A DNA stretch of 64,000 nt from Phycisphaerae bacterium. GTDB lineage: Bacteria; Planctomycetota; Phycisphaerae; UBA1845; Fen-1342. Position numbers and translations under genes: made by a program. Numbering within the stretch: the first letter of the stretch is position 1; each line of letters begins with the position of its first letter. Below are positions 1 through 64,000 of this stretch, piece by piece. Where the stretch lies: assembly GCA_050115495.1 (NCBI GenBank), contig JASFQK010000002.1:128001-192000 (forward strand). The letters run 5' to 3'. Below the pieces are notes generated by a model that was given only the letters and a program-made list of their open reading frames with translations, searched no databases and was not told the DNA's origin.

Positions 1-2
1 CG

Positions 3-1043
3 GGGCTCAAGAGCGCCTGGCCGCGCTCACACATCACCTGGGTGACGCGCGAGGCCGGCGTACGCGTACTGACCAACCACCCCCTGATCGACCGGCTGCT
101 GCCCTTCGACGCCGAGTCCATCTGCCACATCGAGTGCGAGCAGTTTGACCTCTGCCTCAGCCTCGACAAGGAGCCCGGGCCGGCCGCACTCGCCATGCGC
201 GTGCACGCCGCCCTGCGCCGCGGCATCGGTCTCAGCCGGTTCGGCACGATCTTCCCGCTGAATCCCGAGTGCGTGCCTTACTTCCGCCTCGGTCTCAACG
301 ACGATCTGAAGTTCCGCCAGAACGACAAGAGCTACCAGCAGCTCATCTACGAAGCCGTGCGCCTGCGCTACAGCGGGCAGCGCTATCGCCTCTACGTCGG
401 CGGCGACCACCGCCGCCGGGCCCGCGAGCACTGGGCCGCCCTCGGTGTCCACGCCGACGAGACCGTCATCGGGCTCAACACCGGGGCGGGCACCGGTTTC
501 GCCAACAAGACTTGGCCGCCGGAGAAGTTCGCCCGTCTGGCCGAGGTGCTCAGCCAGCGCCACGGCTGGCGCATCGCCTTGCTCGGTGGCCCCGGCGAGG
601 TCGAGCAAAACCGCAACCTTGCCAAAGCCTGCCAGCAGCTCACCCTGCCCATGGACGGGCGGGACGTGCCGGCGGTGCTCAACGTGTGCGATCCGGTGTT
701 GTGGGAAGGGCGCGTGCCGCTGGAGCTCGAATTCGCCGCCTTGCTCGAACGCTGCCGCGTGATTGTCACCGGCGACACGATGGGCATGCACATGGCCATC
801 GCCGCCGACATCCCCTGCGTCGTGCTCTTCGGCCCGACGTGCTCGCAGGAGATCGACCTGTACGGCCGCGGCACGAAACTGTGCAGCACGATGCCGTGTT
901 CGCCGTGCTACCTGCGGGTGTGCGACAAGTGCCCGAGCTGCATGGACGAGCTGCCGCTGGACGACGCCGTCGCCGCGGTGGAGAAGTGGGCTGGCGTCCC
1001 CGCCACCCGAGCGCCGATCGAACTCACCCTGGCGCCCGTCTAG
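3..1043 (+). CDS. Glycosyltransferase family 9 (ADP-heptose:LPS heptosyltransferase-like), 5'-truncated by the window edge
   Basis: Frame is open from nt 3 (GLKSAWPRSHITWVT...). GT9 motifs KTWPPEKF, LLGGPGE and VTGDTMGMHMAIAADIPCVVLFGPT, plus a C-terminal CSPC...C cluster. Confidence 0.85.
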   Translation, partial: GLKSAWPRSHITWVTREAGVRVLTNHPLIDRLLPFDAESICHIECEQFDLCLSLDKEPGPAALAMRVHAALRRGIGLSRFGTIFPLNPECVPYFRLGLNDDLKFRQNDKSYQQLIYEAVRLRYSGQRYRLYVGGDHRRRAREHWAALGVHADETVIGLNTGAGTGFANKTWPPEKFARLAEVLSQRHGWRIALLGGPGEVEQNRNLAKACQQLTLPMDGRDVPAVLNVCDPVLWEGRVPLELEFAALLERCRVIVTGDTMGMHMAIAADIPCVVLFGPTCSQEIDLYGRGTKLCSTMPCSPCYLRVCDKCPSCMDELPLDDAVAAVEKWAGVPATRAPIELTLAPV

Positions 1044-1061
1044 CAACCCGGTGACCCTGCG

Positions 1062-1568
1062 CTACTTCAGCGGCAGCTCTCCGGTTGCCAGACCGTACAC
1101 CAGCTTGAATGCCCATCCCCCGACCAGTAGGATGATGACCCCCATGCACAGCCGGTATGGTGTCACGATCATCGCCAGCCGCATTGGCCAGCGGTTGGTC
1201 AGCAGCATGTGCAAGCCGGTCAGTGTCGCCGCGATCGTGCCCAGGGCCAGGACAAAACCCGCAGGTTGGGCGAGAAACGCCCGCCAGAGCTGCCCCCGAA
1301 CGACGTAGGCGAACGCGGTGGTCATGCCGCAGGTGGGGCAGGGGTAATGCGTGACGAGCAGCCAGCCGCACGGCGACCCGCTCAATTGCTCGTGCGTGCC
1401 GTAGCCGCGTGGATCAGGTTTCAGCCAGAGGGCCAACCCCAGCACCGCCGCCCCGATCACGAACACCAGCGCGCCGATGGCGCGGGCGGCCCACGTTTTG
1501 GTCGTCTGCTCGACCGGCTCGGCGGCCGGCTCCGTTTCGGGGCTGTCGTCTTCCCGCCTCAACGTCAC
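1062..1568 (-). CDS. DUF2752-like membrane protein
   Basis: PCG...PCPTCGMTTAF motif with about 3 TM helices; GTG start overlaps the stop of the upstream ACT gene. Confidence 0.75.
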   Translation of the reverse strand: MTLRREDDSPETEPAAEPVEQTTKTWAARAIGALVFVIGAAVLGLALWLKPDPRGYGTHEQLSGSPCGWLLVTHYPCPTCGMTTAFAYVVRGQLWRAFLAQPAGFVLALGTIAATLTGLHMLLTNRWPMRLAMIVTPYRLCMGVIILLVGGWAFKLVYGLATGELPLK

Positions 1569-2038
1569 TTTCGCCGTGTTCGGCCGGCGGTGCGGACGCC
1601 GGCGGGCTCCTGCTTGCGCCGCGGTCGCCGCTCCGAGAGAATGCTGATGGCTCGATTCAGGTCAGACACGCGGAAGACACCGAGCGATTTGCCTCGCGGG
1701 GCGCCCGCCGTGCAGTACGCATAGTTGACGTTGACGTGCCCGACGGAGAGCCGCTCGACGACGTCCGCCAGCGCCCCCGGGCGGTTCGGCAACTCGGTCA
1801 CCAGCACCTGCGTTTCGGCCGTGGGTACGTCCAGCGCCCCCAGGCTGGCCCGCGCCTGCGACGCATCCTCGACCACCATACGCAGCACGCCGTGCTCCGT
1901 CGCGTCCATCATGCTCAGGGCGGCGATGTTGACCTTGTCGTCGGCGAGCCGCTGGCACACCCGGGCCAGAATCCCGGGCTTGTTCACCAGGAACACCGAG
2001 AACTGCGTGTCACTCTTCACCCCGTCGGTTTTCGGCAT
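1565..2038 (-). CDS. Tandem ACT-domain protein
   Basis: QFSVFLVNKPGILARV and ELPNRPGALADVVERL...NVNYAY are two ACT repeats; SD AGGAG precedes the ATG at 2038. Confidence 0.85.
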   Translation of the reverse strand: MPKTDGVKSDTQFSVFLVNKPGILARVCQRLADDKVNIAALSMMDATEHGVLRMVVEDASQARASLGALDVPTAETQVLVTELPNRPGALADVVERLSVGHVNVNYAYCTAGAPRGKSLGVFRVSDLNRAISILSERRPRRKQEPAGVRTAGRTRRK

Positions 2039-2275
2039 TGTTTTGCTCCTGCCCAGAGAAGCCGGGGTCGTCGCCCCCGTGCCCGGGCCGTACGACCCAC
2101 CGTGCCCGCCAATCGCTCCAACCCGGAAAGCGCGTCGTTGATTCGCGGCAGGATGCCGGCATGCGTTGGCCACGGCCGGGCCGTGCCACTATGATCGCCT
2201 TGCCTGACATGAACCTCGGCCTCGCCGAGCGAACCGTCCCCGCCGGTCCTGACCGGAAACCCGAGACGATCCCGC

Positions 2276-4498
2276 ATGCCCACGCCCACCAGAACCTCGA
2301 CGGCCGCAACGTGGCGCAGAGCCATTCTTCAATATATCGCCGATCATCCCGACCGGCCACTGAAGACCCGGGCTCTGGCCCGTGAGTTGAACATCCCGAC
2401 TCCTGATTATAACGACTTCCACAGCCTCGTCCGCGACCTCGTCCGCGACGGCACGCTGCGCCTCGCCGGCGGCCGCGCCCTCGCCTTACCCGCCGACAGC
2501 GGGACCATCGTCGGCACCATTCACCTGCACCCGCGCGGGTTCGCTTTCCTCAGCGTGCCCGGCCAAGCCGACCTCTACATCCGCCGCGGCCACACCGGCG
2601 GCGCTCTCGACGGCGATACCGTATCCGCCAGCGTCGTTCGCCAGCGACGCGGTCGCCAGACCGTGACGCGTGCCGAGGTTCGGCGGATCATCACCCGCGC
2701 GCCGATCCGCTGGGTCGGTGTGCTCCAACGCGCCGGCCGGCGCTACGTTGTCCAGCCGCAGGGCCGCACGCCAACGCCACTCGTGCACATCGAGGATCCC
2801 ACGGCCAAGTCGGCCCGGCCGGGCGACCTGGTCGTCGTCGAGCCGCTTGAGCGCACGCTCGGCACGACGAACGTCCGCGGTGTCATCCTCGAGCGGCTCG
2901 GTCCGCCGGACGAGGCCCAGACGAAGATCCTCGGGATCATTCGTCGTTTCGGGTTGATGGAGGATTTCCCGGCGCCGGTGCGGCGTGCCGCTCAGCGTGC
3001 CGTCGCCGCTTTCGATCCGGAAGCGCCGGCCGGCCGAGAGGACCTGCGGCAGGCGCTGACCGTCACCGTCGACCCGGACGATGCTCGCGACTTCGACGAC
3101 GCCTTCTCGATTCGCACGCTCGACGATGGGCGTGTCGAGCTCGGCGTGCACATCGCCGACGTGGCCCACTTTGTCCGGACCGGCGGCCCGCTCGACGCGG
3201 AGGCGCTCCGTCGCGGTAACAGCGTCTACTTCCCCGGCCGCGTCGTGCCCATGCTTCCGGAGGTGCTCTCCAATGGCGTATGCAGCCTCCAGCCGGGCGA
3301 GCCTCGTCTGACGAAAAGCGCCTTCATTACTTATGATGCGCAGGCCCGCCCCGTCGCCACCCGGCTGGCGAACACCGTCATCCGTTCCGCCTGTCGCCTG
3401 ACCTACGACGAGGTGACAGCGATCCTCGAAGGGAAGCAGTCCACGCCGGCCCGTATCACGAAGCTCCTGTGCGAGGCCGAGGCACTGGCCCGGCGGATCC
3501 AGCAACGCCGACTCCGGCAGGGCATGATCGTTCTTTCGATGCCCGAGGTCGAGATTCGTCTCGGCAACGACGGTGAGGTCGCCGACGCTTACCCGGCGGA
3601 CCGCAGCTTCTCGCACACGATCATTGAGATGTTCATGGTCGAGGCCAACGAGGCGGTCTCTCGCTACCTGAAGGACGCCGGTCTTGCGCACCTCCGCCGA
3701 ATTCACCCGCCGCCCGAGCCATTGCCGGGCAAGTCGTTCCGACAGTTGGCGGGCGTGCTCGGCGACGACCTGCCGGCGACCATCGACCGGACCGCCATCC
3801 TGCGACTGCTCGACCGCGTCCGCGGCAAGCCCGAGGAGCCGGCGGTGCATACGCTGCTGCTGCAGTCCATGGCCCAGGCTTACTACGGCCCCGCGGACGA
3901 AGGCCACTTCGCCCTGGCCAGCGAGGATTACTGCCACTTCACGTCGCCGATTCGACGATACCCGGATCTGGTCAATCACCGTTTGCTGGATCACGCCTTG
4001 CGCGCCGGCCGACCGCGGGGTGGGCGGCGTCGAGCGCCGGTGCCGTTTACCGAGCTGGAGGAAATCGGCCGCCAGACGAGTTCAACCGAGCGTCAGGCGC
4101 AACAGGCGGAGCGCGAGGCGACGGCAGCGTTGTTGTTGGGGTTCATGGCGGACAAGGTGGGGCAGACGTTTGAGGGCGTCGTGACCGCGGTGGTCTCCGC
4201 CGGCGCGATCGTGCAGATCCAGCCGCATCTCGCAGAGGGGTTGGTGCCGGTGTCGGAGTTCGGCGACGATCGGTGGGAGCTCGACGAAGGGCGGGCGGCG
4301 TTCATCGGTCGGCGCACGCGCCGCGCGATCATGGTGGGTCAGTCGGTGCGCGTCATGGTCGCAGAGGTGGACGAGACGCGCCAGCAGATGCTGCTGGTTC
4401 CGGCGCGGGCGTCGGCGATGGGTCGCGACGTTCGGGCGTCCAGGAAGTCGCGACGCGGCCGCGGCCGGACCGTCTCGGGACGGAAGAAACGCACATAA
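2276..4498 (+). CDS. rnr: Ribonuclease R (VacB/RNB family)
   Basis: N-terminal HTH and cold-shock domains (HPRGFAF), RNB catalytic motif DPDDARDFDDA, HFTSPIRRYPD, S1 domain and basic C-terminal tail. Confidence 0.93.
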   Translation: MPTPTRTSTAATWRRAILQYIADHPDRPLKTRALARELNIPTPDYNDFHSLVRDLVRDGTLRLAGGRALALPADSGTIVGTIHLHPRGFAFLSVPGQADLYIRRGHTGGALDGDTVSASVVRQRRGRQTVTRAEVRRIITRAPIRWVGVLQRAGRRYVVQPQGRTPTPLVHIEDPTAKSARPGDLVVVEPLERTLGTTNVRGVILERLGPPDEAQTKILGIIRRFGLMEDFPAPVRRAAQRAVAAFDPEAPAGREDLRQALTVTVDPDDARDFDDAFSIRTLDDGRVELGVHIADVAHFVRTGGPLDAEALRRGNSVYFPGRVVPMLPEVLSNGVCSLQPGEPRLTKSAFITYDAQARPVATRLANTVIRSACRLTYDEVTAILEGKQSTPARITKLLCEAEALARRIQQRRLRQGMIVLSMPEVEIRLGNDGEVADAYPADRSFSHTIIEMFMVEANEAVSRYLKDAGLAHLRRIHPPPEPLPGKSFRQLAGVLGDDLPATIDRTAILRLLDRVRGKPEEPAVHTLLLQSMAQAYYGPADEGHFALASEDYCHFTSPIRRYPDLVNHRLLDHALRAGRPRGGRRRAPVPFTELEEIGRQTSSTERQAQQAEREATAALLLGFMADKVGQTFEGVVTAVVSAGAIVQIQPHLAEGLVPVSEFGDDRWELDEGRAAFIGRRTRRAIMVGQSVRVMVAEVDETRQQMLLVPARASAMGRDVRASRKSRRGRGRTVSGRKKRT

Positions 4499-4540
4499 AA
4501 AAAGAGGGCACCAGGGGCCCTAAGGCGTCCCGGTGCTCTC
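4497..4540 (-). terminator. Intrinsic terminator (minus strand)
   Basis: Stem GAGAGCACCGGG...CCTGGTGCCCTC followed by T7 on the minus strand (A-run 4497-4503 on plus). Confidence 0.75.
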
Positions 4541-4609
4541 CGGAGGGGAAAGAAGCCAGGTACTTCAGTGGACCGTTGCTGTAGCAAGGTCCGGTATTAT
4601 GTTATCCTC
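4497..4609 (-). ncRNA. Candidate small RNA of about 110 nt
   Basis: Bounded by a sigma70-like promoter (4614-4641) and a terminator. Internal hairpin at 4570-4592 and a C/U-rich tract TTCTTTCCCCTCC; no ATG/GTG after its GGAGG. Confidence 0.5.
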
Positions 4610-4613
4610 CTTA

Positions 4614-4641
4614 AATGTAGCCACGAATCTCGATTCGTCAA
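4614..4641 (-). promoter_or_regulatory. Sigma70-like promoter with overlapping palindromic operator candidate
   Basis: TTGACG-16 nt-TACATT; perfect inverted repeat ACGAATC-2 nt-GATTCGT at 4623-4638. Confidence 0.55.
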
Positions 4642-4876
4642 TAGGATCATGGCATAATCTTAAATATCTCGTCCAATAGCATCGGCCAGGATATGCGGGC
4701 CACTTTAGCAATAATTCCAAAAAGCCCGCGAAATCTCCACTTTGTCCGACTCCAGTCACGTTTTTCTCGGCACCTATTCTACGGCGGGGCCGGGTACGAG
4801 TTCACGTAACGTGCAGATCTCGACAAGCCGCTGCTACCGTGATCGCTCCCGAAGGCAGTTATCGACCCTAAGCCTG

Positions 4877-6232
4877 TCACTTTCCCACGCAGAAGCGGGC
4901 GAAAACACGGCCCAGTATTTCTTCCACTACCTCGGCGCCCTTAGGTCCGGTAAGTGTTTCAAGGGCCGAACGCAACTCCAGCGCGATGAGCTCGGGCTCC
5001 AGGTAGTTGACGTCTTTTGGGGTGATGAGCGCTCGCGCACGCTCGATTGCTCGGCCGCATTCTTGGATTTCCTCACCACCCGGCCCAAGACTGACGTCCA
5101 GCGGAGGAGTTATTGACAGGCGCCGGGCAATCGCGGTCTGAAGTGTCGGCAGACCGGCGCCGGTTGTAGCACAGATGGGCAGCGTTTCGCCGAGGTCGGC
5201 AAACGCCTGTGTCGCTGGGGCGGGGAGGTCTGTCTTGCTGGCGACGATGAGCCGCCGATCCGGGGCAGTGCGGGTCGCGGCCTGCGTTTCTCCGCTCGTC
5301 CACGGCTCGTTCTGAGCATGGACCCAGAGCACGAGGTCGGCCTGGTCGGCGGCGCGTTCGGCGGCGAGGTGCGCCGCCAGCTCCAGCTCGTCGGAACTCT
5401 GGCCGAGCCCCGCACAATCCTGGAGTACAACCGGCACACCCGATAACTCGATCTCCGCCGACAGCACGTCCCGCGTCGTGCCCAGGATCGGCGAGACGAT
5501 GGCCCGCTCGCCGCCCACGAGAGCGTTGAACAGCGTGCTCTTGCCGGCGTTGGGCAGGCCGACGAGGGCTACGTGCGGTTGGCCGAGGCGTGGCTGGATC
5601 GCCGACGGCATGCTGGCGAGCGTGGTGAGGAGCTCATCCAGCCGGCTCGCCAGCTCCGCAGGTTCTATCAGGCGAACGTCTTCCTCTTCCACGAAGTCGA
5701 TCCCGGCTTCGACCAGCGACAGCAGGTCGGCCAGGGCTTCCCGCACGTCGTCCAGCCTCCGCTCACGGCTGAGGGCGACCCCGCGGGCGGCCTGCCGGGA
5801 CGATGTGCCGGCGCCGGCGTGGATCGTGAGCAGCACGTCCTCGACCTGGGCGGCGTTGAGCTTGCCGGCCAGGTAGGCGCGGGCGGTGAACTCGCCGGGC
5901 AGGGCCCGCCGGGCACCGCGGTCGATCAGGTGGGCGGATAACTCGCGGAGCAGCGGCAGGGAGCCGACGGTGTGCAGCTCGATGAGGTCCTGGCCGGTGT
6001 AGCTGCGGGGCTGTCGGAACCAGAGGGCCGTTGCTGGCAGCGTGATCCCCGGGCTCAACGTTATCCGGCCGGTGGTCCAGGCGGGCGACGGGGGATCGGT
6101 CGGAGCGCTCAGACCGAGCGACGTGGCGTGGGCGAAGCTGTCCGGCCCGCTCAGGCGGACGATGCCGATCCGGCTGGGGAGCCAGCCGCTGGAGACGGCG
6201 ATGATGGTGTCGTCCAGAGCCGGGAACTGCAT
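4877..6232 (-). CDS. mnmE: tRNA modification GTPase MnmE/TrmE
   Basis: IGIVRLSG, PRSYTGQD, ALPGEFTARA, P-loop GLPNAGKST, GTTRD and C-terminal FCVGK. Confidence 0.92.
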   Translation of the reverse strand: MQFPALDDTIIAVSSGWLPSRIGIVRLSGPDSFAHATSLGLSAPTDPPSPAWTTGRITLSPGITLPATALWFRQPRSYTGQDLIELHTVGSLPLLRELSAHLIDRGARRALPGEFTARAYLAGKLNAAQVEDVLLTIHAGAGTSSRQAARGVALSRERRLDDVREALADLLSLVEAGIDFVEEEDVRLIEPAELASRLDELLTTLASMPSAIQPRLGQPHVALVGLPNAGKSTLFNALVGGERAIVSPILGTTRDVLSAEIELSGVPVVLQDCAGLGQSSDELELAAHLAAERAADQADLVLWVHAQNEPWTSGETQAATRTAPDRRLIVASKTDLPAPATQAFADLGETLPICATTGAGLPTLQTAIARRLSITPPLDVSLGPGGEEIQECGRAIERARALITPKDVNYLEPELIALELRSALETLTGPKGAEVVEEILGRVFARFCVGK

Positions 6233-6249
6233 GTCAGCGGCCCTCCGCG

Positions 6250-6837
6250 TCAGGGAGCGGGGGCGGACGCCGGCTGGCTCGTCGTGGCGACGTCGGCGAA
6301 GTCGAGGCGGGCCACGCGCCAGTGGTCATCGCTGTCCTTCTGGCATTCGAGGCTGATGACGGCCGGCCCAGCGGGCGACGTCGCCGGTACACGCACGAAC
6401 GCATGCTCGGTGCTGCCGACCGGGGTCACCGTGCTGATGCTGTCCAGCTTAAGGCCGTCGGCGTAGAACCCGATGAGCGGTGCCCAGCCGGAGAGATACG
6501 TTGCCAGGTGCTGCTCGGGGTCCCTCGGCTTGATGTGGAAGGCGTCCTCGTACCGCCGAAGGATTGCGTTACTGGCGACCATCGACCGCAATCGCTTTCG
6601 GCAGAGCTTGACGGCGGCGTCATCGTGGCGGTGCAGGGCGGCCCGCTCGGCCAGCAGGCAGTTGAGCACGCTACGGGCGGCGTCCTGCGGCGTGGCCAGG
6701 TTGATGTCGATCGTCGGCGCGGAGGTGGTCGTCGCCGAGTTGGCTTCGGATTTCCCGCAGGCGGGGATCAGTGGCAGGCCGACGGTGGCCAGGACGACCA
6801 AGCCCAGCGGCAGTATTCGGGCGGAGCGCGCGGTCAT
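6250..6837 (-). CDS. Hypothetical exported protein, probable lipoprotein
   Basis: Hydrophobic N-terminus ending IPAC-GK; in line between metG and mnmE with short spacings. Confidence 0.6.
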   Translation of the reverse strand: MTARSARILPLGLVVLATVGLPLIPACGKSEANSATTTSAPTIDINLATPQDAARSVLNCLLAERAALHRHDDAAVKLCRKRLRSMVASNAILRRYEDAFHIKPRDPEQHLATYLSGWAPLIGFYADGLKLDSISTVTPVGSTEHAFVRVPATSPAGPAVISLECQKDSDDHWRVARLDFADVATTSQPASAPAP

Positions 6838-6853
6838 TCGGAGAGCCTCCTCG

Positions 6854-8536
6854 TCATCCCATGCAGCCGGGCTCGAGCTTCTCGAAGAGGATCGCCGGCT
6901 CGGCCAGCGCGTGCCCGGCGGGCAGCGGGGCCGGCACTTCCCAGTGTATCTCGTCGGCGGGCTGCCCGAGCATGCCCAGCAGCCGACGGGCGGCCCCGGG
7001 CATGAACGGGTAGATCATCACGGCCAGGTGTTGCACCGCGTGGATGCAGGTGGCGATGGTGGCAGCGCAAGCCGGCAGATCTTCCTTCCGCGTTCGCCAG
7101 GGCTCTCGGAGACTGAAGTGTTCGTTGCCGAGGCGGGCGTAGCTCATCATCTCTTCGAGGGCGGCCCGGTAGCGGTGCCCCTCGATGTGCGCGCCGACGC
7201 GGGCCAGGGCCTCGCCGCCACGGGCGATATGGGCCCGGTCCTGGTCGGTCTGGGCGTCGGCGGACGGAACGCGGCCTTCGAAGTAGCGGACGGCGAAGGC
7301 CAGCGTGCGGTTGATGAAGTTGCCGAGGGCGGCGACGAGTTCGCTGTTGTTGCGCTGGACGAAATCAGCCGGGTCGAAGGCGGTGCGGGCCGTCTCCGGG
7401 GCGATGGCGGTCAGGTAGTAGCGCAGGGCGTCGGCGTCGAAACGCTTGAGGTACTCCTCGATCCAGACGGGGGAGTCCTCGGGTGTGCGGCTCTTGCTGA
7501 CCTTTTCGTCCTCGCCGCCGAGGCGGAAGTTGACGAAGTTGTTGGCAACGACCGCGTGCGGAAGCTGGTGCCGGCCGTCGGCCATGAGCATCGCCGGCCA
7601 GATCAGGGCGTGAAAGACCGTATTGTCCTCGCCGATGAAGTGCGTGATGTGCGTTTCGGGGTCGCACCACCACTTCTCGTATTCCTGCCAGTTGCCGGCG
7701 GTGTCCTCGCAGAGCTGGGCGGTGAACGAGATGTAGCCGATCGGGGCGTCGAACCAGACGAAGAGCACCTTGCCGGTAGCGTCGGGATCATCGAGCGGGA
7801 CGGGGATGCCCCACGAGATGTCGCGGGTCATGGAGCGCTCGGGCAGTCCCTGCTTGATCTGGCCGAGGGCGAAGTTCAGCACGTGTGGGCGCCACTGGCC
7901 CTGCTTCGATTCGAGCCACTCGCGCAGGGGTTGCTCGAACTTGTGCAGGCTGAGGTGCCAGTGGGTCGTTTCGCGGACGATGGCCGGCACGCCGGTGATC
8001 TGGCTGACCGGTTCGATGAGCAGCAGGGGGTCGATCATCTGCCCGCAGTTGTCGCACTGGTCGCCGGTGGCGCCGGGCGTGCGGCAGTGGTGGCAGGTGC
8101 CGCGGACATAGCGGTCGGGGAGGAAGCGCTCGGCCTGCGGGTCATAGAGCTGCTTGGTGCGGAGCTTGGTGAAGAAGCCCTGCTCGTGGATGCGGCTGAA
8201 GAATTCCTGACTGAACCGCTCGTGCATCTGCTGGTAGCCGGGCTGGTGCGTGCCGCCGTAGACGTCGAACTCGACGCGCAGGCCGGCGAAATCACGAAGC
8301 TGCCGGTCGTGAAATTCGGTGGAGATGTCCTGGGGCTGTCGCTTGGACTTCACGGCGGCGATCTCGATGGCCACGCCGTTGTCATCGCTGCCGCAGATGA
8401 AACGCACCTCGCGGCCACAGGCCCGCAGGTAGCGGACGAAAATGTCGGCCGGCAGGTACGCGCCGGCTATATGGCCGACATGCAGGCGGCCGTTTGAATA
8501 GGGCAATCCCGCCGTTACCAGATATCGACTGGGCAT
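6854..8536 (-). CDS. metG: Methionyl-tRNA synthetase (short form without the C-terminal tRNA-binding domain)
   Basis: LPYSNGRLHVGH (HIGH), CxxC...CxxC zinc knuckle, RDISWGIPVP, VWFDAPIGY and KVSKS (KMSKS). Confidence 0.95.
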   Translation of the reverse strand: MPSRYLVTAGLPYSNGRLHVGHIAGAYLPADIFVRYLRACGREVRFICGSDDNGVAIEIAAVKSKRQPQDISTEFHDRQLRDFAGLRVEFDVYGGTHQPGYQQMHERFSQEFFSRIHEQGFFTKLRTKQLYDPQAERFLPDRYVRGTCHHCRTPGATGDQCDNCGQMIDPLLLIEPVSQITGVPAIVRETTHWHLSLHKFEQPLREWLESKQGQWRPHVLNFALGQIKQGLPERSMTRDISWGIPVPLDDPDATGKVLFVWFDAPIGYISFTAQLCEDTAGNWQEYEKWWCDPETHITHFIGEDNTVFHALIWPAMLMADGRHQLPHAVVANNFVNFRLGGEDEKVSKSRTPEDSPVWIEEYLKRFDADALRYYLTAIAPETARTAFDPADFVQRNNSELVAALGNFINRTLAFAVRYFEGRVPSADAQTDQDRAHIARGGEALARVGAHIEGHRYRAALEEMMSYARLGNEHFSLREPWRTRKEDLPACAATIATCIHAVQHLAVMIYPFMPGAARRLLGMLGQPADEIHWEVPAPLPAGHALAEPAILFEKLEPGCMG

Positions 8537-8640
8537 CGCTCGCCTCACTCCTGGGGAGAAACTGCTGCGCGGATGGTACGCACCGTGGCGGCGGTCTGCA
8601 ATGCGGTCGGACCGCGAGGCCGGTCGGTGTCGTGTGCACC

Positions 8641-8695
8641 AAGAAAAAGGAGCGCGTCAATCCACTACCCGGTGGGGTCGTGGGTTCACGCGCTC
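8641..8695 (-). terminator. Long-stem intrinsic terminator, micropeptide unit 1
   Basis: GAGCGCGT...ACGCGCTC stem followed by CTTTTTCTT on the minus strand. Confidence 0.7.
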
Positions 8696-8752
8696 GGGGC
8701 AGCCGCCGGGAGGCGGCGCCCCCGCGAATTCCGGTTCGCCAGCAGGTGACTG

Positions 8753-8863
8753 CTAGGCGATGAGGTCGGTGCTACCCGACAGGTACCACCAGATGACGAC
8801 GGCGCCAACGGCGATCCAAACCCAGGACCACCATCCGCTGAAGATCGGCAATTCGTTAATCAT
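8753..8863 (-). CDS. Trp-rich transmembrane micropeptide 1 (36 aa, MINELPIFSGWWSWVWIAVGAVVIWWYLSGSTDLIA)
   Basis: SD GGAGG 6 nt before ATG; single hydrophobic helix; paralogous to peptides 2 and 3. Confidence 0.75.
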   Translation of the reverse strand: MINELPIFSGWWSWVWIAVGAVVIWWYLSGSTDLIA

Positions 8864-8977
8864 CACATTCCTCCATTGAATGCGAAGCCACTCGCCCGAG
8901 CCCGCCCACCGCAGGCGGGATCGGCGGCAGCAGGGCTCCGTGCCGCACGCGGCACCACGGTGCATCCTGCGCTAAAC

Positions 8978-9006
8978 ATGGTACGCGACGGGCGACAGCG
9001 CGCCAA
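8978..9006 (-). promoter_or_regulatory. Sigma70-like promoter, unit 1
   Basis: TTGGCG-17 nt-TACCAT followed by GTTTAG. Confidence 0.5.
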
Positions 9007-9033
9007 CGCCGCGGCGGCGGGCGGGGCCGGGTG

Positions 9034-9088
9034 AAGAAAAAAGGCACGCGCCGATTCGCCGTCAGGCGACGGCTGATCGACGCGTACC
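9034..9088 (-). terminator. Long-stem intrinsic terminator, unit 2
   Basis: GGTACGCGTCGAT...ATCGGCGCGTGCC followed by TTTTTTCTT. Confidence 0.7.
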
Positions 9089-9129
9089 GTCGGCGCCGCC
9101 GAAGCGGCGCGATGCTCGTTCGGCTGGCT

Positions 9130-9216
9130 TTACAGGAGGTTCTGCCCGGTGAGCAGGAACCACACCACCACGATGCCGCCGACAACCACGAGCCACCACC
9201 ACCAGTTGCTGAACAT
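9130..9216 (-). CDS. Trp-rich transmembrane micropeptide 2 (28 aa, MFSNWWWWLVVVGGIVVVWFLLTGQNLL)
   Basis: Translated by hand (below the ORF-track cutoff); SD GGGAG 7 nt before ATG; TAA stop. Confidence 0.75.
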   Translation of the reverse strand: MFSNWWWWLVVVGGIVVVWFLLTGQNLL

Positions 9217-9374
9217 CGAAACACTCCCTGCAATCTTGTACCACTCGCCTCGGCCCCCGCCGCGCTGACGGGGTAACACCGAGCCGCGATTCACGATGAG
9301 ATAGAACACCGGACGTGCCGGCGGAGCCGCGAACGACCCACATTCGGGCAGGCCGGCCGCCGATTCGCCAGAAA

Positions 9375-9403
9375 ATATTACCCAACCGGCAAAGAACGTG
9401 CAA
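9375..9403 (-). promoter_or_regulatory. Sigma70-like promoter, unit 2
   Basis: TTGCAC-17 nt-TAATAT. Confidence 0.5.
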
Positions 9404-9454
9404 TGGGTGGAAGGCCGGCAAGGTTACCGCCCGGGGGCGTGCCCCGCGGGGGCC

Positions 9455-9502
9455 AAAAAGGACGCGTCGAGCAATTGCCCACTGGCAGTTGATCGACGCG
9501 TC
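9455..9502 (-). terminator. Long-stem intrinsic terminator, unit 3
   Basis: Perfect 10-bp outer stem GACGCGTCGA/TCGACGCGTC followed by CTTTTT. Confidence 0.75.
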
Positions 9503-9550
9503 GGGTGTTCGCGCCGCAGGAGCGGCGCGACGCCAGGTCAGGATGCGGCA

Positions 9551-9631
9551 CTAGGCAGCGAGCAGCCAGTAGGCCACGAGGAAAATGCCGCCGAAAATCA
9601 ACCACATCCACCAGTTGCCGAAGAAATCCAT
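9551..9631 (-). CDS. Trp-rich transmembrane micropeptide 3 (26 aa, MDFFGNWWMWLIFGGIFLVAYWLLAA)
   Basis: Translated by hand; SD GGAG(AGAG) before ATG; shares F-[SG]-[NG]-W-W-x-W with peptides 1 and 2. Confidence 0.75.
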   Translation of the reverse strand: MDFFGNWWMWLIFGGIFLVAYWLLAA

Positions 9632-9710
9632 GTTCTCTCTCCAAACATGTAACGAACCACTCGCTCCGGTCCCGCCGCGCCGACGGGTCTAACCTCGGCG
9701 ATTACTAAAC

Positions 9711-9739
9711 ACGCTAGTCACGCAGAGCCTCGCCGTCAA
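9711..9739 (-). promoter_or_regulatory. Sigma70-like promoter, unit 3
   Basis: TTGACG-17 nt-TAGCGT followed by GTTTAG (same downstream hexamer as unit 1). Confidence 0.55.
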
Positions 9740-9771
9740 CAGGTCGAGGCCACAAACTGCGCGCGCCTCCC

Positions 9772-9835
9772 AAAAAGAGAGCCCCGTCCGGCGATTAGCG
9801 CCTCCGGCCAATTCGCCGGAGTGTCGAGACGGGGC
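9772..9835 (-). terminator. Long-stem intrinsic terminator, unit 4
   Basis: GCCCCGTC...GACGGGGC stem with an inner CCGGCGA/TCGCCGG stem, followed by TCTCTTTTT. Confidence 0.65.
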
Positions 9836-9924
9836 ACCGTCAAGTGCCACCCGCGCGTTCCGCGGGGGGCTACCTGACGGACCTTGACTGGCGCGACACT
9901 TGTCGTCGCGCTTCGACGGTTGCT

Positions 9925-10005
9925 TTAGAAGAACGCGTTGTACGCCCACACGCCGGTGAACGCCGCGACCGCCGCAACCAAGAAATCAACGAACCAAGTC
10001 CACAT
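9925..10005 (-). CDS. Aromatic-rich transmembrane micropeptide 4 (26 aa, MWTWFVDFLVAAVAAFTGVWAYNAFF)
   Basis: SD AGGAG 7 nt before ATG; same leader hairpin and terminator layout as units 1-3; more divergent sequence. Confidence 0.7.
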   Translation of the reverse strand: MWTWFVDFLVAAVAAFTGVWAYNAFF

Positions 10006-10292
10006 CGTGTCTCTCCTGTGCAGATCTGATTCGTGTCCGTCCTGCCGCGCCGACAGGTCGACCCGGACACAGTTGCTATCATTTACGCTACTTACGAGAA
10101 TGTCGTCAAGGACTGCGCCCCCTTGTTTTTCGTATATTCTGGAGCTTGTTGGACCGCGGTTTGCTACGTCCCGCCGGCAGTCGCGACCCTTTTCTCCCTC
10201 GCGCATCGGCCCGCAGCCGGTCGCCAGGGCCGTTTTGCAGCGCCCGCCGTGCGGCGACCACGTAACCCGCTCCGCCCGCACCGGAGACCCAT

Positions 10293-11207
10293 ATGCCCGA
10301 AGAAAGACGGAAACTCGTCATCGGCGTCGGCGAACTGCTCTGGGACTGTTTTCCCGATTGGCGCCGCCCAGGCGGGGCTCCGGCGAACGTGGCCTTCCAC
10401 GCCAGCCAGCTCGGTCTGGCCGGGGCGATTTGTTCCGGCGTGGGTACGGACGCCGGCGGTGACGAACTCGTCCGCTACGTCGGCGAACGCGGTCTGGACA
10501 CGCGCTGGATCCAGCGCGACCCGCATCATCCCACTGGCACGGTCACCGTCGACACGACGCGGCCCGAGCACCCGACGTACGTGATCCACGAAAACGTGGC
10601 CTGGGACTTCCTGCAATTCGACGAGCCGTCGGCCGAGCTGTTTGCCGCCGCCGCCGTCGTCTGCTACGGCACGCTCGCCCAACGCTGCGCTGCGAGCCGG
10701 GAGACGATTCGGCGGGCGCTGACGGCGGCGGAGCAGGCGCTGCGCGTGTACGACGTGAACCTGCGCCCACCATGGTACACCGCGGAGATCGTCGCCGAGT
10801 CGCTGCGTCTCGCGCACGTCGTGAAGCTCAACGCGGATGAGGTGGGGGAACTAGGCAGACTGCTCTCATTGCCGGCGGATCCGCCGGAGGGATTTGCCGC
10901 TGCGCTAAGGGAGCGCTACGGCGTGCGGCTGGTGTGCGTTACGCGCGGGGGACGCGGGTGTCTGCTGCTGTCGGAGACGGAACGGGTGGACGTAGCGGGC
11001 AGGCCGGTGGAGGTTGTGGACGCGGTCGGTGCCGGGGACGCGTTCACCGCCGCCCTGAGCTACGGGCTCGTGCAGGGTTGGCCGGTAGCGCGGGCGGCGC
11101 ACCTGGCGAACGAGGTCGGCGCGCTCGTGGCGGGACAAGCCGGTGCGATGCCGGTGCTGGGCGAGGCGCTGGCGGATGCGTTGCGGCGGTGTGCTCCTGG
11201 TACGTAG
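10293..11207 (+). CDS. PfkB-family carbohydrate kinase (fructokinase-like)
   Basis: GELLWD, GGAPANVA, DVNLRPP and DAVGAGDAF signatures. Confidence 0.9.
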   Translation: MPEERRKLVIGVGELLWDCFPDWRRPGGAPANVAFHASQLGLAGAICSGVGTDAGGDELVRYVGERGLDTRWIQRDPHHPTGTVTVDTTRPEHPTYVIHENVAWDFLQFDEPSAELFAAAAVVCYGTLAQRCAASRETIRRALTAAEQALRVYDVNLRPPWYTAEIVAESLRLAHVVKLNADEVGELGRLLSLPADPPEGFAAALRERYGVRLVCVTRGGRGCLLLSETERVDVAGRPVEVVDAVGAGDAFTAALSYGLVQGWPVARAAHLANEVGALVAGQAGAMPVLGEALADALRRCAPGT

Positions 11208-11222
11208 CGGAGCGCGGCGGCT

Positions 11223-12524
11223 TCAGTCGTTGCTGTCGGGCGGCGGCGACCCCGGTGTGGTGGTCGCGGGCGTGTGGCCGAACAGCTCGTCGAGGTGTCG
11301 GACGTCGACGTCGATGGTGTGGTCGCCCTGGAGGCAGAGGTAGGCGGCCACGTACGAAGCGGCACTCCAGGCCTGGTAGGCTTTGCCCATGGGGCGGCCG
11401 GTTTGGCCGTGAGCCCATTCGGTGAATTCCCAACGACGCTCGATTCCGTCGCGGCAGAGCCGGGCCAGGCGATGCAGGGCGTGTTCGGCTTCGGCTCGCT
11501 GGTCGAGGCGCAGCAGGAAGCGCACCCACAGTCCGCCGACGAACGGCCAGATGCCGCCGTTGTGGTAGTGGTGGGGGAGGTTCTGGAGATTGACGAGGAA
11601 GTAGGCCCGCCAGTCCGGGGCGCCGGGACTGACGGCCGGGTAGAGCACGCGCACCGGATAGGGCCGGTCGACGCCGACCTGTCGCAGGAAACGCCAGACG
11701 CGCAGCGCCCGTTCCTCGTCGATCACGCCGTACAGGAAGGCGATGAGGTTGGCGAACACGTCGCAGCGCCAACTGAAGCCGAAGGGCGTGATCTGGGCGA
11801 GCAGGTAGCGGGCCTTGCCCAGGCTGAACTGCGTTTCAGCGAAGGACTCGACGCTGTCGCGGACGGTGGCCGGTGTGGGCCAGAACTGCTTGTTGATCAG
11901 AGAGCGGATGCGCTGGGCCCGCTCGGCGTAGCGGGCGACCTCGCCGTCGCCGAGGCGACGCAGCTTGACGAAGTCGACGTTGGCCCGGTACCAGAGCACC
12001 TCGTCGTAGAGGACGTTGTACGAGCGGGGGAAGATGTCCATCCAGTCGGAGGCTTCGGGCACTTCGAGCAGGCCGCAGTTGTTCGAGTCGTGGGCCCGCA
12101 GCCATTTCACCGTGCGGTGAATCGCCCGGAAGTAGCGGTTGAGGAAAGCGGTGTCGCCGGTGGCCTGCACGTAGTTCCAGGCGGCGATGATGACCCACAT
12201 GGGGCCGTCGATGCCGGCGATGTTCCCCGTGCCGCCGTAGACCGGCCGGCGGGTTTCGACCTCGACGTAGTTGGGCAGGTGGCCGTCGGGCGACTGGGCG
12301 TCGAGCAGGGTTTTGAGCGAGCGGCGGCCGCAGGCGGTGAGCTCCGGATCGCGCAGCGGCAGCGACCACATCAGCGTGATGGCCGCGTCGCGGGCCCAGA
12401 CGGCGCGGTAGTTGCTGCCGGCCTCCTCGTCATGCTCCATCGAGCAGGCGGTGAAGCCGCGCTTGGACACGTTCATGCGCAGCACGTCCTGGGCCCGTGC
12501 AAACGCTTCGTCGATCAGGTTCAT
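11223..12524 (-). CDS. (alpha/alpha)6 glycoside hydrolase, alkaline/neutral invertase (GH100)-like
   Basis: NYRAVWARD, IDGPMW, SDWMD, YHNGGIWPF and QAWSAA motifs; adjacent to a fructokinase and a GT4 synthase. Confidence 0.75.
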   Translation of the reverse strand: MNLIDEAFARAQDVLRMNVSKRGFTACSMEHDEEAGSNYRAVWARDAAITLMWSLPLRDPELTACGRRSLKTLLDAQSPDGHLPNYVEVETRRPVYGGTGNIAGIDGPMWVIIAAWNYVQATGDTAFLNRYFRAIHRTVKWLRAHDSNNCGLLEVPEASDWMDIFPRSYNVLYDEVLWYRANVDFVKLRRLGDGEVARYAERAQRIRSLINKQFWPTPATVRDSVESFAETQFSLGKARYLLAQITPFGFSWRCDVFANLIAFLYGVIDEERALRVWRFLRQVGVDRPYPVRVLYPAVSPGAPDWRAYFLVNLQNLPHHYHNGGIWPFVGGLWVRFLLRLDQRAEAEHALHRLARLCRDGIERRWEFTEWAHGQTGRPMGKAYQAWSAASYVAAYLCLQGDHTIDVDVRHLDELFGHTPATTTPGSPPPDSND

Positions 12525-12684
12525 GCCGCTCGCACTCCGCGGCTGGGGTGCCGAATAGGCCGGGCCGCCCCGGCGCGACCGGCATCATAACCGAAGACGC
12601 CCGCGCGGCGTGGACCGCGAGGGCGCCATGATGGATCGTGGGTGTATCCGCGTGCGCAGATTCTGCCGGCTGGTCGGGCGGGGG

Positions 12685-14022
12685 CTAGTCGGCGGCGGCG
12701 ACGAGCTCGCCGGCCAGGAGCTCGTCAGTCTCACGCGCTTCCCCGCGGTCTTTTCCCGACGTCCGCATCCGAAAGCCCTGCAGGATGCTGAGCATCTGCT
12801 GGGCGATACCCATCCAGGTAAACGCCGCCCGGGCCTTCTGCGAGCCGTACTTGGCCAATTGGCCGGCGATGGGCGGGTGTTGCAGAATCTGGTAGATGGC
12901 GTGGCCGAACGCCTCCGGATCGAACGGGTTGGCGTACAGCGCCTCGAGCCCCCAGCGGACCTGCTCCCATAGCCCACCTTCCGTCGTTACGACGGCCGGC
13001 GTGCCGCAGGCCATCGCTTCCACCGCTGTCATGCCGAACGGCTCGTAGCGGCTGGACAGGGCGAAGACGTCGGCCAGGCGATACCAGTCGGGCAGCTCCT
13101 CGTCCGGGATGTAGTCGTGGAAGTGCACGCGGTCCGCGATCTTCAGCTCGCGGGCGATCGTGCGCAGCTCTTCGATCTGCTCCTGCTCTCGTTCCGTCGG
13201 TTGCGTCGAGCCGATCGCCAGGATCAGCTTCGCATCCTCGATCCGCTGGAAGACGACCGGCATGGCCTGTATCAACAGGTCGTAGCCCTTGTTGTGAGCC
13301 ATGCGCCCCACGGCCAGCACGATGCGGCCCTCCTGGCCGTACTGCCGCTTGATGCCCTCACGCGATGCCCGCGAGATCGGGAAGAAACGCGAGTCGTCAT
13401 AGCCCGGCGGCACGACGTAGATTTTCTCCCGCGGCGTGTCGTAGGCGCCGTTCGTCAGGATGTCGCGCTGCACGGGCGTCGTCGCGACAACCGCGTCGCA
13501 CTCGTCGTAGATGACCTTCTCTTCGCGGATCCGGCGGCGGAAGTTGTACTTGCGCTCGAGGTCCGCTGGCTCGCCGTCCATGTTGTCCCGTTTCCACGAG
13601 CCGATCGAGTGCGGGACGTGGACGTGCGGGATGGACAGGCGGTTGGAGAGGGCCTGGCCGGCCAGACCGGCATCCCAATAATGGCTCACGATGAACGAAT
13701 AGCGCAGCCGCTTCGAGTAGATGTGCTGACGGACGTTCTCCACCCACTCGGGGATGTGGTCGCACAGCGTTTCCTTCGGGATGAACTCCTTGCCGCCGCA
13801 GGGGAAGCGCAGCACACGCATGCGCTCGCCGACCTCCTCGACCGCCGGCTGATCCTCGAAGCGGCGGGTGAGCACGTCGACGTGGTAGCCCATGCGGGCC
13901 AGGCACTTGCTCAGCTCGAGGACGTAGACGACCTGGCCACCGGTATCGGGCTTGCCCAGTTCCGGCTCGGCCGCGACGTACCCGTGGGTGGAGATCATCA
14001 TGATCCGTTGTTTGGTGGACAT
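12685..14022 (-). CDS. mfpsA: GT4 mannosylfructose-phosphate synthase / sucrose-phosphate synthase-like glycosyltransferase
   Basis: ISTHGYVAA.P.LG..DTGGQVVYVLEL, SHYWDAG, PPGYDDSRFFP, SSRYEPFGMTAVEAMACGTP and FTW.GIAQQ match my recollection of Agrobacterium MfpsA. Confidence 0.75.
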   Translation of the reverse strand: MSTKQRIMMISTHGYVAAEPELGKPDTGGQVVYVLELSKCLARMGYHVDVLTRRFEDQPAVEEVGERMRVLRFPCGGKEFIPKETLCDHIPEWVENVRQHIYSKRLRYSFIVSHYWDAGLAGQALSNRLSIPHVHVPHSIGSWKRDNMDGEPADLERKYNFRRRIREEKVIYDECDAVVATTPVQRDILTNGAYDTPREKIYVVPPGYDDSRFFPISRASREGIKRQYGQEGRIVLAVGRMAHNKGYDLLIQAMPVVFQRIEDAKLILAIGSTQPTEREQEQIEELRTIARELKIADRVHFHDYIPDEELPDWYRLADVFALSSRYEPFGMTAVEAMACGTPAVVTTEGGLWEQVRWGLEALYANPFDPEAFGHAIYQILQHPPIAGQLAKYGSQKARAAFTWMGIAQQMLSILQGFRMRTSGKDRGEARETDELLAGELVAAAD

Positions 14023-14035
14023 GGTCCGACTCCTC

Positions 14036-14602
14036 TTAGCCCCCGACCTCCGCCCGCGGGGCGGGTTGCTCCCCGGAGGGGCAGGGGGATTGTGGCTCGA
14101 TGGCCGGCGTCTCCGGCGACGTGGCGTGGTCAGCGCCCATCATCCTGGCCACGCGCTGGAGCGTGGCCAGGATCATGGTCTGCTCCCAGTCTTCGAGCCG
14201 ACTCAGCTCGCGTCGAAAGCGTTCGTGCAAAGGCGACGGCACGGCGTGCAGCGCCTGGATGCCTTCCGGTGTGACCCGGATGAGAATGCTTCGCCGATCG
14301 CGCGGGTCGCGGTTGCGGCTGATGAGGCCGCGGCGTTCGAGGCGGTCGAGAATGCCCGTCACGGTGGGCTGGCTCAGACGCACGGCGCGGGCTAGGTCGC
14401 CCGCGGAAGCGCTGTCCAGCCGGAGGGCCGCCCGAAGCGTGGCGGCCTGGGGAGAGGTGAGTCCGTGCTCCTCGACGAGCCAGCGAGACTGCCGGTCAAC
14501 CGCCCGGACGATGCTGCGCACCGCGGCGGCGATGTCTTCCTCGATCGGTCGGGCGAGGAGCGGGGTCAGTGACGGATCCAAAGTATAACTCCGCGCTAAC
14601 AA
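14036..14602 (-). CDS. MarR-family regulator, EctR-like (start codon uncertain)
   Basis: IVRAVD..S..L....GLTSPQ, LSQPTVTGILDRLERRGLI.R.RD..DRR and WEQTMILATLQRVARMM. Confidence 0.8.
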   Translation of the reverse strand: MLARSYTLDPSLTPLLARPIEEDIAAAVRSIVRAVDRQSRWLVEEHGLTSPQAATLRAALRLDSASAGDLARAVRLSQPTVTGILDRLERRGLISRNRDPRDRRSILIRVTPEGIQALHAVPSPLHERFRRELSRLEDWEQTMILATLQRVARMMGADHATSPETPAIEPQSPCPSGEQPAPRAEVGG

Positions 14603-14613
14603 TTAGCATCCAA

Positions 14614-14631
14614 AATATCGGCGACTAAATA
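14614..14631 (-). promoter_or_regulatory. Putative EctR-type operator TATTTAGT-CG-CCGATATT
   Basis: 8-2-8 pseudopalindrome just upstream of the MarR gene in an AT-rich region. Confidence 0.45.
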
Positions 14632-14820
14632 CGGACGGCTTGAGATGAATCCGGCCGCGCCTCTTCTCACGAATTGTAGTCGAGTTGGTAGATTCCGCAA
14701 GCTGGGACCTATAAGAAGAGTTGCTGGATACGCGAAATGTCGTTTGTAAGCGAAGAATAATTAGCGTTGTGTGAAGCTTCGGAACCGATTTCGTTTTCTG
14801 CACTCGCGGTTCTGGCGCGC

Positions 14821-14856
14821 AAAAAGAGGAGGAGCCGGGTTGCGGCCCGGCTCCTC
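14821..14856 (-). terminator. Intrinsic terminator after the PEP-CTERM gene
   Basis: Perfect 11-bp stem GAGGAGCCGGG/CCCGGCTCCTC followed by CTCTTTTT on the minus strand. Confidence 0.8.
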
Positions 14857-14890
14857 ATGAGGACTCAGCTGATGCGCTGGGAAAGGACGG

Positions 14891-15421
14891 CTAGCGGCGT
14901 CGACGCAAGAGCAGGAGCCCTGAGGCACTGAGCGCCACGAGCGCGGACGGTTCCGGCACGACGGTCAGGCTCGCCGGCGTGAAGCTGACGTTCGTTTCCA
15001 GGCTGCCCGCTTCGAGCAGGAACCCTTCGTCTTCCTGCGGGCCACTGCTCAGGGTCAGCGTGGTCGTGCCCTCGACGAGCCCTTCGAACGTGACGGTGGC
15101 GAGCCGCACATCGCCCGTGATGCCGGCAGGGAAGCGCATACCGGACAGACCGTCACCGTCGAGCGTGGCGGTCGGGTTCCAGTCGTCGCCGATGACGGTG
15201 TCGGTCCAGGCGGCGAACGCCGGTTCGTCGAGCACTAGGTCCATGCCCCAGGCGACCACCGGTTCGTCGAAGTGCGCCATGAGACCGACGCTCACCGATC
15301 CGCCCACGTCGACCGTCGAACTGGCTGGATCGAGCCACACAATAATGTCGGCCGAAGCCGGAGATACGCACGCCAGCACGGCCAGCGTCGCGATGCAGAT
15401 CAGACCTTTCTGGATTGTCAT
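14891..15421 (-). CDS. PEP-CTERM exported protein with a cohesin-like beta-sandwich domain
   Basis: Signal peptide (ASA); LATVTFEGLVEGTTTLTL cohesin-like strands; C-terminal VPEPS-TM-RRRR. Confidence 0.85.
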   Translation of the reverse strand: MTIQKGLICIATLAVLACVSPASADIIVWLDPASSTVDVGGSVSVGLMAHFDEPVVAWGMDLVLDEPAFAAWTDTVIGDDWNPTATLDGDGLSGMRFPAGITGDVRLATVTFEGLVEGTTTLTLSSGPQEDEGFLLEAGSLETNVSFTPASLTVVPEPSALVALSASGLLLLRRRR

Positions 15422-15568
15422 GACTTTCTACCTCCTCGCAGATTTCCGCGTCCTGGTCAGCCGTTGCCGGCCGGTGGATTCGGAATCTCCTCGTTTTCCA
15501 TGCGAACGTTCGACAATCGGCGACGCGCCCGGCGGATGACGAAGCTCCCGCCGGGCCGCGCCGACCAT

Positions 15569-17407
15569 CTACGGACGCTTTGCCCCGCTGGCCTTCACCT
15601 TGTTCGTACTACCTGATTGCCCTGGGTGCGCCGTCGCCGGAATGCTGGCGCTGGGTTCCGGAACGCTCGGGCACGCCGGCGGACCGGCCAGGAAGTCGCC
15701 GATGTAAGCGCGATAGCAATCCAGCCAGGCGGCGTAATCCGTCATGCCGACGGCGCCACTGTCGTCGTAGTCGCACATGGCATCCTGCGGCGGCTGGCCA
15801 TCAACAGGGCCACCGAAGGCGGAGAGGAAGATGACGTAGTCGTCGTAGTCCACGTCGCCGTCGAAGTCGAGGTCGCCACAGATGTGGACGTACTCGTCGG
15901 CGCCGACGTCAACCCGCTCGATGCCGTCTCCGTTGCCGTCGCTGACGCGCGCGTCGCCGTCGATGTCGGTGTCTTCGGGGTCGGGGGCCAGGCTGGGATC
16001 GCCGGTGTCGATGCACGGCGACGTGCCGGCGACGTGATATGCGCTGCTCTCGCGGTCGCCCGCGAATTCCGGATCGTCACCGAAGTTGCCGGTGCCGCCG
16101 TAGGTTCCGGTCCACCCCTGGACGCAGGAATAATCGATGGTGATGGAATCGCCGTTGAGCTGATAGTCTTCCGTTTCCCCGCCGTTGCCCCAGAGGATGC
16201 AGCTCGTCACGTTGGACGGCTGCGCGCCGGCATAGTCCACCAGGCCGAGGCTGTTGCCGGTCAGCGTGCAGTTCTGCAGCGTGGTATGCACGACGCCGCT
16301 GCCACTGCGGTAGTTTCCCACGCCCGCACCCGGGTTGTCGGCAATCACGCAGTTCACGAGCGACAATTCGCTCCCCGAGCTGCTGGAGTTGGTGTTGTGG
16401 ATGCCGGCCCCGTAGCCACCTTCGTTGTGGAAGATGCGGCAGTTGGCCACGGTGACGGTTCCTCTGGTGTACATGCCGCCGCCGTAGGCCGACCCGACGT
16501 TGTCCTCCAGGAAGCAGCCGGTGATCGTCGCGGTGCCGCCGGTGACGTTGATGCCACCGCCGTTCTGCGTGGCGGTGTTCCTCAGGAACTGGCAGCCGCT
16601 CACGTCCGCCGCACCGGCGAAGCTCTCGAGCCCGCCGCCGTTGCCGCCGGCATTCTCTTCAAAGAGGCAGTTGGTAATCCACGCGCCAACCTGATTGACG
16701 TACACGCCACCACCGCCGCCGCGGGCCTTGTTCTGGAAGAAGTAGCAGTCCTCGACATGCGGCGTTCCGGTGACGATGTACATGCCGCCGCCGTTGCCTT
16801 CGGGGGATCCGGACCGCCCGGCGGCGTTAGCGGTGATGAAGCAGTTGGAGATGGTCGGCTCGCCGCCGAGGACGTAGAGCCCGCCGCCGCGCAGGCTGAA
16901 GGGGACGGCGGTGCGATCGGCGTTACCGCCCCGCACGGTCACGCCATCCAGCAGGGTGCCGACAGCGCCGTGGTAGATGTACACGACCTTATACGAGTTC
17001 TCTTCCATCCCCACGAAGCCAGGCTGGTCGTCGCCGTTCAGGTCGCCGCTGAGCACGGTTTCGTAGAGGTGGATGTCGCGGGCGTCGGGATTGGGGGCAC
17101 CGACCCCGGCATAGCCGCCGAGGACGACGACGCCGTTGTTGAGGCGGAAGTATGCGTTCCGATCGCCGGAGCCGGTGGGATTACTGGTCGACTCGTCGGG
17201 GCAGTAGGTGCCCTGGGCGATGTGGATCTCGGTTGGGCCGGCGGACGACATATCGAGCGCCGTCTTGAGTTGTGTGAGAGCCGAATCCCAGGAGAAGCCG
17301 TTTCCGCCCGGGGGCGCGTCGTCATCTACGTACAAAATGACCGCGAGTGCTGGTGTGGTGGCACACAGCAGCAGTGCGGTAAGGGCAATGGCGCACTGAC
17401 GATACAT
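15569..17407 (-). CDS. Secreted right-handed beta-helix protein with a C-terminal dockerin/EF-hand-like domain
   Basis: Signal peptide; YVDDDA; repeated GGG[LMI]Y...I.NC.F..N; SPCIDTGD, DIDGDARV...VDVGADE; GDLDFDGDVDYDD. Confidence 0.85.
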   Translation of the reverse strand: MYRQCAIALTALLLCATTPALAVILYVDDDAPPGGNGFSWDSALTQLKTALDMSSAGPTEIHIAQGTYCPDESTSNPTGSGDRNAYFRLNNGVVVLGGYAGVGAPNPDARDIHLYETVLSGDLNGDDQPGFVGMEENSYKVVYIYHGAVGTLLDGVTVRGGNADRTAVPFSLRGGGLYVLGGEPTISNCFITANAAGRSGSPEGNGGGMYIVTGTPHVEDCYFFQNKARGGGGGVYVNQVGAWITNCLFEENAGGNGGGLESFAGAADVSGCQFLRNTATQNGGGINVTGGTATITGCFLEDNVGSAYGGGMYTRGTVTVANCRIFHNEGGYGAGIHNTNSSSSGSELSLVNCVIADNPGAGVGNYRSGSGVVHTTLQNCTLTGNSLGLVDYAGAQPSNVTSCILWGNGGETEDYQLNGDSITIDYSCVQGWTGTYGGTGNFGDDPEFAGDRESSAYHVAGTSPCIDTGDPSLAPDPEDTDIDGDARVSDGNGDGIERVDVGADEYVHICGDLDFDGDVDYDDYVIFLSAFGGPVDGQPPQDAMCDYDDSGAVGMTDYAAWLDCYRAYIGDFLAGPPACPSVPEPSASIPATAHPGQSGSTNKVKASGAKRP

Positions 17408-17561
17408 CCTTGGTCTCCTTCCTCTTCCGATGGGGCGAAGCGGGTCTCCTACGCTGATCCCCGCATGCCGGAATCGTACTAGGAAACGGATTGGAGTTCA
17501 AGGCAAATCTCCCGGAGATATTACTCTTGCGTTTTTCGCCCATTCTCGCTACTCTCCGAGC

Positions 17562-18797
17562 ATGACAACGTCGCCCCGCGCTACCGAATCTGCGATCGAA
17601 GAGAAACTCATTGAGTTGGGTCGCAGGCTGGGGAGTTCGTTACGAGAGGTTATAGGACATCTGCTCGAGTCGTCCCGGGCCATGCGGCCGAGTCAGCTCG
17701 ACCACGCGACGCGCGTCGGGAAGGATGTCGCGTATCGCGTGCTGAAGGCTGTGCGCTCAGAGGATCCGATCGCGGTTGTGCATTTGCTGCCAGGACCGAC
17801 GCCGTTGCGGCGGTTGCTCCGGGCCGCGACGGACCAGGCGGTGAGTCCGCCGGTCGTCGCGGAGGCAAACCAGGCCGTGGATGCTCTCGAGGAGTTCATC
17901 GCCGCCGAAGCCGGTGACCGGGGCACGCTCGACCTGATCATCAGCGGTTGGTTGCCGCAGGCGCGGCACAAGGGTGAACTGCTCGCCAAGCAGACCGTGT
18001 TTCGGGGGATGAGCCAGATCAAGGGCCTCTCCGGCGACGTTCTGTTCGAGGCGGCATTCGCGTGTCCCTCAGCGGACGGCACGCAGATAAACACGGCGTG
18101 GGTCCGCGGCGTGAAGGGCTTCCGTCGGTGGCGCCGGGGCGTGGAGCTGCACCTGTCATCGCGGCGGGTCAGCGCGCCGGTGAACGGCCCGGTGTCGTCG
18201 AGTCTGGACGGCCGGCCGATCACCGGTGTAAGTGACTGGATCCTGCCGCAGTTCTCATCTGTTGCGGCGGCCGACCTGGAGGTCGCGCGCACGACGACGG
18301 CCGATCTGTATACGCTGCGGAGCGATACGCTCGGGATGCGGTCAGCGGAGGACATCGTCTTCGCCGAAGTGATGAGACACTCCCTGCCGCGCTACGAGGA
18401 GCCGGGCGTCATGCGGCGGTCCGGTCTGTTCAGCGAGGTGGTGCTGCCGGCACGGCTGTTGGTCTTCGACGTGCTGCTGCACGCCGAGGCGTTTCCGGAA
18501 GCGCAGCCGCAATTGCGCGTCTACGATACAGGATTGCACGGCGTCGCGGACTGCAACGATGCGACGCGCGATCGCGACATCCTGCCGCTGAACGAGTCCA
18601 TCAGCGCCGCCGGCAAGGGCGTGGACGGCCTGCGTGTGCCGGAAGTGCCGCAGTACGTGGACATCATGCGTCACGTCCTCGATTGCGTGGGGTGGGATGC
18701 GCAGGCGTTTCGCGCGTTCCGCTGCCGGATCGAATACCCGCTGTACGCGTCGCAGGTCATCATGACCTTCGAGCGCCCACCACTGCGGCGACAATAG
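17562..18797 (+). CDS. Hypothetical protein with putative N-terminal HTH (paralog of 58297-59592)
   Basis: Long ORF with end-to-end motif similarity to the 58 kb ORF (LPG, GDR.T, RG.S...G, LL.FD...H, P.VP.Y, GW.A..F..FR....YP). Confidence 0.75.
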   Translation: MTTSPRATESAIEEKLIELGRRLGSSLREVIGHLLESSRAMRPSQLDHATRVGKDVAYRVLKAVRSEDPIAVVHLLPGPTPLRRLLRAATDQAVSPPVVAEANQAVDALEEFIAAEAGDRGTLDLIISGWLPQARHKGELLAKQTVFRGMSQIKGLSGDVLFEAAFACPSADGTQINTAWVRGVKGFRRWRRGVELHLSSRRVSAPVNGPVSSSLDGRPITGVSDWILPQFSSVAAADLEVARTTTADLYTLRSDTLGMRSAEDIVFAEVMRHSLPRYEEPGVMRRSGLFSEVVLPARLLVFDVLLHAEAFPEAQPQLRVYDTGLHGVADCNDATRDRDILPLNESISAAGKGVDGLRVPEVPQYVDIMRHVLDCVGWDAQAFRAFRCRIEYPLYASQVIMTFERPPLRRQ

Positions 18798-18801
18798 CGT
18801 T

Positions 18802-19848
18802 TCACAGGCGAATCTCGCGGCCGGCGTCGGCGGAGGCGTAGAGGGCCTCCAGGATGCGGGCGACGCGCAGGCTCTGCTCTGCGGGCACGGGCGACGGGCC
18901 GCCGGTGCGGACCGCGTCGGCGAACGCCGCCAGCTCGGTCCGGTGGCCGGGGACGTCATCGTGGCTGGCGACCTGCGTATCGAGCAGCAGGCCGTGGCGG
19001 ACCTGATTCACGGTCATGTCGGGCCAGCAGGCGCCGCCGCGGGTGCCGAACAGATGGACGGCGCGGACTTCCGGCTCGCGCATGTTGAGCAGCCAGCTCG
19101 CTTCGAGTGATAGCACGGCGCCGCCGGCGAAGCGGATAAACGCCGTCGCCAGATCCTCGACCTCGTAATCCGCCGGTTGGTAGGTGCCCCACTGATTGCC
19201 GATGTCGGGTTGGTGAGCGAGCTGGCGGACGGAGTGGCCGCTGACGGAGACGGGCTCCGGGTGCCCCATGAAGTGCATCGCCAGGTCGAGCACGTGCACG
19301 CCAATGTCCAGACCCGGCCCGTGGATGCCCTGCGCCTTGGCCATGAGGCCGGGCGACGTCGGAGCCATGCGGCGGCGGAGCCACCAGGCCCGACCGTAGT
19401 AGATGTCGCCGAGGTCGCCGGCGTCGATGAGCTTCTTCAGGGCGAGGGCGGGGTGCTCGAAACGCAGGTGCTGGGCGGTCATAAGCAGCTTGCCGCTACG
19501 GTCGCGGGCTTCGATCATCTGCTCGATTTCCGCGGCGGTGGCGGCGAGGGGTTTCTCACAGATGCAATGCTTGCCGGCGTCCAGCGCGGCCACAACTGTG
19601 GGGGCGTGGGCGTGGTTCGGCGTGCAGACGTCGACCGCGTCCAGGTTCGGCTCGGCCAGCGCCGCCTCCAGCGACTCGAAAACCTGCTTGACGCCGTACT
19701 TGTCGGCGACGGTGCGGGCGATCTTCGCCGACATGTCGTAGATGCCGACAAGCTCGGCACCGGGGATCTTCTGCCACTGGCGGACGTGGTAATCGCCGAT
19801 GCCGCCGACACCGATGAGCACAACGCGGACAGGGGCGGGCGTCTGCAT
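18802..19848 (-). CDS. Gfo/Idh/MocA family oxidoreductase
   Basis: IGVGGIG, VCTPNHAH, ICEKP and DIGVH; SD GAGGAG. Confidence 0.9.
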   Translation of the reverse strand: MQTPAPVRVVLIGVGGIGDYHVRQWQKIPGAELVGIYDMSAKIARTVADKYGVKQVFESLEAALAEPNLDAVDVCTPNHAHAPTVVAALDAGKHCICEKPLAATAAEIEQMIEARDRSGKLLMTAQHLRFEHPALALKKLIDAGDLGDIYYGRAWWLRRRMAPTSPGLMAKAQGIHGPGLDIGVHVLDLAMHFMGHPEPVSVSGHSVRQLAHQPDIGNQWGTYQPADYEVEDLATAFIRFAGGAVLSLEASWLLNMREPEVRAVHLFGTRGGACWPDMTVNQVRHGLLLDTQVASHDDVPGHRTELAAFADAVRTGGPSPVPAEQSLRVARILEALYASADAGREIRL

Positions 19849-19942
19849 GGGGAGCTCCTCGCCTGGGCCGGACCCAGGGAGCAGGAATCTATGGCGGGGC
19901 GTCGCGGCGGGCAAGTTGGGCGGGCGTGAGTCTGCTGGCGCT

Positions 19943-20022
19943 GAAAAAGGGGACAGGCACCGCGCTGCGGGCGATGGTTGGTGTTCGGGGATTTCTGGGG
20001 CGCGGAGCCAGTCCCCTTTTTC
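19943..20022. repeat. REP-like inverted repeat element
   Basis: GAAAAAGGGGACAGGCACCGCGC...GCGCGGAGCCAGTCCCCTTTTTC, an imperfect long inverted repeat between divergent genes. Confidence 0.55.
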
Positions 20023-20049
20023 CGCAGGTCCCGGGCCCGTCGCGTGGGC

Positions 20050-20077
20050 TTGCCCGGGGGGGCGGTCGTTTTATAAT
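20050..20077 (+). promoter_or_regulatory. Sigma70-like promoter for sdhC
   Basis: TTGCCC-16 nt-TATAAT. Confidence 0.5.
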
Positions 20078-20149
20078 CGCCCAATCGTCCCGGTCCGGGG
20101 CACGAACCGGGTCAGACATCGTGCCGGTACCCCGACGGAGAGGACAACC

Positions 20150-20887
20150 GTGGCCACATCCACGACGTCGCTGTTGAAACGCCATGACTTCCTGCTGCGG
20201 CGGCTGCATTCGCTGACTGGGATCGTGCCGATCGGCGCGTTCCTGGTGAACCACCTGCTGGCGAACTCGACGGCCTTCCTCGGTGAGAAGGAATTCAACC
20301 ACCACATCGAGCTGATCCACAGCCTGCCGTGGCTGCTGGCGGTGGAGGTGGCGTTCATCTTCGCCCCGCTGGCGTTCCACGGGCTGTTCGGGCTGCTCAT
20401 CGCCTTGCAGGGGCGGCCCAACCAGAACCTGTATCCGTACATGGATAACTGGCGGTACACGCTGCAACGCGTGACGGCGTATATCACTGTCGCGTTCCTG
20501 GTCGTGCACCTGCTGCACTACCGCTTCGCCCACTGGCTCGGCGGGACATCTTATGCGGCCGCCCACGCCGACCCCGGTTTCTATGCGTTCACGATCGCCG
20601 GCTTCTCGCTGGTCCTGCCGACGTGGCTGTGGGTGGTTATCTACACCATCGGGCTGGCCGCGGCCGTGTACCACTTCGCCAACGGCATCGTGACGTTCTG
20701 TATCACGTGGGGCATCACGGTCGGCGACGAATCGCGGAAGAAGATGTCGGTGGTGGCCGGCGGCGTGGGGCTGGTGCTGCTCGTCTGGGGCGTGCTGTCG
20801 CTGGTTGCCCTGAGCACGCGACCGCTGCCGCCGGCGTCGACGCCGGACGCGGAAGGTCCCCCGGTGGCGGTGCTCAGCGCTCCGTAG
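20150..20887 (+). CDS. sdhC: Succinate dehydrogenase/fumarate reductase cytochrome b558 subunit (5-TM type)
   Basis: FLLRRLHSLTGIVPIGAFL..HL..N, PL.FHG, NWRYTLQRVT and YHFANG...FCITWGIT; SD GGAGAGGA with GTG start. Confidence 0.88.
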   Translation: MATSTTSLLKRHDFLLRRLHSLTGIVPIGAFLVNHLLANSTAFLGEKEFNHHIELIHSLPWLLAVEVAFIFAPLAFHGLFGLLIALQGRPNQNLYPYMDNWRYTLQRVTAYITVAFLVVHLLHYRFAHWLGGTSYAAAHADPGFYAFTIAGFSLVLPTWLWVVIYTIGLAAAVYHFANGIVTFCITWGITVGDESRKKMSVVAGGVGLVLLVWGVLSLVALSTRPLPPASTPDAEGPPVAVLSAP

Positions 20888-22685
20888 CCGGACTGGCGGG
20901 AGATTTCTCGGGGGCGGGCGTGACTAGGCTGATCAATGTATGTCCGGGTTGCGGCCCGGATTCCTGGCCGGCGGTGAACACGCTCAGCCGGCGACCCTCA
21001 CTCACCATGAAGAGCGGCAACGCGTCCGGGTACAGCTCGCGGAAGGCGGCGTAGTCGAACGACTCGGTGATCTTGTTGGCCTTCACGACGCAGCCGCCGG
21101 TTAGACGCGACTGGAGCTCGGCGAGTGTGGCCTTCGGGGCGAAGAGCGGTCGGCCGTAGAGATGGCGGGCGTGCGCCAGACGGCCGGTCGCGGTCTCCGT
21201 GACCGGCAGTTGGTACACCGCGGCGCTGCCGAAGAGCGGGCGGAAGCGCTGCACGGCGAGCACGTTCACTTCATCGTTGGGCGTGAGGGCGATCAGGCGG
21301 CCGATACCGCCGAGATCGATCTCTTCGAGGGCCTGGTCGCCGAGAATACTGCCGTGGTACGCCGGCAGGTCGGCCATGCGGGCGGCGCGGATCTCGGCGT
21401 GGTTGGTGTCGACGAGCAGAACGCGGATGCCGGCGGACTTGAGCATGGTGGCGATGCTGCGGGCCAGTTCGTGGGAACCGGCGATGAGGACGCCCTGCGG
21501 GTTGGGGACGGCCACGCCGAGCCACTGGGCGACGAGTGTGGCCGGCAGGCCGTAGATCACGACCGTGCAGACGATCGTGATGAACGTCAGCGGCACGAGC
21601 GGTCGCCCGGCGTCGCCGAGCTGAATGGCCAGCACGGCGGCGATGGCGGCGGCCACGATGCCGCGGGGGGCCATCCACATCAGGAAGAGGCGTTCGCGCC
21701 AGTGCAGCTTCGAGCCGGCGGTGGAGAGCCACACCGCCAGCGGCCGGGCCACGAATACCAGGGCGGCGACGAACAGCAGGCTCGCCGGCCCGAGCCCTTC
21801 GAGCACGTCGAAGGGCAACTGGGCGGCGAGAATGATGAACAGCGCGGAGATGAGCAGGACGCGCAGGTTCTCCTTGAATTCGAGCACGTGGCGGATGTCG
21901 GCGATGCGCTGGTTGGCCAGGGCGATGCCCATGACGGTGACGGCAAGCAGTCCCGACTCCGGTTGCACGGCGTTCGAGAGCGTGTGCGCGAGGCACACGA
22001 GACCCAGGGCGACGGCGTTGTGCAGAAACTCCGGGATCCAGAAGCGGGCCATCGTCACCGCGAGTAGTCCGGCCGCCAGCAGTCCGAGTCCGCCGCCGAC
22101 CACGACCGTCTTCAGCAGGGCCAGGGCGACGTGCGCGGTGGCTCCCTGCACGTTGCCGGCGAAGAGCACCTCGAACACGAGCACCGTCAGCAGGGCGCCG
22201 ACCGGGTCGATGACGATGCCCTCCCACTTCAGCACCGGTCCGACCGGTCCGCTCGGCCGCACGTGGCGCAGCAGCGGGATGATCACCGTTGGTCCGGTGA
22301 CGATGAGCAGTGCCCCCAGCAGCAGCGCGAGCCGCCATTCGAGGCCGACGATCAGCCGGGCGGCGACGGCGGCGACGGCCCACGTGGCGAGGGCGCCCAC
22401 GGTTACCAGTCGGCGGACGACGTTGCCCGTCGCCCGCAATTCGCGGAAGTTCAGTGTCAGGCCGCCTTCGAACAGAATCACCGCGACCGACAGCGACACG
22501 AGCGGCAGCAGCAGGCCGCCGAACACTTCGTCCGGATGCAGCAGGTTGGTGACGGGGCCGGCGAGAAAGCCGAAGAGCAGCAGCAGGAGAATGGACGGCA
22601 GGCGCAGGCGCCAGGCCAGCCACTGGGCGGCGCCGCCTAGTGCGACGACGGCCACCAGTTCGAACAGGATGGTCCCACTGTCCAT
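20874..22685 (-). CDS. CPA1 cation:proton antiporter with C-terminal TrkA_N/RCK-like domain
   Basis: AQWLAWRLRLPSILLLL, ILFEGGL, VTGPTVI.PLL, KWEGIVIDPVG, MAPRGIVAAA and ALTPNDEVN. Confidence 0.9.
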   Translation of the reverse strand: MDSGTILFELVAVVALGGAAQWLAWRLRLPSILLLLLFGFLAGPVTNLLHPDEVFGGLLLPLVSLSVAVILFEGGLTLNFRELRATGNVVRRLVTVGALATWAVAAVAARLIVGLEWRLALLLGALLIVTGPTVIIPLLRHVRPSGPVGPVLKWEGIVIDPVGALLTVLVFEVLFAGNVQGATAHVALALLKTVVVGGGLGLLAAGLLAVTMARFWIPEFLHNAVALGLVCLAHTLSNAVQPESGLLAVTVMGIALANQRIADIRHVLEFKENLRVLLISALFIILAAQLPFDVLEGLGPASLLFVAALVFVARPLAVWLSTAGSKLHWRERLFLMWMAPRGIVAAAIAAVLAIQLGDAGRPLVPLTFITIVCTVVIYGLPATLVAQWLGVAVPNPQGVLIAGSHELARSIATMLKSAGIRVLLVDTNHAEIRAARMADLPAYHGSILGDQALEEIDLGGIGRLIALTPNDEVNVLAVQRFRPLFGSAAVYQLPVTETATGRLAHARHLYGRPLFAPKATLAELQSRLTGGCVVKANKITESFDYAAFRELYPDALPLFMVSEGRRLSVFTAGQESGPQPGHTLISLVTPAPEKSPASPATER

Positions 22686-22773
22686 GTCGTTTCCCGCGCC
22701 GTCGCGCCGCCTCGGCTGCCAGTTCGCCGGCATTGTCCCCGGCAGTCGCCCAGACGACAACCGCCGTCCGGCG

Positions 22774-23853
22774 TCAGTCGCTAACGCCGCCGTACCGCCG
22801 GACACACTCGATTAACCAGCGGTAGCTGTCCAGCGAAATCGTCGGCGGCACGGAATGGTCGATGTGATAGATGTAACCGCTGCCGGCCGCGGCGACGGGC
22901 ACCTTCTGCGCCACCTCGCGCTCGATCTGCGCGGGGTCGTTGGTGGCCACGATGTCGGCGTCGATGTTGCCGATCAGGCAGAGCCGGTCGCCGTAGCGCT
23001 GTTTCAGATCGCGGACGTCGTTGCCGGCGCGGGCTTCGAGGGGGTGGATGGCCTGCCCGCCGGCGTCGAGCAGGAGCGGCAGCAGGTTACGCACGTCGCC
23101 GTCGCAGTGGAACATGAAATACATGCCGTGCTCGCGGGCGAACTCCGCCAGCCGCTGCCAGGGGACGAGCACCAGTTGCCGAAGGTTTGTCGGCGAGAGC
23201 AGCAATCCGCCCTTGTAGCAGAGGTCGCTCCAGAACCACAGGGCGTCGAAGCGATAGCCGCGGTCGTGAACCAGGGCGAGCATGCCCAGCACGTAGTCGG
23301 TGTACGTGTTGACCATGTCGGCGACGAGGTCGGGCTGGCGGCGCGTCGCTAACAGGCCGCGCTCGAAGCCGCAGCAATGCTCCAGGACGAACCACAGCGG
23401 CTCGGCCGGCGTGATGGCCAGGAAGCGGCCGGCGGCGCGGGCGGTGTCGTAGTCGGCGGCGGCCGCGGGATTGTTGAGCTTGTCCGCGCCGACGGTGAGC
23501 GTCTCGCGCAGGCGGTGCCAGTCGGCGGGATTCTGAATCGCCGGCGTAAGCACCCGCGGCGGGCTGGTCGTGCCGAGCGGCTCCTGCATGGTCTTGCCGT
23601 AACGGTCGACGTAGACGCGGCGGTCGCTGATCTGTTCGAGCGTGCGCTCGGGCAGGCCGAAGGAGGGATCAAACAGGTCGTTGATGCAGGCGATGGGATC
23701 GAGGCGGAAGTGTTCGACCGGATCGACGCCGGCGGGCAGCCCCTCGGCGTGCCAGCGCTCAAGCGTCTCGGGCCAGAACGTGGTTTCGCACATCGGCAGC
23801 CGATCGCACGGTTCGTGAGCCAGGGCCGCCAGCAGTCGATTACGGCTGTTCAC
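22774..23853 (-). CDS. Uroporphyrinogen decarboxylase-like (MtaA/CmuA superfamily) protein
   Basis: True start is probably the GTG at 23853 (MNSRNRLLAALAHEPCDRLP); SDLCYKGG, FHCDGD, HPLEARAGND, GNID and DHSVPP. Confidence 0.8.
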   Translation of the reverse strand: MNSRNRLLAALAHEPCDRLPMCETTFWPETLERWHAEGLPAGVDPVEHFRLDPIACINDLFDPSFGLPERTLEQISDRRVYVDRYGKTMQEPLGTTSPPRVLTPAIQNPADWHRLRETLTVGADKLNNPAAAADYDTARAAGRFLAITPAEPLWFVLEHCCGFERGLLATRRQPDLVADMVNTYTDYVLGMLALVHDRGYRFDALWFWSDLCYKGGLLLSPTNLRQLVLVPWQRLAEFAREHGMYFMFHCDGDVRNLLPLLLDAGGQAIHPLEARAGNDVRDLKQRYGDRLCLIGNIDADIVATNDPAQIEREVAQKVPVAAAGSGYIYHIDHSVPPTISLDSYRWLIECVRRYGGVSD

Positions 23854-23885
23854 GTCAGCTTCTCTCCGAAAGAGCGACGTAGATG

Positions 23886-24692
23886 CTACGCCCCGCAGCA
23901 CTCGGCCCAGGTCTTGGGCGTTTCCCATACGCGGACGCAGTGCAGCGTCGCCGGCGCGACCTGCTCGCACAATAGCCGCCAGATCACGCGGCTGATGTTC
24001 TCCACGCTCGGGTTGAGGTCGTGGAACTCGGCGACGTCGGCGTTCAGGTGCCGGTGGTCGAGGTAGTCGACGACGCGCTCCTGGACGATCTGCTCGAAGC
24101 GGGGCAGCGGCAGGACGGCGCCGGTCTGCGGGTCGGGTTCGCCGACGACGGTGATTTCGAGGAGGTAATTGTGGCCGTGACCGTTCGGATTGTTGCACTT
24201 GCCGAACGTTTGGCGGTTTTCGTCGGCGGAAAACTGCGGGCAGTGCAGGCGATGGGCCGCGGAAAATTCGAACTGCTGTGTCAGATGCACCATGTCGGGA
24301 TTCTCGCGTTCGAGGGAATACTGGAGGGCGGGTGTCGCACATAGCGTGAGGGCGACGAGCGGCACGCCGGCGGGCGCGGCGTCCGCCACGCGGCGCCAGA
24401 TGTCCTGCAACAACCGCTCGGCGGTCATGCGCCAGCCGTGGCGGCGGAGGACATCGGCGGTGTGGGGGATGGCATGTCGGCGGAGCAGGTCGTCGAGCAA
24501 CGCAATGTTGCAGAGATAGCCAGTGACGGGATCGGGCTCGCCGGTGACGGTCGCCCGCAACTTCAAGTAGGGGACGATGCCGACGGCGCTCGGCCAGCCG
24601 CCCCACGAGTTGGTCACCGGGCGTGAGAACTCGACGCGTCCGGCCCAGTCGCGGTCGATGGAAAAACGGACTTCGCGCGTCAGATAGACCAT
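23886..24692 (-). CDS. Two-domain 6-pyruvoyl-tetrahydropterin synthase / QueD-family protein
   Basis: C-terminal domain FSAAHRL...GKCNNPNGHGHNY...LDH..LN...ENI...ETP; the N-terminal copy (GEPDPVTG) is degenerate. Confidence 0.85.
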   Translation of the reverse strand: MVYLTREVRFSIDRDWAGRVEFSRPVTNSWGGWPSAVGIVPYLKLRATVTGEPDPVTGYLCNIALLDDLLRRHAIPHTADVLRRHGWRMTAERLLQDIWRRVADAAPAGVPLVALTLCATPALQYSLERENPDMVHLTQQFEFSAAHRLHCPQFSADENRQTFGKCNNPNGHGHNYLLEITVVGEPDPQTGAVLPLPRFEQIVQERVVDYLDHRHLNADVAEFHDLNPSVENISRVIWRLLCEQVAPATLHCVRVWETPKTWAECCGA

Positions 24693-24837
24693 CTCCAGGA
24701 TTCTACTGCGCTGTCGGCGGCCGACCAGGATTGACGGTGCACTTCCGGCCGACTAGCCTCCCCGGACGGTGATCCGGAGCGCGAACGCAGGGGGCGGCAC
24801 GCACCGGACCCGGTGAACCACAGATGAGGAACCACGC

Positions 24838-25536
24838 ATGGCATCGAAAACGTGCGTCATTACCGGCGCCAGTCGCGGGATCGGCCTGGCCACGGCGTTG
24901 CGCTTCGCCCGCCAGGGCATGAATGTTGTCGCCGCCGCGCGCGGGGCAGAGGGCCTGGAGCACGCCGCGGAGTCCATCCGGTCGGCAGGTGGGACGTGTG
25001 AGGCGGTGGTGGCGGACGTGGCGCAAGCGGCGGACGCGGCGCGGCTGATCGTCCGGGCCCGAGAGCGTTTCGGGCGGGTCGACGTGCTGGTGAACAACGC
25101 CGGCTGCGCCGTGCTTAAGCCGCTGCCCGAGCTCAGCCACGAGGATTTCGACGACCAGTTAGCGGTGAACGTGGGCGGCGTTTTCCACGTGACGCAGGCG
25201 GCGTGGCCGGTGATGGTGGAGCAGGGGGGCGGCGTCATCGTCAACGTGTCGTCGCTGTCGTCGGTCGACCCGTTCCGCGGCTTCAGCGTGTACGGGGCCT
25301 GCAAGGCGTGGGTGAACCTGTTCACGCAGGCGGCGGCGTCGGAGGGCAAGGACGTCGGCATTCGCGTGTACGCGGTCGCGCCCGGTGCCGTGGAGACCGG
25401 CCTGCTGCGCAACATCTTCCCCGACCTGCCGGCGGCGCACCTGCTCGAGCCGGAGCAGGTGGCCGAGGTCATTACGAGCCTGTGCGAGGAACGGCTGAGC
25501 CCTTGCAGCGGGCAGACCTTCTTCGTGCGCAAGTAA
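24838..25536 (+). CDS. Short-chain dehydrogenase/reductase
   Basis: TGASRGIG, VNNAG, NVSS, YGACK and PGAVET; SD GAGG. Confidence 0.9.
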   Translation: MASKTCVITGASRGIGLATALRFARQGMNVVAAARGAEGLEHAAESIRSAGGTCEAVVADVAQAADAARLIVRARERFGRVDVLVNNAGCAVLKPLPELSHEDFDDQLAVNVGGVFHVTQAAWPVMVEQGGGVIVNVSSLSSVDPFRGFSVYGACKAWVNLFTQAAASEGKDVGIRVYAVAPGAVETGLLRNIFPDLPAAHLLEPEQVAEVITSLCEERLSPCSGQTFFVRK

Positions 25537-25648
25537 ACGCGGGCGTGCCCGAGCACAAAGGGCGGCGCACGCCACGGGGACGCGCGCCGCCAACTTACTC
25601 CCGGGCGGGAAGGGTCCACCCAGGCCCGGGAAGAGACGGTTGTCTCGA

Positions 25649-28600
25649 TCACGGACGGGCCGCCGGCGTGGTCGCCGACTCCGTCGGGGTCTGCAACGCC
25701 TGCTCGAAGGCCTCGATGTCCTGCACGTCGAGCCAGCCGTCGCCGTTCAGATCCGCCGCCGCGAACTCGCCTTGACCGGTGGCCCGCAGCTCGGCGAGAG
25801 AGATGGCCAGGATGGGCTGGTCACCGCCGAAGGCGCCGAGCAGGCAGCAGTCCGGCTCGCAGAGAGCCAGGAAGTTGTTGCGGAAGTAGGTGAAGTCCTC
25901 CTGCCAGACGACGCCGTTGCCGCTGAAGTCGGCGTGGAAACGCGGCGGCGCGGCATGGGGATCCCACATGCCGCACGGCGTGTTCCCATCGTCGACGCCG
26001 TCGCCGTTGCTGTCGAAGTGTGTGCCCGACAGGCAGACGAACACGCCATAGTCGCGCACGTCGATCACGCAGTCACCGTTGGCGTTTCCGCTGATCAGCA
26101 GCTTGTCGGCGGTGACGAAGTCGGCGCGGTACATGCCGTCCTGGAGGCCGAAGTCGGGCGCGCTCAACGTGCGGCGGACCGTATGCAGCGGGTCGCGGGC
26201 GGTGATGCACGTGTAGTCGCCGGCAGGGATGTCCGTGAGCACGGCGTGGGCCAGGCCGACCGTGTGCGAGCCGTCTCCGCTATCGACGAAGGTGAGCATC
26301 GCCTCGTACTCGACCGGCGGCAGCTCGGGCATGTCGCAGTTCCACAGCTCGAAGAGGAGACAGCGGTCGAGCATGCCCTCGGTGGGGATGTTGACCTGCA
26401 TTTCGATGGTCACTTCGAGGGCGGAGAGATCGACGATCACGACGTCGAAGGTGCAGATGGTGGTGTTGCCGGCCGCGTCCCCGGCGGTGTACGTCACGGT
26501 GTTCGTGCCCATCTCGAAGAAGTCGCCGGGGCTGTGCGTGCTCTCCCAGACGGTGACGCCGCAATTGTCGGTCGCGTTGGGCTCGGTCCAGGTGATGATG
26601 GCGCCCATCTCGCCGGGATCGGGACCGCGGACGATGTCCTGCGGGCAGCCCTCGATGAGCGGGGCCTCGACGTCGCTGATGGTCACGAGGAACGTCTGCG
26701 GATCTGATTCGAGCTGGCACGCATCGCGGGCAACGGCCTGGACCGTCGTTTCCCCGACCGGGAACTCGTACGGGTTGGTGATGGGCTCGTCGAAGACGCC
26801 CGAGCCCGGCTCACTCTCGATCGCGTAGAGGACTTCGGGATCGGCCGTGCAGTTGTCGGTCGCGGTGACCGCGAGTGTGAGGACGGCGCCGCACAGGCCC
26901 GTGTCGTTGTCGGCGCTCAGCGGCGGACAGGTGCCCAGGATTGGCGGCGTAGTGTCCTGAACGTTGATGAGCTGCGTCACCGTCGTTGTGTTGTCGCAGG
27001 CGTCGGTGGCGGTCCAGGTGCGGGTGATCGTGTACTCGTCCGGGCAGGAGCCGGGCGTGATCGACTGGCCGTCGTAGGTGGCCGCCTGCACCTCCGGGTC
27101 GCAGGCGTCCGACGCCGGGAGCGTCGCCGGCGCGTCGGGGATCGCGTCGCATTCGACGGTCGTGTCGGCGGGCGGATCATCGACCTGCGGTCCGATCGTG
27201 TCGATCACGCCGATGAGCTGGACCTGTGTGCACTCGAGATCACACTCGTCCGTGACGCGCCACGTGCGCGTGATGACGTACGTGCCGCCGCAGCCGGGTT
27301 CGATCTCGTCGCTGTGCGTGATCGTCACGTCGCCGCAGGTGTCGGCGCCGGTCGGCGTGCCGGTGTCGCCGGGTTCATCGGGGCATTGCACGACGGCGTC
27401 GGGCGGGAAGCTGGTGAAGGTGGGTGGCGTTGTGTCGCTGACGCCGATGAGCTGTGCTCGCTCGGTGAAGTTGCCGCAGTCATCCGTGACACGCCAGGTG
27501 CGGGTGGTGGTGTACGTGTCGCCGCAACCCTGGACGGTTTCGTCCACGTGCGTGATGGTCACGTCACCGCAGCCGTCGCGGCCGGTGGGCGCGCCGGTAT
27601 CGCCCGGCTCGTTGGGGCACTCGACCAGCACGTCCTCCGGGAAGCTGGTGAACGTGGGCGCCGTGGTGTCCTCGACGGTGATCACCTGGTCCTGCTCGCG
27701 GAAGAGCCCGCATTCGTCCTCGATATGCCAGGTGCGAGTGATGATCCCGGTCAGGCCGCAGCCGGGCTCGACATCGTCACTGTAGGTGATCGTGACGTCG
27801 CCGCAGGTGTCGTGGCCGGTCGCGGTGCCGGTGGCCCACGGACTCGTCGGCGAGCCGCACTCGACGGTCCGGTCGGGCGGGAAATCGTCCCACTGTGGGG
27901 TGGTCGTGTCCCGGATGACGATTATCTGGTCGCGTTCGGCGACGTTCTCGCATTCATCCTCGATGTGCCAGGTGCGGGTGATGATCCCGGTCAGGCCGCA
28001 GCCGGGCTCGACGTCGTCACTGTAGGTGATGGTGACGTCGCCGCAGGTGTCGTGGCCGGTCGGCGTGCCCGTCGCCGACGGGTCGGTGGCTGAGCCGCAC
28101 TCGATGGTCCGGTCGGGCGGGAAATCGTCCCACTGCGGGTCGGTCGTGTCCTGGACGATGATCTGCTGCACGCGCTCGACGAAGTTGCCGCAGGCGTCCT
28201 CGGCTCGCCAGGTACGGTGGATCGTTCCCGTATTGCCGCAGCCGGGGATGATCTCGTCACTGTAGGTGAGGGTGGGCGTGCCGCAATCATCGCTGGCGGT
28301 CGGCGTGCCCGTCTCGCCCGGCTCGGCGGGGCATTCGACGATGACGTCCTCGGGGAACGTGTCGAAGGTGGGCGCCGTGTTGTCCTCGATGGTGATGAGC
28401 TGCGTGCAGGATGCATAGTTGCCGGCGCCGTCGGTGACGCCGTACGTGCGTTCGATGACCAGCGGGTCACCGGCGCAGCCGCTGCCGCCGTTGCTGGTCT
28501 CATTTTCGAGCGTGAAGGTCGGATCGCCGCAGTACGACGAGCCGGCGTCGTAGAACGTTCCACCCTGCGCTTCGAACTCCGCCGTGGTCGTCGCCGCCGG

Positions 28601-29311
28601 CGGCAGGTCCACGAGGCAGGAGATCACGAGCGTCGGCGGGCACGTGACCTCGGGCGGCGTGGCGTCGATGTAGATCTGCGTGTATTCGAGGTAGGCCGAG
28701 TAGTTCTGGAACTCCGGGTCGTAGAACCGGGTCCACGGCGGCGGGAAGCGGAAGGCGACCGTGGCCGGTCCCTCCTCCTGGGCGGCGGTGAAGGTTAGCG
28801 TCACAAGGTCGGCATCTTCCTGCGTGGGCGACTGGTCACTGGTGACGGCCGCCCCGAGTTGCAGGTACTCGCCGGAAGGACCATATGGCTCGATGGGGGT
28901 GAACGCCGGCAGGCCGTAGGGCGTCGGTGTGTACGCGCCCTCGACGAAGGTCAGGCGTGTCGGATCGAAGATAAGATAGGCGAAGTAGCCCTGCATCGGG
29001 CGCGACAGGCACTCTTGCGCAAGCACGACCGTCACGGTGTCGCCCGGACGTACACAGGGTGAGCCGTTGCCGTTCATGGATAGGCGTAGCGTGTTCGGCT
29101 CGCACTCGCGGCCGGCCGGCCGCACGCCCGGGGGAATGAGATGCTGCACGAAGGCAGCGCCGGTCGCCGGGTCGGGATTTGGCGGCTCCGGGAGATCGGC
29201 TGACGCCGGGACTGGCGTCGCTACGACACACAGCAGAGCCATCGTGAGCAGGATTGCAGGAAGGCCCGCGGTCTCGCCGCGTTTTCGGGGGGGAGTCAGT
29301 GGCAGGTACAT
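25649..29311 (-). CDS. Large secreted protein: cohesin-like domain, Cys-rich HYR-like repeats and dockerin-like C-terminus
   Basis: Signal peptide; repeated DTT.P.....P.D..VEC...TG.PT..D.CG...ITRTW; DLNGDGWLDVQD. Confidence 0.85.
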   Translation of the reverse strand: MYLPLTPPRKRGETAGLPAILLTMALLCVVATPVPASADLPEPPNPDPATGAAFVQHLIPPGVRPAGRECEPNTLRLSMNGNGSPCVRPGDTVTVVLAQECLSRPMQGYFAYLIFDPTRLTFVEGAYTPTPYGLPAFTPIEPYGPSGEYLQLGAAVTSDQSPTQEDADLVTLTFTAAQEEGPATVAFRFPPPWTRFYDPEFQNYSAYLEYTQIYIDATPPEVTCPPTLVISCLVDLPPAATTTAEFEAQGGTFYDAGSSYCGDPTFTLENETSNGGSGCAGDPLVIERTYGVTDGAGNYASCTQLITIEDNTAPTFDTFPEDVIVECPAEPGETGTPTASDDCGTPTLTYSDEIIPGCGNTGTIHRTWRAEDACGNFVERVQQIIVQDTTDPQWDDFPPDRTIECGSATDPSATGTPTGHDTCGDVTITYSDDVEPGCGLTGIITRTWHIEDECENVAERDQIIVIRDTTTPQWDDFPPDRTVECGSPTSPWATGTATGHDTCGDVTITYSDDVEPGCGLTGIITRTWHIEDECGLFREQDQVITVEDTTAPTFTSFPEDVLVECPNEPGDTGAPTGRDGCGDVTITHVDETVQGCGDTYTTTRTWRVTDDCGNFTERAQLIGVSDTTPPTFTSFPPDAVVQCPDEPGDTGTPTGADTCGDVTITHSDEIEPGCGGTYVITRTWRVTDECDLECTQVQLIGVIDTIGPQVDDPPADTTVECDAIPDAPATLPASDACDPEVQAATYDGQSITPGSCPDEYTITRTWTATDACDNTTTVTQLINVQDTTPPILGTCPPLSADNDTGLCGAVLTLAVTATDNCTADPEVLYAIESEPGSGVFDEPITNPYEFPVGETTVQAVARDACQLESDPQTFLVTISDVEAPLIEGCPQDIVRGPDPGEMGAIITWTEPNATDNCGVTVWESTHSPGDFFEMGTNTVTYTAGDAAGNTTICTFDVVIVDLSALEVTIEMQVNIPTEGMLDRCLLFELWNCDMPELPPVEYEAMLTFVDSGDGSHTVGLAHAVLTDIPAGDYTCITARDPLHTVRRTLSAPDFGLQDGMYRADFVTADKLLISGNANGDCVIDVRDYGVFVCLSGTHFDSNGDGVDDGNTPCGMWDPHAAPPRFHADFSGNGVVWQEDFTYFRNNFLALCEPDCCLLGAFGGDQPILAISLAELRATGQGEFAAADLNGDGWLDVQDIEAFEQALQTPTESATTPAARP
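27721..28200. repeat. 240-bp (80-codon) near-identical tandem intragenic duplication
   Basis: 27721-27960 and 27961-28200 align in register with mostly third-position differences over much of their length. Confidence 0.8.
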
Positions 29312-29525
29312 GGCTGTCGGTCCTCGCTTCGTTTTGTTCGCCGGCAGGCACGCGGCATTACGCGTGGCCCAGCGGCGAACCGCCGGCGGGAGTGGTCAGA
29401 GAATGACCACCCCGGCCCTTGGCCGGCGGCCAACGGCGCGACCCGGCACCGTCGGCATGTCCTCCGTTCCCATTTAGCGACCGGCCTGCGCCGCCGGGGC
29501 GGTCGGCCGGTGCCGTCGCGCCGGG

Positions 29526-32500
29526 TCAATCGCCCGGCACGGTCGATCCCTTCGGGTGGTCCTCGATGATCAGGGGCCCGGCGCCGTCGGCGAAGGCCTC
29601 GAGGTCCAGGCGATCCAGGCGGCCGTCGCCGTTCAAGTCGGCGATGGCCAGCTCTTCCAGCCCCAGGACCTGCAGGTCGAAGACGGAGATGGACTCCAGC
29701 GGCGCGTCGAACCAGTGCGCGCTCATGTTGAACGTCTGGCAGCAGTTCACGTCGGACCACACCAGGAAGTTGACGCGTACGTACTCGAAGTCCTCACGCC
29801 AGGCGCAGCCGTTGCTGCTGAAGTCAGCGTGGTAGCGGGCCGGCTGGGCGTGCGGATCCCACATACCGCACGGCGTGTTGCCGTCGTCGACGCCGTCGCC
29901 GTCGCTGTCGTAGTGCGGGTGCGACATCTCACAGACGAGGATGCCGTAGTCGCGGATGTCGATGTAGTTGTCGTCGTTGCCATTGCCGCCCAGCAGCACG
30001 TTGGCGGGGCCGACGAACTCCGCCGCGTAGTGGTCGCCTTCGACGGCCAGGTCGACCGTGCGGCGAATGGTGTGCAGCTTATCGCGGGCGGTGATGCAGT
30101 TGAACGCGCCGCACGGCGCGTCGGGCAGCAGGGCCTCGGCGATGGCCACCGTGTGCGTGCCGTCGCCGGAATCGACGAACGTGAGCATGGTTTCGTAGAT
30201 TTCGGGCTGCGGGTTTGGCTCGTCGCAGTTCCACAGTTCGAAGGTGATGCAGCGGTCGACTGTGTCGTTCGGCTCGCCGGCGCAGGCCACCTGCATGGCC
30301 ACGCGGACGCGCAGCGGCGTGTAGGGCGCTACATCGACGTAGAACGTGCAGTCCGTCTGGTTGCCGGCGCGGTCCTCCGCCGTATACGTCACCGGCGTGA
30401 CCCCGGCCTCGAACCAGTCGCCGGGCGAGTGCGTGGACGACACGCCCATCAACTCGCAGTCGTCCGTCGCCTGCGGCTCGGTCCAGGTGACGTACGCCCC
30501 GCACTGCCCCGGCAGCGGTGTCGCGTTGATCGTGTCAAAGGGTTCCTCGGCGGTGGCTTCCACCGGCGGGCAGGGATAACCGGGAACGTCGAACGCCGGC
30601 GGAACGTTGTCCACCACCGTCACGTAGAAGATGCACTGCTCGGACTCGTTGCCGGCACCGTCCAGCGCCCGGTAGATCACCGGCGTCGAGCCGACCGGGA
30701 AGATCTCACCCGGGTTGTGGTTCGTCTGCCAGTCGGTCACGCTGCAATTGTCGGTCGCCGTCGGCAGCGGCCAGAACACCTGCGCCTCGCACGCCCCCGG
30801 CGGATCCTGCGGGACGACGACGTCCTCCGGGCAGGTGACGATTTCCGGCGCCTCGGTATCGCGCACCGTGACCTGGAACGTGCAGGGCAGCACCGAGGGC
30901 TGGCCGGTCGAGTCGAACGCTTCGACCGTGACCGTCGTCGTGCCGACCAGGAAGAAGTGCGGACTGGTGATCTCGTTGAAGCCGATGCGGTAGCGGATGA
31001 TCACGCCCGGGGCGTCGTCGCAGGCCCAGGCCTCGAAGGCCACCTCGGCCCCACACTCGTCCGGGTCGTTCGGGTACTCATCGACCCAGTTGTCGACCCA
31101 CGTCTCACGCCACTGCTCGTAATCGCCGGAGGGATACCATGTTTCGTCGCAGCCCGTGCAGCCGGCGTTGCCGGGGCAGCAGATGACGGGCCGCTCGTTC
31201 TCGATGACGACCTCGAAGATCAGCTCGGCCGTTCCGCGCGACTCGTCCGAGGCCACGGCCTTCACCAGCGTGGCGACGTCCTGCGGGAACAGGTGAGGCA
31301 GATCGCGCGGCAGGGAAACGTCGAAGACGCCCGGCGAGCTCTCCAGCCAGTAGGTGATCGGTTGCAGGAACTCGGCGCAGTTGTCGATCGCCGAGATGCA
31401 GTCGGCTTCACCGCCACCGCCGCACTCGAAATCGACGGACGGCGTGAGCCACGCCCCATCGTTCGGCGGCTCCGGCGGGAAGGTGAAGCGCTCCGGACCG
31501 GAGATCACCGGCGGCTGCTCGTCGCCGATCTCGACCGTGAACGTGCAGGTGGGGCTCGCGTTCTCGCAGTCGTCGATCGCTTCGGCCTGGACGGTCGCCG
31601 TCCCCACGTCGAACACGTGCGGGCTGGTGATGGGCTGGTCGTCGATGAAGAAGTGGACGTCGGGATCGGCGTCGCAATCGTCATGGGCCTCGACGAGCGC
31701 CAGGAGATCGACGCTGGCGCTGCACACGTCGGGGTCGTTGGCTTGGTACAGGTCGTCGCATTCCAGCGTCGGCGGCCTCGTGTCCTCGATCGTGAACGTC
31801 GCGGAGAGGGACTCTGCGCTGTTGTCGCACTGATCCGTCGCCCAGAACGTGACTAGCACGTGCTTCGCCTCGCCGCAGTCGACGACCCAGTGCGACGGAT
31901 CGAAGTCGTTGTGCCACTCCGCCGGCGGGCTGCACGTGTCGGACGCCTGTGGGGCATTGAGCCATTCGTCGAACTCGGCCGGGTTCACATCGCCGTTGCA
32001 CTCGACGGTGCGGTCGACCGGGGCAGTGTCCACCGTCGGCGGCGTCGTATCCACGATCCAGAACGTCGCCCACGTCGGCGAGCCGTCGTTGCCGCACTGG
32101 TCCCACGGTGTGAAGGAGACGGTGATGTGCTTCGCCCCGCCGCAGTCGGCGATCCATTGCAAGGATTCGTAGTTGTCGGTCCACGTCACCGGCGGGCTGC
32201 ACACGTCGGAGGCCTCGGCCCCGCCGTGGCTGTTACGCCAGTCGTTGAACTCCTGCTCGTTGCCGGCGCCGTCGCATTCGGCGAGGCCGTCGGTGGCTTC
32301 GGGCTCCACCGTCGGCGGCGTAGTGTCCACGATCCAGAACGTCGCCTGCCGCGGCTCGGCGGCGTTGTCGCAATCGTCCTTCGGCGTGAAGGCCACGACG
32401 ACGTGTTTCGCCCCGCCGCAGTCGGCGACCCAGTTCGCCGGCGCGAAGTCGTTCTGCCACGTCACGGGTTCGCTGCACAGGTCGGAGGCTTCACCCCCGC

Positions 32501-35500
32501 CGTGGCTGTTGAGCCACGCGTTGAACTCCGCTCGATTCCCGTTGCCATCGCATTCGACGGTGCAGTCCGCCGGCATTGTGTCGATGTTCGGCGGCGTCGT
32601 ATCCACGATCCAGAACGTCGCGGACGTGGACTCGCCGCCGATGCCGCACGCATCCTTCGGCGTGAACGTGACGAGCACGTGCTTGGCGCCACCGCAGTCG
32701 GTGACCCAATTCGCCGAGTCGTAGTCATCGGTCCACGTCACCGGCTCGCTGCACAGATCGGAGGCCGCGGCCCCGCCGTGGCTGTCACGCCAGGCGCCGA
32801 ACTCCGCCGGGTTGCCGGCACCGTCGCATTCGACCGTCGCGTCGCTGGCCGGCGTGTCCAGCGTCGGCGGCGTGGTGTCCACGATCCAGAACGTCGCGGA
32901 CACGGGCTCGGTGCTGTTGTCGCACTGGTCCGTCGCCCAGAATGCCACCGTCACGTGCTTCGCACCGCCGCAGTCGGCGACCCAGTGCGACGGGTCATAG
33001 TCGTTGTGCCACTCTGCCGGCGGACTGCACACGTCGGACGCCTCGGCCCCGGCGTGCGTCGTGAGCCAGTCGTCGAATTCCTGCACATTGCCGGCACCAT
33101 CGCACTCGACGGTCTGGTCGGTGGGCTCGGTGTCGAACACCGGTGGCGTGGTGTCCACGATCCAGAACGTCGCGGACATGGGCTCGGTGCCGTTGCCGCA
33201 CTCGTCCGTCGCCCAGAACGTCACGGTGACGTGTTTCGCCCCGCCGCAGTCGGCGACCCAGTTCTCCGGCTCGTAGTCGTTGTGCCACGTGGCGGGCGGG
33301 CTGCACGTATCGGACGCCTGTGGGGCGTTGAGCCACTCATCGAATTCGTCCAGGTTCCCGGCGCCGTCGCATTCGACGGTGCGGTCCGCCGGCGGTTCAT
33401 CGACGGTCGGCGGCGTGGTATCCACGATCCAGAACATCGCCTGCCGCGGCTCGGCGGCGTTGCCACAATCGTCCTTCGGCGTGAAGGCCACAACGACATG
33501 TTTCGCCCCGCCGCAATCAGCGACCCAGTGGCTCTCGTCGTAGTCGTGTTCCCAGGCCACGTCGTCGCAGAGGTCCAACGCCGCGCCGCCGCCGTGGCTG
33601 TCGAGCCAGCCGCTGAGTTCCTGTAGGTTGCCGGCGCCGTCGCACTCGGCGGTCTCGTCCTGCGGTGACTGCGTCCACTCCGGCGGCGTCGTGTCCGCGA
33701 TCCAGAACGTGGCCAAGGTCGCCGGACCCTCGTTGTCACACGCGTCCCACGGCGTGAAAGCGACTTCGACGTGCTTGGCGCCGCCGCAATCGGCAACCCA
33801 GAGGCTCTCGTCGTAGTCGTCCGTCCAGGTTACGTCGCTGCAATTGTCCGTGGCCTCCCCGCCGCCGTGGTTGTCGAGCCAGTCATTGAACGGCTGCACG
33901 TTGCCCAGGCCGTCGCATTCGACGGTCTCGTCGTCGGCGTCGGTTTCGATCTCGGGCGGCGTGTCGTCGATGACCGTGATGCGGCGTGTGCATTCAGCCG
34001 TGTTGCCGGCACCGTCCGTGGCGAGATAGACACGCCTGAGAACGTACACGTCTCCAGGACAGCCCGCACCATTGAGTTCAACGTCTTCGCTCGACAGCGT
34101 CACTTCGATCGGGCAGTAGCCGGCGCTGCCGTCATCGACCCAACCGTTGTCCGGGTTGTCATCGAAGAAGTCTTCGATGTCCTCTTCGGGCGTCGGAATG
34201 TCCGCCATGCACTGCACCTGCTCGTCGACGCAGTGGATCTCCGGGTCCGTGCCATCGATGAGAATCCCCTGGTACCAGAACGTGGGCGGGAACGTGCCGC
34301 TCGTGCACCTGAAGAAGAGTGACGGCATCTCCGGCGCCGTGTGGTCGAACAGGATGTAGGCGAGGCCCTCTTCGGTCGCGGTCATAAACGTCAGCACAAC
34401 GAGGTCGGCGTCATCGCTTGAGCAGGGCTGACCGTCGGCGATCGTTGCCGTCAGGTCGATGTTGGGTCCGTTGGCGGTGATGGGGATCTCCCAGTCGCCA
34501 TAGGGTTCTGCCGTGTAGTGGCCGTTTTTGAATGTGAGCTGGTTGTCGTCGAACCACAGACGAGTCTGAAAGCCGCGCATCGCCTCGGTCATGTTCGACT
34601 GCGAGAGAATGACCGTGAGTTCGTGTTCGGGCGGGACGCAGAAATCGTCGCCGTCGTCGACGGATAGCCCCAGCATGTTTGGGTAACCCAGTCCGCGCAG
34701 GCGCACGCCCGCGCCGGAGCCGGCCCAATGGCCGGCGCCCTCCGGCCTTCCCGACACGTCGAGGTGGCGCCCGATGATGGCGGCCCCGGGATCGGTGAAG
34801 ACCGGGAAGACGTCGGCATCAGAACCTGGCTCCCCTTCCTGCCAGGACAGTGGCAAGATCTCGACCAGGAAACGGCGGCTGATGGTGAAGTCCAGGCCGG
34901 CGGCGCTCAGGTCGAGCAGCCCCGTCCGCACGACGTACGTCCCCGCGGCCGGCAGATCGAGCGGCGCGAAGCGGTACGCCAGCGTGCTGACGGGCGCATC
35001 CGGAAGTTGCGCCGGCACGTCACCCGACGGGGGCAGCGTGTAGAACGAGACGAGCACGTACGGCTCCACGATCTCGTGTGCCGCTGCACTGCGTACGCCG
35101 AACGTGAACTCGCACTCCGTCACGTGGCTTTGTGTGGCCGCCGGCCCCGAGCCCAACTCGGCGATGCGCCGGGCAGCGTACGTCCGACCCGCCGGCCCGC
35201 AGTTCCAGTACCAGAAGCCGCCGTCGGTCGGGCGCATCGCGCAGAAGAGCTCGGCCGGCCCCTGCGTCCCACCGTCCGGCGGTGCCGGTACGGCGCCGAG
35301 CGGGACCGCGCGCAGCGTACCCGCGATCGCCTCTGGTGTAGCATCATTAGCTGTAGGCTCATTGGCTACAACGCAGTTCGCTTTCAAGCGCGCGTAGTCG
35401 GCCGCGCTGACTGGCGTCTGGGCATGGGCTGAACGGGTGTCCACCAGCCAGGCGACAAATACGGACACTGCAATCGTGGTGAAGCAGATACGACGCCGGC

Positions 35501-35522
35501 GCGAGCGATTCTCGGTAGACAT
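29526..35522 (-). CDS. Giant (1998 aa) secreted HYR-repeat protein, paralog of 25649-29311
   Basis: Signal peptide (AHA); cohesin-like region; 8 repeats of W..DCG.AKH; HYR domains; C-terminus shares CITARD.LHT, DGDGVDDGNTPCGMWDPHA and DLNGDG.LD with its neighbour. Confidence 0.85.
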   Translation of the reverse strand: MSTENRSRRRRICFTTIAVSVFVAWLVDTRSAHAQTPVSAADYARLKANCVVANEPTANDATPEAIAGTLRAVPLGAVPAPPDGGTQGPAELFCAMRPTDGGFWYWNCGPAGRTYAARRIAELGSGPAATQSHVTECEFTFGVRSAAAHEIVEPYVLVSFYTLPPSGDVPAQLPDAPVSTLAYRFAPLDLPAAGTYVVRTGLLDLSAAGLDFTISRRFLVEILPLSWQEGEPGSDADVFPVFTDPGAAIIGRHLDVSGRPEGAGHWAGSGAGVRLRGLGYPNMLGLSVDDGDDFCVPPEHELTVILSQSNMTEAMRGFQTRLWFDDNQLTFKNGHYTAEPYGDWEIPITANGPNIDLTATIADGQPCSSDDADLVVLTFMTATEEGLAYILFDHTAPEMPSLFFRCTSGTFPPTFWYQGILIDGTDPEIHCVDEQVQCMADIPTPEEDIEDFFDDNPDNGWVDDGSAGYCPIEVTLSSEDVELNGAGCPGDVYVLRRVYLATDGAGNTAECTRRITVIDDTPPEIETDADDETVECDGLGNVQPFNDWLDNHGGGEATDNCSDVTWTDDYDESLWVADCGGAKHVEVAFTPWDACDNEGPATLATFWIADTTPPEWTQSPQDETAECDGAGNLQELSGWLDSHGGGAALDLCDDVAWEHDYDESHWVADCGGAKHVVVAFTPKDDCGNAAEPRQAMFWIVDTTPPTVDEPPADRTVECDGAGNLDEFDEWLNAPQASDTCSPPATWHNDYEPENWVADCGGAKHVTVTFWATDECGNGTEPMSATFWIVDTTPPVFDTEPTDQTVECDGAGNVQEFDDWLTTHAGAEASDVCSPPAEWHNDYDPSHWVADCGGAKHVTVAFWATDQCDNSTEPVSATFWIVDTTPPTLDTPASDATVECDGAGNPAEFGAWRDSHGGAAASDLCSEPVTWTDDYDSANWVTDCGGAKHVLVTFTPKDACGIGGESTSATFWIVDTTPPNIDTMPADCTVECDGNGNRAEFNAWLNSHGGGEASDLCSEPVTWQNDFAPANWVADCGGAKHVVVAFTPKDDCDNAAEPRQATFWIVDTTPPTVEPEATDGLAECDGAGNEQEFNDWRNSHGGAEASDVCSPPVTWTDNYESLQWIADCGGAKHITVSFTPWDQCGNDGSPTWATFWIVDTTPPTVDTAPVDRTVECNGDVNPAEFDEWLNAPQASDTCSPPAEWHNDFDPSHWVVDCGEAKHVLVTFWATDQCDNSAESLSATFTIEDTRPPTLECDDLYQANDPDVCSASVDLLALVEAHDDCDADPDVHFFIDDQPITSPHVFDVGTATVQAEAIDDCENASPTCTFTVEIGDEQPPVISGPERFTFPPEPPNDGAWLTPSVDFECGGGGEADCISAIDNCAEFLQPITYWLESSPGVFDVSLPRDLPHLFPQDVATLVKAVASDESRGTAELIFEVVIENERPVICCPGNAGCTGCDETWYPSGDYEQWRETWVDNWVDEYPNDPDECGAEVAFEAWACDDAPGVIIRYRIGFNEITSPHFFLVGTTTVTVEAFDSTGQPSVLPCTFQVTVRDTEAPEIVTCPEDVVVPQDPPGACEAQVFWPLPTATDNCSVTDWQTNHNPGEIFPVGSTPVIYRALDGAGNESEQCIFYVTVVDNVPPAFDVPGYPCPPVEATAEEPFDTINATPLPGQCGAYVTWTEPQATDDCELMGVSSTHSPGDWFEAGVTPVTYTAEDRAGNQTDCTFYVDVAPYTPLRVRVAMQVACAGEPNDTVDRCITFELWNCDEPNPQPEIYETMLTFVDSGDGTHTVAIAEALLPDAPCGAFNCITARDKLHTIRRTVDLAVEGDHYAAEFVGPANVLLGGNGNDDNYIDIRDYGILVCEMSHPHYDSDGDGVDDGNTPCGMWDPHAQPARYHADFSSNGCAWREDFEYVRVNFLVWSDVNCCQTFNMSAHWFDAPLESISVFDLQVLGLEELAIADLNGDGRLDRLDLEAFADGAGPLIIEDHPKGSTVPGD
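31770..33970. repeat. Eight tandem intragenic repeats of about 86-90 codons
   Basis: DTTPP...VECDG.GN..EF..W.....ASD.CS....W..D.....WVADCGGAKHV.V.F...D.C recurs 8 times. Confidence 0.85.
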
Positions 35523-35968
35523 GGCTCACCATCCTTACATGCTGCCCTCTGGCGCCTGGCGCGCTGTTGCGCAGCCCCCGCGCCGTGCCTCTCTCAGACC
35601 TTCCGCCCGGGTCAGTGGCTGTTGTGCTAACGCCGACCTGGCCCTACGTCTGTTGCCGGGGTGGCGAGGCGAACGAGGTGATGTCTGTGATGTGCCGGCG
35701 CGCCCCGGCGCGATGGTGAGCGCGCAGCACTGACGCTGCAGCCACCGCGCAAGGAGAAGCACACGCCCAACATCGGTCCCCATTCTCCAGGCACCGCTGG
35801 CGCCGCCGCGCGCAGACGCGCAGACGTGATACAAACTTGGCACACCCAGCGGCCAGCCCGGCGCCGCGTTGAAAGAAGTGCGTCCCTGCTGAAAGGCCCG
35901 AATGCCCGTCCTTGAAGTGGTCGCGTCCCCCTTCTGCTGGGAAACGACCTGCACGTTACCGCTTACGA

Positions 35969-35997
35969 TGTATAACTCATACGGCGCGGCAAGTCAA
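35969..35997 (-). promoter_or_regulatory. Possible sigma70-like promoter for the HYR gene pair
   Basis: TTGACT-17 nt-TATACA in a locally AT-rich patch, about 440 nt upstream of the ATG. Confidence 0.35.
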
Positions 35998-36120
35998 TAC
36001 ACGCTTGGCTGGATAGGCGACATGTACGCCAGAACTGCGTCTCGTGCGCGCGCACGAGTGACCGGAAGCGGTGCGCGCAAACGCGAACGCGCGTGAACGA
36101 GCACTGTGTCCAGTAGTGAA

Positions 36121-36906
36121 CTAGTCTCGGGAAACCACGTGCACGAGCTTGCCGAGCGTTTGCTGCAGAAGATCATCGTGCGGGTACGCCTCGCCGACGT
36201 GTTGCCGAAAGCCTTCGCCATCGGCGCAGCCGGCCTCCTGTCCGCGCTGCTGACTGCGGGTGCGCATGTGCGATACGAGCGCGCCCTGCTCCTGTCGGCC
36301 GGAGGCGTCGTCGTGGAGGGCGACCATGCGCTGCTTGGCGTCCATCGTCGAGCTGACGTCCACAACGAGGGCGGTGCGAACCGGTCGGCCGAGGAAGTCC
36401 TTCCCGTCGAGCGGATCGAAGTAGTACAGGTGAGGAGCGCGCGGCAGCGGCTCCCGGCCACCGGGTGACGACGTGGTCGCGTACGATCGCTGCGGCGCGG
36501 AGAAGCAGGCCTGCCGCACGATGCGGCTGGTCTCCTCGTGATCGTGGATGGGGTCGAGCGCCGAGTGCGTCAGGACGATGCTCGGCCGCGCGGCGCGAAC
36601 CAGGCCGGTCGTTTGTCGACACGGCGCGTCGCTGAAGAAGATGTTGAAACCGGGCCCTTGCATGCAATGGAATTCCGCGTCGAGGACGGCGGCCGCCCGC
36701 TGGGCCCGGGACAGCCGATCTTCGTGGCCGGCGTTACTCGCTTGCTCCTTCGCCCGCAGCACGCCCGACGTCATCGTGGCCACCACGACGCGCCAGCCGC
36801 GCTCGTGCAGCAGGGCCAGCGTGCCCGCGCACAGGCACTCGACAGCTCCTGGATGGGCACCGATGGCCAGGACCGTCTTGCCTTCTGGCGATGCGCTCAC
36901 ACCCAC
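36121..36906 (-). CDS. PIG-L/LmbE family deacetylase homolog with a degenerate active site
   Basis: VLAIGAHP..VE..CAGTLALL...GW.V...TMTSG, P.IVLTH...D...DH..T; HPDD is replaced by HPGA. Confidence 0.75.
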   Translation of the reverse strand: MGVSASPEGKTVLAIGAHPGAVECLCAGTLALLHERGWRVVVATMTSGVLRAKEQASNAGHEDRLSRAQRAAAVLDAEFHCMQGPGFNIFFSDAPCRQTTGLVRAARPSIVLTHSALDPIHDHEETSRIVRQACFSAPQRSYATTSSPGGREPLPRAPHLYYFDPLDGKDFLGRPVRTALVVDVSSTMDAKQRMVALHDDASGRQEQGALVSHMRTRSQQRGQEAGCADGEGFRQHVGEAYPHDDLLQQTLGKLVHVVSRD

Positions 36907-37151
36907 TTCCTTGTCACTCCAGGTCGTTGGCCGCCATTGCCGCAGTTATCGGTCTGAGCAGATTTCATCGCTCGGTGCGGCTCAGCCCGGGCGGTGCCTT
37001 CCCGGGGGCGGCCGGATGCTCTCGACTTGCAGGCAGGATGTACCTGCCCGCCCCGACACGGCCCCTCCGGGGTGTCTCGCCGATACAACTGCACCGCGCG
37101 CCACGTTAGAGAGACCCCCGGCCAGCGTCAAGCCCGCGGGCTGGAAGGTGT

Positions 37152-38474
37152 CAGGGCGATCGCATCTTAATTTCCCTGCGAGAGGATCTTGAGCAGATAG
37201 TCGTGGTCCCAGCCGCAGCAGAGGCGTTTGGACTTGAGGCCCGCTTTCTTGCTCGATTCGGCTTTCAGCAGGTTCAGGGCGATCCGACTGAGCCGGGAGA
37301 AGTTCTCCGCCGCGTGGCCCGTACGCAGGCGGCGGCGGTCCTCGTCGAACACCACGTCCAGCCGCCAGTGCAGCCGGTTCTCGACGCCCCAGTGGTCCCG
37401 CACCCGCTGCAGCATCCGCTCGGCGTCGCACGTCTCCACGCTGCTGATGTAGTAACGCCGATCCGTGGAGCACTCACCGTTCACTTCCCGGCTCGACTCC
37501 ACGCAGGCGAAGCTGCCCAGGTTTGCCCACGCCGCACCGTCCGGCAGCCAATCGACGTCGGTCGTCATCCAACAGCGACGCGTCTCCAGCCGGCCGTGGC
37601 CCTTGTCGACCTCTTCCACATAGTCATGTGCGACCGCGTGGGCATCCTGTCGCCGACACTCATCGAACAGCAGTTGAAGTTCCTTTTCCAGCTTGGGCTG
37701 ATTGCCTTTGACTGGCAGCACGTAATCGGCCCCACAGGCGATGGCCTTCTCGGCAATCGCCTTCTGACAGCCCATCGCGTCCGTGGTCACCACCGCCCCG
37801 TCCAGATCCAGCAACTCCAGCAACTGCGGAATCGCCGTGATCTCGTTGCTCTTGGCGTCGGTCACGAGTTGCCCCAGCACGGTCTGGTTGTGCTCGCACC
37901 AGGCGCTGACCATATGGATCGCCGATTGCCCGGCGACGCGATCGAAACTGCCACGGAGCGTCTTGCCGTCGATCGCGACCAGGCGACCCAACGGCTTGTC
38001 CGCCAGAGCGTTGATCCACTTCAGGAAACACTGCTCGAACTGACGCGGGTCGAGTCGGGCGAAGACGCGGCCGAAGGTGTCGTGCGAGGGGATGCCGTGG
38101 GGCAAATGAAGGAACGTGCGGAACCACTTGAGCTTGGACTGGCCAAACAACTCGACCTGGGCCCAGCCGTCGACACCGCAGATCACGGCGCAGATGGCGA
38201 TGATCAGGATATCGTTGAGGGAGTGCCGTTTGGTCCGATCCACACGCGGGTCCTCAAGATCGCGAAAATGGCGCAGCAGGCCAGAGTGGGCTCCAACTTC
38301 CATGTTGCAGCTCCTTTCAACAACGAAGTTGACGTTGTTGGCGAGGCCTCGCCGATCCAGTGGACGGTGACCCTACCCAACGGCCGCGATTGGCGCAACC
38401 CTAACAAACATAAAACAACCCAAACCCCTCGCATCCACACCACGCAACACCACGATTTAGATGCGATCGCCCTG
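37152..38474 (-). mobile_element. Complete ISAs1-family insertion sequence (1323 bp)
   Basis: Perfect 16-bp terminal inverted repeats CAGGGCGATCGCATCT (37152-37167 and 38459-38474); 8-bp target duplication GAAGGTGT (37144-37151 and 38475-38482). Confidence 0.93.
37167..38303 (-). CDS. ISAs1 family DDE transposase
   Basis: DPR....H.L.DI, GIPSHDTFGRVF, AIDGKTLRGS, KSNEITAIP, TDAMGCQ, KGHGRLETR and HWGVENRLHWRLDV. Confidence 0.95.
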   Translation of the reverse strand: MEVGAHSGLLRHFRDLEDPRVDRTKRHSLNDILIIAICAVICGVDGWAQVELFGQSKLKWFRTFLHLPHGIPSHDTFGRVFARLDPRQFEQCFLKWINALADKPLGRLVAIDGKTLRGSFDRVAGQSAIHMVSAWCEHNQTVLGQLVTDAKSNEITAIPQLLELLDLDGAVVTTDAMGCQKAIAEKAIACGADYVLPVKGNQPKLEKELQLLFDECRRQDAHAVAHDYVEEVDKGHGRLETRRCWMTTDVDWLPDGAAWANLGSFACVESSREVNGECSTDRRYYISSVETCDAERMLQRVRDHWGVENRLHWRLDVVFDEDRRRLRTGHAAENFSRLSRIALNLLKAESSKKAGLKSKRLCCGWDHDYLLKILSQGN

Positions 38475-39760
38475 GAAGGTGTCGAGCCGCCGGCGGGGTG
38501 GCCGAGGTCCGCGTGAAGCCGCCGCATTTGCAGGGCTCCCCACATGAAACCGACGGCCGCCAGCAGCAACGGCCATACGAAGCTGCCGGTGAGCTTGTAT
38601 ATCCCCATGCCGAGACCCTCGAACAGCACGCCGCGCACGCCGACGAGAGTGGCATGGATGGCGGCATACTGAGGCACTTTCTCTGATGTCCCGGCGAGCG
38701 TCACGGGTCCCAGCGTCCAGCCGAACATGACGCCGCCCAGCCCGACGCCCCACACAACCGACGCCGCCGCCACGCCGCCCGGCCCGCCCGCGGCCAGCAG
38801 CATTAGCGGATAAGCCGCCAATACGGCGAACGACAGAGCCGACGTCCGTATCGGGCCGAAGCGGTCGAGGAGGAAGCCCGCCGGCAACGTGCAGAGCAGC
38901 GTGGCCAGCTTGGTGACCATGAGCGTCGAGTGGGCGTAGTCCTCGTAACGCATGCCGAGCCGGTCGGTGGCCAGCACGGGGAGCAGGGCGTCGCAGATCA
39001 TGTACGCCGCCCCGTACGTCATAAAGGCGATCTCATAGCGCAGGAACGCCCGATCGGCCCGCAGCACGCGGCGCATGTGCCAGACCGGTTCGAGCAGGAC
39101 CTTCCAGGAGCGGGGCGGCTCGGCGAGCACGTCGTGGTCGGCCTGTGTGCGGCGGACGAGCTGCCACAGGAGGACGATGCCGGCTAACTGCACCGCCGTC
39201 GCCGCCGGGAAGTAGATGCGAAACGCCTCTGGGTCGGCTTCGAGCCAGCGGCCGACGACGTAGATAGCCAGAACGCTGCCGACGAGCGTGGCCAGGTTCA
39301 GCACGGCGAACATGCGTCCGCGCACAGCGTCCGCGTAGAAGTGCTTCAGCAGCCGGCCGTTGAGCGGCGTCCAGCCGGCGTAACCGGCGGCGCCTGCCAC
39401 GTGGCAGAGCAGCAGGGCCCAGTAGCCGTGCACGAAACCGATGCAGCCCAGCGGCAACGCCGCACTCAGCCAGAAGATGACCAGATAGCGGCGGAGCGTC
39501 ACGCGGCGGAGCAGCTCTGCCCAGAAGATCGAGCTCATCATGAACGTGGGCAACGCCGCCGTGACGAGCATCGTTTGCCAGTCGCGATCGTCGTTGTCGG
39601 CGGCGCCGAAGCGCAGCCGCACCAGCAGCGGCACCAGCCACAGCACGTTGGCGAACAGAATCGAGTGCAGGAACATGTAGACGACGTGGCCGGCCAGCAG
39701 CAGACCCGGACGGGGCGCCGCCGTGGACGATACGCCAGTGTCGGGCTGCGTGTGGCTCAT
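38204..39760 (-). CDS. MFS transporter whose C-terminus now reads through into the IS
   Basis: About 12 TM helices; RGRMFA and GFLLDRFGP MFS motifs; the last 89 aa are encoded by IS DNA. Confidence 0.8.
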   Translation of the reverse strand: MSHTQPDTGVSSTAAPRPGLLLAGHVVYMFLHSILFANVLWLVPLLVRLRFGAADNDDRDWQTMLVTAALPTFMMSSIFWAELLRRVTLRRYLVIFWLSAALPLGCIGFVHGYWALLLCHVAGAAGYAGWTPLNGRLLKHFYADAVRGRMFAVLNLATLVGSVLAIYVVGRWLEADPEAFRIYFPAATAVQLAGIVLLWQLVRRTQADHDVLAEPPRSWKVLLEPVWHMRRVLRADRAFLRYEIAFMTYGAAYMICDALLPVLATDRLGMRYEDYAHSTLMVTKLATLLCTLPAGFLLDRFGPIRTSALSFAVLAAYPLMLLAAGGPGGVAAASVVWGVGLGGVMFGWTLGPVTLAGTSEKVPQYAAIHATLVGVRGVLFEGLGMGIYKLTGSFVWPLLLAAVGFMWGALQMRRLHADLGHPAGGSTPSRAIASKSWCCVVWMRGVWVVLCLLGLRQSRPLGRVTVHWIGEASPTTSTSLLKGAATWKLEPTLACCAIFAILRTRVWIGPNGTPSTIS

Positions 39761-39803
39761 GCGGACCCGAACGCGTCACCGGTGGCGGGCGCCGCCGTTT
39801 GCG

Positions 39804-41234
39804 TCACGACCCTCCGTCGTCGTCGCCGACGTAGCCGAGCGAGCGCAGGCGATCCAGCACCTGCGGGTCGATGCCCTCGCCGAAGGGCTTGTCGACGAAG
39901 GGGTCGAGCGCTTCGAGGGCGGTGAGCAGGCGGCGAGCTTGGTCGGCATGCTCGCTGAACACGTTGCGGGCCTCATGCGGATCGTCGGTGAGGTGGAAGA
40001 GCTCGCTCTGCTGTGGGTGGCGTGGGCGGAAGATCAGCTTCCACTCGCGGCTCATCATGCAGTGCAGCAAATCGTCGAGCGGCCGCCGGGCCAGCAGCCG
40101 CTGGGCGTTCAGGTCGTACAGGATCAGGGCGTCGGCGTAGGCCATGCGCGGCAGATCCGACTGGCCCTGGAGGAGCGGGCGGAGACTGAGGCCGTCGACG
40201 GGTGCGGGCGACGCCACGCCCAGCGCTTCGAGCACCGTCGGATAGATGTCCATTTCACGCACGAGGTCGCCGATGACCTGGTTGCGCGGCCCGTCGGGCA
40301 GGCGGACAATGTACGGCACGCGGATCTGCTCCTGGTAGAGGATGCGGTGGTGCCAGTGGTTGTGATCGCCGAGCCCTTCTCCGTGGTCGCCCAGGACCAC
40401 GATGATGGTGTTGTCGTAGCGCTTCGACTTCTTCAATTCGTCCAGGACGCGCCCGAATTGGGCGTCCATGTAGTCCACTTCGGCCGTGTAAAGGGCGCGC
40501 ATCTCGTCTTCGCGCGAGGCGCCCGGCGCGGGCCGGTACTTGTCCAGGTACTCCGCCGGCGGGACCAGCACGCCGTCGTGCGGATCCCAGTAGTGGATCC
40601 AGAGGAAGAAGGGATCCTTCGTCTGCTTCAGCCAGGCGAGTGCGGCGTCGGTGGTGCCGTCGGAGCGGCGCTGGTTGGCGGCGACGTCGTAGCCCCACAC
40701 GCCGTCCTCACCCTTGGTCATGACGTTGTCGACGCCGTGGCCCAGGCCGTTGTCGAAATGGGCGAAGCCGCGATCGAACCCGTAGAATTCGGAGACGGGG
40801 AACGCGCTGAGGACGGCGCCCGTGTGCCAGCCCTTCTCGCCGAGCACGGTGGCCAGCGTGGGGACGGCGTCGGGCAGACGATAGCCCGAAGCCGCGTACA
40901 GCACACGCACGCCGTGATGCTGCGGCAGCAGGCCGGTCAGGATCGAAGCGTGCGACACGGGTGTCAGCGCCGCCTGCACGATGCCCATGTCAAAGCGCGT
41001 TCCGTCGGCGGCGAGTGCGTCGAGATTCGGCGTCGTCTTCTGCGGGAAGCCGTAGCAGCTCAGGTAATCCGCCCGCGTCGTGTCGAGTGTGACCACGAGC
41101 ACGTTGTACTTGGGCGGCGCCGCGGTCTTGTCGTTGCCGCTGCCGCCGCAGCCGGCGACAGCCGCTAGTGCCACCACCCACCACAGATAACGCAGGCCCC
41201 GGTATGGCCCGATTTTCCCAGCACGCATCAGCAT
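39804..41234 (-). CDS. Sulfatase-like (alkaline phosphatase superfamily) lipoprotein (start approximate)
   Basis: Lipobox AVAGC; TLDTTRAD.L.CYG, TPNLD, SHASILTG, PFFLWIHYWDPH, GDHGEGLGDH and LRSLGYV. Confidence 0.85.
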   Translation of the reverse strand: MLMRAGKIGPYRGLRYLWWVVALAAVAGCGGSGNDKTAAPPKYNVLVVTLDTTRADYLSCYGFPQKTTPNLDALAADGTRFDMGIVQAALTPVSHASILTGLLPQHHGVRVLYAASGYRLPDAVPTLATVLGEKGWHTGAVLSAFPVSEFYGFDRGFAHFDNGLGHGVDNVMTKGEDGVWGYDVAANQRRSDGTTDAALAWLKQTKDPFFLWIHYWDPHDGVLVPPAEYLDKYRPAPGASREDEMRALYTAEVDYMDAQFGRVLDELKKSKRYDNTIIVVLGDHGEGLGDHNHWHHRILYQEQIRVPYIVRLPDGPRNQVIGDLVREMDIYPTVLEALGVASPAPVDGLSLRPLLQGQSDLPRMAYADALILYDLNAQRLLARRPLDDLLHCMMSREWKLIFRPRHPQQSELFHLTDDPHEARNVFSEHADQARRLLTALEALDPFVDKPFGEGIDPQVLDRLRSLGYVGDDDGGS

Positions 41235-41386
41235 ACCCCGGGTCAGGTTAGCCGAAGGAACACGCCCAGCCGGCCAGCCACCCCCAACGATCGGCAGCCG
41301 ACACACGACCACTTCCCGCCGGTCCCCGGCGACACGCCGAGCACCGACTCCATTCATTATATGAGGCGCACCGGCGGCTCACCAGT

Positions 41387-42295
41387 TCAGGCGCCGGCTG
41401 CGTCCGATAGCGGCTTGACGGCGTGCACTGTCACCACGTCCGCCAGCGTCATCGGCAGGACCAGCCGGCCGAGCGGCCCCAGCCGGGGCGAAACGTAGCG
41501 CCGGCCGCCGGCCATCGCCTCCAACCGTTCGACCAGGTAACGCAGCGTGTACCAGCAGATTTCGTAGCGCTGGCCGGCGGGTTCGAGACCGGCGCCCCGC
41601 AGCAAATGGCGCAGACTGGCAGGATTGAAGAACCACAGATGCTCGGGCAGCGTGAACAGGTGCCAGCGCGATCGGCTCAATCGGGCCGCCAGGCTCGCCG
41701 CATCGCCCGTGCTGAGCAGGAGCAGACCGCCCGGTCGCAGCACGTCGGCGACGGCGGTCAGCGCTGCCGACGGGTCGGGCAGGTGTTCGAGCACGTCCCA
41801 CATCGTAACCACGTCGAACGGCCCGTCGGGCAGATCCGCGCGGCAAATGTGCCCTTGGCGCACGTCCTGGCCGAGTTCACGCCGGGCGAATTCGATGGCA
41901 TACGTCGAGATTTCCACGCCGCTGGCGACGAAGCCCGCCTGCTGCGCCGCGGCGACGAAGTAGCCCGGGCCGCAGCCGGCGTCGAGCAGGCGTAGTTGCG
42001 CTCCCGCCGGCGAAGCGCCCCGCCGAAGCTGACGCGCAATCCACGACAGGCGCTGCCCGTGCGTGCGCGTCATCGCCTGGGCGAGCGAGAAGTAGTCCGC
42101 ATAACCCCGCCCGGTCTCCGTGCTCCGCCAGTAATCGGCGTCGTAGATGGCGGCGAGGTCGACGCCCGCCCACGCCCACGTGCCGAGGCCGCAGTCGGAG
42201 CAGCGCACGAGTTGCGTGCCGCGCACGTTGTGCCACGGGCGGAAGTCGCCGCCGCCACACGCCGGGCACGTGGCCGGCACGCCGTCGGCGGTCAT
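41387..42295 (-). CDS. Class I SAM-dependent methyltransferase with N-terminal zinc-binding motif
   Basis: CPACG...CSDCG, LLDAGCGPG, GVEIS, FDVVTMWDVLEHLPDP and PEHLWFF; ATGA overlap with the GT2 gene. Confidence 0.85.
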   Translation of the reverse strand: MTADGVPATCPACGGGDFRPWHNVRGTQLVRCSDCGLGTWAWAGVDLAAIYDADYWRSTETGRGYADYFSLAQAMTRTHGQRLSWIARQLRRGASPAGAQLRLLDAGCGPGYFVAAAQQAGFVASGVEISTYAIEFARRELGQDVRQGHICRADLPDGPFDVVTMWDVLEHLPDPSAALTAVADVLRPGGLLLLSTGDAASLAARLSRSRWHLFTLPEHLWFFNPASLRHLLRGAGLEPAGQRYEICWYTLRYLVERLEAMAGGRRYVSPRLGPLGRLVLPMTLADVVTVHAVKPLSDAAGA

Positions 42296-43302
42296 GGGGT
42301 GGATGCGTCCGGCTTGGCGTGATTTGGCGCCGGCTGCGCTGGCTTGGCTTCGGCCAGCTCGCGCACGACGTACAGCGGGCGATGCTTGACCTCTTCGTAC
42401 ACGCGGCCGACGTATTCGGCGACCATGCCCAGGCAGATCAACTGCACGCCGCCGAGGATCAGGATGGTGATGATCAGGGCCGGCCAGCCGCTGGCGATCT
42501 CGTCGCGGCCGACGAAGACCAGCACGCCGAGGATGTAGATCGCGTAGACCAGGCCGAGCACGAGCGTGATCGCGCCCAGGAACATGCTCAGCCGCAGCGG
42601 CACCGTGCTGAAGCTGAAGACGCTGTCGAGTTGCAGCCGGAAGCGCTTTCGGGGCGTGTAGGCCGGCTGGCCGGCGTGGCGGGTCGCCTGATCGTACGGA
42701 ATGCCGATCTGCCGGAAGCCCAGCCACGAGACCAGCCCGCGGACGAAGCGGTTTCGCTCGGGCATGCGCCGCAGGGCGTCGACGACCGCCCGATCGAGCA
42801 GGCGGAAGTCCGCCGCCTCGGCCGGGATCTGCACGTTGCACAGCCAGTTGTATAGGCGGTAGCCGAATCGTGGGCGTATGCCGCGGCGATAGGCGTAGAC
42901 GACCTCGTACCCGGCCCGCCATTGGGCGAGGAACTCGGGGATGAGTTCGGGCGGGTGCTGAAGGTCGGCGTCCATAACGATGACGGCCTGGCCGCGGGCC
43001 TGGTCGTACCCGGCGCAGATCGCGGCCTGGTGGCCGAAGTTCCGGCTGAACAGCACGCCGCGAACGTGCGGGTCGGCGGCCACCAGTCGGCGAATCTCGT
43101 CGGCGGTGCCGTCGCGGCTGCCGTCGTCGATGAGGAGAATCTCGTGTTCTGGCGCGGATTGTCGCAGACTGGCGGCCAGCCGCCGGTGCAACTCGGCCAA
43201 GCCGGGCCGTTCGTTGAAGCAGGGCACGACGACGCTGACGGTCGGCGAAGATCCGCCAGCCGGCGCCTGCAAGCCGCGTTGTCCGCCAGACTGCCCGCTC
43301 AC
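42292..43302 (-). CDS. GT2 polyprenol-phosphate glycosyltransferase (GtrB/ArnC-like)
   Basis: SVVVPCFNE, DDGSRDGT, FSRNFGHQAA, MDADLQHPP, DFRLLDR, two TM helices and EYVGRVYEEVK.RP.YVV. Confidence 0.92.
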   Translation of the reverse strand: MSGQSGGQRGLQAPAGGSSPTVSVVVPCFNERPGLAELHRRLAASLRQSAPEHEILLIDDGSRDGTADEIRRLVAADPHVRGVLFSRNFGHQAAICAGYDQARGQAVIVMDADLQHPPELIPEFLAQWRAGYEVVYAYRRGIRPRFGYRLYNWLCNVQIPAEAADFRLLDRAVVDALRRMPERNRFVRGLVSWLGFRQIGIPYDQATRHAGQPAYTPRKRFRLQLDSVFSFSTVPLRLSMFLGAITLVLGLVYAIYILGVLVFVGRDEIASGWPALIITILILGGVQLICLGMVAEYVGRVYEEVKHRPLYVVRELAEAKPAQPAPNHAKPDASTP

Positions 43303-43443
43303 CTGAGCACTCCAACCGCCGTCGCCGCCGTTGCCGCACGTGCGACGCCGTCGAAACCTAGCTCAAACGGGGTGCGGTGTCCATCGGGGCGGGGCGCGAT
43401 GGTTGGGGGCGAATCCGGTTGCGTATCGGTCAGCGCCGGGGGC

Positions 43444-44451
43444 CTAGTCTCGTTTGTGTTGGGCGGCCTTGCTCCGCATGCGTTCCGCCGCCGGGCGGAC
43501 GGATATCGTGCACTGCCACTTCATCTCTTGCTCCGAGACGTTGGGTTCGCCGTCGTCGATCTTGTCGGCGGTTTCGACGGTCTCCGCCCGTTCGGTGTAC
43601 GCCCACGTGAAGCGCATGAGGCCCAGGTTGCCGAGGTCGAATTCCACCGAGCCGTGGGCGTCCTTGTACTGGCGGTTGCGGTAGCGTACACCCCAGAGGC
43701 GCTCCGCGCGCTGCGGCGCTGACGAGGCGACCGGCTCAAGCGTGCACGAGACGCGGGCGCGGTTCGATTGCCCCTGGTCGATCTCCTCCAGTTTGAACGT
43801 GTGGCGGTCTGGACCGCGGTAGGTCTCCAGCGTCCGTTGCCAGCAGTCGTCGACGCGCACGTCCTTGAACGCGTAGACCATGGCCACCGTGTTCCAGGCC
43901 GTGGCCAGCTCTTCGCTGTCGAGAACCGACCGAAGGTGTGCCGGGTTCGCATCGTCGCCGGCGGCCCGCTCCGCCGCGGCCAGTATTTCCTTGGCGCCGT
44001 CGACGCGTTGTACGACGCCGTTGCGATCGAGCTCGACGGAGTACGTGCGTCCCAGCAGGTGGGCCAGGGCGGCGGCGTCTGGGTCCTCTGCCTTGGACAG
44101 GTCCATCGTGTCTGAGTCGGCCTGGATGACGTTGACCCCGTATTCCACGTTCACTGCGATGCGGTCGAAGGTGACGTCGAGCTTGAAGCCGCCTTCCGGC
44201 AGCCGGGCGCGTACGCGGCACAAGCTGCCCCACGTCTCGGTCACCCGCATGGGCGGCGGCGGTGGCGTGGTGGCGGGTGAGAGGCGCTGAAATACGGCTT
44301 CTCCCTGCCATTCCACGTAAAACTCCTGTCCGACGTCCCAGGTCGGTCGCAGCGACAGGACGTCATCCTCGCCGTCGTTGGCGCTGGCGCCGGCTGTGAT
44401 TACGAGGGCGAGCAGCACAGCGGTGTTTCGGAGCTGACGTAACGTGTTCAT
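43444..44451 (-). CDS. Hypothetical secreted protein (DUF6263-like)
   Basis: Signal peptide (ASA); SD GGAGG; beta-rich sequence. Confidence 0.6.
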   Translation of the reverse strand: MNTLRQLRNTAVLLALVITAGASANDGEDDVLSLRPTWDVGQEFYVEWQGEAVFQRLSPATTPPPPPMRVTETWGSLCRVRARLPEGGFKLDVTFDRIAVNVEYGVNVIQADSDTMDLSKAEDPDAAALAHLLGRTYSVELDRNGVVQRVDGAKEILAAAERAAGDDANPAHLRSVLDSEELATAWNTVAMVYAFKDVRVDDCWQRTLETYRGPDRHTFKLEEIDQGQSNRARVSCTLEPVASSAPQRAERLWGVRYRNRQYKDAHGSVEFDLGNLGLMRFTWAYTERAETVETADKIDDGEPNVSEQEMKWQCTISVRPAAERMRSKAAQHKRD

Positions 44452-44624
44452 GTCTGTCGCGAAGCCTCCCTCAATCGTGCCCCGAGTGCGGGCGGCAGGC
44501 GCTGCCCGCGACGACCTGCACGGCAGTATAACCGGTCCGGGGCCACGCGGCGGCGTGTCCGGCCGCGGTTTTCGCCATGTTGCCGGGGACTCTGCTCGGC
44601 GCGATCCCGCGTCACTGGCGGCGG

Positions 44625-47003
44625 CTAGGGGGCGGTCGGTTTCTTGCGGGGGAGTTCGCCGAGATACCAGGATGTGTAGGGCGGCAGGGGGTTGTCGGGT
44701 TTGTCGGGCGTGCGTTCGTACATCTTGTAGACGTCGGGGCTAGGGGTGTCGGTGACTGCGCCGGTGACTCCGTCGATGAGCCATGTGCGGCCTGCCTTCC
44801 CCCGTGTTGGGTCGGTGCGTTCGCTGGATGTCGGCCCGACACGGACATTCAAGTGAACGCTCTCATCGCCGTTCCGGCCGTCATCCAGTTGGACCAGGGC
44901 ATGCTTGGGTAGGGGTATGGGCGCGTAACCGTCCTGCATCGGCGGCAGTACACAGTAGTACCACACCGGGCGCAGCGGAGCCGGAGTGGTTTCTGGTGGA
45001 TCCGGTTCCTGCACGATGTACCCGCGCGTGATGAACTCCTGCACGGGCTCGATGGCGAAGACGACGACCGGGTGGGGCGGCTCGATGGGTACACTCTCGA
45101 CAAACCGATCCACGTAGAACGCTTCGCCGTTGACACCAGCAATAACCAGGCGTCGCGGCTTCGCCAGCCAGTATAGGTCGTTGACGTCTACCTCCGCCCA
45201 CGCGCGGTAGAGGAGCGTGCCGTCAAGCCGGTGCACGCAGATGGCGGCGTGGGTCACACCGGGGTGCTGGAACACGGCAACCAACTCGTCGGCCGTGCCG
45301 CCGTCCGGTTCCGGGAACACGTCTGCCAGAATGGCGTGTTTGGCCCCGAAGTCCTCTCCATGGAACCGCTGCTCCGCCGGGCGAGCCTGCCGCTCAATGA
45401 GGGAAAGCGGGACGTCGTCGTCCTTGATTCGCAGCGATTGATAGGGGCGCTCGCGGCTCCGGTTCAGATCGTAGAAGGCGAAGCAGTTCCTGTTGGCTCC
45501 CTGGGCGAGCGGCGAATAGCCGATGATGACCAGCGGACCGCCGCTCGGCGCCGCCGGCGCGGCGAGGAATTTGGCATACGCGATCGCGTCCAAGGCCCCT
45601 CCCCACCATGTGTGCAGTACAACGCCCATGGGGGTCCTGAGCTGCACGGCGTCATGGTCGCCGACAATCACGACGCGATCCGGCCGCATGGTCGTGTACC
45701 ACACGGCAATCGCGCTGGCCGCGACCGTAAGGCCGAGGATCAGCATGCACGCGGCCAACGTCGTGAGCAGCGGATGCCGCACCAGCCAGTGAACGACGCG
45801 CCGGGCTGCCGTCGGCCGGCGGGCTTCGATAGGCTCGCCGGCGAGATGCCGCCGGATGTCCTGGCCCAAGTCGGCGGCGGAGACGTAGCGGCGCGCGGGG
45901 TCCTTCTCCAACGCTCGCAGCAGGATCGCTTCGACGTCGCCACGCAGTCGCCGGTTGATCTGGCTCGGCCGACGCGGCGACGTCTCCTTGATGGCTCGGA
46001 TCGCCGCGTAGACCGTCGTGCCGGACGTGTCGTACGGCGCCGTGCCGGTGAGCAGCTCGTACACCACGACACCCAGCGAGTAGACGTCGCTCCGCGTGTC
46101 GATGTTCGCCGAGTGGCCGTCGCACTGTTCGGGGCTCATGTAGTGCACGGTGCCGATGAGATCGCCGGGACGCGTGTGCTGCGTGGTCATGACGATGTCG
46201 GCGTCCGAGGCCCGGGCGACGCCGAAGTCGATGACTTTCGGTTCGCCGTCGGCACCGACGAGGATGTTCGCCGGCTTGAGGTCGCGGTGGATGATGCCCT
46301 TCTGGTGGCCGTGGTGGACGGCGTCGCAGACCTTGGCGAACAGTTCGAGCCGCTGCCGTGTGCTGAGCTTCTCGGCGTCGGCGAACGCGATGAGCGAGCG
46401 GGCGTCGGCGATGTACTCCATCGCGAAGTACGGTACCGGCGGCCCCGGCGCGGCGGGATCCTGGTGCGTGCCGGCGTCGTAAACCTGGGCGATGTTCGGA
46501 TGTTGCAGCCGGCCCAGCACCTCCGGTTCGAGCCGAAAGCGGGCCAGGGCGGACGGCGCGCTGAACCCCGGCCATAACACCTTGAGCGCCACCGCCCGGG
46601 CCGGATGCTCCTGCCGGGCTTCGAACACACAGCCCATACCACCGTGACCGATCAGCCGCGTGATCGTGTACCGCCCGATTCGCCGGTCGATGAGGTTATC
46701 GGCCCATGCGGGGACATCGTCGTCCGCTGGCCGGAACGGCAGGGCGGGCGAGGCGAGGAAGCTGTCGGCGGCGCGGGCGTCGTGGTCCAGGAGCGACTCG
46801 ACCTCCCGCCGCAACGCCGCATCATCACCGCAGGCTTCGTCCAGCACCGCCGCTCGGTCTTCGGGCGCCGCCGCGCTGATCTGCTCGAAGACGGTCTGCA
46901 CGCGCCGCCAGAGCGGGCCGGCCTCGCCGGATGTTTGCGGCTTCTCCGCGGAAGTGCCCGGCTGTGGCGGTGGGTAGGGATCTCGGGCCCCCGGGTCGCT
47001 CAT
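44625..47003 (-). CDS. Membrane-anchored Hanks-type Ser/Thr protein kinase
   Basis: IGHGGMG.V, VALK, HRDLKPANIL, DFG, GT.HYMSPEQ and SDVYSLG; one TM helix then an extracytoplasmic domain. Confidence 0.93.
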   Translation of the reverse strand: MSDPGARDPYPPPQPGTSAEKPQTSGEAGPLWRRVQTVFEQISAAAPEDRAAVLDEACGDDAALRREVESLLDHDARAADSFLASPALPFRPADDDVPAWADNLIDRRIGRYTITRLIGHGGMGCVFEARQEHPARAVALKVLWPGFSAPSALARFRLEPEVLGRLQHPNIAQVYDAGTHQDPAAPGPPVPYFAMEYIADARSLIAFADAEKLSTRQRLELFAKVCDAVHHGHQKGIIHRDLKPANILVGADGEPKVIDFGVARASDADIVMTTQHTRPGDLIGTVHYMSPEQCDGHSANIDTRSDVYSLGVVVYELLTGTAPYDTSGTTVYAAIRAIKETSPRRPSQINRRLRGDVEAILLRALEKDPARRYVSAADLGQDIRRHLAGEPIEARRPTAARRVVHWLVRHPLLTTLAACMLILGLTVAASAIAVWYTTMRPDRVVIVGDHDAVQLRTPMGVVLHTWWGGALDAIAYAKFLAAPAAPSGGPLVIIGYSPLAQGANRNCFAFYDLNRSRERPYQSLRIKDDDVPLSLIERQARPAEQRFHGEDFGAKHAILADVFPEPDGGTADELVAVFQHPGVTHAAICVHRLDGTLLYRAWAEVDVNDLYWLAKPRRLVIAGVNGEAFYVDRFVESVPIEPPHPVVVFAIEPVQEFITRGYIVQEPDPPETTPAPLRPVWYYCVLPPMQDGYAPIPLPKHALVQLDDGRNGDESVHLNVRVGPTSSERTDPTRGKAGRTWLIDGVTGAVTDTPSPDVYKMYERTPDKPDNPLPPYTSWYLGELPRKKPTAP

Positions 47004-47045
47004 CCTCTTCTCCCGCCGGCGGGCAGCGGCGGCCCGCCCCGTGTC

Positions 47046-47609
47046 TCAGGACAACTCGCGGTGGAGCCAGGCTTTGGCGAAGCGCCATTCGCTGTCGATC
47101 TGTCGCGGCGAGACGCCGAGGACCTCCGCGGTTTCGTCGATCGTCAAGCCGCAGTAGTAGCGCAGGCGGACGATCTCAGCCTTCCGCTCGTCGTGCGCCC
47201 GCAGCTTCTCGATCGCCTCGTCGATGGCCAGCGTCGCCGCCGGGTCAATATCAAAGGCGGCGGCGGGCCCCTCGAGTTCGGCTCGCTGCCGACCGCCACC
47301 GCGTTTCTGTCTTCCACGTCTACGTGCGTCATCGACGAGGAAACAGCGCATGGCATTTGCGGCGGCGGCGAAGAAATGTCGGCGATTCGCGGGCATGCCG
47401 GCTCCATCGTGCCCCACGAGCCGCAGGTAAGCCTCCTGCACGAGCACGGTCGTCTGTAAGTCCTCCCGGCGGCCCTGCTGGGCCATGCGGGCCCGGGCAA
47501 CGCGGTGCAGCTCGTCGTACACAACGCGCCACAACCGCTCCGCCGCGGCGGCGTCACCGCTTCCGGCAGCTTTGAGCAAAGATGTAATCTGACTCCGTTG
47601 CCCGTCCAC
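47046..47609 (-). CDS. ECF sigma factor, TIGR02999-type (kinase-associated)
   Basis: ITSLL.....GD..AA..L...VY.EL..VA, LQTTVLVQEAYLRL, HFFAAAANAMR..LVD.AR.R...KRGG and WRFAKAWL..EL. Confidence 0.9.
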   Translation of the reverse strand: MDGQRSQITSLLKAAGSGDAAAAERLWRVVYDELHRVARARMAQQGRREDLQTTVLVQEAYLRLVGHDGAGMPANRRHFFAAAANAMRCFLVDDARRRGRQKRGGGRQRAELEGPAAAFDIDPAATLAIDEAIEKLRAHDERKAEIVRLRYYCGLTIDETAEVLGVSPRQIDSEWRFAKAWLHRELS

Positions 47610-47773
47610 ACCCGGCCCCTCAGCGTTCGAGCACGGCCACGCAGCGCCATCGTACCATAGTCCTTCGGCGGGCGCATTCACCTGATGCGGCGTGACGCAG
47701 AAGTCTTCAGGTTGTTGTGTGGTGCGCACCCGGGCCTCAGGTGTAGCCCGGGCCTCTGTGGAGTGGTCGGTTG

Positions 47774-49033
47774 TTAAGGGGACGTGGTGCGCCCGCGATC
47801 GCCGACGGCGTGGTCGCATTCGGGGCACACGCCGGATGTGTTGCCGCGCAGGTCGTAGCCGCATTCGGGGCAGCGGCCGCTGATGTTGCCGGTGAGGTTG
47901 TAGCCGCACTCACGGCAGACGTTCTTGTGCTTGCGCGGCAGCCATCGCCGGATGAGCGGGGCGATGGCGAACACGATCAGCGGATACACGAGCAGCAGCG
48001 CGGCGACCAGGGAATGCGGCATCGCAATCTGCCGCAGCTTCATCACGAGAGAACCGCGGAAACTGAGTTCACGCGCGAGGAGCAGTCCCCAGAGATGGGT
48101 TTCGCTACGCGCGCACACGTCTTTCAGCCATGACTCTGACGCGTCCCAACTCCCTCCAATGCCCCAGAACGTCGGGGCAGGGTCACTGGGGCACCCGCCA
48201 GTGCTCCACAAGTGGCCAAGGCTAAGCCATCCAAGGTGCGATTTCGCATATGCGTAGGTTGTAGGCGACAGGCAGAGAACGTGGCTGCCTCGCCCCGCGC
48301 CCCCGGGGCCGAGGGTGAAGCTGCGCTGGCGCAAAACGATGACGCCGAGTGCCAGCAGGATCAGCAAAACCGCGACGATCCTGTTGTTCAGGAGACGCGT
48401 GTTTCGGCCGGTGACGCGCCGTTCGGGCCGGTGCTCGTTGACCGCTGCCCCGCATTCGGGACAGCGGCCGCTGACGTTGCCGGTGAGGTTGTAGCCGCAC
48501 TCGCGGCAACGCGAGGCGTTCGACTGTGCCGGCCTGTTTCTGCCCACAAACCGAGCTAGGACGTATGCCAGCAGGACCGCGCCGGGACCGACGAAGAGCA
48601 GCGGCGCCAATTGCTCCAGCACTTCTGTTGGGGAGTAGGAGACTGCAGCAGTCTTGTGGCTGAAACTGCCCGTTGAAGCCAGGTACAGGAACTCCGTGCC
48701 ACAGAGCGTGATCGACAGGACCAGCCCGCTCAGCGCGTGCAGCCACAACTTCGGCCTGAGGAGTAGTCCGTAGAGGATGATGAACGCCACGGGCACGACC
48801 TGCGCCGCCCAGAGCGGCTGCGTGTGGTACGACCACGGGAAGAGCTGGACCGGGAACCAGTACTTCACATAGAGCGGTGGATAATTGGGGAACAGCCAGC
48901 ACGCCACCCAATCGAACACCGTCAGCAGCCGCCGGAACACGAACCACGAGCCGAGGCCGGCCGCCAAATGCACGACCGGACACAAACGGGGTTTCCAACG
49001 CCGTGTCACGACCCGCGGTGTCATTCGAATCAT
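47774..49033 (-). CDS. Multi-TM protein with three CxxCGYxLxG...CPEC zinc-ribbon motifs
   Basis: CRECGYNLTGNVSGRCPECG; CRECGYNLTGNISGRCPECGYDLRGNTSGVCPEC. Confidence 0.7.
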   Translation of the reverse strand: MIRMTPRVVTRRWKPRLCPVVHLAAGLGSWFVFRRLLTVFDWVACWLFPNYPPLYVKYWFPVQLFPWSYHTQPLWAAQVVPVAFIILYGLLLRPKLWLHALSGLVLSITLCGTEFLYLASTGSFSHKTAAVSYSPTEVLEQLAPLLFVGPGAVLLAYVLARFVGRNRPAQSNASRCRECGYNLTGNVSGRCPECGAAVNEHRPERRVTGRNTRLLNNRIVAVLLILLALGVIVLRQRSFTLGPGGAGRGSHVLCLSPTTYAYAKSHLGWLSLGHLWSTGGCPSDPAPTFWGIGGSWDASESWLKDVCARSETHLWGLLLARELSFRGSLVMKLRQIAMPHSLVAALLLVYPLIVFAIAPLIRRWLPRKHKNVCRECGYNLTGNISGRCPECGYDLRGNTSGVCPECDHAVGDRGRTTSP

Positions 49034-49042
49034 CGTTCTGGT

Positions 49043-49531
49043 CTAGTTCCGTCGACAGTCCCCGTCGACGCCCGGGTCGCCGGGTACGCGCTTCGGCGTC
49101 GGAGCGAAGTGCTCCCTGTACAGCCAGACTGCCGCCCATGTGCCGGCGATCGTCCCGAGTCCCATTGCGACGCCACACTCCTCCATGCCAATCGCGAACC
49201 TGCCCAGCAGCCACTTCGTCACGACGGCGCATCCCCCTACACACAGGAGGAACGAGCCCATGAAGTGAATGGCCGGCGCCGGGTCGGTCATGTCGAACAA
49301 GGAAGCGTTTCGGTTCGGGCGAGACCACCGGATATCCCAGTCCATCGACCGGTGCATGGCCCCCAACAACCCCGGCGCAATTGCAGACGCCAGAACGAAG
49401 TGCAGCAGCATTGCCCAGATCCCATGTCCCTCGAAGAAGTCCGGCGGCTCCAGTGGCAGTACGCCTGCTGTGGTCAGAACAGCCAGTACCGAGTACACCG
49501 TGATTAGAACCGCCCGCACCCAGAACCACAT
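49043..49531 (-). CDS. Hypothetical membrane protein (about 4 TM)
   Basis: Hydrophobic segments; SD AGGAG; tightly spaced within the operon. Confidence 0.6.
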   Translation of the reverse strand: MWFWVRAVLITVYSVLAVLTTAGVLPLEPPDFFEGHGIWAMLLHFVLASAIAPGLLGAMHRSMDWDIRWSRPNRNASLFDMTDPAPAIHFMGSFLLCVGGCAVVTKWLLGRFAIGMEECGVAMGLGTIAGTWAAVWLYREHFAPTPKRVPGDPGVDGDCRRN

Positions 49532-49537
49532 CGCCGG

Positions 49538-50530
49538 TTACTCCTGAGTCTCCGGTGGGCTAGGCGGCGACCGCCAGCAGCCATCGGTCGCGTCGCCGGG
49601 GTCGCCCGGGTTGGTACCACCGTCCTGGGCATCCCGCCACTCATCCCCGGAGTGTTCCTCCAGCGGGCTCTCCGGGCTGGCTGAGGCACGCGCGCCTGCC
49701 CACAGCAGCAAGGCCCCAATCAGCCATACACCGCCCCACCCTGCCAGTTGTGCGAAGCCCAGCCGGTTGGGCGTGAGCAGTGTGCCGCGCGTCATCACCG
49801 TGACCGGCCGCGCCGTGAACGTCTGCATGGACTGGGCCACGGCTTGCAGGTCCTTCCCGTCCGCCACCGTACAGAGCGCATCGAGCAGCTCGCGCACTTC
49901 CGCTTGAACGCGCTCATCGGCGACGGCAACACCACCCACCACACTCAGCTCGTACAGCAGAGTCCGCTCATTCATCGCTTGCAGCGCGCCATAGCCGTCC
50001 GAATCGCCTCGAGCATCGTCCTTCCGGATGACACTTGTACCCGTCGTTAATGGCCGCCCGTCCGGCAAACCGACGAATGCCAGCGATATCGCTTCGAAGT
50101 CCGTCGCCAGCGGGCGACCGTCACGCAACAGGTCAATGCGGACTGACTGGTACGCGCCCGATTTCGGCGTCAGCAGCACGGTGCGGGGCACTACCCTGGT
50201 CGCCGGCGGCGATGAGAAGCCGGGGGGCAGAACGGCATTGAGCAGCACGGCGGGCAGCGCCAGCATCAGCAGCCATGCAGCGCCGGCCTTCGCACGCCAG
50301 GCACCACGGGAGTACAGGATCGTGCCGTCCTGTTGCCAGTCGCTGCCGCATTCCGGGCAAACCGCCGAGGGCAGCATCTCCACGCGATACGAACATCGCC
50401 CGCACAACGGGACGCCGATGGACTCCCGCAGCCGCCACGTCCGCACGAGGAGCGTCACGCCGCAGGCGGACAATATGAGTGCTGCCCCGAGCGCGATGAG
50501 CGTCGATGGCGGGATCCCCATGTACATCAT
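49538..50530 (-). CDS. Membrane protein with CxxC...CPECG zinc ribbon
   Basis: CGRCSYRVEMLPSAVCPECG between TM helices. Confidence 0.65.
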   Translation of the reverse strand: MMYMGIPPSTLIALGAALILSACGVTLLVRTWRLRESIGVPLCGRCSYRVEMLPSAVCPECGSDWQQDGTILYSRGAWRAKAGAAWLLMLALPAVLLNAVLPPGFSSPPATRVVPRTVLLTPKSGAYQSVRIDLLRDGRPLATDFEAISLAFVGLPDGRPLTTGTSVIRKDDARGDSDGYGALQAMNERTLLYELSVVGGVAVADERVQAEVRELLDALCTVADGKDLQAVAQSMQTFTARPVTVMTRGTLLTPNRLGFAQLAGWGGVWLIGALLLWAGARASASPESPLEEHSGDEWRDAQDGGTNPGDPGDATDGCWRSPPSPPETQE

Positions 50531-50879
50531 TATCCCTGCGGCGAATACTCTGTCTTTCGGCGACCCCGCTCGGTGTGCACGACTGCCCTCGTCGTTTCAC
50601 GCGTCCTTAGTGATGCGGCCACGCTGGTTTCACGCGCCGCTGTCATTATACGCGGACGCGGCGGCACGCCAACGTCAGGTCCCGGCAAGCACGAGGACGT
50701 CGTCCACGCCGGGCCCGGGCATATGTACGCAGAATCCGACAAGATCCGACTTTGGCGGCGGGTGACGTGAAGGGCATAATTCCGGCGGTGTGCCACGCGG
50801 CGCGGTCGCGCGAGAGGCTGTGCCCGGTCGGTCCGGGCAAATCCCCGTTTCGTGTCTCGGGAAACTCGGGAGGCTTTGC

Positions 50880-52886
50880 ATGATGACGATGATGTGTGCG
50901 GTGCTGATCGGCGCTACGGCGCTCGTCGGATCGCAACCGCAGGACAAGCCACCTCCGCCCGCCGAGTCCCTGACGGCGGAACAGGTCGTGGCTCACTACG
51001 TGGATGCGCTCGGCGGAGCGGAGAAGCTCGCCGCCCGCAAGACGCTGCGCATGACCTGCCGCATAACCCGGGAGGGCGACCAGGAGACCGCGGAGCTGAT
51101 CCGCGAGTGGAAACGCCCGGACAAGTTCCGCGCCAGTTTCACGGTTTCGTTGGCCGGGCGGACGCTGTGCCTGGTGATCGCCTGCGACGGTAAGACCTGG
51201 TGGCACATCATGCCGGTGTTCGGCAGCGCCGAACCGCAGGAAGCGCCGGCGGAGATGGTCGAGGTCTACGACGACGAGGCCGACATCGACGACCCGCTCG
51301 CCGTCGCCGCGGCGATGGGGCACAAGGTTGAGCTGATCGGCCGCGAAGAGCTGGACGGCAAGCCGGTCTACAAGCTCAAGCTCATGCGGAAGGGGGCGGC
51401 CGAAGAGGAGTACGACGAATACTACATCGACGCCGAGTCGTGGCTGCCGGCAAAGGTCGCCGGCGCGCGGCGGGCGATGGGCGCGGTGGTGAGGTTTGAA
51501 CGGACACTCAGCGATTATCGCCGGGTGGACGGCGTGATGGTCGCCCACGTGCAGAAGACGGTGTCCGAGCCGGACAACAGCGTCCAGGAACTGCGCATCG
51601 AGAAGGTCGAAACCAACATCGACGTGTCCGACGAGCGCTTCAGCCTGGCGGCGGCGAAGAAGGCAGCGGAGGCCTCCGCCCCGACGACTGCGCCGGCAGA
51701 GTCGGCGAAAGCGGTGACCGACGAACCCGCCGCCCACGCCCTGTACGACCGTATGATCGCGGCCCTGCGCGCCGCCGACACGCTCGCCTTCGATAGCGCG
51801 TACACGTTGAAGCTCGGGGCCATGCCGGGGACGACCTGCTGGTACAAGGCATGGCTGGCCAAGCCGAACTACTTCCGCCTCGAGGCGACGCACTCGTCGG
51901 GCAAGCTCACGGGCGTGCTCGTCGGCGACGGAAGGAACTTGTGGGTCTACTGGCCGTCGGGGAGGCCGTATTTCAGCGACGGGGCGACCCCGGAGGATCA
52001 GGACACGTACGAAGCCACGCGAGACAAGGTCTACATGTCCAAGCCCACGCCGCTGGCCCACCACTCGATCGGCCACGAAGTGGCCCTGCTTGGCAGCGGC
52101 ATAATCATGAACATCCTCGACCTCAGCACGTTCCACGGCTACACCGACGGCCTCCAACCGCTGCTGGACGGCGTCGCCGGCTGCGGCACCGAGACCTTCG
52201 CCGACGAGCCGTGCGACGTGATCAAGCTGAGCTACATGGACGGTCAGCGGGCCTGGCGGCTGTGGATCTCGCAGCGCGACCACCTGCCCCGCAAGCTGAG
52301 CGAGAGGGTCCATGTCGCCCACACCATCCAGGTCGAGGAGGTCTGGTCGAACATCCGCCTGAACGAACCGATTCCCGACGAGCAGTTCGTCTGGACGCCG
52401 CCGGAAGACTGGCAATTGTGGCAGATCCCGCAGACAGAGCAGGCGTTGGTGCCTGTCGGCGAGCCGGCGCCGGACTTCGAGCTCAAGCTGGCTGAGGGTG
52501 GGACGACGAAGCTGTCGGACTATCGCGGGAAGTTCGTCTGGCTCGTGTTCTGGCGCGTGGGCTGCCCACCGTGCCGGCAGGAGACAGTGTTCCTGCAGAA
52601 GCTGCACGAGAAACACGCGGGCAAGGAGTTGGTGGTGCTGGGCTTCAACAGCGCCGATCGGCGAGACATCGCCCTCGATCTGCTGCGCAAGCAGAAGGTG
52701 ACGTTCCCCTGCGTCCTGGATTCGTCCACGGACGCAATGCAGATGTCGATGATGAAGTACCACGCCAGCGCTGTGCCAACCACGTACATCATCGACCGCG
52801 AGGGCAAGGTGCTGATGGCCTGGGTGGGCTTCTCCGACGACGACCCGCGGGCCGAGGAGGCGCTGAAAAAGATGGGGCTGGAGTAA
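50880..52886 (+). CDS. Exported fusion: two LolA/DUF2092-like domains and a TlpA/AhpC-TSA thioredoxin-like domain
   Basis: SD GGGAGG; signal peptide; WKRPDKFR and LAKPNYFRL LolA-like motifs; APDFEL...LSDYRGK...FWRVGCPPCRQE...PTTYIIDREG. Confidence 0.8.
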   Translation: MMTMMCAVLIGATALVGSQPQDKPPPPAESLTAEQVVAHYVDALGGAEKLAARKTLRMTCRITREGDQETAELIREWKRPDKFRASFTVSLAGRTLCLVIACDGKTWWHIMPVFGSAEPQEAPAEMVEVYDDEADIDDPLAVAAAMGHKVELIGREELDGKPVYKLKLMRKGAAEEEYDEYYIDAESWLPAKVAGARRAMGAVVRFERTLSDYRRVDGVMVAHVQKTVSEPDNSVQELRIEKVETNIDVSDERFSLAAAKKAAEASAPTTAPAESAKAVTDEPAAHALYDRMIAALRAADTLAFDSAYTLKLGAMPGTTCWYKAWLAKPNYFRLEATHSSGKLTGVLVGDGRNLWVYWPSGRPYFSDGATPEDQDTYEATRDKVYMSKPTPLAHHSIGHEVALLGSGIIMNILDLSTFHGYTDGLQPLLDGVAGCGTETFADEPCDVIKLSYMDGQRAWRLWISQRDHLPRKLSERVHVAHTIQVEEVWSNIRLNEPIPDEQFVWTPPEDWQLWQIPQTEQALVPVGEPAPDFELKLAEGGTTKLSDYRGKFVWLVFWRVGCPPCRQETVFLQKLHEKHAGKELVVLGFNSADRRDIALDLLRKQKVTFPCVLDSSTDAMQMSMMKYHASAVPTTYIIDREGKVLMAWVGFSDDDPRAEEALKKMGLE

Positions 52887-53180
52887 GGGGCGCGCTGCAA
52901 AGCCGGCCCGCGCGATCCAGGTCAGACGGCGCGGCAGGCCAAGGAGGCATTAGATCGCGTGGCGGACGCGAGGCCGTCAGCAGAGTCCCGTGCATCTTCA
53001 CGTGTTCTGATGGAGAGTGGACGGGACACGATCGGGCCGGGCGACGCGTGCACGCAGGCAGAAAGAAGGAGGGCGTCGCCGCCTACTCCGCGAAACAGAA
53101 CGCTCCCTCGTCCTTGCAGAAGACCAGAACGTCCCCCGTTCCTATCGGAACGCACAACCGTCGATAGAGGTACTCATCGG

Positions 53181-53636
53181 CTACTCCCGGCCGAATAGGT
53201 GGCGGAGACGGTCCCAAATGCTCCGTTTGGCGGGAGACCGAGACGTCCGTTCCGCATGCTTCGTGTGATCATTGGGCTTCACGGCGTTATGTCGGGCGTA
53301 GTGCCGCTCTCTGCACGACGAGTCACAGGCGCGCCCAAGGCGGATCTGCTCGTCAGTCCATTTTCTTGCCCAACGAACGGTGTCTCGTTTGATCCAGTAG
53401 TGGGATCGACAGGGAAAGCTCCAGTTGCCGACGGAGGGATCGAGCGAAACGGTTTCACCGTCAAAGATGAGAGTCCAGTCGGTCGGAGTCAGAGGGGTAA
53501 CCGCCTCGCGGCCGCATCCGCAGCAGCACCTGTGTACTGCGGTCGCGTATCGGACGGATACATACAAGACGCCCTCGTTCAGTTGATCCGGAATGAAGTC
53601 GACGAATTCATGTTTGAGGACGTGGACTCGCCTCAC
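53181..53636 (-). CDS. DUF6527-like protein (Cys/His-rich)
   Basis: EFV.FIP..L.EGVLYVS..Y.TA.H.CCCGCG...VTPL.P.DW, SL.PS.GNW.FPCRSHYWI; GTGA overlap with the ThiF gene. Confidence 0.75.
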   Translation of the reverse strand: MRRVHVLKHEFVDFIPDQLNEGVLYVSVRYATAVHRCCCGCGREAVTPLTPTDWTLIFDGETVSLDPSVGNWSFPCRSHYWIKRDTVRWARKWTDEQIRLGRACDSSCRERHYARHNAVKPNDHTKHAERTSRSPAKRSIWDRLRHLFGRE

Positions 53637-54811
53637 GCCTTCTCCTCATTCGTAATCGTGTTTCCGTCGATCGTATAGGTTGTGTGGTGTTCACGTTCCA
53701 GGTCGAGGTAGAACCCCCGGAGCTTCTTCCACTTGATCACTGCAAGCGAGGCGGCCAGCGAGTTGAGTTCGGCGATCTGGATGTTCGTCGAGTATGCATT
53801 GTCTCGCCCGCCGCCGAAAGGAATCCGGTATCTCTCGTGTACGTGGCCACGAAGTTCAGGTGTGCTCGTCGTGACACGCACAACGCCCAGGAGCTTCTCG
53901 TCGGGCCGTAACACTCCAAGCCCCGCGTCGATGAACGGCGTTCCACGACGTTCGACGTGGTCAATAATCGGTAGCTTCGACTCTGCGTCATCGACACAGA
54001 GAAACACGATCGACATATCGTCCAGCAGGTTCACGTTGGAATATCCTAGTCGACAATCGTGCGGTACGATGCCGCTATGAAGCGCGCCGTACTTGCCGGC
54101 GAAGTAGGCGACCTTCTTTGGCTTCGCTCTCAGGTCGTGGATGGGCGCGGCCCCAGGGGCTCTGAACGCGCTGTGGGTAAAGAAGCAGTCGTCATCGAAG
54201 AGGTGGATTGCTCGCACTGGCGTCTTGGCGACCAGATCGAGGACATATGACCCGGTCCCACCAAGACCGACTATCGCGACGCAGTCGCCCGCCACACGCT
54301 CATTGAGGTCGGCGATGCCCGCCCGGCTTGACGCCGTGTCGACGTACCGAAAGACACTGCCGTCCACGTCGCTGTTGAAGACCGGGAACGGCGTTGCTGA
54401 TGTAGTCGGATCTATGGCGACCGCCGGCGCGGAGAGGATGGCCGCATATGTAGCCATCTTCTCGTAGTGGTCCGCGTATCCGCTTGGCGGCTTACTCGAG
54501 AAGGAATGGCTGACCGTGAGGCCATCGCCGATTCTGCGTGTCTGTGATTGATGCCGGATTCTCTCCAGAGGGTGCCCCTGGTGGTCGCACGGATAGTCTC
54601 CGGCAAAGTGCACGACATGTGTGCGCGGCCGCGTGGTTCTGTCGCCTTGGAGTGTCAGCTCGGAAACGAGCGTACCATACGCTACGTGGCGGTTTCCACT
54701 AACGTAAGGAACTCGGTCAACAACCACGTGGCCCGCCCTGATTGAGACGTCGTAACCCTCGTCGCGGAGTCGTTTGAGATCGGGATTACGACTTATCAGT
54801 TGCTGTGACAT
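53633..54811 (-). CDS. ThiF/E1-like adenylyltransferase with an N-terminal DUF6791-like domain
   Basis: DLKRLRDEGY, HSFSSKP...Y.D.YEK, AIVGLGGTGSYVLDLVAKTPV..IHLFD.D, FLCVD, PFIDAG and Y.TNIQIAELN.LAA.LAVIKWKK. Confidence 0.85.
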   Translation of the reverse strand: MSQQLISRNPDLKRLRDEGYDVSIRAGHVVVDRVPYVSGNRHVAYGTLVSELTLQGDRTTRPRTHVVHFAGDYPCDHQGHPLERIRHQSQTRRIGDGLTVSHSFSSKPPSGYADHYEKMATYAAILSAPAVAIDPTTSATPFPVFNSDVDGSVFRYVDTASSRAGIADLNERVAGDCVAIVGLGGTGSYVLDLVAKTPVRAIHLFDDDCFFTHSAFRAPGAAPIHDLRAKPKKVAYFAGKYGALHSGIVPHDCRLGYSNVNLLDDMSIVFLCVDDAESKLPIIDHVERRGTPFIDAGLGVLRPDEKLLGVVRVTTSTPELRGHVHERYRIPFGGGRDNAYSTNIQIAELNSLAASLAVIKWKKLRGFYLDLEREHHTTYTIDGNTITNEEKA

Positions 54812-55439
54812 TGAAGACCATCCCATTCCTGATGTGAACCGACTGGCCTTCGATCAGAGTCCCCTCGGGATTGCAGGGCGGGCCATTTCGGTAGGTCGCG
54901 GTGAAGAGCCAGTTGGCGCCCTCCGGTACCGGGTCGAACGCCAGCGTGAGTAGTTCCCTGAACGTCAATGTCCTCTGTTCGACCGTTTTCCTGCGGCCGT
55001 TGACGATGATCGTGAGCACCCGTTCGGTGTAGAAACGCTCCAGACCCCGTCGGTCGAGCGAGACTTCCTGACCAGGCTGGAGCAGCAGATCTTCCTGATT
55101 GCGCCGCTCCAACCAAACGCGACCGTGGTGACCTACGCCCGCGATGTGTCTCAGCGTCGACTCGGCGATTGAGTCGGCGCCCCACGGCTGACGCTGGCCG
55201 TTGAGTTCGAAGTTGAACAGGCGGTCGGCGCAGAATGTCAGAAAACGCTCGCGCCCCGGTTCCTGAAGGTCCACCGTCTCCTCGAGGTCAATGTCCTCAA
55301 GCTGTCGTCCTTCGCCGAAATGAAGCACAACGTGCTCCTCCACCGGCGTTCGCCCGGCAAGCTCCAGTAGTTGGCGACCCGTTAGCACGGGGTCGGCAGA
55401 CTGGTACGTCTGACCGTCCATCGTGAGCGTGTATGCCAT
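54786..55439 (-). CDS. Multi-ubiquitin domain protein (three beta-grasp/Ubl domains)
   Basis: Three units: DGQTY....P.LTGRQLL.LAG...E.VDL..PG.ERF; NGQ...W....I....L...AG...V.L...G.ERF; IIVNGR.K......L.F......F...G.L..GQSV.I.NGM.FNVT. SD GAGG. Confidence 0.85.
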   Translation of the reverse strand: MAYTLTMDGQTYQSADPVLTGRQLLELAGRTPVEEHVVLHFGEGRQLEDIDLEETVDLQEPGRERFLTFCADRLFNFELNGQRQPWGADSIAESTLRHIAGVGHHGRVWLERRNQEDLLLQPGQEVSLDRRGLERFYTERVLTIIVNGRRKTVEQRTLTFRELLTLAFDPVPEGANWLFTATYRNGPPCNPEGTLIEGQSVHIRNGMVFNVTATDKS

Positions 55440-55581
55440 TCTCGGACCTCACTTTCTCACTTTCGTGATACAAATGTTGACGAATCCGTATATAATGAGT
55501 GCCAGAGGAAGGGCCCACGCTGGGCCCTAGAGACGCAATCGTCATAGTTCTTTATACGTCATCGTCAATGAGGTGTCAAGG

Positions 55582-55929
55582 ATGTCCGAGAATTTCGCGG
55601 ATCGGCTGCGCAAGATCCGGCTGGAAAGGGGATTGAGCCAAACCGACCTCGCCAAGCGGGCGAGGTTTCAGCCCTCCGCGATCTCCCACTTCGAAACACG
55701 GACCCGCTCGCCTTCGTTCGACAACCTTCGGCGACTCGCGGACGCCCTCGGAGTATCGATCGATTACCTGCTCGGACGCCAGTCAGAATCCACTGCGGCT
55801 GGGCCAGTGGCCGACCGCCTACACCGCAACTTCGAGAAGATGAGTTCTTCCGACCAGGAGTTCATTGCAGCGATGGCCGAAGAACTCGCGAAGAAGAATG
55901 CAGCTGCGGACAAGGACAGGGGAGCGTAG
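55582..55929 (+). CDS. XRE-family HTH transcriptional regulator (CapH-like)
   Basis: FADRLRKIRLERGLSQTDLA......SAISHFE...RSPSFDNLRRLADALGVSIDYLLGR. Confidence 0.9.
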   Translation: MSENFADRLRKIRLERGLSQTDLAKRARFQPSAISHFETRTRSPSFDNLRRLADALGVSIDYLLGRQSESTAAGPVADRLHRNFEKMSSSDQEFIAAMAEELAKKNAAADKDRGA

Positions 55930-55932
55930 CGC

Positions 55933-56766
55933 GTGGGGAATTCGATCCACTATGAGCAAGGTGAGGCGCAGGCACGCTGTGTGCTGGAGGCAAACGGCCT
56001 GACCACACTGCCTGTATGCCCATTCGCGCTCGCAGAGAAGCACGATATCGTGGTGAGGACACGCAAGAGCGGGGAGCCGGGGGTAACGGGCTTCCTCATG
56101 CGCATAGGCCAGGAGTTCGGCGTCTACTACGCCTCGCACATCGATAACGACGGGTTTATTCGATTCACGGTCGCACACGAGCTGGGTCACTACTTCATAC
56201 CCGGTCACCCGCAAGCGCTCTTCCCTAATGGCGACGGCATCCACGCGAGCCGGGCCTGGAATCCGACGGGAGATCGATATGAGAAGGAAGCTGACGGGTT
56301 CGCTTCCGGTTTGCTCATGCCTCGAGAGCTGTTTGTCGCGGAGATGCGTGAGCTTCAGAGCGGTTTCGCGGCAATCGAATCGCTGGCATCGACATGTCGT
56401 ACATCGATTACCTCGACGGCGATTCGCTACGCCCGATTTGCCGATGATCCGGTCGCGGTCGTCGTGAGCACGGGGGCCCTCATAGACTACTGTTTCATGT
56501 CGGATGCGATACGGCGAATGGAGGGCGTGACGTGGATCGGCAAGGGCGAGAGCCTCCCGCCGCGATGCGAAACCAGGAAATTCAATTCGACGTCATCGAA
56601 TGTCTCCAGCGGGAGGAAAGCGTATGGATGGGCCTCGATGGACGATTGGTTCGAGGGTGCCCCACAGGTCGAGATGAAGGAGGACGTCGTCGGTCTCGGT
56701 TCGTACGGCAAGACTCTCACCGTGCTATTCACGGACCAGGCAATTGACGATGACGAGATAGACTGA
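55933..56766 (+). CDS. IrrE/ImmA-family zinc metallopeptidase (CapP-like)
   Basis: RFTVAHELGHY, EKEADGFASGLLMP and TSITSTAIRY; starts 3 nt after the HTH stop. Confidence 0.9.
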   Translation: MGNSIHYEQGEAQARCVLEANGLTTLPVCPFALAEKHDIVVRTRKSGEPGVTGFLMRIGQEFGVYYASHIDNDGFIRFTVAHELGHYFIPGHPQALFPNGDGIHASRAWNPTGDRYEKEADGFASGLLMPRELFVAEMRELQSGFAAIESLASTCRTSITSTAIRYARFADDPVAVVVSTGALIDYCFMSDAIRRMEGVTWIGKGESLPPRCETRKFNSTSSNVSSGRKAYGWASMDDWFEGAPQVEMKEDVVGLGSYGKTLTVLFTDQAIDDDEID

Positions 56767-56913
56767 GATGCCGGTTTGGTTTGCGTAGCAGAAGAGGGCA
56801 ACGAGCCCACGGCCCGAGCGCCCGAAAGCGCAAGAAGCGACCCGCTGCCGCGTCGCCGCGACAGCGGGTCGGTGTCTCGTGTGCGGACGGTGCGTCCCCG
56901 GGCCGCGATGCGC

Positions 56914-57852
56914 TTAGCGTCGCCGCAGCAGCGTCAGCGCAGCGCCGCACAGGACCATCAGGCCGCTGGTCGGCTCGGGAATGAACATGAGCCCGCGCGG
57001 CTCGGAGAGAACGCCGCCGCCGGGAATGAACACGTCGATGAACTCGCCGGTCGTGGCGTCGTAGCGCTCGACCGAGCGCTGCGTAATGTCCGTGGTCCAC
57101 GTGCAGGCGTAGAGCTTGCCGTCCGGGCCGAACTCGATGTGGGACAGCGGGGCCTCGGTCGTCAGGAACGTATCCAGGTGCTCACCGGTGGCCCAGTCGT
57201 AACGCTCGATCTTCTTCGTGGTGTAGTCCGAGATGTACAGCATCCCGTCCGGGCCGAAGTCCAGCGACATCGGGTAGTCCATCTCCGTGATGGGCGCGAA
57301 GTCACGCACGAGCGTGCGCGTCTCGGGATCCCACACCTGGACTTTGTTGCCGCTGCTGACGCTGGTGGTCACGTAGATCATCCCGTCCGGGCCGAAACGG
57401 AAGTCATGCGGATACCGCATCGTCGGGTTGCCGAAGTCGTGGACGAAGCTGCCCGTGTCTGCGTTGAAGACGCTGATGCGGCGGGTGTCGTTCGCGGCCG
57501 CGTACAGCTTGTCGTCGTGGAAGATGATCGTGACGATCTCTTCCATGTTGCTGTGCTCCGCGAAGTTGCCGAGATACTCGCCGGTCGGCCAGTCGAAACG
57601 CGTCACGCGCGAGGAGCCGAAGTTGCCGACGTAGATGTCGCCGTCGGGCCCCTGGGTGACGTCGACCGGGCTACTGAGGCCGGTGCCGGTCGCGAAGGTG
57701 CCCAGGAAGTCACCCGTTTCGAGGTCGTAGCGCAAGATGCTGTTGTTGGCCCGGCTGGTGACGAGCACCTCGGTTGGTGACGCCAGCGCCACACCGGCCC
57801 CGATGGCCAGCACGGCCAGGATACCCACTGCAATTCTGCCTCCGGTTCGCAT
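56914..57852 (-). CDS. PEP-CTERM protein with an NHL/Vgb-like beta-propeller
   Basis: Signal peptide; repeated GPDG.[IL]Y and RYD..TG..LG.F; C-terminal IPEPTS-TM-RRR; SD AGGAG. Confidence 0.88.
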   Translation of the reverse strand: MRTGGRIAVGILAVLAIGAGVALASPTEVLVTSRANNSILRYDLETGDFLGTFATGTGLSSPVDVTQGPDGDIYVGNFGSSRVTRFDWPTGEYLGNFAEHSNMEEIVTIIFHDDKLYAAANDTRRISVFNADTGSFVHDFGNPTMRYPHDFRFGPDGMIYVTTSVSSGNKVQVWDPETRTLVRDFAPITEMDYPMSLDFGPDGMLYISDYTTKKIERYDWATGEHLDTFLTTEAPLSHIEFGPDGKLYACTWTTDITQRSVERYDATTGEFIDVFIPGGGVLSEPRGLMFIPEPTSGLMVLCGAALTLLRRR

Positions 57853-58207
57853 ACTCCTGCTCCTTCCGTCCCCCGTGTCTCCTGGCCGACCTTACTAGAT
57901 CGAACCCGTCCGGCCGCGATACCCAACCGCGACCACTCGCAAGCGCATTCCGTCGCCGGCGCGGCGACGAGTCACTGATCTGCGTTCGCAACGGTGACCG
58001 GCATTGCCCGGCTGCGTCGCTGGCCGCGTCGCGAACGCCAGCAGCGCTCGTCCCGCGATCTCAGGCCGCCGGTTCGGCGGGCATTCCTCTCGTATGACGT
58101 TGAACATTGCCCACTTCCGCTCCGCGTTCGCGCCACTGCCGAACGCCCAATCCGATGCCGATGGTCTTACTCTAACGCCGCCTGAGACGTTCGTCAAGAA
58201 GATACGT

Positions 58208-58229
58208 TAGATTTCTCGTTAGAAATCTA
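58208..58229. promoter_or_regulatory. AT-rich palindrome, operator candidate
   Basis: TAGATTTCT-CGTT-AGAAATCTA, a perfect 9-bp inverted repeat in a divergent intergenic region. Confidence 0.5.
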
Positions 58230-58296
58230 GATGCGACTTGTTCCGGATCGTGAAATCGAATATCATCCGGTGCATCGGCGGTGTTGGGAGAGATCC

Positions 58297-59592
58297 ATGG
58301 CGACCACAAGCTCAAAGGCCCCGGCTTTCGAAGTCGCCGCCAATCAGATCCTGTTCGAGCTGCGACAGGCGTTCGTGGTGCTCATGGACCAGGCCGGCCT
58401 GGCGGGCATCAAGCCACTGCCTCTTGCGCGCAAACTTGGTATTGATAAGAGCTTAGCTTGGAAGATCCACCGAGTGGTCTACCCCCAGACATCGATGGAC
58501 GTGGTTCGTCATCTTCCCGGGTCGGCGAGCATTCGGCGGTTTGTCGACGCCGTCCGCGCGAAACGCGCCAGCGATTTCGACCAGGCCCAGATCGAGCGGG
58601 CGATCTCCGGGCTGGAGCAGATCATTCGGACCCATTGTGGCGATCGGGCCACGTTCCAGATGATGATGAACAGTGTCGCCGACGAGCCGTCGGAGGAAGT
58701 CGCCGAGCAGCATCGGCAGGAACTGGTGCGGGGGGCGAGCTATGTTTGGGGGGCACATGCGCGGGTCACGATGCGGGCGGACTTTGTCGCGCCGTCGGCG
58801 ACGCCGGGCATGGTGGACATCGCGTCCGTACGTGGCCTGGTGGATCTCGTGCGTTATCGGCCGAAGGTTCCGTGGGTGCTGTCGCACATGGGAGCGGTGG
58901 ATAACGACATGCGCCGCCGATCGGAGCCGTCGCGGCAGGCGATCGACCCTTCGCAGCGGTGCGAGGAGGCGGCTCCGCTGCTGACGGAGTTCTGCTCGAA
59001 ACCGCCGCCGGTGACGCGCCGTGTCCCGAGCACGCCGGGTTTGCTTCAGGACGAGCTGGTCGAGGAGCGGATGGGGACGACCGGGCTGGTCACGTGCATG
59101 ACTGGGGAGCGCGTGCTGGCGGTTACGTCGCGATACCGCGATGAGCACAACGACAACACGCGGCACCGGGCGATTCTGCGGACGCCGAGCGACCTGCTGC
59201 TCTTCGACTTGTACGTACACCGTGATCTGAAGAGCGCGATGAACCCGCAGTTCGTGCTCTACAGCAGCCTGGAAACCGGGCCGATGGTGCCGGCTACGGC
59301 TTTCGAGCGCTACCACCTGCCGGCGGCGGAGACGGTGAAGAGCCTCGGTGCGTTTCCGCCGATGACCGCGACGCCGGATGTGCCGCGCTATGCCGACATG
59401 ACGGCGTACGTGTTTGAGCGCTGCGGCTGGCAGGCCGCGGACTTCGCCGGCTTCCGGTTGCAGATGACGTATCCCCCGCTTCCGGCGGTGGCGGTGCTGC
59501 AATGGCCGCTGGCGGAGCGGCCCGACCTGTCCGGATCATCAGCAGGGTCTGAGGGGCCTGATTCACCGCCGCCGGGATTCGTTCCCCGCTGA
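58297..59592 (+). CDS. Hypothetical protein with putative N-terminal HTH (paralog of 17562-18797)
   Basis: KPLPLARKLGIDKSLAWKI HTH-like segment; shares motifs with the 17.5 kb ORF; SD GGGAG. Confidence 0.75.
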   Translation: MATTSSKAPAFEVAANQILFELRQAFVVLMDQAGLAGIKPLPLARKLGIDKSLAWKIHRVVYPQTSMDVVRHLPGSASIRRFVDAVRAKRASDFDQAQIERAISGLEQIIRTHCGDRATFQMMMNSVADEPSEEVAEQHRQELVRGASYVWGAHARVTMRADFVAPSATPGMVDIASVRGLVDLVRYRPKVPWVLSHMGAVDNDMRRRSEPSRQAIDPSQRCEEAAPLLTEFCSKPPPVTRRVPSTPGLLQDELVEERMGTTGLVTCMTGERVLAVTSRYRDEHNDNTRHRAILRTPSDLLLFDLYVHRDLKSAMNPQFVLYSSLETGPMVPATAFERYHLPAAETVKSLGAFPPMTATPDVPRYADMTAYVFERCGWQAADFAGFRLQMTYPPLPAVAVLQWPLAERPDLSGSSAGSEGPDSPPPGFVPR

Positions 59593-59631
59593 TCGGCGAC
59601 GTCTCCCGCTTGGGTGCGCTGCCCTCTGTGA

Positions 59632-60138
59632 CTACGGTACGTCCCCCTTGATCGTCTCGAAGTAGACTCGCTCGAAGGGCTGCGCCTCGGCGGGGGCCAC
59701 GAACGCGTAGCGATGGCGGACGCTCGAGTCTCGACTGGGGATGTAGTCGAACGTGTACCGTACGTCCGACTTCAGCTTGCCGACGAGATAGAACTCGGGG
59801 TTCAGGGCCTGACGCTCCTTGATGAGGTTGCTCCAGCCTTCCTTGCGCAGCTCGATCTTCTGGCCGGAGTCGTCGCGGAGGACGAAATGCTCGGCGATCC
59901 ACTCGGGCCAGGTCTGCCGCGAGACGGTGCCGTCGGCCAGCGTCACCGACGTGAGCTTGTCCTGCATGGTCATCGCCATGGCGACCACGACGTGCAGCTC
60001 GATGTCGCCGCTCTCCGGGTTCCCCATGGCCAGGCCGATCGCGAAGCCCGGGTCGCTTTTCGTTTGGCTGTACACATACCAGGCCCCCAGCCCGCACGCC
60101 GCCACAATGACCAGACCGATGATTGCCCTCGGTTTCAT
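59632..60138 (-). CDS. Hypothetical protein with an N-terminal membrane anchor
   Basis: MKPRAIIGLVIVAACGLGAWYVY; SD GAGGG; the longer ORF-track start is probably an overextension. Confidence 0.65.
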   Translation of the reverse strand: MKPRAIIGLVIVAACGLGAWYVYSQTKSDPGFAIGLAMGNPESGDIELHVVVAMAMTMQDKLTSVTLADGTVSRQTWPEWIAEHFVLRDDSGQKIELRKEGWSNLIKERQALNPEFYLVGKLKSDVRYTFDYIPSRDSSVRHRYAFVAPAEAQPFERVYFETIKGDVP

Positions 60139-60272
60139 GATTTCCCTCTCACCGACGTGCCCCACATGACGTGGCTCGACCCCACTGCCGAGCCATGCAC
60201 GGCCAGTATAACGCAAGTCGCCCTCGGTAGTGCGTGTTCCTCGGACGCTCATCGAACCGGCGCCTCGGGTGC

Positions 60273-60677
60273 TCAGATCTCCCAGCCGCACTGGGGACAG
60301 CGCGGCTCGGTCAGGCGGGCCAGCGTGTGCCGGCAACGCGGACAGCGAAGGCGTCCGCTGCCGTAGACGCCGTCCGTCAGTGTCAGCCAGTGATAGACAA
60401 GCAGGGTCACGAGAAACGGCGGGATCGTCATTACGATCAGCGCAAGCTCGATGCGGCCGAGGGCTCCCATCAAGTAATACGGCAGCCGCGTCTGCCGGAT
60501 GACCAGCCAGTAGGCGACGAGCGCGACGGCGAAGACCGGCAACGTGGCGATGAGGCGCAGCGGCCAGGCGATTCTCCGGCGGCTCTGCTGAACCCAGCCG
60601 CAGGCGGTGCATTGGCTGCGCCGCCTTCGCCGTCGCAAGGCCCCGCCGCAGGATGGACACTGCTCCGCAGGCTTCAT
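60273..60677 (-). CDS. 134-aa two-TM protein with zinc ribbons at both ends
   Basis: CPSC...CTAC, two TM helices, CPRC.HTL..LTEPRCPQCG; SD GAGGG. Confidence 0.7.
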   Translation of the reverse strand: MKPAEQCPSCGGALRRRRRRSQCTACGWVQQSRRRIAWPLRLIATLPVFAVALVAYWLVIRQTRLPYYLMGALGRIELALIVMTIPPFLVTLLVYHWLTLTDGVYGSGRLRCPRCRHTLARLTEPRCPQCGWEI

Positions 60678-60727
60678 CGCGTCGCCCTCTCTGGAACACC
60701 GCACCGCCGGCGGCGAGCGTTGCACGG

Positions 60728-61132
60728 TCAAATCACCCAGCCACACTCTGGACAGCGCGGTTCGGTCAAGTGCATCAGCAGATGGCCGCAGCGCGGGCAG
60801 TGCAGCCGCCCGTCACCATGGGTTTCATCAAAGAACGTCAGCCAGTGATATACGAGGACTCCCAGCAGCAGCGGCAGGATCGCCATCGCCGCGAAGAAGG
60901 GCTCGGCGCGCATGCCGAAGAACCACGCCGGATCGGGCCACGGGATACACTCGAACGCGCAATACACCGCCCGGTAGCCGCCGATGAAGACGAGCAAGGC
61001 CGCGATGCAGCGCAGCGGCCACGGTGCCCGTCGCCGAATCCTCAGCACGCGGCCGCAGGAACGGCAGCGGTTGTGTCGCCACCGCCGTTGCAGCACGCCA
61101 GCACAATCCGGGCACTGTTCCGGCGAGAACAT
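60728..61132 (-). CDS. 134-aa two-TM protein with zinc ribbons at both ends (tandem paralog)
   Basis: CPDC...CRSC, two TM helices, CPRCGH.L..LTEPRCPECG; SD AAGGAGG. Confidence 0.72.
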   Translation of the reverse strand: MFSPEQCPDCAGVLQRRWRHNRCRSCGRVLRIRRRAPWPLRCIAALLVFIGGYRAVYCAFECIPWPDPAWFFGMRAEPFFAAMAILPLLLGVLVYHWLTFFDETHGDGRLHCPRCGHLLMHLTEPRCPECGWVI

Positions 61133-61380
61133 CAGGCAGCCTCCTTGAGCGGACCGCTCGGTTGTCGGGGCGGTCGCGGTCGGTCGGCGCAGTGGTACGT
61201 CTCGCGCGACGATTGGTCAAGCGCGCTTCCGGACGACGGGCCCGCCCGTAGCATCGGCCCCCCGTGGCCGACGTCAAATGCCAGGAGGGCCTCAGGCACA
61301 GCGATCAGACGTCCGGTGCAGAGCCCGGACGCTACGCACATGGCTGCTCGCGGGTCGAGCTTCGCGGCGTCGGCGGAGAT

Positions 61381-62868
61381 TCACCGCTCATCGCCGGGGT
61401 CGTTTTCGATGATCCAGCGGTTGCGCTCGGTAACGCGCTGTCGAAGGAGTTTCGGGTCCGCCCCCGTGACGATGAACTGCCCCATCAGGTTCTTCGCCGG
61501 TCTCGACGTACCGCTGTCGTCTGCGTAGCGCACAAGCAGCCCATCGATGCGACATAGGAGGTCGGCGGCCAATTCGTTTTCCGGACTGAAGACCTCGTCA
61601 GTCACATGCTTCATATGCAGTTGGAGCATCGCGTTGAGTGCGCGGGCCCAACGCCAGCGCATCTGTTCGTCCCGTGGAACTAGGTCCAGTGCGGTGAGCA
61701 ATTGCTGATCTGGCCGCCGCACGGGCGGGCGCCCCACCGTGCTCCACAGGGCATCCATGGCAGCCGCGTGGCATGCAACATCCCGGGAACGCACCAAGCA
61801 AGCCATACCTCTCCATCTCGCGGTATCGTTGACTCCACGAGTCCAGCGCACCGCTAGACTGTGATCAGGCTCTCGCCACTCTGCAGCGGTGCTGTCCAGC
61901 ACCTCGCCGTATGGCGGTCCGAGCGCTGCCGCCGTCGAGGCGGCTGTCTCTTGGAACTGCTCCGGCGGTGCGGGCCGCAGCAGGTCCGTCACGAAGTCGC
62001 GCATGACCGGGGCATCCACATCCGCCAGTAGCTCCAGCATCGCCCGGCGGGTTTCGACCGAGCTCGTTGAGACCCAGTCGCCCTTCGCCAGGCGCTCCGC
62101 CGCGGCGCGCAGCTCTTCCAGCCCGCCGTACGACGGACCGGCGGTGCAGTCCTGCAGCAGCCGCAGACGCTGCTCATCCGTCAGCGCCGGCCATGATTCC
62201 TCCAGTGGTGCCGTGGTCAGCACGATCCCGCGCAAGGCCAGCCAGCGGAAGGCTTGCACACGGACATTGAGACTCTGGTCGGACAGCGCGGCCGCCGCCG
62301 CCGGGATGGTCATCGTCGGGTTGGGCTTGTCCGTCGGCGGAGCGATGCACTGTGGATCGTCGGCGAAGCCGATCGGGTCGCCGCACACAGCGAGGCGGGC
62401 GCGGACCAGGGCGCCGAGCGTTTCGTCGCCGAGGCGCCGATTGTCGCTGGCGAGCGCCGAAACCGCCTCCCGTAGCGCCGGCTGGCGGTATTTCAACAGC
62501 CCCTCGGCGGCTTCGAGGGCGATGGCGGCGTTCTGGTGTTGGAGGAGGTTCTTGAGCGGCTCCAGGAACGCCGGCTCGGGCCAGTCGCGGGCCTGGTGCA
62601 GGTAGGGGTCGTCGGTCCAGCCGCGCGGATCGCCGGGATACGTCGAGCCGTTCTCGTCCGTCAGGCGTATGGCAACCTCGGCCGCCAGACGTTCGAGCGG
62701 CGGCTGCTCGGCGGGCGCCGTGGTCGTCGCGGGCGTGTTCGCCGGCGCCGACGTCGTCCCCGACGGCTGTGCGCCACACGTCAGAGCGAGCGCGACAGCG
62801 GCGATCCACACCGCCGCAAACCGGCTGCCTTGTTGTTCGTTGATGTTTCGCTTGTTGCTCATCGTCAT
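61381..62868 (-). CDS. Hypothetical exported alpha-helical (HEAT-like) protein
   Basis: SD GGGAGG; signal-like N-terminus; Ala/Leu-rich helical segments (L.D....VR..A...L). Confidence 0.55.
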   Translation of the reverse strand: MTMSNKRNINEQQGSRFAAVWIAAVALALTCGAQPSGTTSAPANTPATTTAPAEQPPLERLAAEVAIRLTDENGSTYPGDPRGWTDDPYLHQARDWPEPAFLEPLKNLLQHQNAAIALEAAEGLLKYRQPALREAVSALASDNRRLGDETLGALVRARLAVCGDPIGFADDPQCIAPPTDKPNPTMTIPAAAAALSDQSLNVRVQAFRWLALRGIVLTTAPLEESWPALTDEQRLRLLQDCTAGPSYGGLEELRAAAERLAKGDWVSTSSVETRRAMLELLADVDAPVMRDFVTDLLRPAPPEQFQETAASTAAALGPPYGEVLDSTAAEWREPDHSLAVRWTRGVNDTARWRGMACLVRSRDVACHAAAMDALWSTVGRPPVRRPDQQLLTALDLVPRDEQMRWRWARALNAMLQLHMKHVTDEVFSPENELAADLLCRIDGLLVRYADDSGTSRPAKNLMGQFIVTGADPKLLRQRVTERNRWIIENDPGDER

Positions 62869-62999
62869 GCCTCCCGTCACGCGGCGGTCGCCGCAGAATG
62901 GCCGCGCACCCTTGGTGAGCCGTACTCCCCCTATTGTACGCACGTGGTCGTTCGCGGTTGCTCTTGCGGTCTCGGTTGGGTGGGGACTGTCGGGGGGGG

Positions 63000-63599
63000 C
63001 TACCGCGGGTCAGGTGTTGAAGTGCCGGGCGGGGTGGCCCGATAGGCTTCCCGCGCCTGCGTGATCGCCAGGGCGCACCACTTCGCGGCGGTGGCGCCGC
63101 CGAGCCGCTGGCCGTTGTACGTGGCCAGCACGATGCCGTCCGCTGATTCGAGCGACAACCGCCCCGAGAGCCAGCGCCAGCGGGCGCAGTGCAGCCGGGT
63201 CCACGGGGTCAGGTTGTCCGCGCCGGCCTCCTCCTGAAGCCGAACACCGCGATGGTTCAGGATGAGCCACGCCCGCTCGGCGTGCCGGCTGCCGCGCACC
63301 AGCGACCACAGCACGGCCCCTACAAGCAACGCCAGGAAGTACTCATCGCCCGCCTTCATGCCATGGTCTAGCCAGACCCAGCCCAGCAGAGCGATGAGCA
63401 GAAGGCCGAGCCAGACTTGCCGGAAATCCCCTTTCGCAGGCTGCAGCTCGATGACGCGGCACAGCGGATCGTACTCCAGCCCGCACTCCGGACACGTGTG
63501 AACACTCGGCAGTCCGGCGAGGCTGTACCCGCACCGGCGACAACGCGCATCGGCCGCCAGCGGTTCGATGTCGTTAGGTGGGTTGCCGTGCGGGGTCAT
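63000..63599 (-). CDS. Zinc-ribbon membrane protein
   Basis: CRRCGYSLAGLPSVHTCPECG followed by two TM helices and a beta-rich tail. Confidence 0.7.
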   Translation of the reverse strand: MTPHGNPPNDIEPLAADARCRRCGYSLAGLPSVHTCPECGLEYDPLCRVIELQPAKGDFRQVWLGLLLIALLGWVWLDHGMKAGDEYFLALLVGAVLWSLVRGSRHAERAWLILNHRGVRLQEEAGADNLTPWTRLHCARWRWLSGRLSLESADGIVLATYNGQRLGGATAAKWCALAITQAREAYRATPPGTSTPDPR

Positions 63600-63642
63600 G
63601 TTTGCGCTCGTGCGGGCTGGTGGTGGCTGGGGTTGCTCGGTG

Positions 63643-63690
63643 CAGAGGGGCAAAGGAGCAAAGGAACAAAGGGGCAAAGGGGCAGAGGCC
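63643..63690. repeat. Degenerate 8-bp tandem repeat (CA[AG]AGGNN, six units)
   Basis: CAGAGGGG CAAAGGAG CAAAGGAA CAAAGGGG CAAAGGGG CAGAGGCC. Confidence 0.75.
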
Positions 63691-63763
63691 TGCGGTCTGG
63701 CGGTGGCGGGGACTGCTTCCCGCCGATTGCGACTCGGTTGGGGACGCCGAGGGTCATACGCTC

Positions 63764-64000
63764 CTACTGCCCCATCTCGCGGCGAAGGTCCTCCAGGTCC
63801 ACAGACGGCATGAGGCACTTGACCTTGTCTGTATTAAGCACCTCTAGGAACATGTCGATCAGGGCCAGATGGTCAGTCGGCTCGCTGATCTCGTCGATCA
63901 CGCCGTACAGTATCACGGCCAGCTCGTCGTGGCCGACGTCTTCGCCCAGGCCGAAGCGCGTGAAGGCCCGCGCCTTTCCAACCGACAAATGGATGACCCG
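63764..64000 (-). CDS. 3' end of a hypothetical protein (start beyond the window)
   Basis: Frame open to the window edge with GC3-rich codons; TAG stop at 63764. Confidence 0.55.
   Translation of the reverse strand, partial: RVIHLSVGKARAFTRFGLGEDVGHDELAVILYGVIDEISEPTDHLALIDMFLEVLNTDKVKCLMPSVDLEDLRREMGQ

Follow-up and report, generated by a model that had tools for sequence, protein, structure and literature searches.

Four putative micropeptide genes behind a conserved RNA hairpin between metG and a sugar kinase gene in a Phycisphaerae bacterium

Introduction

What does an apparently empty gap of 1.75 kb between metG and a PfkB-family kinase gene contain? The gap lies in the window, by which we mean the whole stretch of 64,000 nt of a Phycisphaerae genome that was analysed. 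A sequence-only reading had placed in it four minus-strand transcription units for tiny Trp-rich membrane peptides, and had interpreted these as an undescribed family of either type I toxin-like peptides or small regulators of membrane proteins. Outside model bacteria little has been charted of small membrane proteins and of how they are controlled, and we know of almost no characterised RNA regulators in the Planctomycetota. We therefore asked whether the units are genes, what defines them and what they may do.

Layout of the array

Both flanking genes were identified as had been read, with the sugar kinase belonging to the PfkB family. The gap holds four units on the minus strand, and the ATGs at 8863, 9216, 9631 and 10005 agree with the starts given earlier (spacings of 353, 415 and 374 nt). 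All four are packed in tandem into 1.5 kb of one intergenic region. The neighbouring genes are metG, PfkB kinase, a glycoside hydrolase and MnmE, and the genes adjoining the array encode cytoplasmic enzymes. Each unit consists of a 5' hairpin, a GGAG ribosome site, a Trp-rich ORF and a long hairpin with a U-tract. The strong Shine-Dalgarno sequence claimed for every unit is present as a GGAG-type site 6-8 nt 5' of each ATG. The features are as follows, all on the minus strand; ORF coordinates include the stop, and bit scores and E-values are those of the leader model R1.

8978..9006, minus, unit 1 promoter-like hexamers, 17-nt spacer (read from the sequence; fails the strict scan)
8887..8933, minus, unit 1 leader hairpin, diverged from the 46-nt motif (32.5 bits, E 3e-3 for the whole genome)
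8870..8874, minus, unit 1 ribosome-binding site (read from the sequence; 6 nt before the ATG)
8753..8863, minus, unit 1 type-A micropeptide ORF, 36 aa (translation; AlphaFold2 helix)
8640..8695, minus, unit 1 terminator hairpin and U-run (fold z -4.96; inverted repeat I2)
9375..9403, minus, unit 2 promoter-like hexamers, 17-nt spacer (read from the sequence; fails the strict scan)
9240..9287, minus, unit 2 leader hairpin (48.4 bits, E 5e-7)
9224..9228, minus, unit 2 ribosome-binding site (read from the sequence)
9130..9216, minus, unit 2 type-A micropeptide ORF, 28 aa (four Trp codons in a row)
9035..9088, minus, unit 2 terminator hairpin and U-run (fold z -5.00; arms match a module-specific 11-mer)
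9711..9739, minus, unit 3 promoter-like hexamers, 17-nt spacer (-35 placed as in relatives)
9656..9701, minus, unit 3 leader hairpin, the best copy in the window (50.7 bits, E 1.4e-7)
9639..9642, minus, unit 3 ribosome-binding site (read from the sequence; in a predicted hairpin loop)
9551..9631, minus, unit 3 type-A micropeptide ORF, 26 aa (translation)
9455..9502, minus, unit 3 terminator hairpin and U-run (fold z -5.62; inverted repeat I4)
10080..10109, minus, unit 4 promoter-like hexamers, 18-nt spacer (-35 placed as in relatives)
10026..10072, minus, unit 4 leader hairpin, stem altered by compensatory substitutions (40.1 bits, E 4.9e-5)
10013..10016, minus, unit 4 ribosome-binding site (read from the sequence)
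9925..10005, minus, unit 4 second-type micropeptide ORF, 26 aa (translation)
9771..9880, minus, unit 4 two long 3' hairpins, U-run after the last (fold z -6.08)

The peptides

The four ORFs encode Trp-rich peptides of 26-36 aa that end in polar uncharged or aromatic residues. Their translations match the earlier ones, including the complete absence of Lys and Arg. We compared them with all ATG-ORFs of 24-40 aa in the 5.97-Mb genome, read in all six frames. A Trp content of at least 11%, absence of Lys and Arg and at least 60% hydrophobic residues, a combination chosen post hoc after the peptides had been seen, are found together in 4 of 17,980 ORFs, and these are exactly the four ORFs of the array. 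Their hydrophobic windows score 1.87-2.77, in keeping with small proteins that have a predicted transmembrane helix. For the unit 1 peptide AlphaFold2 predicted a single helix at residues 10-29 (mean pLDDT 81.5), and the peptide stops 7 residues past it. A prediction of a four-copy complex, run without controls, gave a score of 0.02 and is an argument neither for nor against self-binding.

Judged by their sequences the four copies are probably diverged paralogues, with three peptides of type A (units 1-3) and one of a second type (unit 4). Homologues of the second type lie at L013:2254-2337 and L177:612-698. The earlier reading had missed that unit 4 is a separate peptide type with homologues of its own.

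Within each peptide type the protein sequence is kept across genera while the DNA has diverged. That the protein is kept in this way had been claimed, and the close type-A pairs bear it out: across five pairs (144 codons) we counted 13 synonymous compared to 4 non-synonymous codon changes. The ORF length stays within one codon in 9 of 9 close pairs. The coding signal fades with greater divergence. The comparison of dN/dS among homologues that had been suggested as a check gave a synonymous excess for the close type-A pairs. When 153 pairs are pooled, the uncorrected pN/pS is 0.56; the synonymous sites are saturated, and this saturation is the reason why long-range dN/dS is weak. In the distant comparison the variable sites are spread over the codon positions as 17/15/17, i.e. 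with no third-position excess. One inter-genus pair shows 4 synonymous and 11 non-synonymous changes, and for pairs of types B and C the numbers are 9 and 19.

Searches of Pfam and NCBIfam returned nothing at or above the cut-off for the peptides, and no described toxin family was among the matches. The look-alikes in the ESM Atlas (best score 0.78) were unnamed clusters that gave no lead, and only 13 related clusters were found among 1.84 billion proteins. Full-text searches of the literature brought up no paper that describes peptides or a motif of this kind in Planctomycetes or Phycisphaerae. An undescribed family had been proposed, and with no match in Pfam, NCBIfam or Rfam that part of the interpretation holds: the micropeptides appear to be a real, unnamed and lineage-restricted family.

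The RNA leader

A leader hairpin had been read in front of every ORF; it is real and homologous in all four units. The leader is a 46-nt hairpin of two stems followed by a conserved purine-rich tail. The outer stem has 9 bp, the internal loop is asymmetric (5-6 nt) and the inner stem consists of 7 G/C base pairs closed by a 3-nt loop. Across 20 leaders 82.4% of the cells are paired and 10 pairs show double changes, which was matched by 0 of 500 shuffles. For 42 distinct hits, in a leader alignment (A7) that is fitted to the model, 89.4% of the cells are paired and 13 of 16 pairs are compensatory (again 0 of 500 shuffles), compared to 33-58% paired in the slid controls. One pair position is occupied by U-G in 25 cases and by C-G in 17, and the U-G pairs point to an RNA of the sense strand. 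The predicted free energies of the leaders are no better than those of shuffles (z -0.99 to +0.58), so the structural support comes from the covariation.

Not only the pairing is conserved. The sequence of the inner stem, the loop and the 3' tail is nearly invariant over at least 20 genera. In 7 of 9 close pairs the upstream 70 nt contain 0-4 differences and the ORFs of the same seven pairs 0-12, and thus the leader is at least as conserved as the ORF. The sequence-only reading had not remarked that the RNA leader is the most conserved part of the units.

The search of Rfam 15 gave five matches with E<=10. All of them were far below the gathering threshold (best 21.3 bits compared to 90) and none coincides with the hairpin motif. 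Searching the own genome with R1 returned only the four units below E 0.01. The sole other match in the genome, on contig C18 (E 0.013), is antisense within a long ORF and was discarded as spurious.

The conserved hairpin leaves the ribosome site unsequestered in predicted folds: in 3 of 6 the site was read as lying in a loop, either hairpin or internal, and in the others it was partly paired. We also considered a hok-like pairing of the 5' and 3' ends, as the leaders of the window are 71-81% complementary to a small hairpin in the 3' UTR (I1, I3, I5). This small hairpin differs in sequence in other genomes and the complementarity is therefore probably a chance effect of G/C-rich sequence.

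Distribution in relatives

Homologues of the small ORFs were found only within a single family of uncultured Phycisphaerae. They are present in 6 of 6 genomes from the same genus as well as in other genera of the family, and stand in tandem sets of 1-4. The leader motif occurs in 34 of 71 sister genomes of this family; a sample of 150 other genomes from across the class contained it in 0 cases. For 21 of the 22 hits that lay outside the model building, a small hydrophobic ORF with GGAG and ATG follows 19-25 nt downstream. This spacing is not a multiple of three and hence the leader is not a coding extension. The ORFs in relatives range from 26 to 54 codons.

The ORF behind the leader is often of unrelated sequence in relatives, and unrelated hydrophobic ORFs fill even the same slot upstream of metG. 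It contains only 0-2 Trp in 11 of 34 leader-bearing modules, and in some relatives it ends in clusters of aromatic and basic residues. The terminator arms are conserved as well in 9 of the 34. As one hairpin precedes quite different small membrane peptides, we infer that the module is defined by the conserved RNA signal rather than by the peptide.

This pattern raises the possibility that the RNA itself is what matters, with the transcript as product (for example a dual-function small RNA or a sponge) or with translation of any hydrophobic ORF serving an RNA purpose, in which case the sequence of the peptide would be of little importance. Leader and, in 9 of 34 modules, terminator arms are kept while the ORF between them is swapped for unrelated hydrophobic sequence, and the constraint in the type B/C pairs is weak, both of which would be expected. 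However, the conservation across genera within each peptide type and the synonymous excess in the close type-A pairs speak for a protein product. ATG, ribosome site and hydrophobic helix are retained in 33 of 34 modules; a best 15-residue hydrophobicity window of at least 1.8 is reached by 33 of 34 modules compared to 760 of 28,442 (2.7%) random small ORFs of this genome. A genome search with the leaders also revealed no target complementarity. We consider an RNA-centred module quite improbable.

A variable payload beneath conserved expression signals, in multiple, diversified, tandem copies with Trp-rich motifs, is also what leaderless bacteriocins or precursors of Trp-crosslinked RiPPs might look like. 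The genes nearby (metG, PfkB kinase, glycoside hydrolase, MnmE) include no modifying enzyme, transporter or immunity gene. The peptides of the array are uncharged and form a predicted membrane-spanning helix, which sets them apart from soluble cationic bacteriocins, and we regard exported or modified peptides as very improbable.

Promoters, terminators and transcripts

The promoters had been described as sigma-70-like. The hexamer pairs exist as written, with spacers of 17, 17, 17 and 18 nt, but a strict sigma-70 scan of both strands found 0 promoters and thus none of the four passes. The -35 hexamer of units 3 and 4 is placed as it is in relatives. The proposed promoters of units 1 and 2, set 45-95 nt farther from the hairpin, are less certain: they lie ∼45 nt upstream of the hairpin in unit 1, farther than in relatives, and ∼90 nt upstream in unit 2, and in neither unit was the conserved -35 hexamer found near the hairpin. 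By our reading, a TTGAC-type hexamer is present no more than 45 nt upstream in 30 of 36 modules, and the -10-like box of the modules ends 9-13 nt before the hairpin.

Failure in the strict scan would be expected of chance ORFs in a G+C-rich spacer without any function, and spurious ORFs are abundant in high-GC genomes. This explanation is barely credible, as it is already contradicted by the conservation of the peptides in other genera with diverged DNA, by the covariation of the leader and by peptide properties that are unique in the genome.

The long-stem terminators of the earlier reading could be verified. At the end of each 3' UTR stands a long stem with a U-run behind it, and the folds are far more stable than shuffles (z -4.96, -5.00, -5.62 and -6.08 for units 1 to 4; 0 of 200 shuffles as stable). 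A simple terminator scan missed these hairpins; its 3 hits, compared to 2.3 expected, were all elsewhere. In modules with recognisable arms the terminator stem begins 38-60 nt past the stop, and the Trp codons lie ∼60 nt ahead of the stop and ∼100 nt before the stem.

These distances bear on the question of whether the ORFs are Trp-sensing leader peptides, i.e. attenuators that govern read-through into the next unit or into metG. Up to four tandem Trp codons precede a terminator, and in 17 of the 29 other motif-bearing genomes examined the module precedes metG on the same strand. But ∼100 nt is too far from the stem for refolding controlled by the ribosome, the Trp codons are not conserved (0-2 Trp in 11 of 34 modules) and metG has its own conserved promoter-like box. 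In addition, the fetched flank contains other genes, or lacks metG, in twelve motif-bearing genomes. An attenuator is accordingly extremely unlikely.

Contigs from an RNA library match positions 9195-9353 and 9531-9986 with zero differences, and the second of these stretches includes the whole unit 3 ORF. They stem from a single metatranscriptome that is kept as contigs, is strandless and may contain DNA. Unit 1, the leader of unit 4 and some stretches of the flanks have no contig cover, which says nothing either way. One contig joins the ORF of unit 4, through the terminator of that unit, to unit 3; it fits read-through or DNA and not four sealed units.

Comparison with known systems

Could the array be a set of loci of the type I toxin-antitoxin kind? 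The peptides would then damage the membrane, and the leader would owe its conservation to being targeted by an antitoxin RNA, be it cis-antisense or a single trans-acting RNA shared by all copies. The mRNAs of known toxins are translationally locked. Here the promoter is near the consensus and, in the predicted folds, the conserved hairpin leaves the ribosome site free. The antisense strand contains 0 promoter-like sites in the scan of both strands, and the complement of the hairpin is not followed by a U-run. Complementarity to the leader across the genome was limited to short G/C-rich 14-28-mers (best E 0.02). Sequence scans thus found no antisense or complementary RNA. Also unlike in type I loci, one leader serves unrelated peptides, no known toxin family was matched, and type A lacks any Lys or Arg and has no charged C-terminus.

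The likeness lies in the architecture. According to the main text of Fozo et al. 2010 (PMC2887945), the E. coli loci ldr/rdl, ibs/sib and zorO/orzO have several copies per intergenic region that encode hydrophobic single-helix peptides of <70 aa, and they show similarity in the UTRs, are restricted to a lineage and are missed by gene callers. The array resembles them in all these respects, and small hydrophobic single-helix peptides, tandem arrangement in one intergenic region and similarity beyond the ORF are the traits used as search criteria there (PMC2887945). A further criterion in that text is a C-terminus rich in polar, charged or bulky residues (PMC2887945), and several leader-bearing relatives do end in bulky aromatic and charged clusters. 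A double constraint exerted by an RNA partner could account for a leader that is more conserved than the ORF, and two modules adjoin a HerA-like ATPase gene instead of metG. On balance we consider a type I toxin-antitoxin-like system unlikely. The interpretation of the sequence-only reading is partly supported in that the undescribed family stands, whereas its choice between type I toxin and regulator of membrane proteins does not share that support.

The B. subtilis YhzE family is instructive here: its members were proposed as toxins on architecture alone and overproduction was not clearly toxic, as far as the main text reports (PMC2887945). Like the array these are tiny, tandem-duplicated membrane proteins with Gly- and aromatic-rich ends, but they belong to another phylum and have no sequence match to it. 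For YhzE an antisense RNA was sought experimentally (PMC2887945), for the array by sequence scans. The main text of Fozo et al. 2010 (PMC2887945) does not mention Planctomycetes.

The array also invites comparison with small subunits of membrane complexes. KdpF, AcrZ and CydX have 25-50 aa and one helix, act by helix-helix packing on larger complexes and are usually encoded in or beside the operon of their partner. The array shares the single helix and the length of at most 50 aa, but its units appear monocistronic and lie between metG and the sugar kinase gene, not at cydAB. CydX (YbgT_YccB, PF08173) was rejected as a relative: it had no match in the array, and its two hits (E>2) were long frames on other contigs. 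One member of the family is labelled TatA in JGI/IMG. TatA/E (PF02416) has a similar short N-terminal hydrophobic helix followed by Gly. However, the array peptides end a few residues past the membrane helix and therefore lack the amphipathic helix after the hinge, the hhalign probability was 11.6% over 16 columns, and a whole-genome search at E<=1 detected only the genuine TatA on contig 15 (C15:69178-69321).

Proposed function

The explanation that we prefer, with about even confidence, is that the units are separate monocistronic genes, each for one small integral membrane protein, and belong to a lineage-specific module that is defined by its RNA signals. A sigma-70-type promoter would fire 9-13 nt upstream of the hairpin, which would place the hairpin at the extreme 5' end of the mRNA. 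There it may shield the transcript from decay that depends on the 5' end. The ompA 5' UTR is a 5'-terminal stem-loop that stabilises its mRNA, and the leader is similar to it as a stable hairpin a few nt from the predicted 5' end of a presumably strongly expressed mRNA. It differs from stabilisers of the ompA type by the near-invariant inner stem, loop and 3' tail, and no Rfam family covers it. A role as stabiliser alone leaves the near-invariant sequence of inner stem and tail unexplained, and this sequence suggests specific recognition beyond simple end protection. As the sequence and not only the pairing is conserved, the leader probably also binds a trans-acting factor of the lineage, which might set stability or translation.

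Ribosomes would load at the site that the conserved hairpin leaves free. At this length the peptide would be released while still inside the ribosome tunnel and would thus be inserted post-translationally, with its N-terminal Trp cluster placed at the membrane interface and a Gly-Gly face open to helix-helix packing with itself or with a larger membrane protein. The predicted exposure of the ribosome site and the near-consensus promoter would fit constitutive expression better than a silenced toxin. Under the preferred explanation the peptides would most likely serve as membrane components or modulators, abundant and non-lethal, and not as silenced toxins.

More tentatively, the selected entity may be the RNA, in the form of a 5'-terminal 'label' cassette into which unrelated single-helix peptides are slotted, and a dedicated trans-acting protein or RNA of this lineage would read the label. 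The cassette would comprise the 46-nt hairpin and the purine-rich tail with their own promoter and often a sequence-conserved terminator. Its reader would control the whole repertoire of membrane micropeptides, whether toxin-like or modulatory. We see this as possible rather than probable.

Significance

The locus offers a testable pair, an unannotated micropeptide family and a new structured 5' RNA motif. If the peptides were toxic, they would form the first known type I-like system in the phylum, as our literature search found none in the Planctomycetota. If the label reading were true, both the class of cis-regulatory RNA and the type of post-transcriptional regulon would be new. If a factor binds the motif, a lineage-specific regulon would be exposed, and the leader motif can be used to find micropeptide genes that are hidden from gene callers.

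Layout of the array

The sequence-only reading had placed four units, each with a leader hairpin, an SD sequence, a tiny ORF and a U-tract terminator, between metG and the neighbouring kinase gene. On aligning the four units we saw the same architecture, and the ORF translations obtained here are identical to the four peptides it had given. The minus strand of the metG-kinase gap spans 1.75 kb without any long gene. The features are:

6857-8536, minus strand: metG, class I Met-tRNA synthetase domains (E 4e-131)
8573-8601, minus strand: metG promoter-like pair TTGCAG, 17-nt spacer, TACCAT, between the last terminator and metG
8863, minus strand: start of the unit 1 small ORF, 36 codons
9216, minus strand: start of the unit 2 small ORF, 28 codons
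9631, minus strand: start of the unit 3 small ORF, 26 codons
10005, minus strand: start of the unit 4 small ORF, 26 codons
10293-11204, divergent: PfkB-family kinase gene (domain search)

The alignment of units 1-4 displays a common plan: a G/C-rich leader hairpin, a GGAG-type ribosome site 6-8 nt 5' of the ATG, the ORF, a small 3' hairpin and a long hairpin with a U-run. For the folds of the four 3' UTRs we computed z = -4.96, -5.00, -5.62 and -6.08, and none of 200 shuffles was as stable. A simple consensus terminator scan returned 3 sites, all outside the units' hairpins, compared to 2.3 expected. Beyond metG, towards mnmE, lies a 195-aa ORF (6253-6837, minus strand) with a lipoprotein-like N-terminus and no Pfam match.

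The six frames of the 5.97-Mb assembly contain 17,980 ATG-ORFs of 24-40 aa, 279 of them with at least 11% Trp. Only 4 of the 17,980 combine this Trp content with the absence of Lys and Arg and at least 60% hydrophobic residues, namely units 1-4, all inside 1.2 kb and each with a ribosome site; these criteria were chosen post hoc from the peptides and thus show uniqueness but give no formal probability.

The leader hairpin

Comparison across genomes shows the leader to be a structured RNA that is conserved and that unifies the modules (leader, small ORF and terminator). We aligned 20 leaders of ~46 nt from 11 genomes. They share a 9-bp outer stem, a 5-6-nt asymmetric internal loop, a 7-bp inner stem with a 3-nt loop and a conserved purine-rich tail. 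In this alignment 82.4% of the cells were paired and both sides had changed in 10 of the 16 pairs; 0 of 500 column shuffles reached the observed values, and with slid partners the pairing fell to 35-58%. As U-G pairs are frequent, the structure belongs to the sense-strand RNA. Thermodynamic folding of the leaders was not distinctive against shuffles (z from -0.99 to +0.58), and the inner hairpin was present in all six minimum-energy folds. Rfam gave no match to the leader.

From the 20-leader alignment we built a covariance model, R1. In the window's own genome only units 1-4 scored below E 0.01; a fifth match (E 0.013) falls within a long ORF on the opposite strand and was rejected. Of the 71 further genomes in the family, 34 were matched by the model (22 of 40 genera when the window's genome is included), whereas 150 other genomes sampled across the class yielded none at E ≤ 0.001. 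The 42 distinct matches showed 89.4% pairing and compensatory changes in 13 of 16 pairs, not equalled in 500 shuffles, though their alignment was fitted to R1 and is therefore biased towards the structure.

Two further observations concern hairpins. In two genomes of the same genus (L041 and L042, ~1250-1900, plus strand) a variant array carries four small hydrophobic ORFs behind differing leader hairpins that R1 does not detect. Here the next ribosome site follows immediately on a hairpin with a U-run, an arrangement more suggestive of an operon with internal attenuator-like hairpins than of separate promoters. In the window, the leader hairpins at 9661-9686 and 10031-10054 are 71-81% complementary to the small 3'-UTR hairpin of unit 2 (9087-9112). 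The sequence of the small 3' hairpin differs in other genomes, so this complementarity is probably due to chance in G/C-rich sequence.

What the leader precedes

For 21 of the 22 matches outside the set used to build R1 we found a GGAG-ATG ORF of 26-54 codons located 19-25 nt 3' of the motif. As the distance between leader and ATG differs among modules without keeping to multiples of three, the leader does not code for an N-terminal extension of the peptide. The encoded peptides vary: some are of type A, the Trp-rich kind of units 1-3, some combine a polar N-terminus with a Gly-rich helix and an aromatic/basic/acidic C-terminus, and others are different again. The best 15-residue hydrophobicity window reached at least 1.8 in 33 of 34 modules compared to 2.7% of random small ORFs from this genome. 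Trp attenuation was rejected: the distance from the Trp codons to the terminator is too great, and just 0-2 Trp occur in 11 of the 34 modules that share this leader. At the relatives' loci L072, L084, L095, L077, L085-L088 and L074/L093 the same leader is followed by peptides of types other than A, 36-54 aa long, again with a polar N-terminus and a Gly-rich helix. Their C-terminus has an aromatic and basic cluster and an acidic end, and in two genomes such a peptide fills the slot directly upstream of metG.

The terminators are also shared in part. In 9 of 34 modules, spanning different peptide types and genera, the stem has identical 11-nt arms placed equally far from the stop (75 of 5000 control draws passed, these being taken from the same loci and possibly overlapping modules). 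In the window's genome the long terminator palindrome is confined to units 2 and 3.

In 7 of 9 close pairs we counted 0-4 differences in the 70 nt preceding the ATG, and in 6 of those 7 no more than in the ORF, so conservation of the RNA signal equals or exceeds that of the protein. Stronger conservation of the leader than of the ORF would suit an RNA partner, as would be expected of a type I toxin, and both the architecture and the peptide character fit published search criteria for such toxins (PMC2887945, the main text of which makes no mention of Planctomycetes). However, we found no antisense promoter or terminator at the units and no complementary locus in the genome, and we regard a type I toxin array as unlikely.

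The peptide family

Judged from sequence comparisons, the micropeptides are a real, narrow family without a name. The proposal that the family is undescribed is borne out by Pfam and NCBIfam, where nothing was found at or near the cut-off. With a peptide profile we detected like small ORFs, 2-4 in tandem, in each of the six remaining genomes of the genus, and also in further genera of the family. When 279 genomes of the order were searched at E ≤ 0.01, 21 gave a match, including the window's own. Within the family 14 of 71 matched, two of them in frames of 602 and 110 aa that are not small ORFs. Another 6 matches come from beyond the family; every one falls in a frame of 132-280 aa, and we consider them spurious. 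A HMMER search of 1.84 billion representative proteins gave 14 matches at E ≤ 0.001. One is an unrelated 387-aa repeat protein, and the other 13 are proteins of 29-67 aa in which the Trp-Trp-x-Trp and Gly-Gly helix pattern recurs. Of these 13 clusters we looked up 10, which have 1-2 members each, most without a name, three called 'hypothetical protein' and one labelled TatA. The latter, the 36-aa P0005, carries the JGI/IMG label 'Sec-independent protein translocase protein TatA', which is likely a mis-annotation: the TatA profile picks only the genuine TatA on another contig, and the profile-profile probability is 11.6%. A CydX profile did not match the peptides either. We found no paper on such peptides or such a motif in Planctomycetes or Phycisphaerae.

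AlphaFold2 on the family alignment predicted a single helix across residues 10-29 (mean pLDDT 81.5). Unit 4 encodes a second peptide type. One genome has a homologue of it next to the array, and another genome of the genus has one at a separate locus (L177:612-698, plus strand). At this separate locus the hairpin sequence of the unit-4-type homologue differs, the purine-rich box before the ribosome site is the same and the gene has its own terminator. At L038 (~1501-1578, minus strand) the middle of an ORF in a ~110-aa frame resembles the type-A helix and has polar extensions on its N- and C-terminal sides; this ORF may represent a longer form, either fused or ancestral.

The earlier view that the protein is kept while the DNA diverges is supported by close type-A pairs: five of them showed 13 synonymous and 4 non-synonymous codon changes over 144 codons, whereas one inter-genus pair showed 4 and 11. 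For three pairs of other peptide types we counted 9 and 19, and ORF length was kept within one codon in all nine pairs compared. Over the 20-codon core of 18 sequences (153 pairs, uncorrected) pS was 0.63, which is saturated, and pN 0.35, with no third-position excess. The coding signal weakens with distance.

Promoters, context and transcripts

The promoter hexamers proposed from the sequence are present as written but weak by E. coli consensus, and a simple consensus scan returned no promoter-like sites, leaving the units' signals undetected. By inspection, 30 of 36 modules have a TTGAC-type hexamer no more than 45 nt upstream of the motif, followed after 17 nt by an A-rich -10-like box, the end of which is 9-13 nt upstream of the outer stem. 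With a transcription start at the usual spacing, the mRNA would have the hairpin at its very 5' end. This arrangement is seen in units 3 and 4; units 1 and 2 contain an additional 45-95 nt and lack a TTGAC-type hexamer nearby.

In 17 of 29 other motif-bearing genomes the fetched flank includes metG, downstream of a module and co-oriented with it, and the motif is upstream of metG in 12 of 80 metG loci of public MAG records, which mostly overlap those genomes, so that the counts are not independent. Elsewhere a module adjoins a HerA-like ATPase gene, a prepilin-type gene or a Lon-domain gene. The -10-like box of metG and its following bases recur upstream of metG in at least 4 other genera, and metG thus seems to have its own conserved promoter. 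Given this box and the other neighbours, the module is a stand-alone element and not a metG leader.

The contigs of one metatranscriptome include pieces identical to 9195-9353, 9531-9986 and parts of metG and the kinase gene; they are strandless and indicate presence in an RNA library that may contain DNA. The 456-nt contig (9531-9986) runs from inside the unit 4 ORF over its terminator and the unit 3 promoter to just past the unit 3 stop, and reflects either read-through transcription or library DNA carry-over.

In our interpretation the array consists of four paralogous genes, each transcribed independently and each encoding a small single-pass membrane protein. Their mRNAs would begin with a conserved hairpin protecting the 5' end, and this hairpin probably binds a lineage-specific factor, as its inner stem and tail are near-invariant. 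The ribosome site, which the conserved hairpin leaves free, the near-consensus -35 hexamer and the stabilising structures at both ends point to an output that would be high and constitutive, and such an output argues against a silenced toxin.

Follow-up and report, generated by a model that had tools for sequence, protein, structure and literature searches.

A conserved rod-shaped leader RNA before short hydrophobic ORFs in one family of uncultured Planctomycetota

Four leader rods upstream of metG

In the window (the whole stretch of 64,000 nucleotides analysed here), four very short ORFs follow one another on the minus strand ahead of metG, which starts at 8548, after the terminator of unit 1. 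A first-pass annotation had pointed to a hairpin at a fixed distance before each ORF and had taken it for a cis-regulatory RNA motif that it could not assign to a known family. The locus raises the question of whether this hairpin is a selected RNA structure, how far it extends and what it may do for the short genes behind it.

Each cassette comprises a predicted sigma-70-type promoter, a rod-shaped leader structure, a strong Shine-Dalgarno (SD) sequence, an ORF of 26-56 codons for a hydrophobic one-helix peptide and an intrinsic terminator. In unit 4 the rod (10033..10070; sequence, MFE fold and a covariance-model match of 44.1 bits, E 1.8e-8) consists of an outer stem GUGUCCG (10070-10064) / CGGACAC (10039-10033), a 6-nt bulge on the 5' side and the hairpin P3, CCUGUC-GGCGC-GGCAGG (10057-10041). 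Behind it stand the SD AGGAG (10017-10013) and the ORF MWTWFVDFLVAAVAAFTGVWAYNAFF (ATG at 10005, to 9925 including the stop; 9925..10017 with the SD), followed by the terminator CCCCGUC...GACGGGG with its U run (9774..9835). A promoter-like site read by eye at 10081..10109, TTGACG (10109-10104), an 18-nt spacer and TAAAT (10085-10081), would place the RNA start a few nucleotides before the rod. The rod of unit 3 (9655..9705) is the best covariance-model match of the genome (58.6 bits, E 1.2e-12). It is built from P1, UCGC (9701-9698) / GCGA (9664-9661), a weak P2 and P3, CCCGUC-GGCGC-GGCGGG (9687-9671). The SD GGAGAGAG and the ORF MDFFGNWWMWLIFGGIFLVAYWLLAA (ATG at 9631) occupy 9551..9643; in the predicted fold a small hairpin has this SD in its loop and the AUG in its stem. 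The terminator, GACGCGUCGAUC...CUCGACGCGUC plus a U run (9455..9502), has an arm sequence that recurs in other cassettes, and a putative promoter at 9711..9739 comprises TTGACG (9739-9734), a 17-nt spacer and TAGCGT (9716-9711).

The rod of unit 2 (9241..9290; sequence, MFE fold, 51.4 bits) contains P1, UCGC (9289-9286) / GCGA (9248-9245), P2, CUCGGU (9283-9278) / GCCGAG (9254-9249), and P3, CCCCGUC-AGCGC-GGCGGGG (9273-9255); its SD GGGAG and ORF MFSNWWWWLVVVGGIVVVWFLLTGQNLL (ATG at 9216) lie at 9130..9230 and its terminator, UACGCGUCGAUC...GGCGCGUG with a U run, at 9035..9086. Unit 1 carries a divergent copy (8887..8931; sequence, MFE fold, 34.9 bits, E 8.1e-6), in which the outer strands GCUGCCGCCGA (8931-8921) and UCGGGCGAGUGGC (8899-8887) enclose P3, CCCGCC-UGCGGUG-GGCGGG (8919-8901), with a 7-nt loop. 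It is followed by the SD GGAGG and the ORF MINELPIFSGWWSWVWIAVGAVVIWWYLSGSTDLIA (ATG at 8863; together 8753..8876) and by the terminator GAGCGCGUGAAC...UUGACGCGCUC plus a U run (8643..8695). A consensus promoter and terminator scanner with a stricter rule recovered none of the sites read by eye.

All four P3 hairpins lie where the annotation had put them, and the double change from C-G to U-A between units 3 and 4 that it had noticed is real. The outer stem that it had drawn around the hairpin of unit 4 was found in the MFE fold. The distance from the end of the hairpin to the ATG, given there as 36-40 nt, is 37, 38, 39 and 35 nt in units 1, 2, 3 and 4 respectively. An invariant box had also been described in units 1-3, and a regular-expression search of the genome found GCGAGTGG at 8888-8895, 9241-9248 and 9657-9664, in agreement with it. 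The GCGAGUGG box (9664-9657 in unit 3) is present as claimed, but most of it forms the outer helix's 3' strand, its GCGA pairing with an upstream UCGY, and it is not a free box.

The hairpin together with GCGAGTGG occurs at these three places only in the 5.97-Mb genome, and the strict hairpin pattern at units 2-4 only. A covariance model (R1) gave four matches in the same genome (E 1.2e-12 to 8.1e-6), the next best having an E value of 0.035. The folding energies of the four leaders, taken as single sequences, were no better than those of shuffled sequences (z -0.01 to -1.52), as is expected of DNA with 67% G+C, so that the case rests on comparative data. Since the four copies are paralogues, their mutual likeness alone would prove little.

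The rod is under selection as an RNA structure of the mRNA strand

About 43 distinct copies were collected from 24 genera of one family of uncultured Planctomycetota. The hairpin first noticed proved to be P3, the tip of a longer rod of about 45 nt (38-51 nt across the four units here) that is made of P1, P2, a 5'-side bulge of 4-6 nt and P3. Over the copies the bulge varies in sequence and length (2-7 nt), and so do the outer arms; the conserved letters lie in the stem and loop of P3, where CGGCGCGGC is found in 40 of the 43 copies.

Covariation was analysed in an alignment of 41 matches, 40 of them distinct. Among the 40, 15 of the 20 pairs have changed on both sides, and 81.4% of the cells are paired, compared with at most 52.8% when the partners are slid against each other. 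None of 500 shuffles reached the observed values on four of the five measures. In helix 1, just 68.5% of the cells are paired. An alignment-free test was performed on 39 copies, in which the 5' and 3' flanks of the same copy paired with -15.4 kcal/mol and swapped partners with -12.3 kcal/mol, and none of 10000 permutations was as good. Whole leaders fold at -30 to -57 kcal/mol; P3 is present in the MFE folds of 35 of the 43 copies, and 25 of the 43 have a nested rod that reaches 15 bp or more (maximum 23 bp). The predicted nested helix is shorter than 15 bp in 10 of the 35 leaders that form P3. RNAalifold, unaided, recovered P3 only, so that the outer helix rests on our own structure, the model-fitted alignment and the single-sequence folds.

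In DNA, P3 is palindromic at 13 of its 17 positions, and its place in the predicted transcripts is about +25 to +45. An imperfect palindrome just 3' of a promoter might be an operator for a DNA-binding regulator, a reading that we regard as highly improbable in view of how the rod varies. At the wobble pair of P3, 27 copies have U·G, 13 have C-G and none has U-A; over the whole rod, 113 cells hold G·U or U·G against 26 with A·C or C·A. Moreover, the outer helices covary without keeping their sequence, and the spacing is kept to the AUG and not to the promoter: the start codon follows P3 at 34-43 nt in 40 of the 43 copies, while in 36 of the 43 a TTGAC precedes the model start by 20-27 nt. Because the outer helices covary and G·U far outnumbers A·C, the structure is that of an RNA on the mRNA strand. 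The predicted promoters place the motif inside the transcript. Taken together with an Rfam 15 search without a match, the covariation in the larger alignment bears out the earlier view of a cis-regulatory RNA motif outside the known families.

Distribution of the rod and the cassettes behind it

Covariance-model matches were found in 39 of 72 genomes of the same family at E <= 0.01, and in 33 at E <= 1e-5. Two of the motif-bearing records are labelled Phycisphaerae or Phycisphaerales. About 400 other genomes from the order, the class and the phylum gave only weak matches (23.7-32.5 bits), and among the out-of-family matches inspected none had a promoter, an SD or a hydrophobic small ORF. Seven of these, from the class and the phylum, all fall within long open frames, and a search of the order matched 15 genomes of other families at 23.7-32.1 bits; both sets were treated as chance. 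Twelve places from the order search were fetched, 11 of them at full length; nine have no ORF under our filter and two (L084, L086) have a non-hydrophobic one. A scan of 185,579 species genomes for the exact pattern gave 15 loci, 12 of which are Planctomycetota MAG records and duplicates of family genomes already found. The other three (an Actinomycetes MAG, a 3-kb contig binned as Methylorubrum, and Hyphomicrobium) score 21.8-24.2 bits, are partial or lack an ORF, and were set aside.

Within positions 8000-10800, the best Rfam 15 match at E <= 10 was rydB (E 0.32, 20 bits against a gathering score of 50), and this weak match is the terminator hairpin of unit 4. Sixteen homologous loci gave nothing at E <= 1 except one tRNA. 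No description of the motif was found in the literature searched, or by term look-up in PMC2864571 and PMC11109978. As a structured RNA the rod is well supported, and it is uncatalogued.

Behind all 43 distinct copies there is an ORF of 26-56 codons whose peptide has a single hydrophobic stretch, and GGAG occurs within 20 nt of the start codon in all 43. At least two classes of peptide can be told apart, with no obvious similarity between them, class A having runs of W and class B none; none reaches a Pfam or NCBIfam cut-off, and an ESM Atlas look-up found nothing. The rod keeps a fixed distance to the start codon and is retained while the peptide downstream changes beyond recognition. Few leader RNAs are known to remain constant in front of a peptide that turns over. 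Copies occur in tandem, four here and two or three elsewhere. Ten of 19 loci share the syntenic position upstream of metG, and in all five motif-less relatives examined the whole cassette is absent from that place.

The predicted unpaired probability of the SD has a mean of 0.47, an intermediate accessibility that is not uniform among copies; sequestration of the SD is not consistent, and no switch is visible in the predicted SD accessibility of the leaders. In 36 of 43 copies, promoter-like sites put the predicted +1 some 3-7 nt ahead of the rod; in the other seven, units 1 and 2 here among them, the rod lies within the leader and not near the predicted 5' end. With regard to transcription, the rod of unit 3 has 100% identity to a metatranscriptome contig spanning 9531-9986, and that of unit 2 to one at 9195-9353. 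The RNA-library contigs cover units 2-4 and leave the flanks uncovered; a DNA run gives equally patchy cover, and the contigs may derive from contaminating DNA. Such contigs cannot show transcript ends, and their uncovered parts prove nothing.

Possible functions of the rod

The annotation had listed a binding site, processing, stability and a ribosome standby site as possible functions, and among these we can choose by inference only. Tentatively, and with somewhat less than even confidence, we favour a cis-acting leader element whose tip may be read by a sequence-specific trans-acting factor that sets translation initiation, the lifetime of the mRNA, or both. As the outer helices are free to covary and the tip (CGGCGCGGC) is constant, the tip is taken as the recognition site of this putative factor, which would most likely be a protein. 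With its base about 24 nt before the AUG, the rod would stand at the upstream edge of the stretch under the 30S subunit. The whole rod may in addition shield the 5' end and stabilise the mRNA. The thrS operator and ribosomal-protein leaders are similar in having a hairpin between about -24 and -60 relative to the AUG, bordering the 30S site, with sequence-specific conservation. The rod, however, has the loop GGCGC, without CAU and without an anticodon mimic despite its metG neighbour, and a tRNA-mimic operator for MetRS was rejected for lack of CAU in the loop. It also differs from protein-bound translational operators in that one element serves several unrelated small genes, and its regulator is putative. 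A trp-type attenuation leader for metG was dismissed too, because the W runs are found in class A alone, about 20 further hydrophobic codons follow, and the neighbour encodes MetRS and is no trp gene. Likewise, an anti-SD role of the pyrimidine run before P3 is inconsistent among copies, and the SDs are not systematically inaccessible.

A hairpin this stable and invariant could also have been kept in other ways, for instance as an RNase site or a DNA site or through gene conversion. The 5' hairpin of the ompA mRNA blocks 5'-end-dependent decay, and it is similar to the rod in being a stable stem-loop a few nucleotides from the 5' end (predicted in our case) of an mRNA that encodes an envelope protein and is apparently expressed at a high level. 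The rod might do the same passively, with no factor reading its sequence, which we consider rather unlikely. The predicted +1 just before the rod in most copies, the stability of the leaders and cassettes that seem designed for strong expression (with a consensus -35 and with GGAG throughout) are consistent with such a role; shape alone, however, leaves a tip nearly invariant over 24 genera beside freely covarying arms unexplained, the spacing to the AUG is stricter (40/43) than that to the promoter (36/43), and units 1 and 2 have the rod inside the leader, points in which it departs from the ompA hairpin as well. Cleavage by RNase III of a coaxial stack of about 20 bp, so that the mRNA is matured or destroyed, seems clearly unlikely. 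Nested rods of 15-23 bp, about two helical turns, in 25 of the 43 leaders and a one-sided internal loop at a fixed position would suit this enzyme, but the helices shorter than 15 bp noted above would not, and nothing links the invariant tip sequence to known RNase III determinants.

The peptides themselves, shorter than 60 aa and with one hydrophobic helix, recall the type I toxins hok, tisB, ibs and ldr, whose mRNAs likewise combine tandem copies and patchiness with UTRs that are more conserved than the ORF. Toxic peptides whose rod or loop is the target of an RNA antitoxin, or a folding element, would agree with the tandem arrangement, with the patchy presence in the family and with the absence of the whole cassette upstream of metG in the motif-less relatives examined, but we consider this improbable. 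An antisense TTGAC-N17-20 -10-like site was found in none of the 43 cassettes (the search covered cis-encoded sites of the TTGAC type); the SD is of consensus strength and not consistently sequestered, the promoter looks strong, and the position before metG is often syntenic. A fold-back between the 5' and 3' UTRs of the hok kind was unsupported as well, since duplexes of P3 with its own 3' UTR were no better than dinucleotide shuffles (mean z -0.17; 3 of 43 below -2). CGGCGCG in P3 is complementary to CGCG(U/C)CG in 3' UTR hairpins, and this word is equally common on the reverse complement (18 vs 19 of 43), as it is part of palindromic terminator arms. A riboswitch, in which the rod would have a small molecule or an ion as its ligand and gate expression of the peptide, appears hardly probable. 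The pattern of a conserved 5' leader before short ORFs of unconserved sequence is shared with the Downstream-peptide motif (Rfam RF01704), which was reportedly assigned by later work to glutamine sensing (glutamine-II riboswitch). Yet the sole internal loop of the rod varies in sequence and length, the conserved letters belong to a Watson-Crick stem and none to an unpaired pocket, no alternative pairing with the SD or a terminator and no U run after the rod were seen, and Rfam holds no match. The rod further differs from that riboswitch in being a single rod with an invariant GC-rich tip and no conserved loop letters, and in its confinement to one Planctomycetota family with hydrophobic one-helix peptides. 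The Downstream-peptide motif is described from cyanobacteria as a conserved structured leader directly before short, unconserved ORFs (Weinberg et al. 2010, PMC2864571). The same work gives the Rhodopirellula-1 motif, also a candidate cis-regulatory RNA from Planctomycetes, without an Rfam accession in the paper's table; its alignment in the supplement is unrelated in sequence to the rod and cross-referenced to the Transposase-resistance motif; it is a different element.

If the tip is indeed the site of a sequence-specific reader, the rod offers a defined RNA bait for finding it. A constant leader before a changing peptide points to regulation of a class of products and not of a single gene. 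The rod marks genes for tiny membrane peptides that are too short for routine annotation to call reliably, and the covariance model is a handle for finding such micropeptide genes in metagenomes. A more specific version of a tip-reading factor, which we think very unlikely, is that the tip serves as an address label on the mRNA, recruiting a dedicated and perhaps membrane-bound RNA-binding factor so that the short peptides would be made at the membrane. Peptides of this size would be too short for co-translational capture by the signal recognition particle (SRP), and an address label, if true, would account for the sharing of a single leader, at a constant spacing to the start codon, by one-helix peptides that are unrelated. 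In its one-sided internal loop the rod may loosely resemble the SRP RNA hairpin.

The four-unit array and its homologues

On the minus strand of the window four small genes lie in tandem, in the mRNA order unit 4 (ATG at 10005), unit 3 (9631), unit 2 (9216) and unit 1 (8863), encoding hydrophobic peptides of 26, 26, 28 and 36 aa respectively. Each has its own Shine-Dalgarno (SD) sequence and its own hairpin-plus-U-run terminator, and metG, starting at 8548, is next after unit 1. The first-pass annotation had placed a hairpin at a fixed distance before each ATG; all four stand exactly there in the window sequence, and the three GCGAGUGG boxes and the unit 4 outer stem that it listed were likewise found in their places. 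The hairpin-to-ATG gap is 35–39 nt, and the hairpin plus GCGAGTGG has no further site in the 5.97-Mb assembly. Single leaders of the four units gave folds no more stable than expected from shuffling (z −0.01 to −1.52) in this genome of 67% G+C, and the evidence must therefore be comparative.

When the array was compared by blastn with 60 relatives, the hairpin region itself was matched in many genera, and these loci carried the same 17-mer 33–39 nt upstream of small hydrophobic ORFs. A covariance model with a three-helix structure (R1) was built from 18 such leaders; it describes a stem-loop of about 45 nt, termed the rod, whose tip is the hairpin first noticed. In the genome of the window R1 picked up the four units, at 58.6, 51.4, 44.1 and 34.9 bits, and the next best match stood at E 0.035. 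Within one family of uncultured Planctomycetota it matched 39 of 72 genomes at E ≤ 0.01 (33 at E ≤ 1e-5), covering 24 of 40 genera, with one to four matches per genome, often in tandem. An order-level search matched 17 of 32 family genomes again, and in other families 15 of 118 genomes, at only 23.7–32.1 bits. Samples of 150 other genomes from the class and 150 from the phylum gave four and three matches, all at or below 32.5 bits and all seven inside long open frames. The weak out-of-family matches that were inspected were without promoter, SD or hydrophobic small ORF; with these hallmarks absent, and the class and phylum matches lying within long open frames, they were attributed to chance. 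In the genomes covered by these searches the motif does not extend beyond the family. When one genome per species was scanned for the exact pattern, 15 loci were returned, 12 of them in MAGs labelled Planctomycetota, Planctomycetales, Phycisphaerales or Phycisphaerae. The likeness of the four hairpins, confirmed in this way by homologues, is neither chance nor paralogy alone.

Anatomy and covariation of the rod

The R1 matches were aligned to the model (A4; 41 matches, 40 distinct). It can be seen that the rod typically consists of P1, in which UUCGU pairs with GCGAG; P2, in which UGCGGC pairs with GCCGAA; a bulge on the 5' side, usually of 4–6 variable nt with 0–1 nt opposite; and P3, CCCGYCG-GCG-CGGCGGG. 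The GCGAGUGG box, previously listed as an invariant element following the hairpin, is in this anatomy mostly the 3' strand of P1. In A4, 81.4% of cells are paired versus 32.6–52.8% with slid partners, 15 of 20 pairs are changed on both sides, and on four of five measures 0 of 500 shuffles matched or exceeded the observed values. Because A4 had been fitted to the model, an alignment-free test was added, in which the 24 nt before P3 were paired with the 16 nt after it in 39 copies (4 were missed by the P3 pattern). Pairing within the same molecule averaged −15.4 kcal/mol versus −12.3 kcal/mol with the partner of another copy, and none of 10000 permutations was as good. When the whole leaders of the 43 distinct full-length family copies, each running from the predicted +1 to codon 11, were folded by minimum free energy, P3 formed in 35, and 25 had a nested rod no shorter than 15 bp and up to 23 bp long. 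Unguided RNAalifold recovered P3 only and did not return the outer helices, and helix 1 is paired in only 68.5% of its cells in A4. The outer helix, though real, is irregular, showing G·A mismatches, bulges and shifts of register.

The tip is nearly constant, CGGCGCGGC being found in 40 of the 43 copies. Changes in the P3 stem are few and mostly double, C-G to U-A occurring seven times over three pairs. A third cassette of a congener (G005; L030 1165-1370) has the P3 variant GCAACCGUCGGCGCGGCGGUUGC, which retains the core but has both sides of the outer pairs changed (CCC/GGG to AACC/GGUU); it has no separate P2 and bulge, and lies 35 nt upstream of the ATG of MFFGNNWWHW....

Promoter-like sites, peptides and terminators of the cassette

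All 43 copies have GGAG at most 20 nt from a start codon, followed by an ORF of 26–56 aa. The start codon is 34–43 nt after P3 in 40 copies and at 27, 31 and 62 nt in the remaining three. In units 1 (8856-8880) and 3 (9620-9645) the SD occupies the loop, and the start codon the stem, of a small hairpin, an arrangement that was not general across the 43 leaders. TTGAC(G/A) was found 20–27 nt upstream of the model start in 36 copies, with a −10-like hexamer about 17 nt after it, and the predicted +1 would fall about 3–7 nt upstream of the rod. A stricter promoter scanner found no site in the window. The promoter-like sites of window units 1 and 2 lie further upstream; that of unit 2 (9375-9403; TTGCAC, 17 nt, TAATAT) is about 100 nt upstream of the hairpin and an RNA-library contig extends to 9353, so that here the rod would lie within the leader, away from its 5' end.

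This contig, identical to 9195-9353 (unit 2 leader), came from a wetland metatranscriptome library. A second, identical to 9531-9986, runs from the unit 4 ORF across the terminator through the whole of unit 3 and would, if RNA at all, mean terminator read-through; in a third, GGAG and ATG come after the motif of a relative. The contigs show neither ends nor strand and may include DNA, and are a weak hint of expression; a DNA run gave cover about as patchy.

In 10 of 19 loci (the window and 18 others), from many genera, the cassette lies directly upstream of metG (window 6854-8548) in the same orientation, flanked on its other side by a GT2 glycosyltransferase or a SAM methyltransferase. No such ORF was present in the 800 nt before metG in any of five motif-less family genomes examined; motif and peptide gene therefore come and go together.

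Judged by their sequences, the peptides (window 9130-9216, 9551-9631 and 8753-8863; L028, L029, L030, L053 and other loci) belong to two or more classes with no evident similarity. In class A the N-terminus is Trp-rich (e.g. MWSNWWWW...GG...LTGQNLL), tryptophan runs such as NWWWW, SWWSW and GGGWWTW preceding a hydrophobic helix; in class B a polar N-terminus is followed by one helix, and the peptide ends in W(R)FFxGGxD. Neither class reached any cut-off in Pfam or NCBIfam. Differences were mostly synonymous third-position changes in two of five close ORF pairs (5/6 and 4/5), and residues changed freely in the other three; the ORFs therefore look translated but fast-evolving.

Terminator arms ACGCGTCGATC ... 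GATCGACGCGT followed by a T run are common to 16 of the 43 cassettes (window 9455-9502, 9035-9086 and 8643-8695; L028, L034, L042, L045, L046, L051, L053, L056). Thus the 3' end is conserved like the 5' leader, with a diverging ORF between them. Each unit also has an additional GC-rich hairpin between stop codon and terminator, at approximately 9912-9890 (unit 4), 9530-9505 (unit 3, CGCGCCGC-UCCU-GCGGCGCG), 9112-9090 (unit 2) and 8712-8690 (unit 1); complementarity of these hairpins to P3 failed a shuffle test.

Kind of element and possible mechanism

Rfam 15 had no matching family on the window or on 16 homologous loci, and a full-text literature search, not exhaustive, found no description of the element. 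Of the known kinds of element, the Downstream-peptide motif of cyanobacteria comes closest; according to PMC2864571 it is likewise a conserved leader before short, non-conserved ORFs. The rod differs from it in sequence, shape and taxon. The Rhodopirellula-1 motif, which has no Rfam accession in the table of that paper, is unrelated in sequence to the rod. This negative search and the comparative pairing support the earlier proposal of a cis-regulatory RNA outside the known families. The rod defines a new RNA family, one of a familiar kind, and gives a clear experimental handle.

The data show that the leader carries a selected RNA rod whose position is fixed relative to the start codon, whichever peptide follows. 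Its 3' foot lies about 24 nt before the AUG, which is the upstream edge of the mRNA stretch covered by the 30S subunit. The outer helices would need pairing alone, and the tip would have to keep its letters. The simplest reading, to which we give slightly less than an even chance, is that the tip may be read by a sequence-specific reader, most likely a protein, which would promote or impede binding of the 30S subunit or set the lifetime of the mRNA, and that the rod would also shield the 5' end.

Other explanations seem less probable. The rod might be a passive stabiliser, which we consider unlikely, or a site for RNase III, which is distinctly less likely still. A leader of the type I toxin kind is a shade more doubtful than the latter, since no antisense promoter-like site of the TTGAC type was found in the 43 cassettes, the SD is strong and not consistently sequestered, and a 5'-3' fold-back is not supported. 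A riboswitch is very improbable, because its only internal loop varies and no expression platform is apparent. An equally small chance is left to a DNA operator, against which the pairs themselves speak: over all rod pairs G·U/U·G cells number 113 versus 26 for A·C/C·A, and at the wobble position within P3, 27 copies have U·G, 13 have C-G and none has U-A. The rod is an RNA rather than a DNA element, on the mRNA strand.
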